From contig JAVVGL010000014.1 in assembly GCA_032249135.1 (NCBI GenBank), positions 1 through 57,280 on the forward strand: a DNA stretch of 57,280 bases, written 5' to 3'. Source of the DNA: Candidatus Calescibacterium sp. GTDB taxonomy: Bacteria; Calescibacteriota; Calescibacteriia; Calescibacteriales; Calescibacteriaceae. The notes beneath the pieces are model-generated. The model was not told the DNA's origin, did no database searches, and saw only the letters and a list, made by a program, of their open reading frames with translations. A program made the translations under genes and the position numbers. Below, piece after piece: positions 1 through 57,280 of this stretch. Position 1 is the stretch's first letter; every line of letters starts with the position of its first letter.

Positions 1-100
1 TTTTGTGTGTTATCTTTTCCGCAGACAAGGAGGAAGAATAGGATGGAAATAGATAAGATAAACCTTTTGTTTGTAAGGAAAAAGGGAAGGAAAACTTCAT
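1..100 (-). CDS. possible 5' end of a gene running off the left edge (MKFSFPFSLQTKG...)
   Basis: ATG at 100-98, frame open to window edge, TATATT 6 nt upstream; no recognisable motif. Confidence 0.3.
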   Translation of the reverse strand, partial: MKFSFPFSLQTKGLSYLFPSYSSSLSAEKITHK

Positions 101-305
101 AACAAAAATATAATCATTTGAAAAAAGAAAGTCAAGAAATTGAGCAGGTTTTGGGATTTAACTGTTTCGCATCTCTGAATCAGAAGGTAAATTCAAGATT
201 ACCATTAACTTAGATTTCCTTATCTTTTTTTCATTCAGCCAACAATATCAGGAAAAATATAACTCCGAAGAGAAATTCATTATACTTTTAATTTTAGGGC
301 AAACC

Positions 306-1709
306 ATGAATACAGCAGGGAAAATATATAAAGAGGAGAAAATCTACAAGGGTGAAAGAACACAAGATATAGACAAAATATCACTTGAAGGTAAAAAGGT
401 TTTTATAAGAACTTTTGGATGTCAGATGAACGAAAAAGATTCAGAAAGAATGATAGCAAAACTCGGAATGATACCAGCTCAATCAGAATATGAAGCAGAT
501 GTAATAATAGTAAATACTTGCGCAGTAAGAGAAAAACCAGAACACAAAGTATATTCAGAGGTCGGCAAATTCATAAAACTAAAAAAAATAAAGAAAGATT
601 TGAAAGTAGGAATAACTGGATGTGTAGCCCAACTTAAAGGTTCAGAGCTTTTGGATAAAACCGGAGCTGATTTTGTAGTAGGAACACATGCAATACACAG
701 AATAGATGAAATAGTAAAAAGAGTAATCGCAGGAGAGATCGTAGTTGATACATCACTCACCACAAATATAAACGATAGATTTGAAAGCCCAATACCAGAG
801 ACCTTTTACGATGGCTCACGAGTAAAGGCTTTCGTCACAATACAAGAAGGATGTAATCAATTCTGCACTTTTTGTGTGGTCCCAATAACAAGAGGGAGAG
901 AAGTCACAAGACCTTCTCATGATATAATAAGGGAAATAATTGAACTCGCATCACGAGGAGTAAAAGAAGTAACTTTGATAGGGCAAAATGTAAACGGTTA
1001 TGGATGGAACATACCCGGTGAAATCTCTTTTGCACAACTTCTCAGAGAAATAAATAAAATTGATGGAATATTGAGAATAAGATTCACAACATCAAACCCA
1101 AAATATATGACAGATGAACTTATAGATACCATGGCAGAATGTGAAAAAGTATGCGAACACCTTCATCTGCCAGTTCAATCTGGTTCAAACAAGATCCTAA
1201 AAAAAATGGCAAGAAGATACACAATAGAACAGTACTTGGAGATAGTAGAAAAACTCAGAAAAAAAATCCCATCAATCGCACTCACAACAGATATAATTGT
1301 CGGATTTCCAGGAGAAACAGACGAAGATTTTGAAGAAACAGTCAAACTTATAAAAGAAGTAAAGTTTGATGATATTTTCTCTTTCAAGTTCTCTCCAAGA
1401 CCTGGAACCGCAGCCGCAAAAATGGAAAATCAAATCCCAGAAGAAGTAAAAGCGGAAAGATTAAGATACCTGCAATCTATACAAGATGAAATCACTTTAA
1501 GCAAAATGAAAGAATACATAGGAAAGGTTGAGGAAATACTTGTTGAAGGTCCCGCTCAACGAAATCCAGATAAAGATTCAACAGGAAGAACAAGAACCAA
1601 CAAACCTGTAAATTTTGAAGGAAAAATACCTCCGGGAGAAATAGTCTATGTAAAAATAACAGAAGCTTTCAGAAACTCTCTCAGAGGAGAAATCGTAAAA
1701 TCATCATAA
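306..1709 (+). CDS. miaB: tRNA-2-methylthio-N6-dimethylallyladenosine synthase MiaB
   Basis: TFGCQMN, NTCAVREK, radical SAM CNQFCTFC, C-terminal TRAM domain. Confidence 0.95.
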   Translation: MNTAGKIYKEEKIYKGERTQDIDKISLEGKKVFIRTFGCQMNEKDSERMIAKLGMIPAQSEYEADVIIVNTCAVREKPEHKVYSEVGKFIKLKKIKKDLKVGITGCVAQLKGSELLDKTGADFVVGTHAIHRIDEIVKRVIAGEIVVDTSLTTNINDRFESPIPETFYDGSRVKAFVTIQEGCNQFCTFCVVPITRGREVTRPSHDIIREIIELASRGVKEVTLIGQNVNGYGWNIPGEISFAQLLREINKIDGILRIRFTTSNPKYMTDELIDTMAECEKVCEHLHLPVQSGSNKILKKMARRYTIEQYLEIVEKLRKKIPSIALTTDIIVGFPGETDEDFEETVKLIKEVKFDDIFSFKFSPRPGTAAAKMENQIPEEVKAERLRYLQSIQDEITLSKMKEYIGKVEEILVEGPAQRNPDKDSTGRTRTNKPVNFEGKIPPGEIVYVKITEAFRNSLRGEIVKSS

Positions 1710-1717
1710 AAAAATTG

Positions 1718-3109
1718 ATGACAACTTCACTCATAATAATATCAAATTTAATTTTGGGACAATTCAGTTTAGGAGCGGAAATCAGAAACTCATTAGCATT
1801 CTTTTCAGGAAATGGAAAAAGAACGATTTTTCTCCAAGATCAAATACTTTTTCCAAACTACGAAGGATTCAAACTCTCGGAGGGATTGAATACATACAAC
1901 TCTATTCTCTTCGGAATAACATACGGCGATGAGGATATAAACACAAAAATTTTAGCAGAACCTTTCTTTTCACTCCCAAGATATGAGCCAATATTTCTTC
2001 ACAGATTATCTTTTGAAACAAAATTCAAATATTTGATTTTTTCAGGAGGCAAAGATTCAATATCCTTGGGGCCAGGTATTCATAATTCAGTTTTACTTTC
2101 ACACAATATAGAACCACAAAAATTTTTGTCAGGTCAAATAAAAAATTTACCCTTGCCATGCATAGGTGATTTTTGCTTTGGAGATATATCTGGGCTTTTA
2201 GGATTAGTGTTCGTAAGTGATCCAAATTATAAATATCCCGATCCAAATTTCCTTATAATGAGATTTGAGTGGGGAATTTTGTTCTTTCGGTTGGGTGCAA
2301 ACAGAATTATTGCTTTTGGAGGAAAAGGAGGAGTAAAACCAAAAACATTTCAAGACTATATCGATCTATTTACAGGGAGATTAGAAAACGCATCAGGAAT
2401 CTGCAAATATGAACAAGATGAGGCAAAAAAGAAAGAATGTGAGGAATACTGGGCAAGTAGAGACACAAATCAGGCAGCAGGGTTTTATTTAATCACCAAC
2501 ATAGGTCAGATATTAGATAAGTTAGGAGTTCAAATCTTTGATGAACTTGCAGGATACCTTGAATACGCCGGAGATGATATTATGGCTTGTTGGCAACCCG
2601 AAGATAGAGCAGCAGGTATGAAATGCTTTCCTTTCCCCTTTGAACTTTTAGATATAGCTTGGCTACTTGGAATATCAGGTAAAATAGGAAGATTTTCATT
2701 TATAACAGAATTTACATCAACGAATAAAAACAAACCTTTTTATGCGCATCACAACTATCCACTTTCAGTAGGAGGAATGTACACGGGCTCGCACGCAGGA
2801 CCTTTTTCTGATGACCTATGGATAAAAATGTCAGGGGAAATTTTAGATGGTTTTTATTTGGGAGCAAGATTTCATTTTACAAGAAGGTGGGCTGAAAAAA
2901 GTTCAAAATCAGAAGATCAAGAAAGAATATATGAATTCGGTCCAATTTTGGCAATAGATTTAGATGAATCCACAACAGCGGGCATATCTTTTATGCTCTT
3001 TCTCTTTGAAAATCCAGATTTGTCCTCCAACCCATTTGAACCTCAATTGAAAAAAGGGAAAAATTTTCTTGATTTTTCTTTTTCGCTTTTCTTCTCAAAG
3101 AGATTTTGA
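1718..3109 (+). CDS. outer-membrane beta-barrel protein, capsule assembly Wzi-like
   Basis: GKDSISLGPG..SVLLSHN, NQAAG, YLEYAGDD, G-H-GP-SDD motifs resemble Wzi family; terminal Phe. Confidence 0.6.
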   Translation: MTTSLIIISNLILGQFSLGAEIRNSLAFFSGNGKRTIFLQDQILFPNYEGFKLSEGLNTYNSILFGITYGDEDINTKILAEPFFSLPRYEPIFLHRLSFETKFKYLIFSGGKDSISLGPGIHNSVLLSHNIEPQKFLSGQIKNLPLPCIGDFCFGDISGLLGLVFVSDPNYKYPDPNFLIMRFEWGILFFRLGANRIIAFGGKGGVKPKTFQDYIDLFTGRLENASGICKYEQDEAKKKECEEYWASRDTNQAAGFYLITNIGQILDKLGVQIFDELAGYLEYAGDDIMACWQPEDRAAGMKCFPFPFELLDIAWLLGISGKIGRFSFITEFTSTNKNKPFYAHHNYPLSVGGMYTGSHAGPFSDDLWIKMSGEILDGFYLGARFHFTRRWAEKSSKSEDQERIYEFGPILAIDLDESTTAGISFMLFLFENPDLSSNPFEPQLKKGKNFLDFSFSLFFSKRF

Positions 3110-3152
3110 AGTTTAAAAATAAAAATTGTTCTAATAAAATTATTTTCAATAT

Positions 3153-6100
3153 ATGGTTGGGCACTTCCATACACATACTCATTACAGCATACTTGATGGT
3201 GCGATGACGGTAGACCAACTCATACAAAAAGCTTGTGAGGGCAAAATAGACGCAATAGCTATAACAGAACACGGAAATATTTTCTCAGCTGTTGAATTTT
3301 TCTTCAAGGCAAGTGAAGCTGGAATAAAACCCATAATAGGTTGCGAAATTTACATAGCTCCCGGAAAGCTTACGGAAAAAAATCAGGATGAAAAAAACTT
3401 TCACGCAACACTCATTGTAAAAAATGAAGAAGGCTACAAAAATCTCTGTATACTCCTCAAAATCGCAAATATGGAAGGTTTTTATAGAAAACCAAGAATT
3501 GATATCAAAACTCTGATTGAATATAAAGAAGGTCTTATAATGCTATCGGGATGCCTTAACGGAATCATTCCACGCCTCATAATTGAAGGGAAAATAGATG
3601 AAGCAAGAAAAAAAGCTGAGGAGTTCAAAAAAATCTTTGGGAGAGATTTCTACCTTGAGATAATGAGAGGAGAACCAGCTGACCCAAACAGAAAAGAAGA
3701 TATTCAAACCTGGGAAACACAGAAAAAAGTAGTAAGTTATCTCCTTGAATTCTCAAAAGAACTTGATATTCCTTGTGTAGCAACAGCAGATTGTCATTAT
3801 GCAACCCCAGACGGATACGAGATTCAAGATATGCTTGTTTGCATAGCATACGGGGAAAAAATAAAATCAGAAAACAGATTCAGGTACAAAATAAAGGGTT
3901 TGTATGTGAAATCAAAAGAAGAAATGATAGAGATTTTCAAAGATATTCCACAAAGCATAGAATCTCACGAAGATATTATAAAATCTGTTTCATTTGAATT
4001 CAAAAAACCGAGCCATCTGAGAATTCCAAAGCCTCCTGAGTTTGGAGATCCAGATGAAACGCTCAGAAAAAAAGCATATGAGGGACTCAAAAGAAGGTTA
4101 AAAGAAAAGAGAGATAAAGGTGAAGAATTTGATGAGAAAATATATTATGAACAACTTGAAAAGGAGCTTGATGTCATATCTAAAAAAAATTTTTCAGGAT
4201 ATTTCCTCATAGTAGATGACTATATAAGGTGGGCAAAAAGCAAAGGCATAATGGTTGGTCCGGGAAGAGGTTCAGCAGCAGGTTCATTAGTATCATACTC
4301 GCTTGGAATAACAGAAATAGACCCGATAAAGTACGGGCTCATATTTGAAAGATTTCTAAACCCAGAAAGAGAAAAGGCACCAGATATAGATGTTGATTTC
4401 TGCAAGAAAAGAAGAGATGAGGTGATAGAATATGTAAAAAGAAAGTATGGTCAAGATAACGTTGCCCATATAATAACTTTCGGAACATTTGGAGCGAGAC
4501 TTGCTATAAGAGATGTCGGGAGAATATTAGATGAGCCTCTGGAAAGTGTTTCAGAACTTGCAGAACTTGTACCACAGGAGCCATCAAGAAAATGGACCCT
4601 TGATGAGGCATACGCAGAGATCCCAGAGTTCAAAAATAAAATTGACTCAAACCCAAGATTTAGGATGATTTTTGAAAAAGCAAAGAAACTTGAAGGATTA
4701 ATAAGACATATTGGCTCACATGCTTCTGGATTTCTCATATCAGATAAACCAATCACAGAATACACATCTATCGCAAGGGCAAAAGATGAATTTGTAACCC
4801 AGTTTGACATGGAATCTTTGGAAAAAATCGGGCTTGTAAAATTTGACTTCCTCGGTCTTGATACGCTGACCGTGATAGATAGAACATTCAAGATGATAAA
4901 AGAAAATCACGGCAAAGAACTCTCCTTTAACAATATACCTTTAGACGACAAAAAAACCTATGAGATGCTCAAAAAGGGAGATGTATTTGGTGTTTTCCAG
5001 TTCGAAAGCGCAGGTATGAGAGAACTTCTGATAAAACTCGAACCCGAAAACATTTCAGAACTTATAGCAGCTGTTGCGCTATATAGACCAGGTCCCATAC
5101 AGTCTGGTATGGTAAATGATTTTATAGAAAGGAAAAAGGGGTTAAAACCAACAGAATACATACATCCCGACCTTGAAGGTATATTGAAAGAAACATATGG
5201 AAACTTCTTATATCAAGAACAGATAATGTTTGCAGCAAACATACTCGCAGGATTTTCTATGGGTGAAGCAGATATACTCAGAGAAGCTATGGGGAAAAAG
5301 AAAGCAGAACTTATGGAGAAAGTCAGAGAAAGGTTCATAATGGGTTGCGAACAAAAAGGGATTCCAAAAGAGAAAGCAGAAGAAATATTTGAAATCATGG
5401 AAAAATTTTCAGGATATGCATTTAACAAATCTCATTCCGCTGCATACGCCTTCCTTGCTTATGTTACTGCTTACTTGAAAGCCAATTTTCCCCTTGAATA
5501 CATGGCAAGCCTCCTGACATCTGAGATGAACAATCTGGAAAAGCTCTCAAAATACATAGAAGAACTATTAAGACTTGGTTTCAAAATTTTGCCGCCATCT
5601 ATAACGAAAAGCAAGAGCGAGTTTTCGGTTGAAGGAAATGCAATAAGGTTTGGTCTCGGAGGAATAAAGGGATTAGGAGAAGCAGCAGTAAAAGCAATAG
5701 AGGAAATGAGACAGAGAGTAAAAATAACGAGCTTTGAAGGTTTTATAAAGAATGCTCACAGGTTCAAAATAAACAAAAAAGTTATAGAAACACTTGTAAA
5801 AGCAGGAGCATTTGACGAATTCATATCAAGGGAGAAAGCTCTGAATTTGTTAGAAGCTCTCCTGTCGCAAAGAACAAGCCTATTTGATAATGGAAATAAA
5901 CAAAGACAATATGAAATAGAGAAAATGGAAATAGAAACAATAGGAGTTCTTCTCTCAAAGAGTGAAATAAAAAATCAAATAGAATCCATAAGTTACGGAA
6001 TTTTCCCAATAGAGTTTAAAGATATAGCAGAAATCATAGGAAGAGTAAAAAAAATTATTCAAACTCCAGCAGGAAGTATTCTGACTTGCGAAGTATCATA

Positions 6101-6455
6101 TGACCCCAGGGAAAACTATGAGATTCTCCTCATAAGAAAAAATGGAAAAGAAATAAAGGAAGGCAAAATATATGTGTTTGTTGGAAAGAAAGTTCAGAGA
6201 AAAATGATATCTTTTTTATTTTTTGAACCATCTGAAATGTCTCTACTCATAAAGATCCAAAGCTTATCTTATCTCTCAAAAATACGGGAAATACTGAAAA
6301 ATCAACCAGATGGCAACCTTGAAGTTTTGTTGGAGGTTGGGAAGAATGTTGTAAGATATAAAAGAAAAATTTCTGTCCTCCCACGTTTCAAAGATGAGCT
6401 ATGGGAAAATGGAGCTATTCTTTTTGCTATCCCATCAATCCAAGAAAGAAAATAG
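3153..6455 (+). CDS. dnaE: DNA polymerase III subunit alpha
   Basis: PHP HTHYSILDG, GPGRGSAAGS, PDIDVDF, KFDFLGL, YAFNKSHS. Confidence 0.97.
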   Translation: MVGHFHTHTHYSILDGAMTVDQLIQKACEGKIDAIAITEHGNIFSAVEFFFKASEAGIKPIIGCEIYIAPGKLTEKNQDEKNFHATLIVKNEEGYKNLCILLKIANMEGFYRKPRIDIKTLIEYKEGLIMLSGCLNGIIPRLIIEGKIDEARKKAEEFKKIFGRDFYLEIMRGEPADPNRKEDIQTWETQKKVVSYLLEFSKELDIPCVATADCHYATPDGYEIQDMLVCIAYGEKIKSENRFRYKIKGLYVKSKEEMIEIFKDIPQSIESHEDIIKSVSFEFKKPSHLRIPKPPEFGDPDETLRKKAYEGLKRRLKEKRDKGEEFDEKIYYEQLEKELDVISKKNFSGYFLIVDDYIRWAKSKGIMVGPGRGSAAGSLVSYSLGITEIDPIKYGLIFERFLNPEREKAPDIDVDFCKKRRDEVIEYVKRKYGQDNVAHIITFGTFGARLAIRDVGRILDEPLESVSELAELVPQEPSRKWTLDEAYAEIPEFKNKIDSNPRFRMIFEKAKKLEGLIRHIGSHASGFLISDKPITEYTSIARAKDEFVTQFDMESLEKIGLVKFDFLGLDTLTVIDRTFKMIKENHGKELSFNNIPLDDKKTYEMLKKGDVFGVFQFESAGMRELLIKLEPENISELIAAVALYRPGPIQSGMVNDFIERKKGLKPTEYIHPDLEGILKETYGNFLYQEQIMFAANILAGFSMGEADILREAMGKKKAELMEKVRERFIMGCEQKGIPKEKAEEIFEIMEKFSGYAFNKSHSAAYAFLAYVTAYLKANFPLEYMASLLTSEMNNLEKLSKYIEELLRLGFKILPPSITKSKSEFSVEGNAIRFGLGGIKGLGEAAVKAIEEMRQRVKITSFEGFIKNAHRFKINKKVIETLVKAGAFDEFISREKALNLLEALLSQRTSLFDNGNKQRQYEIEKMEIETIGVLLSKSEIKNQIESISYGIFPIEFKDIAEIIGRVKKIIQTPAGSILTCEVSYDPRENYEILLIRKNGKEIKEGKIYVFVGKKVQRKMISFLFFEPSEMSLLIKIQSLSYLSKIREILKNQPDGNLEVLLEVGKNVVRYKRKISVLPRFKDELWENGAILFAIPSIQERK

Positions 6456-6526
6456 TATAGAAAATCTCTATCAATCCTACATCAGAAAAAATAATCAAAC
6501 TTAATCTGAAATATTAAAATTAAATT

Positions 6527-8686
6527 ATGAGGCTGAATTCAATTAGGGTAAAACTTATTTTTTTCTTCGGTTTAGGGATCATTACGATCTTCCTTGCAAT
6601 TGGATTTATTGTATTCATAAACTTCCGAGAGATGTTCAAAAAGCAAATAGTACAAAAAGGACAACAAATATCCGAATTCTTCCGTAATCACTCATCAATA
6701 ACATATGGGTTTATTCAGGAAGATAAGGTTCTTTTGGGTGAGGTTATAGATCTATTTATGGGGAATGAAGATGTTGTATTTGCAGGAGCGATAAATAGAA
6801 ATGGTGAAATCATAACTTATAAAACAAAAGATGAAAAGATATCACAGGATCTTATATGGTTCATAAGAAACTTAACAAAATCTGAAAACTCTATCCGCTA
6901 CGACTCTACACAGAACATATTGAGCAAGAAAACTATAACTGGTGATGAAGTAATTTTATTTCTTAATCCTGTAATGATACAAAAACAGACTTTTCCGGCT
7001 CTTGCTGAAGGAAAAAATGAAGAGAAGGAGTTTAAAGGTTTTACTGTTTTAGCTGTATCTATGAGGAATTTTGATGTAGAGTTCTGGTCAAAAATCATCC
7101 GCATAGGTTCTCTCGCTCTATTTTTAACTTTGGTTTCAGCTATCATTTTCATGATAATACTAAATAACTTAATTTTGCCTCTGAACAAAGTAAGGGATAT
7201 CTCAAAAAAAATAGCAGATGACTTGGACCTTACTGAAAAACCAATTTCAGATTCTTCTGATGAGATAGGAGAAATCTCCATGTCATTTGCAAAAATGGTA
7301 GATATCCTCAGAGCCGAGTTAGAGGAAATAAAGAGATTGTCTGGAATTTTAGTTTCCATAGTAAAAGACATAAACAAAATGACAGAAAAGATAAAACAAA
7401 ATAGTGATAAACAAGAAAAAGAGATAGAGATGGTATCCGAATCAACTGAAAGTGTATATGAATTAGTTCAAGATGTTGTAAGGTTTTTAGAAGATCTGGC
7501 ATCTATTATAACTTATGTGATTCAGGGAGTAGAGAATACTGAGAAAAAACTCAGCGAAACAAAATCCGAAGCCGAAAGGATACTGAAAGATTCAGAAAAT
7601 ATACACAGAATCATAGAAAATGTTGTGAGAAGTCTAAAAACTATAAAAACTATATTAGAATCAGAAAACATATACTCTGATCTATCAAAGATATCGGATG
7701 TGAAAGCAGAAATTGAAGGCAAGCTTGAAGATATACAAAATAAGCTAAAAAAATGCGAAGAATCTGCAACAGTTATCACCGAAAGCGGAGAAAACATACG
7801 AGCACAAAACGATTCCCTTGCAGATTCAATAAGCAGAATAACCTCTGCTAAAAGTAAAACTCTCAAATCCCTCAAAGAATCCCTAGAAATAATAGAAAAA
7901 CTAACCGAAGATATATCAGATCTTATTGACCACATGGATGATATGAACATACTATCAGTTAATGTCCACATAGCTATCTCTCATGAAGAAGCTCAGACGG
8001 AAATAGGAAAGGAATTTAAAGTGATAGCAGGAGAGATAAAAGAACTTTCAAAGAGAGCAGAAGAAAAGTTAAAGAATTTAGTAAATGAAATCAGAAACCT
8101 AAACAGGATCATTTTATATGCTGCTGAGGTAATAAAGAACGAAGTTGAAGAACCTATAAATACTCTTGATAAAACAAGAAACACTATTGAAAATAATGTA
8201 ACAAAAATTATAGTGCATTCAGAGGAAACGAAAAGAGAATTAAAGGAGGCTCAAAAAGAAGGGAATGAGGCAATAAGTCAATTTCAAGAAGCTTTCATGA
8301 AAGTCAGAAAAATCATTCAAGATGTCCAAAAGATGCATCATATAGCTAAATCTTGCTCAAATGAAGTATTATTTTCTTATGATGATCTCAAAGAGATCAA
8401 AAACAACACCTCAAAACTCATAACTCTAATGTCCGATGAATTAGATAACATAAAAACTCTATTCCACAATATATCTCATTCATATGAGATGATAGGAAGG
8501 GTAAGGAGGAAGCTGAAAGAGGGAAGCAAAAGCGTTGATATAGCGAGGAAATCAGCAGTTGAGCTATCTGGGACAACCGAGGAAATAAGAAGAATAATAA
8601 CAATCCTAAAAGCAAGAGCAGATAACATCCTGGGAATTGCCGATAAACTTGGGAAAATGACTCAAAGATTCAAGCTATCACCTTGA
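6527..8686 (+). CDS. methyl-accepting chemotaxis-like protein (2 TM, HAMP, long coiled coil, divergent tip)
   Basis: two TM helices, HAMP (DLT...SSDEIGEI), heptad-rich cytoplasmic part with NILSVN...FKVIAGEIKELS. Confidence 0.7.
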   Translation: MRLNSIRVKLIFFFGLGIITIFLAIGFIVFINFREMFKKQIVQKGQQISEFFRNHSSITYGFIQEDKVLLGEVIDLFMGNEDVVFAGAINRNGEIITYKTKDEKISQDLIWFIRNLTKSENSIRYDSTQNILSKKTITGDEVILFLNPVMIQKQTFPALAEGKNEEKEFKGFTVLAVSMRNFDVEFWSKIIRIGSLALFLTLVSAIIFMIILNNLILPLNKVRDISKKIADDLDLTEKPISDSSDEIGEISMSFAKMVDILRAELEEIKRLSGILVSIVKDINKMTEKIKQNSDKQEKEIEMVSESTESVYELVQDVVRFLEDLASIITYVIQGVENTEKKLSETKSEAERILKDSENIHRIIENVVRSLKTIKTILESENIYSDLSKISDVKAEIEGKLEDIQNKLKKCEESATVITESGENIRAQNDSLADSISRITSAKSKTLKSLKESLEIIEKLTEDISDLIDHMDDMNILSVNVHIAISHEEAQTEIGKEFKVIAGEIKELSKRAEEKLKNLVNEIRNLNRIILYAAEVIKNEVEEPINTLDKTRNTIENNVTKIIVHSEETKRELKEAQKEGNEAISQFQEAFMKVRKIIQDVQKMHHIAKSCSNEVLFSYDDLKEIKNNTSKLITLMSDELDNIKTLFHNISHSYEMIGRVRRKLKEGSKSVDIARKSAVELSGTTEEIRRIITILKARADNILGIADKLGKMTQRFKLSP

Positions 8687-9244
8687 GTATGTCCCGAAAA
8701 ACTCCGCTTCGCCCAAAATCTTCCCATCAATTGCTTTGAGAACATCCGATTTTGATGCCCCCGGAGGGAGATTTAAACTCTCCTGAGATATAGCTTTTAT
8801 TTTGAAAAAATATCTGTGAATGCCATGCCCACGCGGAGGACATGGTCCTCCCCACCCTACTTTACCAAAATCATTCCTTCCCTGCTTTATTCCACCTTCA
8901 ATTTCAGGTTTCTTCTGAACTCCTTCTGGTAAAGAGTTTTTAGAGGCAGGAATATCGTAGACCACCCAATGATTGAAGGTTCCTATTGGGGCATCTGGGT
9001 CATCAACTATTAAAACAAAGCTTTTTGTACCTTCTGGGGCTCCCGACCATTCAAGAGGAGGAGAAACATCTTCTCCCTCACAAGTATATTTTTTTGGTAT
9101 TCTTTCACCGTTTTTGAAAGCTGGCGATTTTATCTGAAATGTCTTTGTCCCTTTTTCCTTTGTCTCTCCCGCTTCCATACAATCTATTTTGCCCAAAACA
9201 AAAAAGAAGAAAACAAAAACAGAAAAAATAAAAATTCCTCTCAT
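8678..9244 (-). CDS. YbhB/YbcL family (PEBP/Raf kinase inhibitor-like) protein
   Basis: SPPLEW, DPDAP, HWVVYDIP, GPCPP, HRYFF; N-terminal signal. Confidence 0.93.
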   Translation of the reverse strand: MRGIFIFSVFVFFFFVLGKIDCMEAGETKEKGTKTFQIKSPAFKNGERIPKKYTCEGEDVSPPLEWSGAPEGTKSFVLIVDDPDAPIGTFNHWVVYDIPASKNSLPEGVQKKPEIEGGIKQGRNDFGKVGWGGPCPPRGHGIHRYFFKIKAISQESLNLPPGASKSDVLKAIDGKILGEAEFFGTYSR

Positions 9245-9525
9245 TACATCAAAAAAATAATAAATAAATCTTCCAAAAAAAAGTAAATAAATAAATTTTC
9301 AAAAGACTGAAAATAGCCCATTGTTAAAATATTTTGATCGCCATTTTAGATAGCGCGACGGAAGGAATAATAAATAGTTATCAGCATTTCTATCGATGAA
9401 TTATAAAAATTATTTTCTAATTTTCAAAAATTTTTAACAATAGACTAAAAAATTTTCTGTAAAATTGCCTCAAAAGCTCAAAAATTGCTTATTTTAAATT
9501 AAATACAACGATTGAAGAAAAGGAG

Positions 9526-10194
9526 GTGAATGCCTTCTTTTGGGAAGAAATAAAAGGTACAAACGGCAAAGATGGAGAAGTAATTTTTTATTCAGAGGGG
9601 GATAATATAACCAAAAATCAAAGCGGGAAAAGGATAATAAAAAGAGCAGTTCTTGCTCTCAATAAAAATTTTATTCCTTGCTATATTACTAATTTAAGGC
9701 ATACATTTTCTCTGCTTTTCAGAGAATCCGCAAAAGTCCTCACAGAAAATTTTGAAACCCTTTCAATTTGGGAATGGATTAAATTAGAACCAGAGGATGG
9801 AGAGGAATATATCTCAACTGTCTCAAGGAGGATAAAAATTCCTAAAATAATCGTAACAGATACAGATATTGACCCTAAAATATCAAAACCAAAAGTGTCA
9901 AGACTTGGAATTTTCATAAGAGATGGATTTACATGTCAGTATTGCGGGAAAAAATTCTCTCCGAAAAATCTGACGATAGATCATGTAATACCAAGGTCAA
10001 GAGGAGGAAAGACTGAATGGTTAAATGTAGTAACAAGCTGCATATCATGTAACCTGAAAAAAGGAGATAGAACACCAGAGGAAGCAGGATTAACTTTAAT
10101 CAGGGAACCACGCCAACCAACAATAAATATTATCAACGCAAGAGAAATAGACTTAAAATTTTATCCTCAATGGGAACCATATTTGATGAGATAA
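9526..10194 (+). CDS. HNH endonuclease (start uncertain)
   Basis: RDGFTCQYCG, TIDHVIPRSRGG, NVVTSCISCNLKKG; N-terminal VLALN motif. Confidence 0.9.
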   Translation: MNAFFWEEIKGTNGKDGEVIFYSEGDNITKNQSGKRIIKRAVLALNKNFIPCYITNLRHTFSLLFRESAKVLTENFETLSIWEWIKLEPEDGEEYISTVSRRIKIPKIIVTDTDIDPKISKPKVSRLGIFIRDGFTCQYCGKKFSPKNLTIDHVIPRSRGGKTEWLNVVTSCISCNLKKGDRTPEEAGLTLIREPRQPTINIINAREIDLKFYPQWEPYLMR

Positions 10195-10724
10195 AAATAA
10201 AAAACCCACAAGAAAAAATAGAAAGCACAGCAGAAATAGAAATCAAAGACTTATCTGAATTTGGAATAACAGATAGGTTCTTTGATGAGATTACAAAAGT
10301 GTATATGAAGGCATACGAAGGTATGGAGGAATACGGGGAACCGACGGAAAAGCATGCAAGAAAGTATATAAGGTGGCTGATAAATCACTCAGATTTTTTC
10401 AAGATACTTTACGACAAAAAAACAGGTATAATAGGATTCATAGCTTGTAGCTCTGAATGGTGGTGGAACGGAAAAACAGGAGAAATTCATGAGATATGTA
10501 TAACTCCAGAATTTCAAAAAATGGGATTAGGAAAATTTCTTATAATGCAGGCTATTGAATATTTTAAAATCAAAGGTGTTAATAAGGTAGGATTATGGGT
10601 TGGAGCAAATAATGAAAAAGCCATAAGATTTTATAAATCTTTAGGTTTTCATTTCACAGGAGAAAGCTTTCCAAGATGGATGAGGATGGAAAAAGAAATA
10701 AGTGGTGCGCCTGGCGGGACTTGA
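10170..10724 (+). CDS. GNAT family N-acetyltransferase
   Basis: motif A PEFQKMGLGK, motif B NEKAIRFYKSLGF. Confidence 0.9.
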   Translation: MGTIFDEIKIKNPQEKIESTAEIEIKDLSEFGITDRFFDEITKVYMKAYEGMEEYGEPTEKHARKYIRWLINHSDFFKILYDKKTGIIGFIACSSEWWWNGKTGEIHEICITPEFQKMGLGKFLIMQAIEYFKIKGVNKVGLWVGANNEKAIRFYKSLGFHFTGESFPRWMRMEKEISGAPGGT

Positions 10725-10779
10725 ACCCGCAACCTTTGGATTCGAAGTCCAACGCTCTATCCTTTTGAGCTACAGGCGC
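10703..10779 (-). tRNA. tRNA-Arg(TCG)
   Basis: reverse complement GCGCCTG..TAGCTCAAAAGGATAGAGC..TTGGA-CT-TCG-AA-TCCAA..GGTTCAAGTCC..CAGGCGC-ACCA; encoded CCA. Confidence 0.96.
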
Positions 10780-10989
10780 AAACACTGAATCAAAATAAAA
10801 ATTAATCTTTTCATATAAAAACCCAGAATTTACATAAAATTACTACATAAAATCACTAAACATAATTTGTAAACCTGACCAATAGTCAAAAAAATTGCAA
10901 TAAACCAAAAGAGCTTTTCCAATAAATAAGCTTAAATCGTTAAATAAATAAAATAATTAAAAACTTCCTTTTTATTATTATCCCAATTT

Positions 10990-12147
10990 ATGAGTAGTGA
11001 AGATAATAATTTGAAAAGCTTTGCAAATAGTAATTATAGAAGATGGAGAGGGATAATTCACGAATACCATAATCTTATATCTGTTGAAGGGGAAAAGATA
11101 AATATAGAACCAGTTACTTTGCTGGAGGGAAACACACCGCTTATAGAATCCGTACATCTTGTAAAAGAGTTAAGAGAGATGGGATTTTCTGGGAAAATAT
11201 ATTTCAAGCATGAGGGATTAAATCCAACCTCATCTTTCAAAGATAGAGGAATGACCGTTGCAATAACGAGAGCAAAAGAAGTTGGGGCACGAGCAACAAT
11301 ATGTGCATCTACCGGAAACACATCAGCATCAGCAGCTGCTTACTCAGCAAGGGCTAATTTACCAGCATTCGTAGTTGTACCGGAAAAAAATGTAGCAACT
11401 GGGAAAATCGTTCAAGCAGTAGCATATGGAGCAAAAATTATCAGAATAAAAGGTAATTTTGATGATGCACTTTCACTTGTCAGAAAAATATCAGATGATT
11501 TCGGACTTTTCATAGTGAATTCAATAAATCCTTGGAGAATAGAAGGGCAAAAAACAGCCGCATTTGAAATATGTGATGTATTGGGATTTGCTCCAGATTA
11601 CCATTTCTTACCCGTAGGAAATGCAGGAAACATATATGCATATTGGTTAGGATATAAACAATACAAAGAACTCGGAAAGATAGATCAAATTCCGAGAATG
11701 TTTGGGTTCCAAGCTGAAGGAGCAGCTCCAATTGTAAGAGGACACCCAATAGAAAATCCAGAAACAATTGCATCCGCTATAAGAATCGGGAATCCTGCAA
11801 ACTGGAAAAAAGCAGAACTGGCAGTAAAAGAATCAGATGGTCTAATAGATATGGTAAGCGATGAAGAAATAATATCTGTATATAGGTTCATGGGAGAAAA
11901 GGAGGGAATATTTTGCGAACCTGCTCCATGCGCAGGAATAGCAGGACTTATAAAAATGGTCAAAAACAAAAAAATTAAAATGAAAGATCAAGTTATAGTC
12001 TGTACTATAACAGGTCATGGACTTAAAGACCCGGAAGCGGCTTTGAATTTTATGAAAACAAAGCAATTTTTTGTAGAACCGAAATTCAGCGAAATAAAGA
12101 AAATAATAGAGGAAGAAATTAAAAAATTTTCCTCCGATTATTCATAA
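10990..12147 (+). CDS. thrC: threonine synthase
   Basis: EGNTPL, NPTSSFKDRG (PLP Lys), CASTGNTSAS, PVGNAGN, TGHGLKD. Confidence 0.95.
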   Translation: MSSEDNNLKSFANSNYRRWRGIIHEYHNLISVEGEKINIEPVTLLEGNTPLIESVHLVKELREMGFSGKIYFKHEGLNPTSSFKDRGMTVAITRAKEVGARATICASTGNTSASAAAYSARANLPAFVVVPEKNVATGKIVQAVAYGAKIIRIKGNFDDALSLVRKISDDFGLFIVNSINPWRIEGQKTAAFEICDVLGFAPDYHFLPVGNAGNIYAYWLGYKQYKELGKIDQIPRMFGFQAEGAAPIVRGHPIENPETIASAIRIGNPANWKKAELAVKESDGLIDMVSDEEIISVYRFMGEKEGIFCEPAPCAGIAGLIKMVKNKKIKMKDQVIVCTITGHGLKDPEAALNFMKTKQFFVEPKFSEIKKIIEEEIKKFSSDYS

Positions 12148-12177
12148 AATTTTCAGAATTCCAATTTTCACAATCTT

Positions 12178-12690
12178 TCATTTACTGTTTTTTTGTTCCT
12201 CAATAATCGCCTCGCTCAAGTAATTTTTTATTTTCATCATAGAAGAGTTTATATCTTCAACTATGATTTTTACATCGCTACAGATTGGCATAAAATTTGT
12301 GTCTCCTACCCATCTCGGGACGACATGGATGTGGATGTGATCTTCAAGACCGGCTCCCGCAGCACGCCCCATATTTATTCCTATGTTAAAGCCATGAGGT
12401 TTTATAGCTTTTCTCAAAGCTCTGATTGAAACTTCTAAAAGTTCTAAAAGTTCCATCTTTTCATCAGGCGGTATATCTTCAAGCTCTGCAACATGCCTTT
12501 TTGGACAAACCATAATATGTCCAGAATTATAAGGATATTTATTCATTATCACAAATGCACTTTTACCCTTATATACCACAAGGCTGTCGCCCTTCTCCCA
12601 CGCTCTGCAAAGAAAACATTCTTCCTTTTCTCCCGATTTTGCCTTCTCTATATACTCAATTCTCCACGGAGCCCATATTATTTTCCTCAT
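12178..12690 (-). CDS. HIT family hydrolase (Ap4A phosphorylase-like)
   Basis: WAPWR, NKYPYNSGH, HIHIHVVPRW triad; ATG at 12690 preferred. Confidence 0.92.
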   Translation of the reverse strand: MRKIIWAPWRIEYIEKAKSGEKEECFLCRAWEKGDSLVVYKGKSAFVIMNKYPYNSGHIMVCPKRHVAELEDIPPDEKMELLELLEVSIRALRKAIKPHGFNIGINMGRAAGAGLEDHIHIHVVPRWVGDTNFMPICSDVKIIVEDINSSMMKIKNYLSEAIIEEQKNSK

Positions 12691-12830
12691 AATCCACAAA
12701 AAGATTTAATGTGAAAGAAAAAAATCAGGTTTTTATCAAACCAAGTTCCCTAATGTATCTTGCAAAAAATTTTTCTCTGACATTTTAATGAAACTCCAAC
12801 AAAATTTTGAAGATAGGAAAAAATTTCCTA

Positions 12831-12846
12831 TGGAACGTTTTTCGCT
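12831..12846 (+). promoter_or_regulatory. putative sigma-54 (-24/-12) promoter of flgB
   Basis: TGGAACGTTTTTCGCT with exact GG-N10-GC spacing upstream of a flagellar rod gene. Confidence 0.6.
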
Positions 12847-12857
12847 TCAAAATTTTG

Positions 12858-13292
12858 ATGGAAAATTTAGAAAAAGATACAAGACTTTTTGGAAAAGATT
12901 TCGTCTTTTACAAAAATGCCCTTGATTTGCTTTTCCAAAGACACCTTATTATAACCTCAAATATTGCAAATCAAAATACACCAGGATATAAAGCAAAAGA
13001 TTTGAGCTTTGAACCATATCTCAAATCAATAATTGAAGAAGATAAGGTAAGGGGGAGAAAAATTGAGCTTGCAAGAACGCATCCTACCCACCTCCCCTCC
13101 CCCTACCCACCCCCTCCCAAACCAACAGTTTTTTACGAAACAACCGCATTCGGACCCGACAGAAACTCTGTTGATATAGATAATGAGATGATAAAACTTT
13201 CAGAAAATGCCCTGAGATATAGAGCAACAACGCAGTTTGTATCTTCAAAATTTGAGGAAATCAAAAGCACGCTTGAAAGAATGAGACCATAA
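12858..13292 (+). CDS. flgB: flagellar basal body rod protein FlgB
   Basis: NIANQNTPGYKAKD, T-HPTH, DRNSVDIDNEM; ATG 12858 preferred over TTG 12807. Confidence 0.93.
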   Translation: MENLEKDTRLFGKDFVFYKNALDLLFQRHLIITSNIANQNTPGYKAKDLSFEPYLKSIIEEDKVRGRKIELARTHPTHLPSPYPPPPKPTVFYETTAFGPDRNSVDIDNEMIKLSENALRYRATTQFVSSKFEEIKSTLERMRP

Positions 13293-13305
13293 AATGAGAC
13301 CATAA
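13280..13305. repeat. 13-bp tandem duplication spanning the flgB stop codon
   Basis: AATGAGACCATAA x2. Confidence 0.9.
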
Positions 13306-13343
13306 CTATAATTGAGAAATTTTAAGGGCAATAGTTATTTAAA

Positions 13344-14555
13344 CTACACAACCACAACTCTTGTTTTTGTAAGAATATCTTGACCTGATTTTCCCAGAAA
13401 AATCATAGGTAAAATTATACCAATACCTAAAAATATGGTGAATGCAACAGATAATAAAGCCCTTAAAAAAGCGGTGAGAAAATCAAGGTTATCACCATTC
13501 ATCTTTTCAACCTTCAAGGAGCACAAAAAATCTCCCGGTGTTCTGCCCTTTGCAAAATACCAAAAGAGTGCAAGATAAAGAATGAAGAAAAAAACTTGCG
13601 ATCCACCAATTTGTATGTAAGATATTGAGATTTCTTTCCCAAAAAACATAAGTTTAACTCTCCCGGGTTCAGCCTCTATTTTACCTTTTGGTATATGAAC
13701 TTCCAACTTTCCCCCTCCGCCTTCTATACCTACAACAGGACTTTTCAGCTCTACAACTTTCCTTTTTTCTCCTTTTTCCTTTTCTTTTTTTTGAGTTTCT
13801 GATAATTTTTCTTCTTTTTGTTCTTGTTGAGTTTGTTCTTGAGATCGCCTTGTTTCTTCACCTTGACCCTCTACAAGTGAAAAATCTAAATTCTTTCCCC
13901 ATATAGAGTATGAGATTTTGGGTAAAAGTTTTGCAATAGCCAAACTTGAAAGTACTCCAAAAGTGCTTGAAAAAATAAGTACATCAATATAAAACGAAAT
14001 GGCTCTGAGCCACCATGGAGCTTCCTTTATAAAAAATTTCACATCATATGTTTCCTGAAACTTTATTTGAGATTTTGGAAAAAAGAAAAATCTTACAGGA
14101 TGAGAAACTCCTTTGACTGAAAGTTTTGGAGATTCAGCAAAATCTTCCTTTTGAGTTATAATATGGAAAAGAGACTCGGATACACCAAATATTCCACCCG
14201 GTATAAACCCTAAAAGTCTGAAAGCAAAATTTACATGAAAACCAAAGACATCTTTTTTCTCTTTATCTATTATGAAATCTCCAATATGTGCAAATGCTCT
14301 TATCTTGAGCCCCTTCAAATTATTTTGAACTATTTCCTTTCCAGCTTTAATAGAGTTTTCTGCACTATCAAAAATCATCAAAGCTCCATCACCCAAAATC
14401 TTTATAACCTCACCCGAAAATCTTCCCGCTATTTCATTTACAAACTTTTCAAAACTATCTATAAGATCTTTTAGCTCATCTTGGCTGTGAGTTTCTGAAA
14501 ATTTTGTGAATCCCTCCAAATCAACAACCATCAAAACTTTTATCTGCGAGGGCAT
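13344..14555 (-). CDS. class III adenylate/guanylate cyclase domain fused to RDD membrane domain
   Basis: VDLEGFT, KILGDG, HIGD, DVFGFHVNFAFRL; RDD motifs LRAISFYID, GRTPG, AFLR, QDILTKTRVV; start MPSQ at 14555. Confidence 0.8.
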   Translation of the reverse strand: MPSQIKVLMVVDLEGFTKFSETHSQDELKDLIDSFEKFVNEIAGRFSGEVIKILGDGALMIFDSAENSIKAGKEIVQNNLKGLKIRAFAHIGDFIIDKEKKDVFGFHVNFAFRLLGFIPGGIFGVSESLFHIITQKEDFAESPKLSVKGVSHPVRFFFFPKSQIKFQETYDVKFFIKEAPWWLRAISFYIDVLIFSSTFGVLSSLAIAKLLPKISYSIWGKNLDFSLVEGQGEETRRSQEQTQQEQKEEKLSETQKKEKEKGEKRKVVELKSPVVGIEGGGGKLEVHIPKGKIEAEPGRVKLMFFGKEISISYIQIGGSQVFFFILYLALFWYFAKGRTPGDFLCSLKVEKMNGDNLDFLTAFLRALLSVAFTIFLGIGIILPMIFLGKSGQDILTKTRVVVV

Positions 14556-14637
14556 AAATAAAACAGAAAAAAAGAAAATATAAAAAAACAATAAAAAAAT
14601 GTAAAGAAAGGTAAAATCAATTTCAAAAACTCAAAAC

Positions 14638-15282
14638 TTAAACCACCCTGAACCCCAAAGGAGCTAGTTTTTCTTGGAAATCATTCTTTGATAAAAATCC
14701 TTCTGAAACAACTTTCACAACATAATTTTCAATAACTTCAATATAAGTCGGGAGCCTTGCGGGAGCGAAATTTTTAATTTGTATTACAACATCTACAAAA
14801 TCTACCAATTCAGGATTTGAAACAGGAACTCCATTCTTTATAGCTGGGAAGCAAAGAACAACTCCGCCCAATACCCTCAAGACATTTTTTATTTCAGCGT
14901 CAGGAAATTTAACTCCGATTTTTCTATTCTTCAAAACAAAATGAGGAAACTGGAAAGTAGGTTTCAAAAGTAAAACAGCATTCAAACCAGAATTTTTCAG
15001 AAGTTCAAAAATTACCTTATCATATTCAGTAGCAAAAACAAATCTTGGCAGAAATAGTTCTTCTGATAGCACAATATAAGGTGCTATGTTGTAGTTCCCA
15101 CCTGAAAATTCTTGCAGCAAATCAAAAGTTTCTTTTACTGCATTTTTTGAAAAAGGTAAAACCGCAACGACAAAACAAGATATGTCAGATAAAAGTATTT
15201 TTCCTCCGCCTTCAAAAATTTCTCTTAACTTTGATGCCTGACTCAAAACATCGCTTATACTACGGAAAAAAAGTTTTTCCAT
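14638..15282 (-). CDS. divergent Sua5/YrdC/TsaC-fold protein
   Basis: C-terminal half KIGVKFPD..LGG..VDVVI..PTYIEV..KVVSEG aligns by eye with YrdC family; catalytic motifs absent. Confidence 0.55.
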   Translation of the reverse strand: MEKLFFRSISDVLSQASKLREIFEGGGKILLSDISCFVVAVLPFSKNAVKETFDLLQEFSGGNYNIAPYIVLSEELFLPRFVFATEYDKVIFELLKNSGLNAVLLLKPTFQFPHFVLKNRKIGVKFPDAEIKNVLRVLGGVVLCFPAIKNGVPVSNPELVDFVDVVIQIKNFAPARLPTYIEVIENYVVKVVSEGFLSKNDFQEKLAPLGFRVV

Positions 15283-15306
15283 ATAAAGAAAATTTTAATT
15301 AAACTC

Positions 15307-15792
15307 TCAATTTTCAGGTGCTCCTCCCAGAATCCAATTTTTTATTGTATCTATTTCGCTTTGAGAAAGAGAGCCTCCCGGAGGCATTTTACTACCACAA
15401 GGCGGATTTGTTATTTTGAGGTAAATAAGACTTGAATTTGGATCTCCCTTGACTACATAGTTTAAGTTCTGGGTTCCCTGGCAGGATGACCCTCTGGCAG
15501 TTCCATTTACAACTTCATCATAGCTTGTTAAAGGAGCAAAACCAGCGGTACCTCCTTGCTTATGACAGCCTATACATTTCCCATCTAATATTGGTTTTAC
15601 ATCTTGATTATAAGTTGGAATAGTTTGTATTGGCTGTTGTTGTTGCTGTTGTTGTTGCTGTTGAGTCTGCCCCCCTCCTGCTGGTCCTTGAGCACAAGAC
15701 GAAAAGAAAAAAATAAGAATACAAGAGCTTAAAAAGAAAGAAAGAGCTGCCGAAATAAAAAATATTTTTCTACTCTTTTTTATACTTTTCAT
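15307..15792 (-). CDS. monoheme c-type cytochrome lipoprotein
   Basis: signal/lipobox FSSC, CIGCH heme motif, GDPNSSLIY, distal Met in KMPP, IKNWI..GA. Confidence 0.85.
   Translation of the reverse strand: MKSIKKSRKIFFISAALSFFLSSCILIFFFSSCAQGPAGGGQTQQQQQQQQQQPIQTIPTYNQDVKPILDGKCIGCHKQGGTAGFAPLTSYDEVVNGTARGSSCQGTQNLNYVVKGDPNSSLIYLKITNPPCGSKMPPGGSLSQSEIDTIKNWILGGAPEN
15634..15663 (-). repeat. CAA/CAG repeat encoding Q10
   Basis: 10 consecutive Gln codons with 12-bp periodicity. Confidence 0.9.
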
Positions 15793-15840
15793 AGCAAGAT
15801 AAATTTAATCATCAAAAAAAAAGCGCAAAAAACAAAGAAA

Positions 15841-16287
15841 TTATTTTTTCATCTCAATTAGTTCAACCTTTCCTCCTTGCGATTCAATTTTATTTTTGGC
15901 AGAAGAAGACACGGCGTGAACTTTTAGTGTAATTGGTCTTGAAATTTCACCTTCACCAAGAACTTTTACAGGTTTTCTTAAGGAATCAATCAAACCTTTC
16001 TCGTAAAGGAGTTCCGGAGTTATTTCGTTTTCTTCAATTTTAGCTAAATCTTTCAAGTTGATAATTTGATATTCAGTAGGAAATTTTGATCTAAAACCTC
16101 TTTTAGGTATTCTTCTTATAAAAGGTGTTTGACCTCCTTCAAACCAAGGTGGGGGAAGAGTTCCTCTCTGTCCTTGACCTTTATGTCCTCTTCCGGATGT
16201 TTTTCCGTGAGTTCCGTATCCTCTCCCAACTCTCTTTTTTCTATGGGTTGCTTTGTAAGGGGGTCTCAAATTGCTCAAAATACTCAT
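15841..16287 (-). CDS. rplO: 50S ribosomal protein L15
   Basis: RVGRG, GKTSGRGHKGQ, FEGGQTP..RRIPKRGF, VKVLGEG. Confidence 0.97.
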   Translation of the reverse strand: MSILSNLRPPYKATHRKKRVGRGYGTHGKTSGRGHKGQGQRGTLPPPWFEGGQTPFIRRIPKRGFRSKFPTEYQIINLKDLAKIEENEITPELLYEKGLIDSLRKPVKVLGEGEISRPITLKVHAVSSSAKNKIESQGGKVELIEMKK

Positions 16288-16444
16288 AATTTTTCAAAAA
16301 TATGAAAATAAAAAAAATTTGGGTTTTTTCCTGTTATTTTCATCCAAAGTTTTCCCTCTCTGGTAAAAAAACAAAAAATTGCTTAAAAAGAAACAAATCT
16401 GAAAATAAGAAAATTACTTCATAAATTGATTAAAATCATAAGAA

Positions 16445-18406
16445 ATGATGGAAGAAGATCCGGCAGGTGGAATAAGAAAAAGGGTTCAAAAAATAACGGT
16501 AAAGTTTGCAGGAGATTCAGGAGATGGGATTCAGCTTATTGGTTCCCAATTCACATTAGCAACAGCAATATATGGAAATGATTTTGCTATTTTTCCTGAG
16601 TTCCCAGCCGAAATAAGAGCACCAGCAGGAACAACTTACGGAGTTTCCGCGTTTCAAATACAATTTGGTTCAATTGATATATTAACTCCCGGAGATGAAC
16701 CAGATGCACTCGTTGCATTCAATCCAGCAGCTCTAAAAGTGAATCTTCCCTATCTGAAACCCGGAACCCTCGTTATAATAAACATAGACGAATTTGATGA
16801 GATAAACTACAAAAAAGCAAACTGGGAAAGCATACTAAAAGGCGAAGAAACATTAGATGAAATACTTTCAAAATTTGAAGTAATAAAAGTGGAATTTAAT
16901 AAACTCACACTTGAAGCTCTGAAAGAAATAGAAATTCCCCACAAAGATAAAATAAGAACAAGAAACTTTTTCGCTCTTGGTCTGGTATCGTGGATCTTTA
17001 TGCGCCCACTTGAACCAATAATAAAGTTCATAAGAGAAAACTTCGGGAAAAAACCAGAAATAGCAAAAGCAAATGAAATTTCACTAAAAGCGGGATACAA
17101 CTATGGAGAAACACTTGAAATAAAACACAAATTCCCAAGAATAGAAGTTCAAAAATATACATTTGAACCGGGAAAATATAGATATATCTCCGGAAACGAA
17201 GCGTTCGCATACGGAATTTTAGCAATAAAAGAAAAAACAGGAATCCCAGTGGTTTTTGCTTCTTACCCAATAACACCCGCAAGTGATATACTACACTACC
17301 TTGAAGCTTTCAGGAATTTCGGAATAATCGCATTGCAGATGGAGGATGAAATAGCAGCTGTGAATACAGCAATAGGTGCATCATTCGCAGGTGGATTAGG
17401 AATAACGGCAACATCCGGACCTGGTCTCTCTTTGAAATCAGAAGGAATAAACCTTGCTGTCATGACAGAACTTCCTCTGATAGTTATAGATAACCAAAGG
17501 TCTGGTCCATCAACTGGTATGCCAACAAAAACAGAACAAACAGATTTGCTCTTTGCTCTGTATGGAAGACACGGGGAATCACCAATTATAGTTATAGCAC
17601 CGCAAAGTCCAGGTGATTGCTTCTGGGCGGTATTTGAAGCAGCAAAATTTGCAATAAAATATATGACCCCCGTAATAGTTCTGTCTGATCTATACATAGC
17701 TATGGGTTCTGAACCTTGGAAAATCCCTGATATAGATAGTATTCCAGAAATAAAAGTTGATTTTTGGGAAAAACCTAACGGTTTTTACCCTTACGCAAGA
17801 GATGAAGTAACATTAGCAAGACCTTGGGCAAAACCCGGAACCCCCGGACTTGAACATAGAATCGGAGGACTTGAAAAATCACACATATATGGTAAAGTAT
17901 CTTATGACCCACAAAACCATGACTTTATGGTAAAGTTGAGAGCAGAAAAAATAAGAAGAGCACAAGCAGATATCCCTGATATACAAGTCTACGGTCCAGA
18001 TGACGCAGAACTTTTAGTTTTAGGATGGGGAAGCACATTCGGACATATAAGAGCTGTTGTAAATAGAGCAATTGAAAAAGGATGGCCAGTCGCTCAAGCT
18101 CATCTGAGATACATAAATCCATTCCCAAAAAATCTACACGATGTCCTAAAAAGGTTCAAAAGAATTTTAATCCCAGAACTTAACTTGGGGCAGCTTCTTT
18201 TACTCATAAAAGGAAAATTTGGAGTAGATGCAGTTGGATTCAACAAAGTAACAGGAACTCCCTTCAAAGAATCAGAACTGATGAAAGCAGTTGAAAAAGA
18301 GCTAATAAACATGGAAAAAGAAGGGAAATTGTCAAAACATATAGAAGTCTACGAAGGAAAATTTATAGAAAAAAGAGAGGAGGTAACAAAAAGTGCAGCA
18401 GGTTGA
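16445..18406 (+). CDS. korA: 2-oxoacid:acceptor oxidoreductase subunit alpha (gamma-alpha fusion)
   Basis: FAGDSGDG, PAEIRAPAGT, YPITPAS, EDEIAA, TSGPG, GPSTGMPTK. Confidence 0.92.
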   Translation: MMEEDPAGGIRKRVQKITVKFAGDSGDGIQLIGSQFTLATAIYGNDFAIFPEFPAEIRAPAGTTYGVSAFQIQFGSIDILTPGDEPDALVAFNPAALKVNLPYLKPGTLVIINIDEFDEINYKKANWESILKGEETLDEILSKFEVIKVEFNKLTLEALKEIEIPHKDKIRTRNFFALGLVSWIFMRPLEPIIKFIRENFGKKPEIAKANEISLKAGYNYGETLEIKHKFPRIEVQKYTFEPGKYRYISGNEAFAYGILAIKEKTGIPVVFASYPITPASDILHYLEAFRNFGIIALQMEDEIAAVNTAIGASFAGGLGITATSGPGLSLKSEGINLAVMTELPLIVIDNQRSGPSTGMPTKTEQTDLLFALYGRHGESPIIVIAPQSPGDCFWAVFEAAKFAIKYMTPVIVLSDLYIAMGSEPWKIPDIDSIPEIKVDFWEKPNGFYPYARDEVTLARPWAKPGTPGLEHRIGGLEKSHIYGKVSYDPQNHDFMVKLRAEKIRRAQADIPDIQVYGPDDAELLVLGWGSTFGHIRAVVNRAIEKGWPVAQAHLRYINPFPKNLHDVLKRFKRILIPELNLGQLLLLIKGKFGVDAVGFNKVTGTPFKESELMKAVEKELINMEKEGKLSKHIEVYEGKFIEKREEVTKSAAG

Positions 18407-19433
18407 ACAAAAAGTAGAAATAAAAATAACACCAAAGGACTTTGACTCTGGTGAGGAACCAAGATGGTGTCCTGGATGTGGAGATTATGCAATCCTAAAT
18501 GCTGTAAGGTCTGCATTTGCTGAAATTTCAAAAGAGCTCGGAATACCGAAAGAGAACTTTGTAATAGTTTCAGGAATAGGATGCTCTTCTCGTTTCCCAT
18601 ACTACATGAATACTTATGGATTGCACGGAATACACGGAAGAGCTACTGCAATAGCAACAGGAGTTAAAGTTGCAAATCCTAACCTTTCTGTTTGGGTTGT
18701 AACTGGTGATGGAGATGGTCTCGCAATAGGTGGAAATCATCTCATGCATCTTATGAGAAGAAATCTTGATATAAAAATTTTGCTTTTTGATAACAGAATA
18801 TATGGTCTCACAAAAGGACAATATTCTCCAACAAGTGTTCCCGGGCAGATAACAAAAAGTTCTCCTTATGGCGTTATAGAAAGACCAGTGGATCCAGTTT
18901 TACTTGCTTTGTCGCAGAGAGCAACATTTATAGCAAAAGCAATAGATAAAGATATAAAGCGACTTACTGAAATCCTCATAGAAGCTGCGAAACACAAAGG
19001 AACAGCATTCATACAAATATACCAAAATTGTGTTGTGTTCAACGATAAGGCATTTGAAGACTTTGCAGGAAAAGAAGTAAGAAGTGAAAGAGCAATTGAA
19101 GTAAAACACGGACAACCTCTAATTTTCGGGAAAAACCTTGATAAAGGAATAATAATAGAAAATGGAAAACCAAAAGTAGTTAAAATAGGAGAGAACGGTA
19201 TAACAAAAGACAAAATAACAGTATACGATGAAACAGATTTTTATATGAATTTTGTGATAGCAAATATGCACTACCCCGAATTTCCTGAACCGCTTGGAAT
19301 AATAAGAAGAGTAAGAGAGCCAACATTTGAAGAATTACTCTTTGACCAAATTGAAAAAGCTAAAAAACTAAAAGGAGAAGGTAACCTGAAAAAACTTTTA
19401 GAGAAAAATTCCTGGGAAGTTCTTCCCTCATAG
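18393..19433 (+). CDS. korB: 2-oxoacid:ferredoxin oxidoreductase subunit beta
   Basis: WCPGCGD, SGIGCSSR, TPP motif GDGD...N, YGLTKGQYSPT; GAGGAGG RBS before GTG. Confidence 0.92.
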   Translation: MQQVEQKVEIKITPKDFDSGEEPRWCPGCGDYAILNAVRSAFAEISKELGIPKENFVIVSGIGCSSRFPYYMNTYGLHGIHGRATAIATGVKVANPNLSVWVVTGDGDGLAIGGNHLMHLMRRNLDIKILLFDNRIYGLTKGQYSPTSVPGQITKSSPYGVIERPVDPVLLALSQRATFIAKAIDKDIKRLTEILIEAAKHKGTAFIQIYQNCVVFNDKAFEDFAGKEVRSERAIEVKHGQPLIFGKNLDKGIIIENGKPKVVKIGENGITKDKITVYDETDFYMNFVIANMHYPEFPEPLGIIRRVREPTFEELLFDQIEKAKKLKGEGNLKKLLEKNSWEVLPS

Positions 19434-19536
19434 AATTAAATAATCTCAACTCATATTATCAGATAATCCCAAACAAATCAATTCAAATTTTTGAATTTTT
19501 GTAAAATCCAATAGAACAAAACTAAAAGATGTATAT

Positions 19537-19947
19537 ATGAAAGGGAGAATTTTGGTAGCTAAAATAGGACTTGATGGTCACGATAGAGGTGCAAAAGTCG
19601 TAGCGAGAGCACTAAAAGAAGCAGGCTTTGAAGTTATATACACAGGATTACATAAAACTCCAAAAGAGGTAGCAGATATAGCTCTTGAAGAAGATGTGGA
19701 CCTTATAGGCATATCTATTCTATCAGGAGCGCACAATGCGCTCATTCCTAAACTTGTAGAGGAGCTAAAACAAAGGAAAATAGAAGATAAACCAATAGTG
19801 GTCGGAGGAATAATTCCAGATGAAGATTTTGATGCTCTAAAATCCTGGGGAGTTAAAGCAATTTTTATCCCTGGAACTCCCCTCAAAGAAATAATAGAAA
19901 CAGTAGAAAAACTTGTAAAAGAGTATAGAAAAAATAAAGAACTATAA
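19537..19947 (+). CDS. cobalamin-binding subunit of acyl-CoA mutase (methylmalonyl-CoA mutase C-terminal domain)
   Basis: GLDGHDRG (DxHxxG), SILSGAH, VGGIIP. Confidence 0.93.
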
Positions 19948-19984
19948 AAATTATGATGTAAGAAAAAGGAGGTAAATCTATAAA

Positions 19985-20881
19985 ATGAGTGAAATTGCAG
20001 GATTAGATATAAAAAACTGTACAGTAATAGGATGCGGAGTTATGGGATTTGGAATAGCGATTGTTCTTCTGAACAAAGGTTTCAATGTAACCGTTGTGGA
20101 AAAAGACCAAAACTCTCTTGAGAGAGGAATAAATTACATAAAAAAATTCTATGAAGTCGGAATAAAAAGAGGAAAAATAAAAGAGGAAGAAGTAAAAGAA
20201 AATATTGAAAGATTGAAAGGAACTACAAATTTAGATGAAATTCCAAAGGATTCTCTTGTGATTGAAGCAGTAAATGAGGAACTCAAACTTAAACAAGAAG
20301 TTCTAAAAAAAGCAGAAGAAGTTATTGATGAAAATATGCCAATTTTTACGAACACATCATCAATACCTGTAATAGAAATAGCCGCTGCTCTAAAAAGACC
20401 TGAAAGATTTTTAGGTTTCCACTTTTTTAATCCGCCACCTGTTATGAAGCTAATTGAGGTTATACCCTCCATCAAAACTGATGAGAGATACATAAACTTT
20501 GCAGTTGAGTTTGCAAAGTTTTTAGGGAAAGAACCAGTAATAACAAAAGATTCCCCTGCATTCATAGGAAACGCTTTGCTTATTCCATTTATTCTTGAAG
20601 CTATAAGGATGTCCGAAAGCGGACTTGCATCCTATGAAGATATAGATAAAGCCTGCAAACTCGGTCTCGGATACCCTATGGGACCTTTTGAACTCGCAGA
20701 CTTTATGGGACTTGACATTATATTAGCTATTGCAGATAATGTCTTTGAGAGAACAAAAGATAAAAGATTTGCAGCTCCTGCAAAATTAAGAGAACTCGTT
20801 AGCTCTGGAAACCTCGGTAGGAAAACAGGAAAAGGTTTTTATGATTACAAAAAACCAAAAATATTCGGCGTAGAAATGTAG
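19985..20881 (+). CDS. 3-hydroxyacyl(butyryl)-CoA dehydrogenase
   Basis: GCGVMG, IEAVNE, NTSS, HFFNPPP, PMGPFELAD, GRKTGKGFY. Confidence 0.92.
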   Translation: MSEIAGLDIKNCTVIGCGVMGFGIAIVLLNKGFNVTVVEKDQNSLERGINYIKKFYEVGIKRGKIKEEEVKENIERLKGTTNLDEIPKDSLVIEAVNEELKLKQEVLKKAEEVIDENMPIFTNTSSIPVIEIAAALKRPERFLGFHFFNPPPVMKLIEVIPSIKTDERYINFAVEFAKFLGKEPVITKDSPAFIGNALLIPFILEAIRMSESGLASYEDIDKACKLGLGYPMGPFELADFMGLDIILAIADNVFERTKDKRFAAPAKLRELVSSGNLGRKTGKGFYDYKKPKIFGVEM

Positions 20882-20883
20882 GT

Positions 20884-22023
20884 TCAAAAATATTGATCTC
20901 TTTTTCCTTTAAGTAATTTTGCTTTTTCCTTCGCTATAGCATTAACCAAAGTAACATCAGGGAGTATATCAACAGGAGTTGCAAGTATTTCTTCTATTGT
21001 TTCATCAAAAATTTGCTCACCAGTTTTATCTGAAAATAAACTTGCAACTTTTTCATTATTTATATCTTGCAACTCCTTCTTGAAGTTTTCAAGCTGTTGA
21101 GATAATTTCGCTTTTATTTCAGGGTCTTCCGTTTCCGCCACTATTTCTTCATAACTTTTTATCTTTTCCTTCAATCTCTCTATCTCCTCTTGATATACTT
21201 CTTTTTCCGTCCTATCTTTGAGTAAAGTTGCATAAAATTGTGCGTAAACAGCTTTTGCAAGCAAGAATTTACCGTTCGTTTTTTTGAAAACTTTATCAAA
21301 GTATATTTTTGATTTCACCGGACTCCCACCGAGTATGCTCGGAGCTGTCGCATAAAATGTAGCCCGAAGCAAAAGAGGGGAAGAATAAAAATAATCCTCA
21401 TCAAGTTCTATGAGTCTATCTACCAGTGCAATCATTTTTGAAATCTCAACAACAGATTCCGGAGAACCCTTTGCTGTTGCTATCCAATAACCAAGACATG
21501 CCGTATACCAAAAAGCTTCCCTTATGTGCTTTTTTTCTATGGTTTTTGCGAGTTCTTCTGCCGCAACTTCTCCTTTTCTCACCTTCTCCAAAGTCACCTT
21601 AAACTTTTTGTTGATTATAGACAAAGCTTGCTCAGCATACTTATATCCTTTATAGTAAAGAATATTCGCCTTCTCCGGATCATAATCTTCAACAAAACCC
21701 GAACCATAAGAACAATAAGTCTCAGCAAGGTTTGCAAGAATAACAGGATTATCCGGAGCAAGAAGTCTTCCAGTTTCAAGTATGAGAAGATTAGAAGGAA
21801 TACCAGCTCCTACTATAAAAGGCAAATCATATTTTTGTATCTCTTTTGCCGCATTTCCCGTTGCTTCGGCGGTCATAACTATTGCAAGCTTCTGGATATT
21901 GCAACCGGAATTCAGAAAAATACACGATAAAATAAGCGCACCAAAACCGAACCCGAAACCAAAGCTAAACCTTAAATTAAAACTACTATCTCCACTCCTT
22001 TTCTCCAATTTCCCCGATTTCAT
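20884..22023 (-). CDS. TRAP transporter TatT component family lipoprotein
   Basis: lipobox NSGC, helical repeat body, LDEDYFY, PSILGG, C-terminal NAIAKEKAKLL...YF. Confidence 0.75.
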   Translation of the reverse strand: MKSGKLEKRSGDSSFNLRFSFGFGFGFGALILSCIFLNSGCNIQKLAIVMTAEATGNAAKEIQKYDLPFIVGAGIPSNLLILETGRLLAPDNPVILANLAETYCSYGSGFVEDYDPEKANILYYKGYKYAEQALSIINKKFKVTLEKVRKGEVAAEELAKTIEKKHIREAFWYTACLGYWIATAKGSPESVVEISKMIALVDRLIELDEDYFYSSPLLLRATFYATAPSILGGSPVKSKIYFDKVFKKTNGKFLLAKAVYAQFYATLLKDRTEKEVYQEEIERLKEKIKSYEEIVAETEDPEIKAKLSQQLENFKKELQDINNEKVASLFSDKTGEQIFDETIEEILATPVDILPDVTLVNAIAKEKAKLLKGKRDQYF

Positions 22024-22147
22024 TCCATCTAACCTCCTCTTTCAAAAATAAGTAATCAATTTTTTCTTTTTTTTCCATATTTTGTTAATTTACCAATTTT
22101 TTCTTTATTTTGCAATTTTATACAATTTATAATGAATTAACAGAAAA

Positions 22148-23326
22148 ATGCGGATTCTTCATACATCAGACTGGCACGCAGGGAAAAAGAATAACGATAT
22201 ATCAAGAAAAGATGACCTAATCTATGCACTAGGAGAAATAAAAAAAATTGTGAATGAAGAAAAAGTAGATTGCATATTAGTTGCAGGAGATCTTTTTGAT
22301 AAACAGAATCCACCAATAGAGGTCCAGGAAATAATATGGGATTTTTTCCTTGATATGAATTCAAAAGGTGTAAAATCTCTAATAATATCTGGTAACCATG
22401 ACTCTCATGATTTTCTCAAAAGCGTCAGGAAACTTTTAGGTCTTGCAAATGTAAAAGTATTCCCATATTACGAAAGAGAACAGCTATTTACATACGAAAA
22501 AGATGGAGAAAATGTCTGTTTTGCCGCAATCCCATACATACCCCCAAGTTTTGTCCATAAAATAATACCCGAAGAAGATTTAACAAAAGATAAGAAAGCA
22601 GCAGAGTATTCAGAGGTATTATCACAAATTATAAAAAAACTTGGGGCGTTAGCAGCTCAAAAAGGAACAGCAATTTTGGTAGCTCATATGGCTCTAATGA
22701 GTGCAAAACCGTCAGGAACAGAAAAGGAAATAAGCTTGCTTTATGAGTATTCTGTGGATGAAAGAAAAATCCCAGCAGATTTTAAATATTGTGCTCTCGG
22801 ACACATACACAGATTCCAAAAAATACAGTCTCCAAACTCAAAAATATATTACTCCGGAACAATATACCAAATAGATTTCGGCGAGAAAGATGAAAAGAAA
22901 TTTGTGATTTTGCTGAATGTAAAAAACGGAAATATAGAAGAAAGGGAAATTCAGTTAGACCTCAAAAGAACTTTGAAAGAATTTGAGTTTGATTTAGAAA
23001 AAGAAAAACTTGATGGAATTATTATGAAACTGAAAAGCTATCCTATGGATATAAAGAAAATAAAGTTAAAAGTTCCACCGTCAATACCTTTCCAGAAAGT
23101 TGTTGAAATAAAAAACAAAATCACGAAAGAAGTAGAATTCGTAGCATATTTAGAAGAAAAAATAAATGAAGGAAAAACAAATCAGAATATAGCAAATGTT
23201 GAAATAGGTGAAGAGAATATTTTCAAAATCTACAAAAGTTATTTTTTAGAAAAGAAAAGAAAAGAAGAAGATTTCAACAAAGTTATACAGAAAATAGAAG
23301 AAATAATGAGAACACAAGATGAGTAA
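22148..23326 (+). CDS. sbcD: exonuclease SbcD
   Basis: HTSDWH, AGDLFD, GNHD, ALGHIH, YSG. Confidence 0.93.
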   Translation: MRILHTSDWHAGKKNNDISRKDDLIYALGEIKKIVNEEKVDCILVAGDLFDKQNPPIEVQEIIWDFFLDMNSKGVKSLIISGNHDSHDFLKSVRKLLGLANVKVFPYYEREQLFTYEKDGENVCFAAIPYIPPSFVHKIIPEEDLTKDKKAAEYSEVLSQIIKKLGALAAQKGTAILVAHMALMSAKPSGTEKEISLLYEYSVDERKIPADFKYCALGHIHRFQKIQSPNSKIYYSGTIYQIDFGEKDEKKFVILLNVKNGNIEEREIQLDLKRTLKEFEFDLEKEKLDGIIMKLKSYPMDIKKIKLKVPPSIPFQKVVEIKNKITKEVEFVAYLEEKINEGKTNQNIANVEIGEENIFKIYKSYFLEKKRKEEDFNKVIQKIEEIMRTQDE

Positions 23327-24173
23327 GTCCCCGAAATCAATATTTTTTTCAGTATTTTCTGTAATAGTGCTCTTTTTTTTACTTACTTTTTTACTTATCT
23401 CAGAAAGCTTTGGAGATACAAGAAATGATAAAGGTAAAGAAAAATACATTTACATTTTTGGTGGTTTTCCCGATGTGAGATTTCAAGGTGCCGGATTAGT
23501 TCATCCTCATTCAGAAAGCAACCCGGCATCACTTGAACTTATCGAAAAATATGATATAAATCTATCGTTCGGCATATCAGATAGATTTAAGATGGTCTCG
23601 GCAAGGGCAACAGATAGCATAACTTCAAGATTGAGCGGAGCCATAGGTTTCAAATGCTTGACACCAAAATTTATCTGCTCACACGGTTCAGCAAAAATTG
23701 CAGGATTAGATTTATCTTACGGATTTTACGCAAAAGATATAAAGCTCGGAGTTGGACCCTTTATCAGATTCAAGTGGGATAACGAGTTCTCTGATGTTTT
23801 AGGTGAAGGAGATTTTATAGCCGGAATCGGAAGTATTGCTCTGCACAGCTTTGAAAAATTCAAAATAAGCGTAGGTAGCATTATATTTTCAAGTAGAAAC
23901 ACCATGAAAGAAAATATACCGGTAGGCGGAGGTGTAGGAGGAAGTTTCTCCACAAACACAGACGATATATTCATATTTGGGCAAGTAGTTTATTTTTCAA
24001 AATTTTACCCATCCGCAGGATTGATTGCAACAGCGTTAAAATGGTTCAGATTGGCTTTCGGATTCTCATCTTATCCCGTAGTATCCGGAGGTTTTGTTTC
24101 CCCCAGACTTTATGTTTGGGTTGGATATAGTTTCAGTAAAATTTTCCTTTCAAGCATAGGATTAGTATTTTGA
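23319..24173 (+). CDS. hypothetical protein, probable outer-membrane beta-barrel
   Basis: signal peptide, NPASL, Gly/aromatic alternating strands, terminal Phe; overlaps sbcD stop. Confidence 0.55.
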   Translation: MSKSPKSIFFSVFSVIVLFFLLTFLLISESFGDTRNDKGKEKYIYIFGGFPDVRFQGAGLVHPHSESNPASLELIEKYDINLSFGISDRFKMVSARATDSITSRLSGAIGFKCLTPKFICSHGSAKIAGLDLSYGFYAKDIKLGVGPFIRFKWDNEFSDVLGEGDFIAGIGSIALHSFEKFKISVGSIIFSSRNTMKENIPVGGGVGGSFSTNTDDIFIFGQVVYFSKFYPSAGLIATALKWFRLAFGFSSYPVVSGGFVSPRLYVWVGYSFSKIFLSSIGLVF

Positions 24174-24184
24174 ATTATATTGAG

Positions 24185-25120
24185 ATGGAAAAGATGAAAA
24201 TAAAATTTGGATACATAGCTTGTGTTGGGAGACCGAATGTCGGAAAATCAACCCTAATAAATAAATTAGTTGGAGCAAAACTTTCTGCTGTTTCTCCAAA
24301 ACCTCAAACTACAAGAAGATCAATAATAGGAATAAAGACAATAAAAGATGAAAAAGAAGGGAAGATAATTCAAATAGCATTCATAGATACCCCAGGAATT
24401 CACAAACCAAGAAACGAACTTGGAGCAGAAATGGTAAAAAGTGCAATTGAATCTCTGAAAACATCAAACATAATTTACCACCTTATAGATTCATCAGAGG
24501 GGATACAAGGTGAAGATATAGATGTAGCGGAAAATCTCAAATCTTTTCTAAAAGAGGAAAAAATAAAGATTCCGGTATTCTGTCTTCTTACAAAAATAGA
24601 CCTTGTGAAAAAAGAAATTTTACTACCTATGATGGAAGAGGTAGGAAAGTGGAACTTATATGCAGAAATAATTCCGATTTCAGCGCTCAAAGGAGATGGA
24701 CTTGATGACCTTATAGAAACAACGGAAAGGTATCTCCCACAAACCGATGAAGTTCTATTCCCCTACGAGATGATATCAGGGCAACCAATAAGAATCATAA
24801 TACAGGAAATAATAATGGAAAAAATATACAACTATCTGCATATGGAGATACCTTACTCAACAGCAGTTGAAGTGGAGCAAATAGAGGAAAGAGAAAATGG
24901 TACGCTTTATATAAAAGCAACGATATATGTTGAGAGAAAGAACCAGAAAAAAATAGTGATAGGCAAAGACGGAAGCAAAATAAAACAAATAGGAACTCTA
25001 GCAAGAGAAGAAATTGAATACCTTACTGGAAGAAAAGTTTATCTTGACCTTTGGGTCAGAGTGAAAGAAGATTGGAGAAAGAATGTCTATTTTGTGAAAA
25101 AAATCTATTTTTCTGAGTAA
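24185..25120 (+). CDS. era: GTPase Era
   Basis: GRPNVGKS, PQTTR, DTPG, TKID, KH domain VIGKDG. Confidence 0.96.
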   Translation: MEKMKIKFGYIACVGRPNVGKSTLINKLVGAKLSAVSPKPQTTRRSIIGIKTIKDEKEGKIIQIAFIDTPGIHKPRNELGAEMVKSAIESLKTSNIIYHLIDSSEGIQGEDIDVAENLKSFLKEEKIKIPVFCLLTKIDLVKKEILLPMMEEVGKWNLYAEIIPISALKGDGLDDLIETTERYLPQTDEVLFPYEMISGQPIRIIIQEIIMEKIYNYLHMEIPYSTAVEVEQIEERENGTLYIKATIYVERKNQKKIVIGKDGSKIKQIGTLAREEIEYLTGRKVYLDLWVRVKEDWRKNVYFVKKIYFSE

Positions 25121-25155
25121 ATTTTACATATTCTAATTTCTGAGTAAATTTACAT
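25110..25155. repeat. near-tandem duplication of the era stop region
   Basis: TTTCTGAGTAAATTTTACAT (25110) and TTTCTGAGTAAATTTACAT (25137). Confidence 0.8.
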
Positions 25156-25163
25156 TTCAACAA

Positions 25164-25763
25164 ATGTTCGGAATATTGAAGAGAATATATGATTGGGTTT
25201 TGAGTTGGGCAAATTCAAAGTGGTCCCATGTGGCATTAGCTTTAAACTCTTTCTCAGAATCCATTTTTTTTCCTGTTCCCCCTGATGTTTTGCTTATGGC
25301 TCTTTGTCTTGGGAAACCCAAAAGAGCTTTATATTTTGCGACAATAACTTCAATTTTTTCGGTTTTAGGTGGAATAGGAGGATATATTCTGGGAAAATTT
25401 TTCTGGGAAGTTACAAAAGACTTTTTTCTCAAATATGTTTTTTCCGTTGAGACTTTCATGAAAGTATCAGAACTTTATAATAAGAATGCTTTCATAGCAG
25501 TTTTTACCGCAGGCTTCACTCCGATACCGTACAAAGTTTTCACAATATCAGCAGGAGTATTCTCAATAAATTTCCCAATCTTTATTATTGCTTCCCTTAT
25601 ATCAAGATCTGCGAGGTTTTTCATAGTATCAACTTTAATTTTCTTCTTTGGCGAAAGAGTAAAAGTTTTTATAGAAAAATATTTCAATATTTTTACTATA
25701 ATTTTTTCGGCACTCCTTATTTTAGGATTCATCGCAATAAAGTATCTTTCAACATCAAGATAA
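25164..25763 (+). CDS. YqaA/DedA family membrane protein
   Basis: ESIFFPVPPD, GFTPIPYKVFTI, SRSARFF. Confidence 0.92.
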   Translation: MFGILKRIYDWVLSWANSKWSHVALALNSFSESIFFPVPPDVLLMALCLGKPKRALYFATITSIFSVLGGIGGYILGKFFWEVTKDFFLKYVFSVETFMKVSELYNKNAFIAVFTAGFTPIPYKVFTISAGVFSINFPIFIIASLISRSARFFIVSTLIFFFGERVKVFIEKYFNIFTIIFSALLILGFIAIKYLSTSR

Positions 25764-25966
25764 ATATTTGCCGAAAAAGAAAATGCAAAAAGGAAGGGGA
25801 AAAATTTCAAAAGTAATAAGAAACAGAAAATAAACAGAAAAGAATCAGAAAAAAGCAAAAAAACAGAAGACAGAGAAATAAAAATAAAGAAAATGGAAAC
25901 ACAACAAGGAAAATAAATAAAAAAAATTTATATAAAAAATCAAGGGAGGAGGATGAAAAATTAAGT

Positions 25967-26359
25967 ATGAGCATACCAAAAAATCTACTCTTTTCAGAAG
26001 ATCATATTTGGGTTTATTTGAAATCAGATAATATTGCCAGAATAGGCATAACAGAATTCCTCACAAGCGAGGATGAGGAAATACGAGAAATAATTTTAGA
26101 TGCAGAAGAAGGAACAGAAATAGAGGCAGGAGATATAATAGGAGAAATAGAGACATCAGATGGAACCGTAGAGATAATATCTCCCATATCGGGGAAAGTG
26201 CTGAAAATAAACCAAGATGTTATAGATGACCCGAAAATAATTGTAGAGGATCCGTATAAAGAAGGTTGGCTTATGGAAATTGAAATCTCCAAAAGTATAG
26301 AATCATTTTCTCTCCTCTCTTACAAAGAGTATAAAAAGATACTCCGAGACGAAGAATAA
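25967..26359 (+). CDS. glycine cleavage H-like protein lacking the lipoyl lysine
   Basis: P..L.FSEDH.W, RIGIT, SPISG.V..IN, DPY.EGWL; ESVK motif reads ETSD. Confidence 0.8.
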   Translation: MSIPKNLLFSEDHIWVYLKSDNIARIGITEFLTSEDEEIREIILDAEEGTEIEAGDIIGEIETSDGTVEIISPISGKVLKINQDVIDDPKIIVEDPYKEGWLMEIEISKSIESFSLLSYKEYKKILRDEE

Positions 26360-26417
26360 AATTGGAAGACCAAAAAAAGAAGTAAAAGATGGAAAAAGAA
26401 AACATTAAAATAAATCT

Positions 26418-27011
26418 ATGGATCAGCAAGGTATAAGAAAACTCATACTTTTCAGGATAAACGAAAGAAGATTTGGAATAGATATAAAGAGGGTAAAAAA
26501 AATAATAAAGGAAAAAGGAGATTTACAAATAACTCAAATAAGCGGAGCTCCACCGTATATATTAGGAATTGCAGAAGTAGAAATAACACAAGGAGAAAAA
26601 ACAATCATAACATTCATAGACCTGAAAAAAATAATAGATATGAGAAAGCTTGAAACTAATGATGAAGAAAAAAAATCAGACAAAATCAAAGAAGGAGAAC
26701 AAACAGATTTAAAGGAAAAAGAAGAAGAAAAAGAAAAAGAAGAAAAAGAGAGAGAAGAAAAAAAAGAAAAAGAGAGAAGGATTTTCATGATTGTTTTAGG
26801 TCAAACAAAAAGGGAATTTTTCGGAGTTCTTACAGATGAAGTAGAAGGAATAGAAGAGTTTGACAATATAAATGCAAAATTATATCCACCACCAGATATA
26901 AAGAACATCAAAGAATTCTTTGAGGGAATAATCATAGTCTACGAGGGGAAAAACAAGGGAGAAAGAATTTTCATCCTGAATCCAAACAAATTAGCAGAGT
27001 TCATAAAATAA
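26418..27011 (+). CDS. cheW: chemotaxis protein CheW-like
   Basis: LILFRI..FGIDI..V..II, APPYILGI, IDLKK, FGVLTDEV.GI, ILNP. Confidence 0.75.
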   Translation: MDQQGIRKLILFRINERRFGIDIKRVKKIIKEKGDLQITQISGAPPYILGIAEVEITQGEKTIITFIDLKKIIDMRKLETNDEEKKSDKIKEGEQTDLKEKEEEKEKEEKEREEKKEKERRIFMIVLGQTKREFFGVLTDEVEGIEEFDNINAKLYPPPDIKNIKEFFEGIIIVYEGKNKGERIFILNPNKLAEFIK

Positions 27012-27036
27012 AAAACGAAATAAATAAAAAAAAATC

Positions 27037-28146
27037 ATGATAAAGGTAGAAGAAGTAAAAGGGATTTTTGATCTTATAAAGTTTGTTGATTGTGAATATG
27101 AGATAAAAAAGGGTGAAAAAGCTTTTGTTCCACCGATCTTTCTTGAAAGGCTCATAACCTTAAAATATTCAAAATTTCTAAAACACGGAAAAGCCAAATT
27201 ATTTATCGCAAAAGATGGGAAACAGGTTGTTGGAAGAATTTCAGCTCAAATAGATTATCTTTACACAAAAAAAGAAAAAGCGGGTTTCTTTGGATTTTTT
27301 GAATGTGTGAATTCATATGAAGTCGCAGAGAAATTGCTTTCATCAGCAGAAAAATTCCTAAAAAGTGAAGGTATGGAAAAAATAATGGGACCTTTTTCAT
27401 TCAATATAAATGGAGAATCCGGTCTTCTCATCCAGGGGTTTGACGAACCGCCATTTGTGATGATGCCTTTCAACCCACCATATTATGTAGATCTTATAGA
27501 AAAGAATGGGTACTCAAAAGCAAAAGACCTTTTTGCGTGGAAAATAACGAGAGAAGATGTAGAAAAGAAAACTTCATCTCTCCTCAAATTGATATGGAAA
27601 GAATCAGAAAGTAAGTTAAAGATAAGAGAGATAACAAAAAAAACTTTGAGCGAAGATATATCAATTGCAGTTGATATCTTCAACGATGCATGGAGTGAAA
27701 ACTGGGGATTTATACCACTGACACAAGAAGAAGGTAAAGAGATAGCTCAGATGCTCAAAATAGTTCTTGATAGCAAAATAGCTTTTTTCTGCTATGCGGA
27801 CGATGAGCCAGCAGGAGTATGCATAGCTGTTCCCAACATAAATGAAGCATTAGCCGGAACAAGCGGAGGAAAAAATCCTCTTGATTTCATCAAAATATTC
27901 AATAGAATAAAAAAGATAAAATCTATAAGGCTTATTATTCTTGGAGTGAAAAAAAAGTTTAGGAAAAATTATCCATTCATGCCACTTTTTATGGTCGGAG
28001 AATTGATGAAGCGAGGCAAAGAAAGAGGATATGAGAAAGCTGAACTTTCATGGACATTAGAAGACAACGATAGAATAAACAAAATAATCTCAATTTCAGG
28101 AGCACAAAAGTATAAAATTTACAGAATATACCAGAAAAAAATATGA
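27037..28146 (+). CDS. YghO-like GNAT-fold protein
   Basis: VGRISA, GFFGFFEC, GP.SF..N.E.GLL..GF, NPPYY, ENWGF.P, AELSWTLEDN. Confidence 0.75.
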   Translation: MIKVEEVKGIFDLIKFVDCEYEIKKGEKAFVPPIFLERLITLKYSKFLKHGKAKLFIAKDGKQVVGRISAQIDYLYTKKEKAGFFGFFECVNSYEVAEKLLSSAEKFLKSEGMEKIMGPFSFNINGESGLLIQGFDEPPFVMMPFNPPYYVDLIEKNGYSKAKDLFAWKITREDVEKKTSSLLKLIWKESESKLKIREITKKTLSEDISIAVDIFNDAWSENWGFIPLTQEEGKEIAQMLKIVLDSKIAFFCYADDEPAGVCIAVPNINEALAGTSGGKNPLDFIKIFNRIKKIKSIRLIILGVKKKFRKNYPFMPLFMVGELMKRGKERGYEKAELSWTLEDNDRINKIISISGAQKYKIYRIYQKKI

Positions 28147-28748
28147 AAGATAAAGAAAGAAAAAAAGATAAAGAAAGAGCTACGAAAGACAAAGAGAAAA
28201 TAAGATGGCTTATTTTTTCTGTAATTTTTGGGATAGCAATAGCTATAATTTTTCTGCCGGGACTTTTCAGGTCAAAAAAGCTCTTTGAAAAATCGCCTCT
28301 TATAGGTCACGAACCACCTGACTTCAAAGCAGAAAAAATAAAAGAGAATGAAAATAATGAAGAAATTGGAAAAGAAAAAGAAACAAAATCCATAAAAGAA
28401 ATAGCTGCGGAAAGTAAAATCGTTTTTATAAACTTTTTTGCCTCCTGGTGTACAGAATGCAAAGAAGAAAGAGAAAAACTAATGGAACTTAAAAAAAACA
28501 ACAAAGAAATAAAAATAGTCGGAGTTGTCTTTCAAGATTCAAAAGATAAAATCTCAAATTATCTCAAAGAGAAAAATCCATATGATTACATATATTTTGA
28601 CAGTGGAGAAACAGCAATAGATTATGGAGTTTCTGGCGTTCCAGAAACATTCCTTATTATTGACGGGAAAATAGTAAAAAAATTTATAGGACCAATCTCA
28701 ATATACGAAGCAACAAAAATAATGAAAGAAAAAACAACTCTTCCTTAA
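28143..28748 (+). CDS. TlpA/CcmG-like thiol-disulfide oxidoreductase
   Basis: TM anchor, NFFASWCTEC, YGVSGVPETF. Confidence 0.9.
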   Translation: MKDKERKKDKERATKDKEKIRWLIFSVIFGIAIAIIFLPGLFRSKKLFEKSPLIGHEPPDFKAEKIKENENNEEIGKEKETKSIKEIAAESKIVFINFFASWCTECKEEREKLMELKKNNKEIKIVGVVFQDSKDKISNYLKEKNPYDYIYFDSGETAIDYGVSGVPETFLIIDGKIVKKFIGPISIYEATKIMKEKTTLP

Positions 28749-28754
28749 ATTTAT

Positions 28755-31235
28755 TTATCTTCTCTGACCAGAAGGAATAAATGGGTTGCTTACTCCCTGT
28801 ATAAGTGCAGATGAGAGCATTCTGAAAAACTGCAACATGTTATTCATTTGAGCTATAAGTTGATTAGCCCTTGACCACCTTTGATATAAAGACGCTCTGA
28901 ATTGCTCTATCTCCTCTGAAATTCTTTCCAAATCTTTGTCTATACCTGTAAGTTCGCCTTGAAAACGAGATTCAGTTAAACCTATGGCTCCTCTGGATCC
29001 AGTAACAGCTGCTAAACTTTCTCTCAATCTTTCTGCAAAACCTTTATCAAAACTCTGATCATTCTCATCTTTTTTCAAAATACCTAAAAACTGCAAAAGT
29101 TTTCCCCCAGTACTATCTGACCAATCATTCGGGTCAGTACTTACACCGCTTATCTGAATATAATACTTCAATTTTCCATCAACAACAGTGGTTTTTACCT
29201 CAGCTATACTTGAACCAGCAGCAGAGTTGATTTTTGCTGCAATATCAGAAAGAGAATCGGAGCTAATGTCTATTACAGAAGTTGTAACTGATGTTCCGTC
29301 CTGGAGCCTGAAAGTTATTGTTCCGGAAATATTATTAGCGGTATCAGAAGTTGAAGAATCTTGATCAACAATATTTCTCACAGGTTGAGTATCTGAAAAG
29401 AATGTATCTGTTTTGAGGATATAAAGACTTACTTTATTTTTTGTAATAAATGATGTAGACGCTAACCCTAAATCAGATAGGACATTCCCAGAGACTTCTT
29501 TTAAATCTGGCAAGCCGATTTGAAGGTTTTCTATGATAAGTTTGTATTGCCCAGAAACAGATTTTATATAAGCTCTTGCAGTATCAGACACAGAATTTAT
29601 TTTTTGAGCTATCTGACGAAGAGTATCAGATGGATCTATAACTACACTTTTCCCATTTACCAAAATTTCCCCTGAAATTCCCAAAGATGTATCAGCAGAA
29701 GCAAAACCACTGCTTACTATTTTCTTTTCTATTGAAGATGTAAGAGCTCTTACTACACCTTCAAAATCTGCTTCAAGGGCACTTCTTAATTTAGATACAT
29801 CAACAGACAATTTTCCTTCTCTATCCAACGAAAGTCCTAATGAAGCTATGGAATATGTTTTAAAAGATCCATCCATCTGAGGAATTTCAATTATTCCAGA
29901 AAGAGCTCTTCTCATGGCAGCATCAACGGCAAGCAAAACAGACTCACCGGAGAGCGGACCTGCACTCTTTTTTTTCTGATCAAATGTTATCTGAGATTTT
30001 ATAAAATCAACAACCTTATTCCAAGATTGAGCAAGGTCCTGAAAATACTTTATTATTTTATCTATATCTCTGGTTATAGAAACCCGTATGACATCAGTTG
30101 ATGCTCTCAAAGCAGTAAAGGTAACACCAGTTATTCCGGTTTCCTCAGGAGTAAATGTGTTATCTTGCGAAGTAAAAATATTTCCATCAATTGAAATTTG
30201 AGCATTTTGTCCAGCTGAAACAACATTACTGTAATTTTGAGCCAGAACCCCTAAGGTTTCAAGAACATGGTTATCATCTGAGATGCTTGAAACCCCAGTT
30301 ATTTTTAGTCTGAACATACCAACTTCTTCCAAAATAGTAGCAGTCGCACCAGAACCTGAAGCATTTATAGCATTCTTTATATCTTCAAGCGTCATAGTAT
30401 TAAGGTCTATTGATATTGGAGTTCCATTTATTGTTATAGTTCCAGACGGAGCTTCACCAGATGCAGTATTAAGTCCCAAAAGAGTGCCCACTACAACATC
30501 TTTTTTCGTGAAAGCATCCGATCTGTATTCACCAGCAGGTAAAGTATCATATTTTCTTGAAAGAATTCCACCTGTAAGTCCGAGATTTTGCAGAGCATCC
30601 CCTGAAACATCAACTAATGTCATGAACTCCCGACTTTCGCCGGTTTTTGTTCCAGCAATTATAAGTCTGACTCCACCTCCTTCATTTACAAGATAAGCCG
30701 TAACTCCTGCATTGAGTTCATTTATTTTGTCCCTGAGTTGCGAGATTGTCCAGTTCGGATCAAGTCTTAAAACCTTCGCATTCCCCTTATCAGCCCCCTT
30801 TATAGCTATTATCTCTCCTGTGGTCACACCTAAACTTGAAAGTGTGACAGAAGATGATGAAAATGATGCGCTACCAACTTTCCAAGCCTGGGCGAGCTGA
30901 TTTACCTGGACATCAAAGTTAGAAGCAACCGCATCCGGACCAGAACTGACTGAAATTATGTTTGAAGGATTTTCTGAACCTGTAAGGTTTGTAAGAACTG
31001 GTTTGAACACTTTATAAGATATTTGAGAAGACAATATTTGGGCAGTAGCAAGAAGTTCAATAACATTATTTTTCAAAGTTGAAAGAGCTTGCTGTTTTTC
31101 CTGTATCAGATTTTTTCTATTATTCAACGGGTCTGTGAGAATTTTTTGTCTGAATTTTACAAGATTTTCAACTATTGCCGATACATCAAACGGAGAAAGA
31201 ATGTTAGGCAAAAAAATATTTCCTATTTCCGCCAT
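28755..31235 (-). CDS. fliD: flagellar filament capping protein FliD (extended)
   Basis: N-terminal D...IVENLV, VNQLAQA, AGQNAQISIDG, GPLSGE, LGLSLDREGKL, C-terminal coiled coil; sigma-28 promoter. Confidence 0.9.
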   Translation of the reverse strand: MAEIGNIFLPNILSPFDVSAIVENLVKFRQKILTDPLNNRKNLIQEKQQALSTLKNNVIELLATAQILSSQISYKVFKPVLTNLTGSENPSNIISVSSGPDAVASNFDVQVNQLAQAWKVGSASFSSSSVTLSSLGVTTGEIIAIKGADKGNAKVLRLDPNWTISQLRDKINELNAGVTAYLVNEGGGVRLIIAGTKTGESREFMTLVDVSGDALQNLGLTGGILSRKYDTLPAGEYRSDAFTKKDVVVGTLLGLNTASGEAPSGTITINGTPISIDLNTMTLEDIKNAINASGSGATATILEEVGMFRLKITGVSSISDDNHVLETLGVLAQNYSNVVSAGQNAQISIDGNIFTSQDNTFTPEETGITGVTFTALRASTDVIRVSITRDIDKIIKYFQDLAQSWNKVVDFIKSQITFDQKKKSAGPLSGESVLLAVDAAMRRALSGIIEIPQMDGSFKTYSIASLGLSLDREGKLSVDVSKLRSALEADFEGVVRALTSSIEKKIVSSGFASADTSLGISGEILVNGKSVVIDPSDTLRQIAQKINSVSDTARAYIKSVSGQYKLIIENLQIGLPDLKEVSGNVLSDLGLASTSFITKNKVSLYILKTDTFFSDTQPVRNIVDQDSSTSDTANNISGTITFRLQDGTSVTTSVIDISSDSLSDIAAKINSAAGSSIAEVKTTVVDGKLKYYIQISGVSTDPNDWSDSTGGKLLQFLGILKKDENDQSFDKGFAERLRESLAAVTGSRGAIGLTESRFQGELTGIDKDLERISEEIEQFRASLYQRWSRANQLIAQMNNMLQFFRMLSSALIQGVSNPFIPSGQRR

Positions 31236-31275
31236 CCAAATTCACCCCCTCCTTGGCTTATTATTTTAATAATTA

Positions 31276-31302
31276 TTATCGGAATTCCAAAAAAGATGTT
31301 TA
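31276..31302 (-). promoter_or_regulatory. sigma-28 (FliA) promoter of fliD
   Basis: minus strand TAAA-N15-TCCGATAA versus consensus TAAA-N15-GCCGATAA; AAGGAGG RBS follows. Confidence 0.8.
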
Positions 31303-31359
31303 GATCAAAGGAGTTCTGAAAATAGGGAAATAAAAACTTATCAAAAAATTTTTTTCTTT

Positions 31360-32115
31360 ATGGAATTAAGTTTCAAAAATAAAGTTGTAGTAATAACTGG
31401 TGGAACAAGAGGTATAGGAAGGAGTATCTCTCTAAAATTTGCGGAGGAAGGAGCTAATTTAGTAATAAACTTTTTAAGAAATGTTCAAGAAGCAGAAAAA
31501 ACAAAGAAAGATATAGAGAGTAAAGGTGTAATGTGTGAATTAGTAAAGGGTAACATAGCAGAACCAGAAACCGCTGAAAAAATAAGAGAAATTGTCCAAT
31601 CTAAATTTGGAAAAGCTGATATAATAGTCCTTAATGCAGCAAGTGGAGTTTTGAAAGAATTCCATCAAACAGACTTGAAGCATTTCAGATGGACCCTTGA
31701 AATAAACGTCTTTGGGCAAATAAATTTGGTAAAAACACTTTTAGACCTTATACCAGAAGGCGGAAAAATAATAGGAATATCAAGTTTAGGAGGTGTGAGA
31801 GCTATCCCATATTATACTCTCGTTGGCGCTTCAAAGGGGGCTCTTGAATCTGCTTTGAGACACATAGCAGTTGAGCTATCACCCAAAAAAATAAATGTAA
31901 ATATCGTTTCTGCCGGTGTTGTTGAAACAGGAGCTCTGAGATTTTTCCCGAACAGAGATGAACTTATTCAAGAATCAAAAAGAAGAACTCCTCTTGGCAG
32001 GCTTGTAACTCCGGATGATGTTGCTAATGTGGTTTTGTTTCTCGCAAGCCCATTAGCTGATATGATTCAAGGTCAAACGATCGTCGTTGATGGTGGGTAC
32101 TCAATTTTAGCCTAA
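31360..32115 (+). CDS. fabL: enoyl-ACP reductase FabL-like SDR
   Basis: TGGTRGIG, NAASGV, ISSLG, Y-x6-K (YTLVGASK), VDGG. Confidence 0.8.
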   Translation: MELSFKNKVVVITGGTRGIGRSISLKFAEEGANLVINFLRNVQEAEKTKKDIESKGVMCELVKGNIAEPETAEKIREIVQSKFGKADIIVLNAASGVLKEFHQTDLKHFRWTLEINVFGQINLVKTLLDLIPEGGKIIGISSLGGVRAIPYYTLVGASKGALESALRHIAVELSPKKINVNIVSAGVVETGALRFFPNRDELIQESKRRTPLGRLVTPDDVANVVLFLASPLADMIQGQTIVVDGGYSILA

Positions 32116-32220
32116 TTTTTATTTCTCTCATTTTAATTTCATTTCCTGATTTTTTTCTTCTTCATTTCTATCTTTTTTGTGTTTTTCTATTTTTTTCATC
32201 TCATTTACAAATTCAATCAA

Positions 32221-32673
32221 ATGAGTTATCAGTCTTTCAGGAGGGTTGCAAAAATATATGGTATTTCTCATTTTATTGCAGGGACTTTATATATACCGTT
32301 TCATAAACTTATACCATACGCTTGTAATTTTGTCTCTGATTTTTTAGGTCTTCCGTTTGAACATTTGCCTTTACCTTCTGAGATGTTCTGGTTCACGCTT
32401 TCTGTCTCTATGATGTATATGATTGCCTTTTCCGCTTATCTCACATATAAGGGAGAGCAGTTTGTTCATACCTGGGAAGTTATAATTTTATCCAAAGGTA
32501 CATCTACACTTCTTTTTTTTCTTTTCTTTTTGTTTGATGTAAGAGCTTTCGCATATATATGTGGTATTTTAGTTGATGGACCACTATTTGCAATAGCTTT
32601 GTACACATACAGAAAATATAGGCAAAGTAAGTTAAGTGAATTAAAAGAAAATGCACATTCCGGTTCTTCTTAA
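32221..32673 (+). CDS. hypothetical membrane protein (about 4 TM)
   Basis: hydrophobic ORF overlapping rsmH start; ATG 32221 preferred. Confidence 0.65.
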   Translation: MSYQSFRRVAKIYGISHFIAGTLYIPFHKLIPYACNFVSDFLGLPFEHLPLPSEMFWFTLSVSMMYMIAFSAYLTYKGEQFVHTWEVIILSKGTSTLLFFLFFLFDVRAFAYICGILVDGPLFAIALYTYRKYRQSKLSELKENAHSGSS

Positions 32674-33559
32674 AGAAGTAGTTGAAATCCTTGCTCCAAA
32701 GCCGGGAGAATTTGTCGTAGATCTTACAGTTGACGGTGGAGGACATGCTTTTGAGTTCGCAAAGAAAATAGGGAAATCTGGAACGATCTTACTTATTGAT
32801 TGGGACGAAAAAGTAATATCAGAAGCAGAAAAAAAAATATTCAGCATACCCGAAAACGAAAGACCAGAAGTTATTTTATGCATCTCTAATTTCGCAAGAT
32901 TAGATGAAATAATGAATGAGATTGAGAAAAAAGAAAAAATAAGAAAACCTGATATTTTTTTTGCTGACCTTGGTATATCTTCCTTCCATCTTGATGACCC
33001 TTCGCGTGGCTTTTCGTTCAGATTTGACTCTCCCTTAGATATGAGAATTTCCTCTGAAATAAAATTGAAGGCAAAAGATGTGGTTATGAATTTTAGCGAA
33101 AAAGAGCTCGCCGAAATTATTGAAAAATATGGAGAAGATAAACTCGCAAGAAAAATAGCAAAAGAAATCGTAAAGCAAAGAAAAATAAAAGAAATATCTA
33201 CAACAAAACAGCTTGCAGAAATTGTTGAAAGAGTATATAAAAGGGAAGGAATTTTTTATACAAAAATTCATCCCGCTACAAGAACATTTCAGGCTCTGCG
33301 TATTTATATCAATAGGGAAATAGAAAATTTAGGTGAGCTACTTGAAAAAATACCAGATTTTTCAAAAAGTGGAACAAGGGTAGGAATAATATCATTTCAC
33401 TCTCTTGAAGACAGGTTGGTAAAAACTAAATTCAAAGAATGGGAAAAATTAGGGATGGGAAAGATTTTAACAAGGAAACCAGTTGTTCCCTCAGAAGAGG
33501 AGATTATTTTAAATCCTCGTTCAAGGAGTGCCAAATTTCGGGCTTTCGTGTTCTTATAA
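32651..33559 (+). CDS. rsmH: 16S rRNA m4C1402 methyltransferase RsmH
   Basis: [46 protein letters not shown]. Confidence 0.96.
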   Translation: MHIPVLLKEVVEILAPKPGEFVVDLTVDGGGHAFEFAKKIGKSGTILLIDWDEKVISEAEKKIFSIPENERPEVILCISNFARLDEIMNEIEKKEKIRKPDIFFADLGISSFHLDDPSRGFSFRFDSPLDMRISSEIKLKAKDVVMNFSEKELAEIIEKYGEDKLARKIAKEIVKQRKIKEISTTKQLAEIVERVYKREGIFYTKIHPATRTFQALRIYINREIENLGELLEKIPDFSKSGTRVGIISFHSLEDRLVKTKFKEWEKLGMGKILTRKPVVPSEEEIILNPRSRSAKFRAFVFL

Positions 33560-34217
33560 AGTTCATTATGATTTCTATAACCTCATCTATGGTTTTTGAT
33601 GTTGAGTCTATATAAAAAGCATCTTCTGGGACTTTGAGAGGAGAAATTTCCCTTGTCTTATCTTGCTCATCTCTTTTTTTTATCTCTTCTATGAGATTTT
33701 CCAGCTTTAATTTTGTCCCTTTTATTTTTCCTTTCTTTTTTAGGTCTTCAAATTTTCTTTTTGCTCTTTCTTCTGGTGATGCGTCAAGGAAAATTTTTAT
33801 TTGTGCCTCAGGAAAAACTTGGGTTCCTTCGTCTCTCCCATCCACTACTATCCCTCTTTTGCTTTCTTTTGCCAACTTTCTCTGAATTTCATTTACTTTA
33901 TCTCTCACTAACTTGATTTTTGAGATGTCTGATGCAATTTTACCTATTTTTTCTGATGATATTTTATCATCAATATTTTCTCCTTCAAAGAATATTTCTC
34001 CGTTTTTTATTTCTACTTTATCCACGAGCTTTATAGCTTCTGTTAATCCGAATTTTTCTTTAAGATATGCGATTGCTCTATATAATTTTCCGGAACTCAG
34101 GTGTTCAAGGTTAAGTTTTTCTGCGAGAATTTTCCCGACTGTACTTTTCCCCGAACCAGCCGGACCATCTATCGTTATTATGATCTTATCTATAACATTG
34201 TCTTTATATTCTGCCAT
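33504..34217 (-). CDS. cmk: cytidylate kinase
   Basis: [28 protein letters not shown]. Confidence 0.95.
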
Positions 34218-34279
34218 CAACTTTTTTTCTTAATTTGTTTTTTAACTTATTCCATATTTTTAAATTTAAATTTCAAAGT

Positions 34280-34891
34280 ATGATGTATGTACCGTTTGTA
34301 ATAGAGCAAACTGCAAGGGGTGAAAGAGCTTATGATATATGGTCTCGTCTTCTGAGCGAACGCATTGTTTTTTTGGGAACTCCAATTACTGATCAAGTTG
34401 CCAACCTTATAATAGCTCAACTCCTATATCTTGATGCTGAAAGTGATGAAAAAGATATTTATCTTTACATAAATTCTCCTGGCGGAAGTATAACGGCAGG
34501 GCTTGCAATATATGATACTATGCAATATGTATCTTGTGATATAGTCACGATATGTGTTGGACAATGCGCTTCTATGGCTACCGTTCTGCTCGCAGGAGGA
34601 ACTCCGGGAAAAAGGTTTGCTCTACCTCATTCAAGAATTATGCTACATCAACCTTGGGGTGGAGTTGAGGGAACTGCACAAGATATAGAAATTCATGCAA
34701 AAGAAATTTTGAGGTTAAGGAAAATTGTGAACGAAATTTTATCTTACCACACGGGACAACCAGTAAGTAAAATAGAGCATGATACACAGCGAGATTTTTT
34801 TATGTCGCCCCAAGAAGCACTTGAATATGGTATAATAGATAAAATAATAACCTCACAAAAGACTATGAAACAAAAAGTAAAATCAAAATAA
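34280..34891 (+). CDS. clpP: ATP-dependent Clp protease proteolytic subunit
   Basis: [24 protein letters not shown]. Confidence 0.97.
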
Positions 34892-34981
34892 TAAGGTCAG
34901 GTTGAAAATGAAAAGATAATAACCTATCAAATATTTTGATCAAAATCATATCTTGGGTTTCACAAACTAAATTAGGAATTT

Positions 34982-36382
34982 ATGGGATTGACCCTGGTTG
35001 AAAAAATATGGAATGAGCATATAGTAGTTGAACCAGATGATGAAGGGAAACCTTATCTTATTTATATTGATTTGCATCTCGTCCATGAGGTAACAAGCCC
35101 ACAAGCTTTTGAAGGTTTGAGGTTAGCCAAAAGAAAAGTAAGAAGACCTGATCTCACTTTTGCAGTCGTGGATCATAATGTACCAACAGATGACCCGCGA
35201 GATAAAATAGATGATCCTATATCTTTAAGACAAATAGAAGCTTTAAGAAAAAACACTGCTGAGTTTGGTATAAAATTTTTTGATATTTTCAGTCCATTTC
35301 AAGGGATAGTTCATGTAATAGCTCCCCAACTTGGTTTAACTCAACCCGGAATGACGATTGTGTGCGGAGACAGTCATACATCAACCCATGGAGCATTCGG
35401 AGCTCTGGCTTTTGGTATAGGAACTTCCGAGGTTGAGCATGTGCTTGCAACTCAGTGTCTTTGGCTTTACAAACCAAAAACGATGAGAATAAAGATAGAA
35501 GGTCAAAAAGGTAAAGCAATAACATCAAAGGATATAATTCTGTATATAATAGGTCAAATAGGAACGAGTGGTGGAACAGGATATGCAGTTGAGTATGCGG
35601 GGAAGGTTGTAGAAGAAATGAGTGTAGAGGAAAGAATGACAATATGCAATATGACTATTGAAGCCGGTGCGAGAAGTGGTATAATAAAACCAGATGAAAA
35701 AACTTTTGAGTATCTTGAAGGTAGAATGTTCGCTCCAAAAAATTTTTATGAAGCCGTTGAATATTGGAAAACCCTAAAATCGGATGAGGATGCAAAGTTT
35801 GACAAAGAGCTCTCGTTTGACATATCTTCAATTGAGCCTCAGGTAACTTGGGGAACAAAGCCATCGCAAGTTGTTTCAATCTCTTCTTATGTGCCAGACC
35901 CTGATGAGTTTTCTGACCCTTCTGAAAGAGCTCATGCAAAAAGAGCATTAGAATACATGGGATTAAAACCTGGCATGAAAATCACAGAAATAAAAATAGA
36001 TAGAGTTTTTATCGGATCATGTACTAATTCCAGACTTGAAGACCTCATAATTGCTGCTGAAATAGTAAAAGGGAAAAAAGTTGCTCCTTGGGTGAGAGCT
36101 ATGGTCGTTCCGGGATCTCAAATAGTAAAATATCAAGCAGAAAGATTAGGAATTGATAAGATATTCAAAGAGGCTGGTTTTGAATGGAGAAATTCTGGGT
36201 GTTCCATGTGTCTTGGAATGAACCCAGATATTTTATCACCAGGTGAAAGATGTGTAAGTACCTCAAACAGAAATTTTGAAGGAAGACAAGGGAGAGGTGG
36301 GAGGACTCATCTTGCAAGCCCGCTCGTTGCAGCTGCATCTGCTATAAAAGGTTATATTGCCGATCCCCGGGAATTTAATTAA
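34982..36382 (+). CDS. leuC: 3-isopropylmalate dehydratase large subunit
   Basis: [38 protein letters not shown]. Confidence 0.97.
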
Positions 36383-36568
36383 AAATTGTAGCTTGTAAAA
36401 AAATAAATATATAACTTTTTTCCAAATTTTTTAGGTCGGCAAATGAAATTATATTGAGCATAATATCTAATACAAAAGAAATAAAATTTAATACAAAAGA
36501 ACAAAAGATAAAATATATAATGAGAATCATAAAAAAGTTACATCTCTATCGGCAAGTCATTCTCGGAG

Positions 36569-36585
36569 CCCTTATCAGATAAGGG
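36569..36585. promoter_or_regulatory. perfect palindrome, candidate operator
   Basis: CCCTTATC-A-GATAAGGG in leuC-HU spacer. Confidence 0.4.
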
Positions 36586-36768
36586 AAAGCGAAAATTGGA
36601 ATGTAAGATTTTTTCAAGGGGAAATAGACATCAGAGAAACAGAATTTTTTTACAAGTTCCAGAGAAAAAGCTTGAGATTATCGCTTTTATCCTATAATCT
36701 ACTTTTCAAATTCGTGATTTTTTTTATAATTTCAGAGAAACAAAAATAATAAAGGAGGTGGAAAGGCT

Positions 36769-37044
36769 ATGAATAAGGCACAACTTATAGATGAAATAGC
36801 AAAGAAAACAAAGCAGGCAAAGGCACAGGTAAGGGCAGTAGTTGATGCTTTCCTTGGAGTAGTGGAAAGTGTTCTCAAAAAAGGAGACAGACTTTCTCTC
36901 CCAGGTTTTGGAACCTGGTATGTTGCAAGTAGAAAATCAAGAAAGGGAAGAAACCCGAAAACTGGGGAAACTATAACTATCCCAGGTGGTAAGGTTCCAA
37001 GATTCAAACCTGGGAACAAGCTTAAAGCAGCTGTAAAAAAATAA
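36769..37044 (+). CDS. hup: DNA-binding protein HU
   Basis: MNKAQLI, GFGT, RKGRNPKTGE, FKPG..LK; AAGGAGG RBS. Confidence 0.96.
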   Translation: MNKAQLIDEIAKKTKQAKAQVRAVVDAFLGVVESVLKKGDRLSLPGFGTWYVASRKSRKGRNPKTGETITIPGGKVPRFKPGNKLKAAVKK

Positions 37045-37065
37045 TCATTTGTTTAATTTAGTTTT

Positions 37066-37100
37066 GGGGGCCAAATTTTCAAGGCCCCCCTTTAATTTTT
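37066..37100 (+). terminator. intrinsic terminator after HU
   Basis: GGGGGCC-N10-GGCCCCC stem followed by T-rich tract. Confidence 0.75.
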
Positions 37101-37187
37101 CTCTTCAACATTATTTCCGCAATTTACTAACGAAGATTTAAGAACATTATCATCATATTAGTTCTCGCTATTTTTTCTCTTGTTATC

Positions 37188-37652
37188 ATGCTAAAAAATA
37201 TCAAAAAGATTTTGGGAGTTGTAGGTGGTGTATTAGTGATTTTAGGAGTATTTCTTCCAATTTTGAACCTCGGTCTATTTGGTAAATATTCTTACTTTAA
37301 TCTCAGTATAAATGGCAAGATTGTATTTTCTCTCGCAATAATATCTATTATTTTATCTCTATTTGGTAGATTCTTTTTTCTGATTATAACATCCGTGGGA
37401 ATTTTTTCTGTCTTCGCCTATGATGTTTGGAAGTTTTTCAAGCTCAAAAAAAATTTGACCGGATTTATTCAAAAGTTTGAGCAGAAAAATCCAAATAATA
37501 TCTTGATAAAGCTTGCAAAGTCTGCTTTTCAATCTTTTGATGTGGGGTGGGGATGGATATTTATAGTTCTTGGAGCTTTTATACTCCTGATTTTATTTTT
37601 TGTCCATATATTTGAAAAAAAGCTTTCTGCTTCTCAAATAATCCAAAAATGA
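37188..37652 (+). CDS. hypothetical membrane protein
   Basis: about 4 hydrophobic segments, G.FLP and GWGW motifs; ATGA overlap with murE. Confidence 0.7.
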   Translation: MLKNIKKILGVVGGVLVILGVFLPILNLGLFGKYSYFNLSINGKIVFSLAIISIILSLFGRFFFLIITSVGIFSVFAYDVWKFFKLKKNLTGFIQKFEQKNPNNILIKLAKSAFQSFDVGWGWIFIVLGAFILLILFFVHIFEKKLSASQIIQK

Positions 37653-39067
37653 AAAAAATAAAGGAAATTTTTCACGGGATAGATTGCGAAATTTTTGGAA
37701 ACCCCGATAAAGAAGTTGATAGTGTTGAATTTGATTCCAAAAGAGTCAAAAGCTCATCTTTATTTGTTGCCTTGAAAGGTAAAAATGTAGATTCTCATTA
37801 TCTTATAAAAGATATTTATTTTAAAAGAGGATGTTCAGCATTCGTTGTTGAAGACCTAAATAAAGTAGATAGTTATGTAAAAAGTAAAGCAACTTTGATC
37901 AAAGTAGGAAACTCCCGAAAAGCTCTCAGCAAAATTTCAAAAAATTTTTACGGTCAAAAGACAAAAGTTATTGGAGTTACTGGAACAAAAGGAAAATCAT
38001 CAACAGTAAAAATAATTGGACAATCTCTCAATTTTTTTGGTAAAAGATGTGGGGTCCTTGGGTCTTTATGGTGGAAGCTCACAACCCCTGAGGCTCCTGA
38101 TATTTTCAGAATAATGAACCAATCTTATTTTGATATTTGGGCTATGGAAGTCACTTCTGTTTCTACGGTTCAGCACAGAGTAGATGATGTGGATTTTGAA
38201 TGGGGAATTTTTTTGGGGCTTGGTAGGGATCACCTTGATATTCACGGTACAATAGAAAATTACTTTTTAGCAAAATATAATTTCCTTGAAAAACCAAAAA
38301 ATGTAATTATTTTTCTTGATGAATGGGGAAAGAAAGCATATGAACTATTGAAATCTCATTACCCTAAGAAAAAAATTATAACTTTTTCTGACAAAAATTT
38401 CCTTTATGATTCTGGAAAAATTTCAATTTTCTGGGAAGGTGAGAAAATTTCATTTTCATCTAAATTTTTTGGGAGTTTCAACTGTATAAATTTTACAGCT
38501 TCTTATATTTTACTGCGTGAAATGGGTTTCAAACCAGATTCAATAAAACTTGCTTTTGAAGAAGTTTTTCCACCACGAGGTAGGATGGAGCCTGTGATAC
38601 TTAAACCTATGGTTTTTGTAGATTACGCTCACACTCCCGATTCACTTTCAGCAGTAATAGATGAATGTTTGAAACTGAAAAAAGAAAATTCTTCAAAACT
38701 TATTGTTGTTTTCGGATGCGGTGGAGATAGAGATAAAGGAAAAAGACCTGAGATGGGAAAAGTCTCCATGAAAGCTGATAAAGTTATTCTGACCTCTGAC
38801 AATCCAAGAAGTGAAAATCCGGAAGATATAATAAAAGATATTCTTGCAGGAATTGATGATACTTCAAAGGTCTTGGTTGAACCAGACAGAAAAAAGGCTA
38901 TTTTTAAAGCTTTAACTGAGGCAAAAGAAAATGATATAGTTCTTATAGCTGGAAAAGGTCATGAAGAGTACCAGATTGTCAAAGATAAAGTTTTACCTTT
39001 TTCAGACAGAAAAGTTGTCCTTGAATTTTTTCAGGAATATGAGGATAAACTGACTTCTATTTCATAA
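37649..39067 (+). CDS. murE: UDP-MurNAc-Ala-Glu--meso-DAP ligase
   Basis: GVTGTKGKSS, LTTPE, DHLD.H, VDYAHTPD, FGCGGDRD, DNPR (DAP-specific), AGKGHE. Confidence 0.95.
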   Translation: MKKIKEIFHGIDCEIFGNPDKEVDSVEFDSKRVKSSSLFVALKGKNVDSHYLIKDIYFKRGCSAFVVEDLNKVDSYVKSKATLIKVGNSRKALSKISKNFYGQKTKVIGVTGTKGKSSTVKIIGQSLNFFGKRCGVLGSLWWKLTTPEAPDIFRIMNQSYFDIWAMEVTSVSTVQHRVDDVDFEWGIFLGLGRDHLDIHGTIENYFLAKYNFLEKPKNVIIFLDEWGKKAYELLKSHYPKKKIITFSDKNFLYDSGKISIFWEGEKISFSSKFFGSFNCINFTASYILLREMGFKPDSIKLAFEEVFPPRGRMEPVILKPMVFVDYAHTPDSLSAVIDECLKLKKENSSKLIVVFGCGGDRDKGKRPEMGKVSMKADKVILTSDNPRSENPEDIIKDILAGIDDTSKVLVEPDRKKAIFKALTEAKENDIVLIAGKGHEEYQIVKDKVLPFSDRKVVLEFFQEYEDKLTSIS

Positions 39068-39077
39068 ATTAAATACT

Positions 39078-40421
39078 ATGGGATTTCTTGCTTTTCCAAA
39101 TTATATTTTGAAGAGAAGAATAAAAAAATTTTTTGAGCTTCTTCCAGATAACTCTGTTGCAATCATTTTTTCTCCTTCATATAAAATAAGAAGTAATGAT
39201 GTTGAATTTAGGTTCAGACCATCAAGCAGAGTTCTTTATCTTACAGGTATAAAAGATCCGCAAGTTATTGTTGTTTTTTCAAAGAAAAAATTAAAAGACG
39301 GTATTGAAGAAAAAATCTATGTTTTTCGCAAAAAATTAACCGAAGAAGAGAAAGTTTGGATTGGAGAGGATACGCCAGAAGAAGAAATAAAATCTATTGC
39401 AGATGAAGTTTTAGATTTATCTAATTTTGAAGCAAAAATTTACGAGATACTTCAAGGAGCAAAGAACATATTTTATCCAGTTGGTGAAGAAGACCAGAAA
39501 CTTGATTTGATTATTTCTTCAAATTTCAGGAAATTGAGAGGCAGAGCAAGATATGGAATTTTGATACCGAATTTTATAAGCGATGTTGATTTGATTTTGG
39601 GGAAACTTCGCATCAAAAAAGATGATTATGAAATTAATCTTATAAAAACTGCTGTTTCTATAACTAAAAAAGCTCTTTCTGAGGTAGAAAAAAAGATAAA
39701 GCCGGGAGTTCTTGAATATGAAATAGAAGCAGAAATCATAAGATATTATAGAATTTTTGGAGGATTTGAAGCTTTCCCAACAATAGTTGCATCAGGAAAA
39801 AACTCGGTTGTTCTTCACTACTCAAAAAACTCAGATCCCGTGGGTATTCCTTGTATCGTAGATACAGGCGTAGAATTCAATTTTTATTCTTCTGATATTA
39901 CGAGAACTTTTTTGAACTACGATTTCGCATCAAATCAGAAAGAAAAGGAAAAAATAAAAATTGCTGAGGAGATAAAAAAAGGAGTTGAGAATATACAGAA
40001 AACTATAATAAGTTCTGTAAAGGAAGGAATTTCTTTTAAGGAACTGAACGATATGGCTTCTCAGCTAATTACTGATTTTCTTATTGATTTTGGTATCCTT
40101 AAAGTTGAAGCGAGTAAAGATGAAATATTGGAGAAAAAAATTTACAAAGTTTTTTATCCACATTCTATTGGTCATCATCTTGGATTAGATGTTCATGATG
40201 TATGTCAGTATTACGATGAGGATGGAAATCCTGTAAAAATTCCGGAAAAAGCTGTGATCACAATAGAACCCGGAATTTACATTCCAAACAAGGAAAAAGT
40301 TGAAGTAAAAGAAGATGGTAAAGTTTTATATGAGATCCCAATACCAGAAGTTATGAGAGGTATAGGAGTAAGAATTGAGGATGATGTGCTTGTTATGAAA
40401 AATGGATTTGAAATTTTATAG
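39078..40421 (+). CDS. pepP: Xaa-Pro aminopeptidase (M24B)
   Basis: LHY, D.G...Y.SDITRT, GHHLGLDVHD, TIEPGIY, GVRIEDD. Confidence 0.92.
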   Translation: MGFLAFPNYILKRRIKKFFELLPDNSVAIIFSPSYKIRSNDVEFRFRPSSRVLYLTGIKDPQVIVVFSKKKLKDGIEEKIYVFRKKLTEEEKVWIGEDTPEEEIKSIADEVLDLSNFEAKIYEILQGAKNIFYPVGEEDQKLDLIISSNFRKLRGRARYGILIPNFISDVDLILGKLRIKKDDYEINLIKTAVSITKKALSEVEKKIKPGVLEYEIEAEIIRYYRIFGGFEAFPTIVASGKNSVVLHYSKNSDPVGIPCIVDTGVEFNFYSSDITRTFLNYDFASNQKEKEKIKIAEEIKKGVENIQKTIISSVKEGISFKELNDMASQLITDFLIDFGILKVEASKDEILEKKIYKVFYPHSIGHHLGLDVHDVCQYYDEDGNPVKIPEKAVITIEPGIYIPNKEKVEVKEDGKVLYEIPIPEVMRGIGVRIEDDVLVMKNGFEIL

Positions 40422-40443
40422 TATTTCAATTTTATAGTATTTC
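40412..40443. repeat. 16-bp tandem duplication spanning the pepP stop codon
   Basis: AATTTTATAGTATTTC x2. Confidence 0.9.
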
Positions 40444-40459
40444 AACATCAAATAAATAG

Positions 40460-40759
40460 CTAAATTTTGTTTTTTGATTTTGAGTTCTTGATAGATCTGA
40501 CAAAATCTTCCCAAGTTTTCGCTTTTATTGCTTCTCTCTTTATCTTCTCCAATCTATTTATTTCATTTATCTTATCTAAAAGTTTCTTGATTCGCTTTGT
40601 CTTTGAAATACCGAACTTTTCTTCAATGTCCACCAAAATCGCTTTCTTTAACCCCTCCTTCAATCCTTCTTGCTTTCCCTTTTCAATACCCCTTTTTTCT
40701 CCTTCCTTCTCTCCCCATCTATAGAGGAAAGTTTTCCTTATGTCTACTTCAATTGGCAT
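40460..40759 (-). CDS. candidate in-frame small protein (RpnS-like, 99 aa) from internal start
   Basis: AGAGGT-N7-ATG at codon 216, just before the GEKEGEKRGIEKGKQEGLKEG repeats. Confidence 0.55.
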   Translation of the reverse strand: MPIEVDIRKTFLYRWGEKEGEKRGIEKGKQEGLKEGLKKAILVDIEEKFGISKTKRIKKLLDKINEINRLEKIKREAIKAKTWEDFVRSIKNSKSKNKI

Positions 40760-41404
40760 GGGTTTTACCTCTATTTTAACATCAAATAGCCCTGCTAAAA
40801 AGCTTATGCTATCTATATATTTAGCAATTTCTTTCTCATCTTTCACAATTTCTACAATTCTTTTTTTGACCTTTCTTATTATTTGGGGTTTATCTTTAAA
40901 TTTCCCAGCCAAAATCCCTAAAATAACTTCTGCGGGTTTTTCGCTTCTTATAAATACATCTGGATCTATTTTCTTCATATCCAAAACTTTGTATTTTAAA
41001 GTTAGCTTCGGAGTTTTGAACTCTGATGGTGGTGGCTTCCCTTTACCAACGAATAAAACAATTTGAGTAGGTTCCCTTTTATATTTTTCTACTATTGCGT
41101 AGTAATAGCGAAACATCCTTTTTGGTAAATTTTTATCTTGTTGAGCTTGTATTTCAACCTGGATTATTTCACCGTCAGCTTCAACTAAAATATCAGGACG
41201 AAAAGTTTTTACCAACCTTATTTCTGCCGATACAATTTTTACTTTTTTACCTATTTTTTTACCAATAGCTAAGTAATAAATTGTTCCTATTGCTTCGGAG
41301 AAAATTTCTTTTAATATCGGGTCAAACCTTTTTAACTCTTTTTTGTATATTTCATTTTCTTTCTTTTTGTTTTCCTTCTTGTTCCCTATTTTTTCATTTT
41401 TCAT
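40460..41404 (-). CDS. Rpn/YhgA-like PD-(D/E)XK nuclease (putative transposase-like family)
   Basis: FD...K, RPDIL, QVEIQ, M..Y (RMFRYY), Q.VLFVG, C-terminal (E/K)G..(E/K)G repeats. Confidence 0.8.
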   Translation of the reverse strand: MKNEKIGNKKENKKKENEIYKKELKRFDPILKEIFSEAIGTIYYLAIGKKIGKKVKIVSAEIRLVKTFRPDILVEADGEIIQVEIQAQQDKNLPKRMFRYYYAIVEKYKREPTQIVLFVGKGKPPPSEFKTPKLTLKYKVLDMKKIDPDVFIRSEKPAEVILGILAGKFKDKPQIIRKVKKRIVEIVKDEKEIAKYIDSISFLAGLFDVKIEVKPMPIEVDIRKTFLYRWGEKEGEKRGIEKGKQEGLKEGLKKAILVDIEEKFGISKTKRIKKLLDKINEINRLEKIKREAIKAKTWEDFVRSIKNSKSKNKI

Positions 41405-41428
41405 ACTAACCTGTTTTTCATTTTTTCC

Positions 41429-42631
41429 TTAATTATTTTTCAGACCTATTGAGCAAAGTATCTCATAGGTTATTTTCCCAGTTTTTTCTGCTATGTCATA
41501 CACTGTGATACCATCTTCTACCCCTAAAATTATGACCTCATCTCCTGGGTAAAGTTCCACATTTTCGCATAAAACTGCGGTCATATCCATAGAAATAACT
41601 CCTACTATTTTTAGTTTTTTACCTTTGGCATAGACGACACCGTTTTCCCACCATGCCCGAGGTAGTCCATCAGAGTATCCTATGTTCAGTATAGCTATTT
41701 TTGATTCTTTTTCTGCGATGAATTTTCGTGAGTATCCTACCGACCATCCTTTTGGTATTTTTTTTGTGGATATAACCTTTGTTTTTACCGAAAGTACTGG
41801 TTCAAGTTCAAATTTTTTATTTTTGCCAAAAGGTGATATACCGTATAGAGCTATTCCAGGTCTTGTGAAATCAAAGTGTGCATCTTCAAGTTCAATCGTC
41901 GCTGCTGAGTTGGAAAGGGTTTTTAGGAGTTTTTTGCCAAGAGATTTTTCAATAAATGAGGTCATTTCTGAAAAACTTTTTATTTGCTCCGAAACAAATT
42001 TTTTATCTTCCAAATCTGAGTATGCAAAATGAGATATTGCTCCAATTATAAGATTTTCTGCTTTTTCAGACTTTATAAGTTCTAATGCTTTTGGTAATTC
42101 TTCTCTCAGTATTCCAAGTCTCCCCATACCTGTATCTAATTTGATAAAAAGGTTTTTTATTCTTCTTTTGATCTTTGATACAAGGTCATAAAAATCTCTT
42201 ACAACTATCCAAAGATTATTTTTTTGACAAAATTCATCTTCATCATCTGAGAAAGTTCCTTTCATAACAAGAATATTTTTTTGAGATATTTTTCTTACTT
42301 TTTCTGCTTCCTCAACAAGTGCAACACACCACCCATCAGCAAAATTTTCAATTGCACTTACTACATTTGTTATTCCGTGCCCGTAAGCTTCCGATTTGAC
42401 AACCGGGAAAATTTTTGAACCTTTTTTGAGCCTTGATTTCAAAAATTCAATATTTTTTTTGAGGTTAATGATGTTTATTTCTACCATTTTTCCCTTTTCT
42501 ACTTTTCTTATTATTGATTCTCCTTTGTTTTCTTCGGATAATTCTTTATCTACTAATTTTTTATCTGGTGGTTCCAAATCTTTTTTTGTCAAACCATCCT
42601 CCTCTCTTTCTTTACTTGAAGTTTTTGACAT
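41429..42631 (-). CDS. alr: alanine racemase (start uncertain)
   Basis: VVKSEAYGHG (PLP Lys), KLDTGMGRLG, SHF, RPGIALYG, VGYS, GYSDG, SMDM. Confidence 0.94.
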   Translation of the reverse strand: MSKTSSKEREEDGLTKKDLEPPDKKLVDKELSEENKGESIIRKVEKGKMVEINIINLKKNIEFLKSRLKKGSKIFPVVKSEAYGHGITNVVSAIENFADGWCVALVEEAEKVRKISQKNILVMKGTFSDDEDEFCQKNNLWIVVRDFYDLVSKIKRRIKNLFIKLDTGMGRLGILREELPKALELIKSEKAENLIIGAISHFAYSDLEDKKFVSEQIKSFSEMTSFIEKSLGKKLLKTLSNSAATIELEDAHFDFTRPGIALYGISPFGKNKKFELEPVLSVKTKVISTKKIPKGWSVGYSRKFIAEKESKIAILNIGYSDGLPRAWWENGVVYAKGKKLKIVGVISMDMTAVLCENVELYPGDEVIILGVEDGITVYDIAEKTGKITYEILCSIGLKNN

Positions 42632-42732
42632 AGTTAAATAGATTTTACAAAAGCTCTTCATATAAAGAACTAATGCAAAAAATTCGAACCATTTGAATAG
42701 CAATCAAAAGTTGTATATAATTTTCTTAATAT

Positions 42733-43206
42733 ATGATTTTTATCTCAATAGAGAGGCAGAGGCTTTACCTCATAAAAGATGAAAAGATAGTAAAAGAGTA
42801 TCCAATCTCAACTTCAAAATATGGCAAGGGAAATGAGCTCGGCTCTGAAAAAACCCCAACAGGAATCCATAGAATTTACAAAAAAATAGGTGGTGGTATG
42901 CCGGAAGATACATACTTTATAGGAAGAATTCCATACTCAAAGGAGGAAGCAGAGAGAAAATTTGGTCAGATAAAGGATAAAATAACTGCAAGAGTAATAT
43001 GGCTTGAAGGTTGTGAAGAAGGAATAAATAAAGGTAAAAATGAGGAGGGAAAAATCGTAGATACAAAAGAAAGATTTATATACATTCACGGAACCCCAGA
43101 CGATATATCAACTCCTTCATCAAGGGGCTGCATAAGAATGGCAAACAAAGATATAATAGAGCTATTTGAGCTCGTAGAAGAGGGAGAACTCGTGATTATA
43201 TTCTGA
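42733..43206 (+). CDS. L,D-transpeptidase (YkuD domain)
   Basis: YPIST, TPTG, IYIHGT, SRGCIRM. Confidence 0.92.
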   Translation: MIFISIERQRLYLIKDEKIVKEYPISTSKYGKGNELGSEKTPTGIHRIYKKIGGGMPEDTYFIGRIPYSKEEAERKFGQIKDKITARVIWLEGCEEGINKGKNEEGKIVDTKERFIYIHGTPDDISTPSSRGCIRMANKDIIELFELVEEGELVIIF

Positions 43207-43325
43207 TCCTTTTCAGGAAAAAATAATTGCGAAAGAAAGATGGTTATAATATAAAAAAAATTATTTTATTTATTAAAAAAAATTTATTATTTTAAAATAA
43301 AGCAAGAAAAATTAAAATTAAAAAA

Positions 43326-43685
43326 GGAACAGGGGGAAAAAATTATGCTGGTAAGCTTAGATAAAAAATACAAAGCATTTGTTTTTGATTGGAAGCTTTC
43401 ATGGAAGTTCTTTGAAAAGTACCTCAAACAAAAAGAGGGAATAAGAGAGAAACCTCTTATATCCCAGAAAAGATACGAGATGATGGCTTTTGTGAAAAGA
43501 ACTTTAAATGACAACAAAATAAGATTTATAACATCAAAAGATATACAAAAAGTAAGAGAAGTTCTTATGAGCAGCGCAGGAGATAATAAATTTTACCAGA
43601 AAGCTTCCGAGGCATTCATAAATTTCCTCAAAAATTTCTTGGAGTAAAAAAAGATAAAGTTCTAAACCAAAAATCCCCCTGTTCC
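43326..43685. repeat. perfect 12-bp inverted repeat enclosing the 100-aa ORF
   Basis: GGAACAGGGGGA (43326-43337) / TCCCCCTGTTCC (43674-43685). Confidence 0.85.
43345..43647 (+). CDS. hypothetical protein, weak resemblance to integrase N-terminal SAM-like/core-binding domain
   Basis: AGGGGG RBS, codon style like neighbours; helical pattern F..YL...KIRFITSKDIQKV...F.NFL. Confidence 0.65.
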   Translation: MLVSLDKKYKAFVFDWKLSWKFFEKYLKQKEGIREKPLISQKRYEMMAFVKRTLNDNKIRFITSKDIQKVREVLMSSAGDNKFYQKASEAFINFLKNFLE

Positions 43686-43716
43686 CAAAGAAAATAAAAG
43701 GAGGCGTAGTAGCAGA

Positions 43717-45006
43717 ATGGTAGAAATAAACCAAACAACAGCTCTGGAAAAAATAAGAGTATGGAAAGTTGATGGATTTGAAGGAGTCGTAGCCCCTCTA
43801 CTTTTGAAAAATGATCCATCTTTGAAATCTTATATTGAAAGTGGGGGATATAAAGCCCTTGAAAAAGCTCTTTCTATGAAGCCAGAAGATGTTATAGAAG
43901 AGGTGAAAAAATCTGGGTTGAGGGGTAGAGGAGGTGCAGGATTTCCAACAGGAGTAAAATGGAGTTTCATGCCAAAGGATGCACCGAGAAAATTTTTAGT
44001 TTGCAACGCTGATGAAGGAGAACCTGCAACATTCAAAGACAGATATATCATAACTTATGCTCCTCATCTTCTTCTTGAAGGCATGATGATATCCGGATAC
44101 GCAATTGGCACAAGAGAGCTTTTCATATACATAAGAGGAGAATACTGGTATGAAGCTGAAATTTTAAAAAGAGCAATAGAGGAAGCAACGGAGTTCGTAA
44201 AAAGTAAATTCAATTTTGATGTCAGCATAAAGCTTATGCGAGGCGCAGGAGCTTACATAGTTGGGGAAGAAACTGCTCTTTTGAACTCTCTCGAAGGGAA
44301 AAGAGGACACCCAAGACCTCGTCCTCCATATCCTGCACAAAAAGGATATTTAGGCTACCCTACATGTGTCAATAATGTTGAAACACTAGCTTATGTTCCA
44401 TTTATAATAGATAGAGGTGCTGACTGGTTCAGAAGCATAGGAACAGAAAAAAGCACAGGTCCAAAGCTCTTTTGTATATCGGGTAATGTGAAAAGACCTG
44501 GTCTATATGAACTCCCCATGGGTTTCCCGTTGAAAAAGTTGATAGAACTTGCAGGTGGAACAGATTGTGGGAAAAGTATAAAAGCGGTAATACCCGGCGG
44601 GACATCGGCTCCTCCACTCACACCGGACGAGGTAGAAAAAGCAACTCTTGATTTTGAAAGTATAGCAAGTTTTGGTTCATTTTTAGGAACAGCTTCTGTG
44701 GTCGTTATATGTGAGTGTGAAAATATAGCAAGAGTTGGTCGTATTATGGCGAAATTCTATGCGGAAGAATCATGTGGTCAATGTACAACTTGTAGAGAAG
44801 GAACAAGATTTATAGAGTATCTTTTTGAGAAAATAGAACATGGTTTTGGGACAGAAAAAGATGTGGAAACTTTAAGGGATGTATCTTCTCACCTTCCGGG
44901 CTCAGCGATATGTGCGCATGTTGATGCGGGATCTTTACCTGCAAAAAAAATAGCCTTCGCATTTGCAAAGGAGATTTATGAACAGATAAAAAAAACAGAA
45001 ATGTAA
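43717..45006 (+). CDS. nuoF: NADH-quinone oxidoreductase subunit F
   Basis: GLRGRGGAGFPTG.KW, NADEGEP, GAGAYIVGEETAL, ESCGQCTTCREG...IC. Confidence 0.92.
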   Translation: MVEINQTTALEKIRVWKVDGFEGVVAPLLLKNDPSLKSYIESGGYKALEKALSMKPEDVIEEVKKSGLRGRGGAGFPTGVKWSFMPKDAPRKFLVCNADEGEPATFKDRYIITYAPHLLLEGMMISGYAIGTRELFIYIRGEYWYEAEILKRAIEEATEFVKSKFNFDVSIKLMRGAGAYIVGEETALLNSLEGKRGHPRPRPPYPAQKGYLGYPTCVNNVETLAYVPFIIDRGADWFRSIGTEKSTGPKLFCISGNVKRPGLYELPMGFPLKKLIELAGGTDCGKSIKAVIPGGTSAPPLTPDEVEKATLDFESIASFGSFLGTASVVVICECENIARVGRIMAKFYAEESCGQCTTCREGTRFIEYLFEKIEHGFGTEKDVETLRDVSSHLPGSAICAHVDAGSLPAKKIAFAFAKEIYEQIKKTEM

Positions 45007-45020
45007 AATTGTATTATAAT

Positions 45021-45052
45021 AAAAATTATTAAGTAAAAAAATTATTAAGTAA
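45021..45052. repeat. 16-bp intergenic tandem duplication
   Basis: AAAAATTATTAAGTAA x2. Confidence 0.8.
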
Positions 45053-45108
45053 AAAAAGAGTAAAAAAGAAACAGTGAATAAAAGAGAGAGAAAGAGAGGT
45101 ACAAAAAG

Positions 45109-46599
45109 ATGGGGGAGGCAGAAAAAAAACAAGATTTTGGAGAAAAAGAATTACCAAAAGATATACAGCATGAAATAAAGCAAGAGCTAATCTCTGAAAT
45201 AGAAAAGAAGAGAACAGATCAAGGGCAGGAAATATTTATAGAGGATTTGCCGTACTGGACACGGGTTGCAATATTAGAAGATGGAAAAACCTTTGAAATA
45301 CTTTTAGACCTACACGACGGGCGAGATAATTTTTCGGCCGGAAACATATACAAGGGAAAAATTGTTGATGTGGTCCCATCTATGCAAGCAGTATTTATCA
45401 ATATCGGATCGGAAAAAAACGCTTATCTTTTTGTACCATCAAAGAACAAGATTGAAAAATATAAATCTGGGGATGAAATAATAGTTCAGATAAAGAAAGA
45501 AAGTATAGATAGTAAAGGAGCCAAAGTTTCTGACAATCCAACTATACCCGGCAAATATGTAGTGCTCACTATGGAAAAAAAGTTAGGAATTTCAAAAAAG
45601 ATATTATCGCATGCTGAAAAAGCAAGAATAAGGAAGATTTTAGCGAAGCTTGAAAGTAAAATCAAGGATGAAGAAATAGGAATAGTAGCGAGAACAGAAG
45701 CTCAAGACACACCAGAAGAGCTAATAGAAGAAGATTTTGAAAGGTTGCTCAAAGTTTATTATGAAATGAAGGAAAAAATTAAAAATCTACCCGCTCCTGC
45801 CTTATTGTGGTCAGACTCTGACATAATAAGAAAAGCAATAAGAGATTATTCTTCACCAAGACTTAAAAGAGTTGTTTCAAACTCAGAAGAAAAACTAAAA
45901 AAAGCTCAGGAATACATTAAAGAGTTTATTCCTGGGATATATGAGAATGTAAAATTTGAACTTTCAGATTACCCTTTTGTTTTCCAAAAATATGGAATTG
46001 AGGAAGATTTCCAGAATGCGCTAAAAGATGAAATAGAAATAGAAGGTGGAATAAAACTAATCTTTAACGAAACAGAAGCATTTACAGCAATTGATGTAAA
46101 TACCGCATCATTTACAGGGACAGAAAGTTTAGACATAACCGCATATCAGGCGAACATCATATCAGCGAAGGAAATAATAAGGCAACTGAGACTAAGAAAA
46201 ATTGGCGGAATAATAATAGTTGATTTCATAGATATAAAAGGTCAAAAACTTAAAAAGAAATTTTTCTCGGAAATAAAGCGAATAATAGAAAAAGATAAAG
46301 AGAGGACAAAAGTTTTTGGTATAACAAAACTTGGACTTGTTGAGATATCAAGAAAGAAATCTGGACACAGCCTCAAAAAAATTCTGATGTCAAAGTGTCC
46401 GACTTGCGGGAACGGATATGTCCATTCTGACATACTAAAAATACACGAGACTATTTTGCAGATATCCAAGTATCAGGATAAGATAGTAAAGGTTTCCCCA
46501 GAAAACTTCAAAACATTAGATGATATAGTTAAAAAACTGAAATTGAATGTCAGATTGCAACCAAAGTATGGACTTGAAAAATGGGAAGTATCAATCTGA
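45109..46599 (+). CDS. rng: Rne/Rng family ribonuclease (RNase G-like)
   Basis: S1 domain GNIYKG, IDVNT, RQLRLR.IGGIIIVDFID, CPTC. Confidence 0.9.
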   Translation: MGEAEKKQDFGEKELPKDIQHEIKQELISEIEKKRTDQGQEIFIEDLPYWTRVAILEDGKTFEILLDLHDGRDNFSAGNIYKGKIVDVVPSMQAVFINIGSEKNAYLFVPSKNKIEKYKSGDEIIVQIKKESIDSKGAKVSDNPTIPGKYVVLTMEKKLGISKKILSHAEKARIRKILAKLESKIKDEEIGIVARTEAQDTPEELIEEDFERLLKVYYEMKEKIKNLPAPALLWSDSDIIRKAIRDYSSPRLKRVVSNSEEKLKKAQEYIKEFIPGIYENVKFELSDYPFVFQKYGIEEDFQNALKDEIEIEGGIKLIFNETEAFTAIDVNTASFTGTESLDITAYQANIISAKEIIRQLRLRKIGGIIIVDFIDIKGQKLKKKFFSEIKRIIEKDKERTKVFGITKLGLVEISRKKSGHSLKKILMSKCPTCGNGYVHSDILKIHETILQISKYQDKIVKVSPENFKTLDDIVKKLKLNVRLQPKYGLEKWEVSI

Positions 46600-46679
46600 A
46601 ATTTAAAATTTTAAAATAAAAGAAGAATAAGAAAATAGAAAAAACAATAAGAAAAATAGAAAAAACAAAGAAAAAAAAG

Positions 46680-48368
46680 ATGATGAGTAAATTGACCGGA
46701 TATAAATCAAAATTTATATTATCAATAGCAATAATAATAAGTAATATATCTTTTTTTCTTATAAGTTGTGGACAAAAAAAAGAAGATCAGCTCCAAGTTA
46801 ATTTCTCTGTACTAGTTTGCCCAACATTACAAATATTATCCGCAGGTAGGCTGCAAGGCGGTGGAGTAATTATTCAATGCACATCTAATGCGGCTCAGAT
46901 AACACAAGATCAAGCCATTATATTCTGGACAGACGGAGAAATATCTTTAGCTCCAATAGAAAATGGAAGAGTAAATCCAAATAAAAAACAACCTATTATA
47001 TCAACAAAATCTTTCATAACAGAAAATGATGAAATATTGGGTAAATATGAATCAAAAGGAGCAGAAAAAATTGTTTTCAATCGTAATGTAACTACCGCAG
47101 ATTTTACAATTTCATCTTTCATCCCAAAAGACAGAGGAATAAATCGCTTCATATTCAAACCTCTTTTCCAAGAAGCTTTAAGATCAGCTGGGATATCGGA
47201 TGTGGAATTAGAATTCCCAAAAGATATAGTTTTAATTTCTACCTACCTTAACACAAAAAACTTATCATACATTATTTTTCCAATATTTGAAGAAACTTTT
47301 ATAGGATTTCAGGAAGCCGTAAAAGTGAAAGAGATTACATTGAATTTCCCAGATAATATATCATACGCAAGAGTATATTTGCCAATTTCTAACCCTACAC
47401 TAATTTTTTTAGCACCGATAGCTCCTACAATTTTACCTGATCTGAACTTGTCGGAGCTTTTGCATATCATTCCCCAAAAAGAGTACTATGAGATAAATCC
47501 CGAAAAGGGAGATAAAGTTCCTATATTTTTGTCGCAAATCAGAGAAAATATACTAATAATTGCAAGATCAGAAGACGGAAGAATTTTCAAAGGTAATATA
47601 AACAAAAGACTTGACTCTCCTGTTGATATGGCTATTTTACCTCCACGCGAAGGTGATTTAGATTCAAAAATAAATTTTATTTTCCCCAAAGAAAATACTC
47701 AAAAAATCTTTAATTTGCAAATTTTCTCCGGATCTCTGAATGGATTGATTTTAATTTGGGATGGGCAAGCATCAATAACAAATTATTCTCTTCCAATATC
47801 TATCCCAAAAGACTTAATTTCAGATTTAGACTTTTATTATCTTAAAGCCCAATATGAAGAAACAAAAGAAGATGACAAATTTTTAATATCGGAAAAATTG
47901 GAAAACTATATACCAAGCTCTTCTCCTTACATATCTTACAGTCTAAAAACACTCAGAAAAGAGAGCTTTGTATTACAGATAAGAGAAATAGGCTCAAAAA
48001 TAGATATTTCGTGGAGAATACCATCTGAAATACCAGTAGATGATCTTCCTTTGAGTCAAGGTGAAGTTTTTCCAGAGTGTCTCACAGCAAAGGGATTAGC
48101 TTTATTCATAACTAAAAAATGCTTTACTCCGTCAATACAAATAGTAGCAGAAGATGATAGCGGAAACTTTGTAGCAATATGGAAAATAACAGGTTTATAC
48201 GAGAAAAATGGAGTAATTTTACCCAACTTTATTTCAAAAGAGAATATCTACGATATAACAGGGGAAATAGCACCGGAATTGAAAATCAAAAAAATAGTTC
48301 TAAATTTTTCCTTATTTACGGGTTCAAAACTTTTTGTATATGAACAGAAATTAGAACCAAAAAAGTAA
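46680..48368 (+). CDS. hypothetical lipoprotein
   Basis: 562-aa ORF, signal with LISC lipobox, beta-rich; no recognised motif. Confidence 0.65.
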   Translation: MMSKLTGYKSKFILSIAIIISNISFFLISCGQKKEDQLQVNFSVLVCPTLQILSAGRLQGGGVIIQCTSNAAQITQDQAIIFWTDGEISLAPIENGRVNPNKKQPIISTKSFITENDEILGKYESKGAEKIVFNRNVTTADFTISSFIPKDRGINRFIFKPLFQEALRSAGISDVELEFPKDIVLISTYLNTKNLSYIIFPIFEETFIGFQEAVKVKEITLNFPDNISYARVYLPISNPTLIFLAPIAPTILPDLNLSELLHIIPQKEYYEINPEKGDKVPIFLSQIRENILIIARSEDGRIFKGNINKRLDSPVDMAILPPREGDLDSKINFIFPKENTQKIFNLQIFSGSLNGLILIWDGQASITNYSLPISIPKDLISDLDFYYLKAQYEETKEDDKFLISEKLENYIPSSSPYISYSLKTLRKESFVLQIREIGSKIDISWRIPSEIPVDDLPLSQGEVFPECLTAKGLALFITKKCFTPSIQIVAEDDSGNFVAIWKITGLYEKNGVILPNFISKENIYDITGEIAPELKIKKIVLNFSLFTGSKLFVYEQKLEPKK

Positions 48369-48397
48369 AAGAACAATTGAAAGCGAAATAGCTAAAA

Positions 48398-49240
48398 TTA
48401 TGCTACTATTTCTGTCCCAATTCCTTGGTCTGTAAAAATTTCAAGTAAAACGGAGTGTTGTATTAATCCACTTATTATATGAACTTTTTTCACACCACCC
48501 TCTATTGCTTTTATTGCAAGCCTTACTTTGGGTATCATACCACCATAAATTACTCCCTCTTTTATGAGTTCTTCTGCTTCATTTTTTGTTATTGTTTTTA
48601 ATATTTTACCATCTTTTCCTATTACTCCTTCCTCATCTGTAAGAAGAATCAATTTTTCTGCGGAAATTGAAATTGCTATTTCACAAGCTACTTCATCAGC
48701 GTTTGTGTTCATTGAAATTCCATCTTCTGTTACAGTCACAGATGAAAAAACAGGAATAAAACCAGATTGTATTATTTTTTCTATTATTTCTCTTTTTACT
48801 TGTTTTACTTTTCCAACTCTCCCCTCTACTTTTTCTGAAATTATACAGAAGGAATCTCGTCCTGAAAGACCTACTGCTTTTCCTCCTTTTTTGCAAATTG
48901 ATGAAACAATTTTCCCGTTTATTTTACCATCTAAAATCATTTCAACTACTTCCATGATTTTGTCATCTGTTTTTCTTATTCCTTCTTTAAATTCTGATTT
49001 TATACCTAATTTTTCAAGAAAAGCCGTAATTTCTTTTCCACCACCGTGAACTATGACTGGATTTATTCCAACAAGTGATAAAATCACAATATCTTCTGAT
49101 ATTGAATCAAAAACCTCTTCTGAATCAAGAATTTTTCCCCCTATTTTGAAAACAAAAGTTTTTCCCCTGAATCTAAGAAAGTATGGAATTGCCTCTGTAA
49201 GAACATTTGCTTTATCTGAAAACTCGTTCTTTTTCAGCAT
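48398..49240 (-). CDS. argB: acetylglutamate kinase
   Basis: KIGG, VHGGG, GLSGRD, NTNAD, GGMIPK, EIFTDQGIGT; true start MLKKN at 49240. Confidence 0.95.
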   Translation of the reverse strand: MLKKNEFSDKANVLTEAIPYFLRFRGKTFVFKIGGKILDSEEVFDSISEDIVILSLVGINPVIVHGGGKEITAFLEKLGIKSEFKEGIRKTDDKIMEVVEMILDGKINGKIVSSICKKGGKAVGLSGRDSFCIISEKVEGRVGKVKQVKREIIEKIIQSGFIPVFSSVTVTEDGISMNTNADEVACEIAISISAEKLILLTDEEGVIGKDGKILKTITKNEAEELIKEGVIYGGMIPKVRLAIKAIEGGVKKVHIISGLIQHSVLLEIFTDQGIGTEIVA

Positions 49241-49322
49241 GGAAAATATACAATTATTAGTAAGGAAAATATATAATAGAAAAAAAGAAATTTTCAAATT
49301 TTTTCTCAAAAATAAAACCGAT

Positions 49323-50117
49323 ATGGTAGATTTAAGGGATGAAAGCTGTGTTAATAAGTTAAAAGAGGCTAAAAATAAGCTGTATTGCGTCGGAGTTGGA
49401 CCGGGAGACCCTTCTTTAATAACCATCAGAGGTAAAGAAATAATAGATAGTTCGGAGGTGATTTTTTGTCCTGTAAAATCTGTTCATTCTGAAAGCTTTG
49501 CTCTTGATATAGCAAAAAAAATTTGTGATTTACAAGATAAAGAGATTTACAAGCTTATTTTTCCTATGACAACGAAAGAAGATAAAGCAAAGCCATATTG
49601 GATTTCAGCTTACGAGAAAATCAGAGAAAAAATCTTTGAAGGGAAAAAATGCGTATTTATAGTTGAAGGAGATCCACTTTTATTCTCAACCTTCAACAAC
49701 ATCCTCAATATAATAAAAGAAAGAAATGAATTTGATGTTGAGATTGTACCAGGGATATCATCTTTTCAGATTTTGGCGTCACTCCTTGCAATACCAATTG
49801 GAGATGGCGATGAAATAGTTGTCATAATGCCAGCTTCAATAAAAGAAAAATCAGGTTGCAGGACCGCTGAACTCAGACCTGAATTTGATGAAATACTAAA
49901 ATTAGCCTCCACCATCTTTGTGTTCAAATCAGGAAGAGTAATAGATGAGATAAAAAGGAAGTTGGAAGAGAATAAATCAAAAAATGGAAAATTTCTCGCC
50001 TTCTTCGGTGAGCTCTGCGGAACAGAAAATGAGTTTGTATCTCCCCTGGAAGAACTCAATAAAAAAGAATTTCATTACTTTTCAACTCTCATGATAAAAA
50101 AAATTTCGGAGGATTAA
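49323..50117 (+). CDS. cobI: precorrin-2/cobalt-factor II C20-methyltransferase (CobI/CbiL)
   Basis: GVGPGDPSLIT, FPMT, EGDPLLFST, PGISS, YFST; ATG 49323 preferred. Confidence 0.85.
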   Translation: MVDLRDESCVNKLKEAKNKLYCVGVGPGDPSLITIRGKEIIDSSEVIFCPVKSVHSESFALDIAKKICDLQDKEIYKLIFPMTTKEDKAKPYWISAYEKIREKIFEGKKCVFIVEGDPLLFSTFNNILNIIKERNEFDVEIVPGISSFQILASLLAIPIGDGDEIVVIMPASIKEKSGCRTAELRPEFDEILKLASTIFVFKSGRVIDEIKRKLEENKSKNGKFLAFFGELCGTENEFVSPLEELNKKEFHYFSTLMIKKISED

Positions 50118-50129
50118 AATCAATTTGTT

Positions 50130-51761
50130 ATGACAACAGGAGGAAGACTTATAGGGAAAATATTGAGTAGATATGGGATAAAGCATCTTCATACCCTGTG
50201 CGGAGGACATATAATGGAAATATATGAGGGATGTGCCGATTACGGAGTAAGAGTTGTAGATTACCGACATGAGCAAGCCGCAGTATTCGCAGCAGATGCA
50301 GCTGGAAGGGTCACAGGCTATATAGGTGTTGCAGCCGTCACAGCTGGTCCAGGTGTTATGAATGCTGTCACGGGAATTGCAAACGCTTTCCGTGCTAATT
50401 CACCTCTCATACTTATAGGAGGACAAGCTCCAACTTTCTTTTACGGGAAAGGAGCCCTGCAAGAAATGGATCATGTATCTGTTCTGAAACCTATAACAAA
50501 GTGGGCTGTTCAGGTTCCGGATACAAAATCTATTCCTGAATACATGGCTCGTGCTTTTTCTGCCGCGCTTGACGGTCTCCCAGGACCAGTTTATGTTGAA
50601 GTGCCGATGGATATCATTTTCAATCCAGCAGATGACCTTGAAGCTCTTGAAATCTATTATTCAAGACCAGATGCTTCTCAAAAAATAGCAGATGCAATTT
50701 ACGAAAAGTTGAGAGAATCTAAAAGACCGGTTATACTGCTTGGCTCTGAAATTGCATGGTCAAAGTATAAAAATTCTGTAAGAGAAATTATTGATAAAAT
50801 CGGAGCCCCGGTTTTCGTAAATGGACTTGCCCGTGGCTCTTTGGGTAAAGAGCATCCTTTGCTTTTCAGATTTGCAAGAAAACAAGCCCTCGCCCAAGCA
50901 GACCTTGTGATACTCGCCGGTGTCCCCCTTGATTTCAGACTTGACTATGGTAGATCAATTAATGAAAATGCTTTCCTTGTGAGGCTCGGTCTTGACTCTC
51001 AGGAACTCAAAAGAAATAGAGAAGGAAATATTTCAGAAGTTTGCGATCCACTCTCTGCTTTGGTTAAAGTTGCCCAAAAAGTTGATTGGTCAAGCTCAAA
51101 GTTTTCAGATTGGATAGAAGAGATAAAAAGGTACGAGGAGGAAAGGAAAAGTAAAACTTATGAGGAGGCAAAATCAGATTCTGTACCAATAAATCCTTTG
51201 AGGTTATGTAAAGATGTTGCAGATTTTATAGAATCTTTGGGAGAGAAGGTGATAATTGTGGGCGATGGTGGAGATATAGTCGGTTCTGCTGCTTACTTTT
51301 TAAAGCCAACCCATCTTGGGGGCTGGCTCGACCCTGGACCTCTTGGGACATTAGGGGTTGGTGCTCCTTTTGCTATTGGGGCAAAGTTAGAAAAGCCCGA
51401 TTATGATGTTTTTGTTATTTTCGGAGACGGAGCTTTCGGGTTTAATGGCTTTGAATATGAGACCGCTTGTAGGTTGAAAATTCCATTTGTAGGTGTCATC
51501 GGGAACGATGCTGCATGGACGCAGATAAAAAGAGCACAGGTTCCCATGTATGGGAGAGCGATAGCTACTCAGCTTGAATACACAAGATACGACCTTATGG
51601 TTTCTGCTTTTGGTGGATACGGTGAGTATATTGAAAGACCGCAAGACATTATACCTGCATTAGAGAGAGCTTTGGAATTCTGCCGCCGCGAAAACAAACC
51701 TGCCTGTATTAATGTGAAAATAGGAGAGACTGAATTCAGAAAAGGCTCAATCTCTATGTGA
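50130..51761 (+). CDS. ThDP-dependent enzyme, acetolactate synthase-like / 2-hydroxyacyl-CoA lyase (ILVBL-like)
   Basis: TLCGGHI, RHEQAA, TAGPG, DPGPLGTLG, GDGAFG...GND, C-terminal FRKGSISM. Confidence 0.85.
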   Translation: MTTGGRLIGKILSRYGIKHLHTLCGGHIMEIYEGCADYGVRVVDYRHEQAAVFAADAAGRVTGYIGVAAVTAGPGVMNAVTGIANAFRANSPLILIGGQAPTFFYGKGALQEMDHVSVLKPITKWAVQVPDTKSIPEYMARAFSAALDGLPGPVYVEVPMDIIFNPADDLEALEIYYSRPDASQKIADAIYEKLRESKRPVILLGSEIAWSKYKNSVREIIDKIGAPVFVNGLARGSLGKEHPLLFRFARKQALAQADLVILAGVPLDFRLDYGRSINENAFLVRLGLDSQELKRNREGNISEVCDPLSALVKVAQKVDWSSSKFSDWIEEIKRYEEERKSKTYEEAKSDSVPINPLRLCKDVADFIESLGEKVIIVGDGGDIVGSAAYFLKPTHLGGWLDPGPLGTLGVGAPFAIGAKLEKPDYDVFVIFGDGAFGFNGFEYETACRLKIPFVGVIGNDAAWTQIKRAQVPMYGRAIATQLEYTRYDLMVSAFGGYGEYIERPQDIIPALERALEFCRRENKPACINVKIGETEFRKGSISM

Positions 51762-51871
51762 AGCTATGAGAATCTTTAATTTCAGATTCGTTTTTTATTA
51801 GTTTTTAATTTTTGATTTTCAAGAAAAAACGATTTTCAAGAGAAAAATGATTAGAATATTTTTTTGAAACC

Positions 51872-51964
51872 GGAGAGGTGGCCGAGAGGTCTAAGGCAAC
51901 AGCCTGCTAAGCTGTGGCGGGTTTAAAGCCCGCCTCGCGGGTTCGAATCCCGCCCTCTCCGCCA
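51872..51964 (+). tRNA. tRNA-Ser(GCT)
   Basis: GGAGAGG acceptor, ACAGC-CT-GCT-AA-GCTGT, long variable arm, GGTTCGAATCC, GCCA end. Confidence 0.96.
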
Positions 51965-52010
51965 CACTTGAAATTATCTTCAATTGAAATTACTTTCAAC
52001 TTTACCTTTT

Positions 52011-52826
52011 TCATTTCATTCTCATCTCCATAAACTTCTTTCCGAATTTTGTAAGCAAATTTATAGGTATGAATCTTACCAAAATTGAGTATAGCCAGTT
52101 CTGAAATCCAGGAACATATGGGCTCTTCCCTGATTTTATTGCTCTCCACATAAGCTCAACAGCCTCATTTACATCCATATACTTTTGGAACTGGTATATA
52201 TCTTCTCTTACTCCTGCTCTTTTTTGAAACTCTGTTTTAATCCCACCGGGACAAATTGTTATTACCCTTATGTTTTTGTCTTCAACTTCTCTTCTTATTG
52301 CTTCCGAAAAACTCAAAACGAAAGCTTTTGTTGCCGCGTAAGTTGCAAAATATGGGATTGGAAAAAAACCAGCCAAAGATGAGATATTAACAAGTGTTCC
52401 CCCCTCGCCCTTTTTTATTCTATCTTGTAGAAAGTAGTGTGTAAGCTCTACAAGAACTCTTACATTAAGGTCTATCATTTCAAGTTCTTTTTTTATGTCA
52501 AGGTTATAAAAGGGACCTATTGACCCAAACCCTGCGTTATTGACAAGTGTATCTGGGTTGTAATTTTGAGATATTTGATCATAGAGTTCTTTCAGATTAA
52601 CTTTTGTAAGATCTGCCGGGTATATGTGAGCTTTTCCTCCTTTTTTCTCTATTTCCTCCTTTACTTTGATGAGTTTCTCTTCTGTTCTTGCTATTAAAAT
52701 AACCTCTATACCATTTTCTGCGAATTTTTTGGCAAGCGCCTCTCCTATTCCAAAACTTCCACCTGTTATCAGAGCTACTTTCATCATCGGCTCACCATTC
52801 CTATTGATGTTTCCTTTCTCTCCCAT
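52011..52826 (-). CDS. short-chain dehydrogenase/reductase (DltE-like)
   Basis: TGGSFGIG, NNAGFG, YAATK; GGAGGTG RBS. Confidence 0.92.
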   Translation of the reverse strand: MGEKGNINRNGEPMMKVALITGGSFGIGEALAKKFAENGIEVILIARTEEKLIKVKEEIEKKGGKAHIYPADLTKVNLKELYDQISQNYNPDTLVNNAGFGSIGPFYNLDIKKELEMIDLNVRVLVELTHYFLQDRIKKGEGGTLVNISSLAGFFPIPYFATYAATKAFVLSFSEAIRREVEDKNIRVITICPGGIKTEFQKRAGVREDIYQFQKYMDVNEAVELMWRAIKSGKSPYVPGFQNWLYSILVRFIPINLLTKFGKKFMEMRMK

Positions 52827-52939
52827 GCTTTTACACCTCCTTTATTTTTTGTGTATTCAATAAAAACTATTTATCCGCTTCTGTTTTCATATTTTTTTGA
52901 GAAATTTTAATTTGATTGTTCAAGAAAAAAATTTAAATT

Positions 52940-53251
52940 ATGCGTTTTGTAGTTTTTATAACTGCACCAGATGAAGATGTTGGAGCAAAGATTGCAAGGA
53001 CATTAGTTGAAAAGAAACTCGCAGCTTGCGTCAATATTCTGAAAGTTGCAAGGTCTATTTATAGCTGGCAAGGTAAAATAGAAGACCACCCGGAGGTTCT
53101 TCTTGTTATTAAAACGAAAGAAAAGCTTTTTGATTCAATAGTTCAAGAGGTTGAAAAAATTCATCCCTATACTGTTCCCGAAATTATAGGTTTTGAGATA
53201 AAAAAATCTGCTGAAAAGTACGCAAAATGGTGGGATGAAATGACACTATGA
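52940..53251 (+). CDS. cutA: divalent-cation tolerance protein CutA
   Basis: LAACVN, SIYSWQG, IKT, HPYTVPEI. Confidence 0.95.
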   Translation: MRFVVFITAPDEDVGAKIARTLVEKKLAACVNILKVARSIYSWQGKIEDHPEVLLVIKTKEKLFDSIVQEVEKIHPYTVPEIIGFEIKKSAEKYAKWWDEMTL

Positions 53252-53318
53252 ATCTAAGATTCAGAGAAATTCTTTTGAACAAACTTTCTGACTGATTTAT
53301 TTTACTTCCTGCTTCATT

Positions 53319-54662
53319 TTATTTTCTGATTTCAAGTCCGAAAAAGAAAAATCTTTTGTTGCTGTAAAGGATATTCTCTGCTCCCACAAAGAGAGTAAAT
53401 GGTTTAATCCTACCTCCCAGAATAGTTCTTATATTTGGGAATTGATACCCTATGATTTCTCCCCTGATTAAGGAAAATGGAGGTTCTACTTCTAAATAGA
53501 ATGCTGGAAAACTTCTTATAAAGCCAGCCCCTAACGAGGAAAATAACTCAGGGAAGGATACCCCTAAAACAGAATTGAATCTTATACTACTTTCCCCAGG
53601 AGGAGATACCGGACCGAACTCAAAAAATAAATTCCCTCTTCTCAATTTTGCAAATATTGACTGTGAAGCTAAAAATTCTTCATTCCTTATACCCCCCTCA
53701 AACTTTCCGCCTATTTCAAGCTTTAAAAAAGAGATATTTTTTTCAGCTTCACCTAAAACATTTTCTGTCTTTTGGACTACTTTCTCTGCTCTTGAAGCTA
53801 AATCTTTTATTTTTGGTGAGACAGAATTTATGTCATCTATTATGTTTTTTATTTTCTCTTTATCTTCCCCCATCAGTGAAATAATCCCTTCTTTCTCCAA
53901 AGAAGCCAAGAGTTTCTGGATATTTTCTGAGGATTTCAAGAGCCTTTCTGAGATTTCCCTCGCATTTTTTGTTATCTCTTTTATATCGTCCGAAGATTTA
54001 TTTACACTTTCCAAAACCTTCGGTTGTATTTTGTTGAAAGTTTCGTTGATCTCCATTATCAATCTTTTTATATCTCTGATGAGCTCTTCGGTTTCGCTTG
54101 AAATTTTACTCAAACTCTCTGCCGTTTTTTGGATGGACCTTGATTGGTTGATATCAGATACTATTGAGTTGAGATTTTCTGCAAGCTTTCTTATAGATTT
54201 CATAGTTTCCGAAAATTCAAAGAGAGCTTGACCTATATCACTGGCTATTTGAGATATTTCTGATTCGCTTTTTTCCAAAATTATCACATCTCCGTCTTTT
54301 AAAATTTCTTGTGATTCTCCTTGTTCTATGGAAACGAACCTATCTCCTAAAACTCCTTTCATTTTGAGCTGAAACTTTGCGTCTTTTCTGATTTTTACTC
54401 CACCTTTTATTTGAAGTGTAATTATAGCATTTTTACCGTCCTCAGATAAGTCAATTTTTGAAATTTTGCCTATCTGGACGCCGCTCAAAACAACAGGACT
54501 TCCAACCCCTAAACCTTCTGCTGACGATGAAACAAGCTTTATTGTATATCCCCTAAACTCCCCAACTTTGAGTATTTTTCGTATTGTGAATACTCCCGCA
54601 GCTATTCCAAGTGCAATAAATACCAAAGTCAGAATAAAAGATAATTTTGGAAAGCCTAACAC
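53319..54662 (-). CDS. MlaD/MCE family protein
   Basis: TM anchor, GLGVGSPVVLSGVQIGKI, GVLGDRFVSI, long helical region, beta-rich C-terminus. Confidence 0.88.
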   Translation of the reverse strand: MLGFPKLSFILTLVFIALGIAAGVFTIRKILKVGEFRGYTIKLVSSSAEGLGVGSPVVLSGVQIGKISKIDLSEDGKNAIITLQIKGGVKIRKDAKFQLKMKGVLGDRFVSIEQGESQEILKDGDVIILEKSESEISQIASDIGQALFEFSETMKSIRKLAENLNSIVSDINQSRSIQKTAESLSKISSETEELIRDIKRLIMEINETFNKIQPKVLESVNKSSDDIKEITKNAREISERLLKSSENIQKLLASLEKEGIISLMGEDKEKIKNIIDDINSVSPKIKDLASRAEKVVQKTENVLGEAEKNISFLKLEIGGKFEGGIRNEEFLASQSIFAKLRRGNLFFEFGPVSPPGESSIRFNSVLGVSFPELFSSLGAGFIRSFPAFYLEVEPPFSLIRGEIIGYQFPNIRTILGGRIKPFTLFVGAENILYSNKRFFFFGLEIRK

Positions 54663-54717
54663 ACTAATTTAAATTTAATTACAAAACTAATTTTTTTTAC
54701 TGTTAAATTTTCTTCGG

Positions 54718-57015
54718 TTAGATTACCTTTCCGAGTCCTATTATTTTTCCTTCTACAAGGCTCTTTCCCATTGCTTGACGAGAGAGAACAGGAATTTTAT
54801 CTCCTCTTATGTATTTTACTCCAATTTTTCCATCTTTCTCGTAGGTTATACAAACTTCATCTTCCTCATTTATGAATATTGCATCTTTTACTTTACCTGC
54901 CTTTTCAGTTGGTGTGAGCATAATTCCCATACCACCTTTATTTTGAATTTTGAGCTCAGAAGCTCTCACAGCTTTTATAAGCTCTTCTGTTGCAACAACA
55001 ATAAGATTATCTTCTTTTCCTTTCGCAAGGACACATAAAGCAGAATCATCTTGTGCAAGTTCTATTGCTTTTGATACTCTTGCCGTAATATCGTTTTCTT
55101 CAACCCCTAAAATCATTCCTTTTTCTGTTACGAAGAAAATTTTATCGCCTTCGGAGCATTCTACAGCGTCTCTGAGCTCATCCCCCTCTGATAGTTCAAA
55201 AACTACATCACCTCTTGCTGTCATATCGTACACCTCTTTGAGTCTAAACTTTTTAGCAAAACCTTTCTTTGTGAGAAGTATGAGGAACTTCTGTTCATCA
55301 GCTGGACCGACATATATTACTTCTTCATCTTTTGAGAGCCTAACAAGAGCTTTTGCAGGCGTTCCTCTTTCTGACCAACCTTTCAATTTTGATATTTTCG
55401 CCCTATAAACTTTTCCAAGATTGCTGACTACTGTAAGGTCTTCTGATGCAAAAAATGAGCTCTTTACGGGCAACCTTCTTATTTTTTCTGTTTTTGCAAA
55501 AACATTAACATAAAAGTCGTGAGTAATTACAACTTTTACCTCCTCACTTATAAACTCTTCTTTTATCGGAGGTTCTGTTCTTATTTCGGTTCTTCGCGGA
55601 TCACCGTACTTTTGTTTTATTTCCTCAATCTCTTCCTTTATTACTTTTTTAAGCTCATTCTCATCGCTCAAAATTAGTTTGAGCTTTTCAACAAGATTCT
55701 TTGTCTCTTCGTACTGTTTCATTATGGTTTCTCTTTCAAGCCTGGTAAGTCTTCCGAGCCTCATATCAAGTATAGCTTGGGCTTGTATGTCGGAGAACTT
55801 AAATTTCTTCGTCAAAGTTTCTTTTGCAACTTTTTCGCTCTCGCTCTCCCTTATCGTCTTTATTATATCATCAAGAATACTTATGGCTTTGAGATAACCC
55901 TCAAGGATATGAAGCTGATTTTGAGCTTTTTCAAGTCTGAACTTTGTTCTTTTGAGAACAACTTCTTTCCTCATTTCAATAAAGCTTGAAAGAAGATACA
56001 TAAGGTTTGCCTGAATTGGTTGGATCCCTTGAATTACAAGCATATTAACGAGAAAAGAGTCTTTGAGACCAGCTTTTTCGTAAAGTTGAGCAATTATTGG
56101 TTCAATTTCATACTCTGGTTTGACATCAATTACTATTCTTATACCTGATCTGTCTGATTCATCTGCAACTCTTATTATTCCATCTATTATTTTTTCACTT
56201 GCAAGCTTTGCAATTTTCTCCACTATTTTTGCCTTGTTTTGTTGGTAAGGAATTTCATAAAAAATTATTGATTTTGATTTTTGCCCTTTCTCAACTTTAT
56301 ATCTTGCATAAATTGATATTTGTCCTCTGCCCTCTTTATATACCTCTTTGAGGTCTCCAACAACTATTCCCCCTGTCGGAAAATCGGGACCCTTTATTAT
56401 TTTCAAAATTTCATCCAAGGTAGCTGAAGGTTTATCAATAAGATACAAAATTGCGTCGCAAACTTCTTTGAGGTTATGAGGTGGAATAGAAGTGCTCATA
56501 CCAACTGCTATACCTGATGTTCCATTAACAAGAATGTTCGGGAATCTTGCTGGCAAAAATTTTGGCTCAGTCAAAGATTCATCATAGTTTGGAACAAATT
56601 CCACTGTATTTTCGTGAATATCTTTCAGTAGCTCCTCTGCAAGTGGCGTAAGGCGAGCTTCCGTATATCTCATCGCAGCCGGTTCATCTCCATCTATTGA
56701 GCCGAAATTCCCTTGACCGTCTACCAGTGGATACCTCATAACGAAGTCTTGAGCCATTCTCACAAGTGCATCATAAACTGGCTTATCTCCGTGAGGATGG
56801 TATTTCCCTATACAGCTTCCGACTATTTTTGCGCTCTTTTTAAATTGCGATTTTGAGGTTATACCTTCTTCCCACATCGTCCATATTATTCTTCTTTGAA
56901 CTGGTTTTAGTCCATCTTGAATATCTGGAATTGCTCTGCCTATTATAACGCTCATTGAATAGCTGAGGTAAGAAGACCTGAGCTCCTTTTCTATATCTAC
57001 TTGAACCTGTCTCAT
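54718..57015 (-). CDS. type IIA topoisomerase subunit A (GyrA/ParC)
   Basis: DGLKPVQRR, YHPHGD, GNFGS, AAMRYTE (catalytic Tyr), GPDFPTGG; degenerate pinwheel CTD. Confidence 0.95.
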   Translation of the reverse strand: MRQVQVDIEKELRSSYLSYSMSVIIGRAIPDIQDGLKPVQRRIIWTMWEEGITSKSQFKKSAKIVGSCIGKYHPHGDKPVYDALVRMAQDFVMRYPLVDGQGNFGSIDGDEPAAMRYTEARLTPLAEELLKDIHENTVEFVPNYDESLTEPKFLPARFPNILVNGTSGIAVGMSTSIPPHNLKEVCDAILYLIDKPSATLDEILKIIKGPDFPTGGIVVGDLKEVYKEGRGQISIYARYKVEKGQKSKSIIFYEIPYQQNKAKIVEKIAKLASEKIIDGIIRVADESDRSGIRIVIDVKPEYEIEPIIAQLYEKAGLKDSFLVNMLVIQGIQPIQANLMYLLSSFIEMRKEVVLKRTKFRLEKAQNQLHILEGYLKAISILDDIIKTIRESESEKVAKETLTKKFKFSDIQAQAILDMRLGRLTRLERETIMKQYEETKNLVEKLKLILSDENELKKVIKEEIEEIKQKYGDPRRTEIRTEPPIKEEFISEEVKVVITHDFYVNVFAKTEKIRRLPVKSSFFASEDLTVVSNLGKVYRAKISKLKGWSERGTPAKALVRLSKDEEVIYVGPADEQKFLILLTKKGFAKKFRLKEVYDMTARGDVVFELSEGDELRDAVECSEGDKIFFVTEKGMILGVEENDITARVSKAIELAQDDSALCVLAKGKEDNLIVVATEELIKAVRASELKIQNKGGMGIMLTPTEKAGKVKDAIFINEEDEVCITYEKDGKIGVKYIRGDKIPVLSRQAMGKSLVEGKIIGLGKVI

Positions 57016-57093
57016 AGAACTGATTTTAAAACAAATGAATAAATTTTGAAAAAAAATCTGAATTGTTAATTAATAGGAAATTACCAAATTTTA

Positions 57094-57119
57094 GTTTGCC
57101 ATAAAGCTTTGTCGCAAAC
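57094..57119. promoter_or_regulatory. 26-bp imperfect palindrome (operator or RNA hairpin)
   Basis: GTTTGCCATAAAG|CTTTGTCGCAAAC, 11/13 positions symmetric. Confidence 0.45.
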
Positions 57120-57126
57120 ATTTCAG

Positions 57127-57271
57127 GGCGGCCCTGCAAAGCCATCAGGACCTAACCTGCTCGCTACCCCCTCCCACTTCCCTTGCACCATCACAGGGCG
57201 CAAAGGAGAGAAGTCCCTTACACAGAACCTCCCAAGGAGAGGTATAGCGAAGGCTACCCTCAGAACTCGCC
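57127..57271 (-). ncRNA. unassigned structured RNA, long closing stem plus two hairpins (three-way junction)
   Basis: 59% GC (86/145) island in AT-rich DNA; hand fold pairs most bases, with about 15 G-U pairs possible only on the minus strand. Confidence 0.75.
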
Positions 57272-57280
57272 AGAGTTTTT

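What the first reader, a model, noticed from the sequence alone, without database searches (positions are those of the whole stretch)
57127..57271. Unassigned 145-nt Y-shaped structured RNA upstream of the topoisomerase gene
Seen on the minus strand by hand fold. The closing rod is GGCG/CGCC, GUUCUG/CAGGGC and AGGGU/GCUUU, then an 11-nt one-sided bulge AGGUCCUGAUG, then AGCCU/AGGUU, UCGCUAU/GUAGCGA and CCUCUCCU/GGGAGGGG. It opens into two hairpins: GGGAGGUUCU-GUGUAA-GGGACUUCUC (10 bp) and UCCUUUGCGCC-CUGUGAU-GGUGCAAGGGA (11 bp). About 15 G-U pairs fix the strand, and it is 59% GC in AT-rich DNA, like the tRNAs. I could not match it to tRNA, tmRNA, RNase P, SRP (no GNRA helix-8 motif), canonical 6S (no two-sided central bubble) or common riboswitches. 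The downstream gene seems to have its own promoter, favouring an independent RNA over a leader. Best candidate here for an undescribed element; its upstream context lies outside the window.
Basis: partly seen in the sequence, partly recalled or inferred. Interest (0 to 1): 0.8.

Follow-up and report, generated by a model that had tools for sequence, protein, structure and literature searches.

The report
Guide-RNA scaffold of a TnpB transposon
The folded 145-base stretch is the cut-off right end of a multi-copy mobile element, where the tail of a TnpB (Cas12-like) nuclease gene doubles as that nuclease's probable guide-RNA scaffold, so it is a real structured RNA of a known kind.

Summary
The fold is real (z = -4.55; no Rfam family). 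It is neither a stand-alone RNA nor a gyrA leader. The window is a whole contig that ends inside a ~1.7-kb repeat with at least four copies in this genome. The repeat encodes a 527-aa TnpB/Cas12f-like nuclease. Its last ~50 codons are the structured stretch, and its stop codon lies two bases past the fold.

A covariance model finds the structure in 74 of 80 related loci from other thermophiles. 46 of 52 pairs show compensatory changes. The two hairpins and inner stems are confirmed.

The element has terminal inverted repeats and 9-10-bp target duplications. It shares its ends with a small IS5-like DDE insertion sequence. A TTTAT motif lies exactly 10 nt before the left end in 54 metagenomic flanks, where a TnpB target-adjacent motif would sit.

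Best reading: an omega/reRNA scaffold (about 0.8). It is a new member of a known kind. Processing and guide function remain untested.

The parts
57105..57280 (-). Right-end portion (176 nt) of a ~1.7-kb TnpB-bearing insertion element. It is cut off by the contig end at 57280; the rest of this copy lies on contig C21 of the same assembly.
   Evidence: The window is the whole of contig C14. The end of C21 overlaps the window end by 54 identical bases. Metagenome contig L178 carries the element with C21's left flank and the window's right flank. Other copies lie in C4, C5, C41, C42 and C51.
57123..57280 (-). 3' end of the TnpB-family ORF (last ~51 codons plus the TGA stop at 57125-57123). It encodes the conserved C-terminal motif W..L.VA..PLLG...RD.SPL.
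   Evidence: tblastn match to residues 477-527 of the C4 copy at 94% identity. Full ORF of 527 aa in L002:1503-3086(-). W479, R497, D498, S500 and L502 are invariant in 14 relatives.
57153..57256 (-). Three-way junction: stems AGCCU/AGGUU, UCGCUAU/GUAGCGA and CCUCUCCU/GGGAGGGG, opening into two hairpins.
   Evidence: Helices 2-5 are paired in 83-97% of cells, with changes on both sides in most pairs. An independent MAFFT/RNAalifold run recovers them.
57208..57233 (-). Hairpin 1 (GGGAGGUUCU / GGGACUUCUC).
   Evidence: Helices 6-7: 9 of 10 pairs change on both sides. One-sided changes that keep the pairs are visible among the genome's own copies.
57179..57207 (-). Hairpin 2 (UCCUUUGCGCC / GGUGCAAGGGA).
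   Evidence: Helix 8: 9 of 11 pairs change on both sides and 80.6% of cells are paired. The tip is variable, and only part of the hairpin is recovered.
57130..57152 (-). 3' hairpin GGUCCUG-AUGGCUUUG-CAGGGCC.
   Evidence: Helix 9: 98.5% paired and 7 of 7 pairs changed on both sides. Recovered. Kept in the MITE-like copy in C37 and in the relic in C1.
57137..57142 (-). Loop bases GCUUUG, the proposed 5' strand of a pseudoknot.
   Evidence: Complementary to CAAAGC at 57106-57111. The partner sequences change together in at least six sequence classes of relatives.
57105..57117 (-). Right terminal inverted repeat TTGCGACAAAGCT. Its CAAAGC (57106-57111) is the proposed 3' strand of the pseudoknot.
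   Evidence: It is the inverse of the left end, TGCYTTGTCGCAA. The same terminus is found on the IS5-like element C24:2292-3340. T follows AAAGC in 36 of 38 distinct right flanks, so it belongs to the element.
57096..57104 (-). Target-site duplication TTATGGCAA. It is repeated before the left end on C21.
   Evidence: The same duplication is seen in L178.
57085..57104 (-). Inferred guide segment: the first ~20 nt after the right end. Its length is assumed from other TnpB systems.
   Evidence: Inference only. The copies diverge from here on. No RNA ends could be read, because only contigs were available.

Best explanation
The 145-nt structure is the scaffold of the guide RNA (omega RNA, also called reRNA) of a TnpB-family RNA-guided nuclease.

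Location. It sits at the right end of a ~1.7-kb non-autonomous insertion element that has terminal inverted repeats. The same bases also encode the last ~50 residues of the nuclease.

Proposed mechanism. The tnpB transcript runs through the right end into the flanking DNA. The structured 3' part is kept as an RNA whose scaffold is a three-way junction followed by a 3' hairpin. The loop of that hairpin pairs with the last bases of the element, directly before the guide. The next ~16-20 nt form the guide: the 9-10-bp target duplication plus the flank. The TnpB-RNA complex would then cut the element-free version of the site, which reads 5'-TTTAT-N-(duplicated 9 bp)-flank. This would favour retention or homing of the element.

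Movement. The element itself is probably moved in trans by an IS5-like DDE transposase, whose own insertion sequence has the same ends.

Shown: the repeat, the ORF, the TnpB fold, the conserved structure, the shared ends, the duplications and the TTTAT motif. Inferred: RNA processing, the guide function, DNA cleavage and mobilisation in trans.
For: 1. Position and strand. The structure overlaps the 3' end of a 527-aa ORF and ends 22 nt before the element's right end.

2. The protein is TnpB/Cas12f-like. TIGR01766 scores 49.2 bits against a cut-off of 32. A profile search finds Cas12f, Cas12j and IS605-OrfB chains. The AlphaFold model (pLDDT 80.6) matches AsCas12f at E = 9.5e-11, ISFba1 TnpB-reRNA at 9e-7 and ISDra2 TnpB-reRNA at 4.8e-6. 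E292 and D361 are invariant, and the D of GIDxN is kept in all 11 rows that cover it.

3. The RNA travels with the gene. Model R1 hits 74 of 80 related loci (75 hits). In 61 of the 75 hits the long ORF reads through the whole hit.

4. Covariation. 89.0% of cells are paired, against 43-63% when the partners are slid. 46 of 52 pairs change on both sides. The score is 0.465, against 0.07-0.15 slid, and 0 of 500 shuffles reach it. An alignment not fitted to the model gives the same helices, with 19 of 37 pairs compensated. Many G-U pairs fix the strand.

5. Pseudoknot. The loop can pair with the terminus through at least 6 Watson-Crick pairs in 43 of 74 cases, against about 10% for shuffled or reversed tails. 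The partner sequences differ between lineages. TnpB reRNAs are reported to have three stems and such a pseudoknot (PMC10711439, passages read).

6. Candidate TAM. At -15..-11 from the left end, 54 distinct flanks read T42 T52 T51 A41 T41, and no other position exceeds 0.92 bits. There is no mirrored motif on the right side. A different motif, TGKCAA, sits at the same offset in 18 Thermocrinis/Hydrogenobacter-type flanks.

7. RNA libraries. Contigs from four hot-spring RNA libraries cover the element.

8. Precedent. DDE-associated TnpBs with inverted terminal repeats, and solo TnpBs that share ends with transposase-bearing elements, are in print (PMC10691335, section 9 read).
Against: No transcript ends, no processing and no binding were seen. 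The RNA runs are kept as contigs only; the tool states that their depth cannot rank parts, and the element is multi-copy.

The protein misses NCBI's guided_TnpB cut-off (52 bits against 100). It has no zinc finger between NPAFTS and DKD.

The 3' partner of the pseudoknot is also the terminal inverted repeat. The covariation could therefore reflect a third copy of a transposase-binding motif rather than RNA pairing.

The TTTAT motif could be the transposase's own target preference. Too few DDE-only copies were found to tell. About 10 of the 54 flanks are the same site with small differences.

Target duplications are seen in only 12 of 31 copies and 12 of 26 copies.

The whole scaffold is also coding. 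The third codon position is somewhat more variable than the other two (entropy 1.10 against 0.90 and 0.83), so part of the sequence conservation comes from the protein.

In 14 of 75 hits, mostly the weak Firmicute ones, the ORF stops inside the structure or is broken there.
Confidence: 0.8

Rival explanations
1. The structure is a cis-acting part of the transposon end or of the tnpB mRNA, not a guide RNA. It could serve as a transposase-binding or synapsis element, or as a 3' stabiliser or translation control.
For: The 3' hairpin and the terminus are exactly what the MITE-like copy in C37 and the relic in C1 retain. The hairpin loop repeats the terminal motif of the inverted repeat. The element moves by a DDE-type route with duplications, a route that is rarely linked to TnpB (review PMC13565253, passages read).
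Against: A DDE transposase needs double-stranded ends, not a 100-nt three-way junction rich in G-U pairs, which would be mismatches on the other strand. The MITE lacks the three-way junction and yet has both ends, so the junction is not needed in cis for transposition. The junction occurs wherever the TnpB gene occurs.
Confidence: 0.1
2. The conservation is purely protein-coding. The fold is an accident of a GC-rich coding segment.
For: The ORF reads through the fold in 61 of 75 hits. The C-terminal motif is conserved, with five invariant residues, and is modelled as helices with pLDDT of about 70-89. There is a mild three-base periodicity.
Against: 46 of 52 pairs change on both sides while staying paired, and sliding the partners by one column drops pairing from 89% to 57-63%. 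The fold is 4.5 sd better than shuffles. An alignment not fitted to the model reproduces it.
Confidence: 0.04
3. One reading: an independent, undescribed small RNA gene upstream of gyrA, for example a Y-RNA-like or retron-like RNA with its own partner gene beyond the edge.
For: No Rfam family matches. The fold is stable.
Against: It is a repeat with several copies, each at the end of the same ORF. Related genomes of the genus have the gyrA upstream region, but the alignments do not reach the first ~40 nt next to the element, and the left flank is not found beside it. The gene beyond the edge is tnpB itself.
Confidence: 0.02

Closest known systems
TnpB omega RNA / reRNA of IS200/IS605 elements (ISDra2, ISFba1)
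   Same: It is encoded on the sense strand at the 3' end of tnpB and overlaps the ORF end. It is a multi-stem scaffold that ends at the transposon's right boundary, with a pseudoknot next to the guide and a T-rich 5-nt motif 5' of the target. The protein fold matches 8exa, 8h1j and 8iaz.
   Different: This element has terminal inverted repeats and 9-10-bp duplications instead of subterminal hairpins. No Y1 TnpA was found in the genome, which is 87% complete. The candidate TAM lies 10 nt from the left end rather than abutting it, so the guide would begin with the duplicated bases. The whole scaffold, not just its start, is translated. The protein has no zinc finger and carries a ~165-residue C-terminal extension.
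DDE-transposase-associated TnpB branches (Altae-Tran et al. 2023, PNAS, PMC10691335; section 9 read)
   Same: Inverted terminal repeats; the tnpB 3' end within 250 bp of the transposon end; solo TnpBs whose ends match those of transposase-bearing elements, which suggests mobilisation in trans; loss of the zinc finger in some branches; TnpB abundant in Aquificae.
   Different: The sections I read give no RNA structure, no TAM offset and no IS5-like partner for such a branch.
Fanzor reRNAs in eukaryotic TIR/TSD transposons (Yoon et al. 2023, NAR, PMC10711439; passages read)
   Same: A TnpB homologue rides in a cut-and-paste DNA transposon, and the terminal inverted repeat forms part of the RNA scaffold.
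   Different: This case is prokaryotic. The duplication is long and variable, so it must be read as guide rather than scaffold. A pseudoknot is proposed here, whereas it is reported absent in Fanzor1 reRNAs.
Cas12f sgRNA/tracrRNA complexes
   Same: These are the best structural matches of the protein (AsCas12f, E = 9.5e-11). Their PAMs are T-rich (recalled).
   Different: No CRISPR array or cas genes were seen next to the copies examined (ORF lists). The guide comes from the transposon flank.
IS5-family insertion sequences with 9-bp duplications (IS903 group; recalled from memory)
   Same: The ends begin GCTTTGT, the duplications are 9-10 bp, and the partner element encodes a DDE_Tnp_1 / IS5-type transposase.
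   Different: The element in the window carries no transposase of its own, only tnpB. The IS903 resemblance was not tested against a reference sequence.

Membership tests
TnpB/Cas12 superfamily (the protein whose gene contains the structure) | RuvC-like nuclease fold with a D-E-D triad | tested here: met
   Foldseek gives probability 1.0 to Cas12f, TnpB, Cas12k and Fanzor2 chains. E292 and D361 are invariant, and the D of GIDxN is present in all 11 rows that cover it. TIGR01766 scores 49.2 bits against a cut-off of 32.
TnpB/Cas12 superfamily (the protein whose gene contains the structure) | Score over NCBIfam NF040570 (guided_TnpB) cut-off | tested here: not met
   52 bits against a cut-off of 100. 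This is a divergent branch.
TnpB/Cas12 superfamily (the protein whose gene contains the structure) | C4 zinc finger between RuvC-II and RuvC-III | tested here: not met
   Only 16 residues (VIGMMKYCPQYFI...) lie between NPAFTS and DKD, with no CxxC pairs. The Pfam TNB domain scores 18.3 bits against 26.3. The literature says the finger is lost in some large branches (PMC10691335).
omega RNA / reRNA of TnpB | Encoded at the 3' end of tnpB, on the same strand, abutting the right transposon end | tested here: met
   The structure is found in 74 of 80 related loci, and the ORF reads through it in 61 of 75 hits.
omega RNA / reRNA of TnpB | Conserved multi-stem secondary structure supported by covariation | tested here: met
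omega RNA / reRNA of TnpB | Pseudoknot that ties the scaffold interior to the bases next to the guide | tested here: inconclusive
   At least 6 Watson-Crick pairs in 43 of 74 cases, against about 10% in controls, with lineage-specific partner sequences. The 3' strand is also the terminal inverted repeat, so a DNA-level reading is not excluded.
omega RNA / reRNA of TnpB | Variable guide taken from the flank, with a fixed TAM 5' of the matching target | tested here: inconclusive
   The flanks diverge right after the right end. TTTAT lies at -15..-11 in 54 flanks, and TGKCAA at the same offset in 18 flanks of another lineage. There is no mirror motif on the right. Cleavage was not tested.
omega RNA / reRNA of TnpB | A processed RNA species that binds TnpB and directs DNA cleavage | not testable with these tools
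   Only contigs of RNA libraries were available. They show presence, not ends, strand or level.
Any Rfam 15 family (6S, SRP, tmRNA, RNase P, riboswitches, transposon-linked motifs) | Covariance-model score at or near the gathering threshold | tested here: not met
   Only two tRNAs reach gathering score in the window. The best hit on the region is RAGATH-5 on the opposite strand, at 17.6 bits against 50. On the complete C4 copy, all 5 hits have E >= 1.2.
IS200/IS605 family | No terminal inverted repeats and no target duplication; a Y1 HUH TnpA in cis or in trans | tested here: not met
   Inverted repeats of 12-17 bp or more. Duplications of 8-12 bp in 12 of 31 and 12 of 26 copies. PF01797 has 0 matches in the genome, which is 87% complete.
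Non-autonomous IS5-like (DDE) element | Ends shared with a DDE-transposase-bearing insertion sequence in the same genome, and the same duplication length | tested here: met
   Own genome: C24:2292-3340 has the same terminal 13-16 nt, a 10-bp duplication and a DDE_Tnp_1 ORF (31.4 bits against a cut-off of 23; IS5 model 86.5 bits against 140). Thermocrinis genome G007: a different inverted repeat occurs 67 times against 2 for the control. It bounds both the TnpB elements and a 934-bp insertion sequence with DDE_Tnp_1 (48 bits) and a 10-bp duplication.

The most novel reading that the evidence does not exclude
The TnpB protein, through its TAM-reading surface and with or without its RNA, helps choose where the DDE transposase inserts the element. 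This would be a minimal, CRISPR-free counterpart of Cas12k-guided transposition.

The hint is that the TAM-like motif is strictly one-sided and sits at a fixed 10-nt distance from the left end in two lineages with different motifs (TTTAT and TGKCAA). A symmetric DDE transposase acting alone would not be expected to produce this.

A milder form of the same reading: this is an RNA-guided homing module that has been stably adopted by cut-and-paste IS5-like elements. Its guide starts inside the target duplication, and its entire scaffold is also translated into a conserved domain of its own nuclease.
Probability: 0.12. Interest if true: 0.8.

Novelty: new member of a known kind. Interest (0 to 1): 0.4.

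Why it matters
It removes a candidate 'new RNA class' and replaces it with a concrete, testable annotation. The element carries a compact 527-aa, zinc-finger-less TnpB nuclease from hot-spring bacteria. Three things are now predicted for it: a guide-RNA scaffold, a TAM (TTTAT) and a guide start.

Such thermophilic, small RNA-guided nucleases are of practical interest as genome-editing chassis.

Biologically, the locus is a clear prokaryotic case of a TnpB module riding on a DDE-type element with terminal inverted repeats and target duplications. That association is reported as rare, and its logic is debated: why keep a homing nuclease in a cut-and-paste element? (review PMC13565253).

It also shows nearly complete overlap of a structured RNA with a conserved protein domain.

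For annotation, the contig break, the apparently orphan 51-codon ORF fragment and the GC-rich island upstream of gyrA are all explained by one insertion.

Tried and rejected
- Rfam at gathering and at E <= 10, on the window end and on the complete C4 copy. Nothing usable.
- Earlier findings of this scan, by place and by sequence. Nothing.
- Search of the genome's order and phylum for relatives. Only 7 genomes are held, and only one has a full homologue.
- Y1 TnpA (PF01797) in the genome. Not found; the genome is 87% complete, so absence is not shown.
- An 'empty site' in three genomes of the same genus. The gyrA upstream region is present, but the left flank is not adjacent to it, so no pre-insertion allele was recovered.
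- Copies of the DDE-only insertion sequence in the 72 metagenome loci, to test whether it shares the TTTAT preference. None were present. The single copies in C24 and L107 do not show the motif clearly on either side (read by eye).
- A first, exact-seed search for inverted repeats missed most ends, including the C4 copy. It was replaced by pattern searches that allow mismatches.
- RNA libraries. The summed contig depth over 57120-57280 is 10^2-10^3 times that over gyrA in the four runs laid, with a step near the right end. I do not use this as a measure of expression, because the depth is per contig, is summed over copies and organisms, and DNA can be present in such libraries.
- Literature searches for this clade: TnpB with Thermocrinis gave 0 papers. 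TnpB with Sulfurihydrogenibium, Hydrogenobacter, Caldanaerobacter, Thermus thermophilus or Calescamantes listed nothing relevant among the 15 shown of 184.
- Complex prediction was not used, because it cannot take RNA as a partner.

Full report
**The observation.** The energy is -74.4 kcal/mol, against -56.1 +/- 4.0 for 200 dinucleotide-preserving shuffles (z = -4.55; none of the 200 folds as well). The stretch is 59.3% GC in a window of 34.2% GC, and 12 of its 55 pairs are G-U. Rfam 15 gives only two tRNAs in the whole window at gathering score. At E <= 10 the region gives one chance hit on the wrong strand: RAGATH-5, 17.6 bits against a gathering score of 50. A complete copy of the element gives five hits, all with E >= 1.2. 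The structure is therefore real, and it is not in Rfam.

**It is a repeat cut by the contig end.** The window is a whole contig (C14) of a 51-contig assembly. The last 176 bases recur in several places:
- C4, 96% identity over 158 nt;
- C42, 91%, at a contig start;
- C51, 90%;
- the last 54 bases of C21, 100% identity, a graph overlap with the window end;
- partial copies in C37 and C1.

With the complete C4 copy as query, the repeat is about 1.7 kb long. It also accounts for the ends of contigs C21, C5 and C41 (left halves) and of C51 and C42 (right halves). That makes at least four copies. A metagenome contig (L178) carries the element uninterrupted between C21's flank and the window's flank, so the window's copy continues on C21.

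**What the repeat encodes.** The one long ORF has 527 codons (L002:1503-3086, minus strand). It reads through the whole structured stretch, and its TGA stop (window 57125-57123) lies two bases past the fold.
- Family searches: TIGR01766 ('IS200/IS605 family accessory protein TnpB-related') scores 49.2 bits against a cut-off of 32. The guided_TnpB model scores 52 bits, below its cut-off of 100.
- Pfam adds DUF2192 (30.5 bits against 21) and a sub-threshold Cas12f1-like TNB match.
- A profile of 14 relatives finds Cas12f, Cas12j/Cas12X and 'IS605 OrfB' chains in the PDB.
- An AlphaFold model (pLDDT 80.6, pTM 0.62) matches AsCas12f at E = 9.5e-11, ISFba1 TnpB-reRNA at 9e-7 and ISDra2 TnpB-reRNA at 4.8e-6, as well as Cas12k and Fanzor2, all with probability 1.0.
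- The RuvC residues are kept.
- The zinc finger usual between RuvC-II and RuvC-III is absent. This is reported for some large TnpB branches (PMC10691335, passages read).
- Close homologues (87-93% identity, mostly 523-527 aa) are numerous in metagenomes and are named 'IS605 OrfB family transposase' by one source.
- The representative library holds 1623 relatives at E <= 0.001.

**The structure is conserved with the gene.** A scan of one genome per species found 470 relatives; the best 80 loci were kept. They come from Thermocrinis, Hydrogenobacter, Sulfurihydrogenibium, Thermus, Caldanaerobacter and others, and include a same-genus relative titled Candidatus Calescibacterium nevadense. A covariance model built from the four local copies and that relative hits 75 places in 74 of the 80 loci. 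Nearly all of the hits lie at the gene's 3' end on its strand.

On the resulting alignment:
- 89.0% of cells form standard pairs, against 43-63% when the partners are slid by 1-3 columns;
- 46 of 52 pairs change on both sides;
- the covariation score is 0.465, against 0.07-0.15 slid, and no shuffle of 500 reaches the observed values.

That alignment is fitted to the model, so I repeated the test with MAFFT and RNAalifold on 16 diverse members. The same helices came back, and 19 of 37 pairs were compensated.

The two hairpins and the three inner stems are supported. The outer rod is not: GUUCUG/CAGGGC is paired in 63% of cells with 2 of 7 pairs compensated, and AGGGU/GCUUU is paired in 46%. Instead, part of the 'bulge' pairs with CAGGGCC to form a 7-bp hairpin. 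That hairpin is paired in 98.5% of cells and is compensated at all seven pairs.

**Coding and structure overlap.**
- In 61 of 75 hits the long ORF runs through the entire structure, in one frame in nearly all of them.
- The encoded peptide is conserved: W479, R497, D498, S500 and L502 are invariant in 14 relatives. It is modelled as three short helices after a disordered linker.
- Third codon positions are somewhat more variable than the other two (entropy 1.10 against 0.90 and 0.83).
- The stretch is therefore under both protein and RNA-type constraint.

**Ends of the element.** The left end reads TGCYTTGTCGCAATCAT and the right end TTGCGACAAAGCT, a terminal inverted repeat. The window copy is flanked by the duplication TTATGGCAA.
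- Among 31 distinct full copies in metagenome loci, 12 have duplications of 8-11 bp.
- In the Thermocrinis/Hydrogenobacter-type relatives the inverted repeat is a different 17-mer. There, 12 of 26 distinct repeat-bounded copies have duplications of 9-12 bp, mostly 10.
- These features exclude IS200/IS605-type and IS607-type transposition (PMC13565253, passages read). No Y1 transposase was found in the genome, which is 87% complete.
- Both lineages hold a small insertion sequence with the same ends and the same duplication length that encodes a DDE transposase:
  - C24:2292-3340 in this genome: DDE_Tnp_1 at 31.4 bits against 23, IS5 model at 86.5 bits against 140, 10-bp duplication.
  - A 934-bp element in Thermocrinis genome G007: DDE_Tnp_1 at 48 bits, 10-bp duplication. 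In that genome the 17-mer occurs 67 times, against 2 for the control.
- MITE-like deletion derivatives exist in both lineages.
- The TnpB elements therefore look like non-autonomous members of an IS5-like family.
- This general situation is in print: DDE-associated TnpBs with inverted terminal repeats, and solo TnpBs whose ends match transposase-bearing elements (PMC10691335, section 9 read). A 2026 review calls the association rare (PMC13565253). I could not check whether this family is one of the six published DDE branches, because the supplements are closed.

**Why I read the structure as a guide-RNA scaffold.**
- Its place, strand and overlap with the ORF end are those of TnpB omega/reRNAs.
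- The loop of the 3' hairpin is complementary to the last bases of the element, and the two change together: GCUUUG with CAAAGC here, AGAGGUUG with CAACCUCU in the congener, GAGGCUG with CAGCCUC in Thermocrinis, CCUGGU with ACCAGG in Thermus, and others. At least 6 Watson-Crick pairs are found in 43 of 74 cases, against about 10% for shuffled or reversed tails.
- TnpB reRNAs are described as three-stem RNAs with such a pseudoknot next to the guide. In Fanzor elements the terminal repeat is part of the scaffold (PMC10711439, passages read).
- A caveat applies: the 3' strand of the pseudoknot is also the transposase's terminal repeat, so a DNA-level reason for the co-variation is not excluded.

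**A candidate target-adjacent motif.** In 54 distinct left flanks from 72 metagenome stretches (about 44 different sites), positions -15 to -11 read T42 T52 T51 A41 T41 of 54, at 0.9-1.8 bits. No other position exceeds 0.92 bits.
- The five left ends in this genome, including the MITE, show TTTAT or TTTAA at that offset (read by eye).
- The right flank has no mirrored motif. Its only strong position is +1 (T in 36 of 38), which belongs to the element.
- In 18 Thermocrinis/Hydrogenobacter-type flanks a different motif, TGKCAA, occupies -15 to -10.
- In the uninterrupted site, the motif would therefore lie directly 5' of the duplicated bases and the right flank. That is 5' of what a guide transcribed past the right end would match. 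This is the geometry of a TnpB TAM, offset from the left end only by the duplication.
- Whether the motif reflects TnpB, the transposase or both is open.

**Expression.** Twenty-four RNA runs, mostly labelled hot-spring metatranscriptomes, share words with the stretch. In the four runs laid, contigs cover the element, and two long contigs bridge the right end into gyrA. These runs are kept as contigs, so ends, strand and level cannot be read. I count this only as presence in RNA libraries.

**Verdict.** The finding is a real, conserved structure. It is the 3'-terminal module of a TnpB-family mobile element truncated by the contig edge, not an unassigned RNA gene. The best explanation is an omega/reRNA scaffold (0.8). 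The rivals are a cis-acting end or mRNA element (0.1), a coding-only accident (0.04) and an independent RNA gene (0.02). It is a new member of a known kind. The IS5-like carrier, the TAM offset by the duplication and the fully translated scaffold make it a useful and moderately interesting case.

Noticed in passing
G000:C24:2292-3340 (locus L101): A 1049-bp IS5-like insertion sequence with a 236-aa DDE_Tnp_1 ORF. The match starts at position 72 of the 289-position IS5 model, so the protein may be N-terminally short. It has a 10-bp duplication (AAAATGAATT) and the same terminal 13-16 nt as the TnpB element. Only one full copy was found in the assembly; fragments lie in C17, C34, C20, C1 and C40.
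   Followed up: partly
G000:C37:4133-4308: A MITE-like internal-deletion derivative (~180 bp) of the TnpB element. It keeps the left end and the last ~55 nt (3' hairpin plus terminus) but not the three-way junction. TTTAT lies 10 nt before its left end.
   Followed up: partly
G000:C1:203990-204029: A diverged relic of the right-end hairpin, with a perfect GGTCCTG/CAGGACC stem. It lies just downstream of a run of about 26 A's between two genes.
   Followed up: no
window 10706-10779 (-) and 51872-51961 (+): Two tRNA genes (77.2 and 60.8 bits). The second has a long variable arm. These are the only Rfam matches in the window.
   Followed up: no
window 57013-57104: The element sits about 90 nt upstream of the gyrA start codon (ATG at 57015-57013) and in the same orientation. 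Read-through from tnpB or the guide RNA could therefore enter gyrA. Two long contigs from RNA libraries bridge the junction.
   Followed up: no
TnpB protein residues 354-443 (L002:1503-3086:-): Pfam DUF2192 ('uncharacterized protein conserved in archaea') matches above its cut-off (30.5 bits against 21). This suggests that DUF2192 is a piece of TnpB-like proteins. The precomputed annotation also lists PF27229, which is not in the Pfam copy I could search.
   Followed up: no
G007 (Thermocrinis MAG, 1.3 Mb): The 17-nt terminal repeat occurs 67 times, which points to a very heavy load of this element family in a small genome: full TnpB copies, 184-318-bp MITEs, and interrupted copies of 1488 and 1885 bp.
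   Followed up: partly
L049 (Thermocrinis locus), both flanks of the element: The same ~25-nt motif (GGGTGTCCCATTTTTTTGTCAAATT) occurs in the left flank and again about 35 nt into the right flank. It is another repeat, or a larger duplication at the insertion site.
   Followed up: no
L075, L077, L084, L087-L093, L097 (Caldanaerobacter and other Firmicute loci): In these weakest model hits, the ORF ends inside the structure instead of reading through it. The gene-RNA overlap therefore differs between lineages.
   Followed up: no
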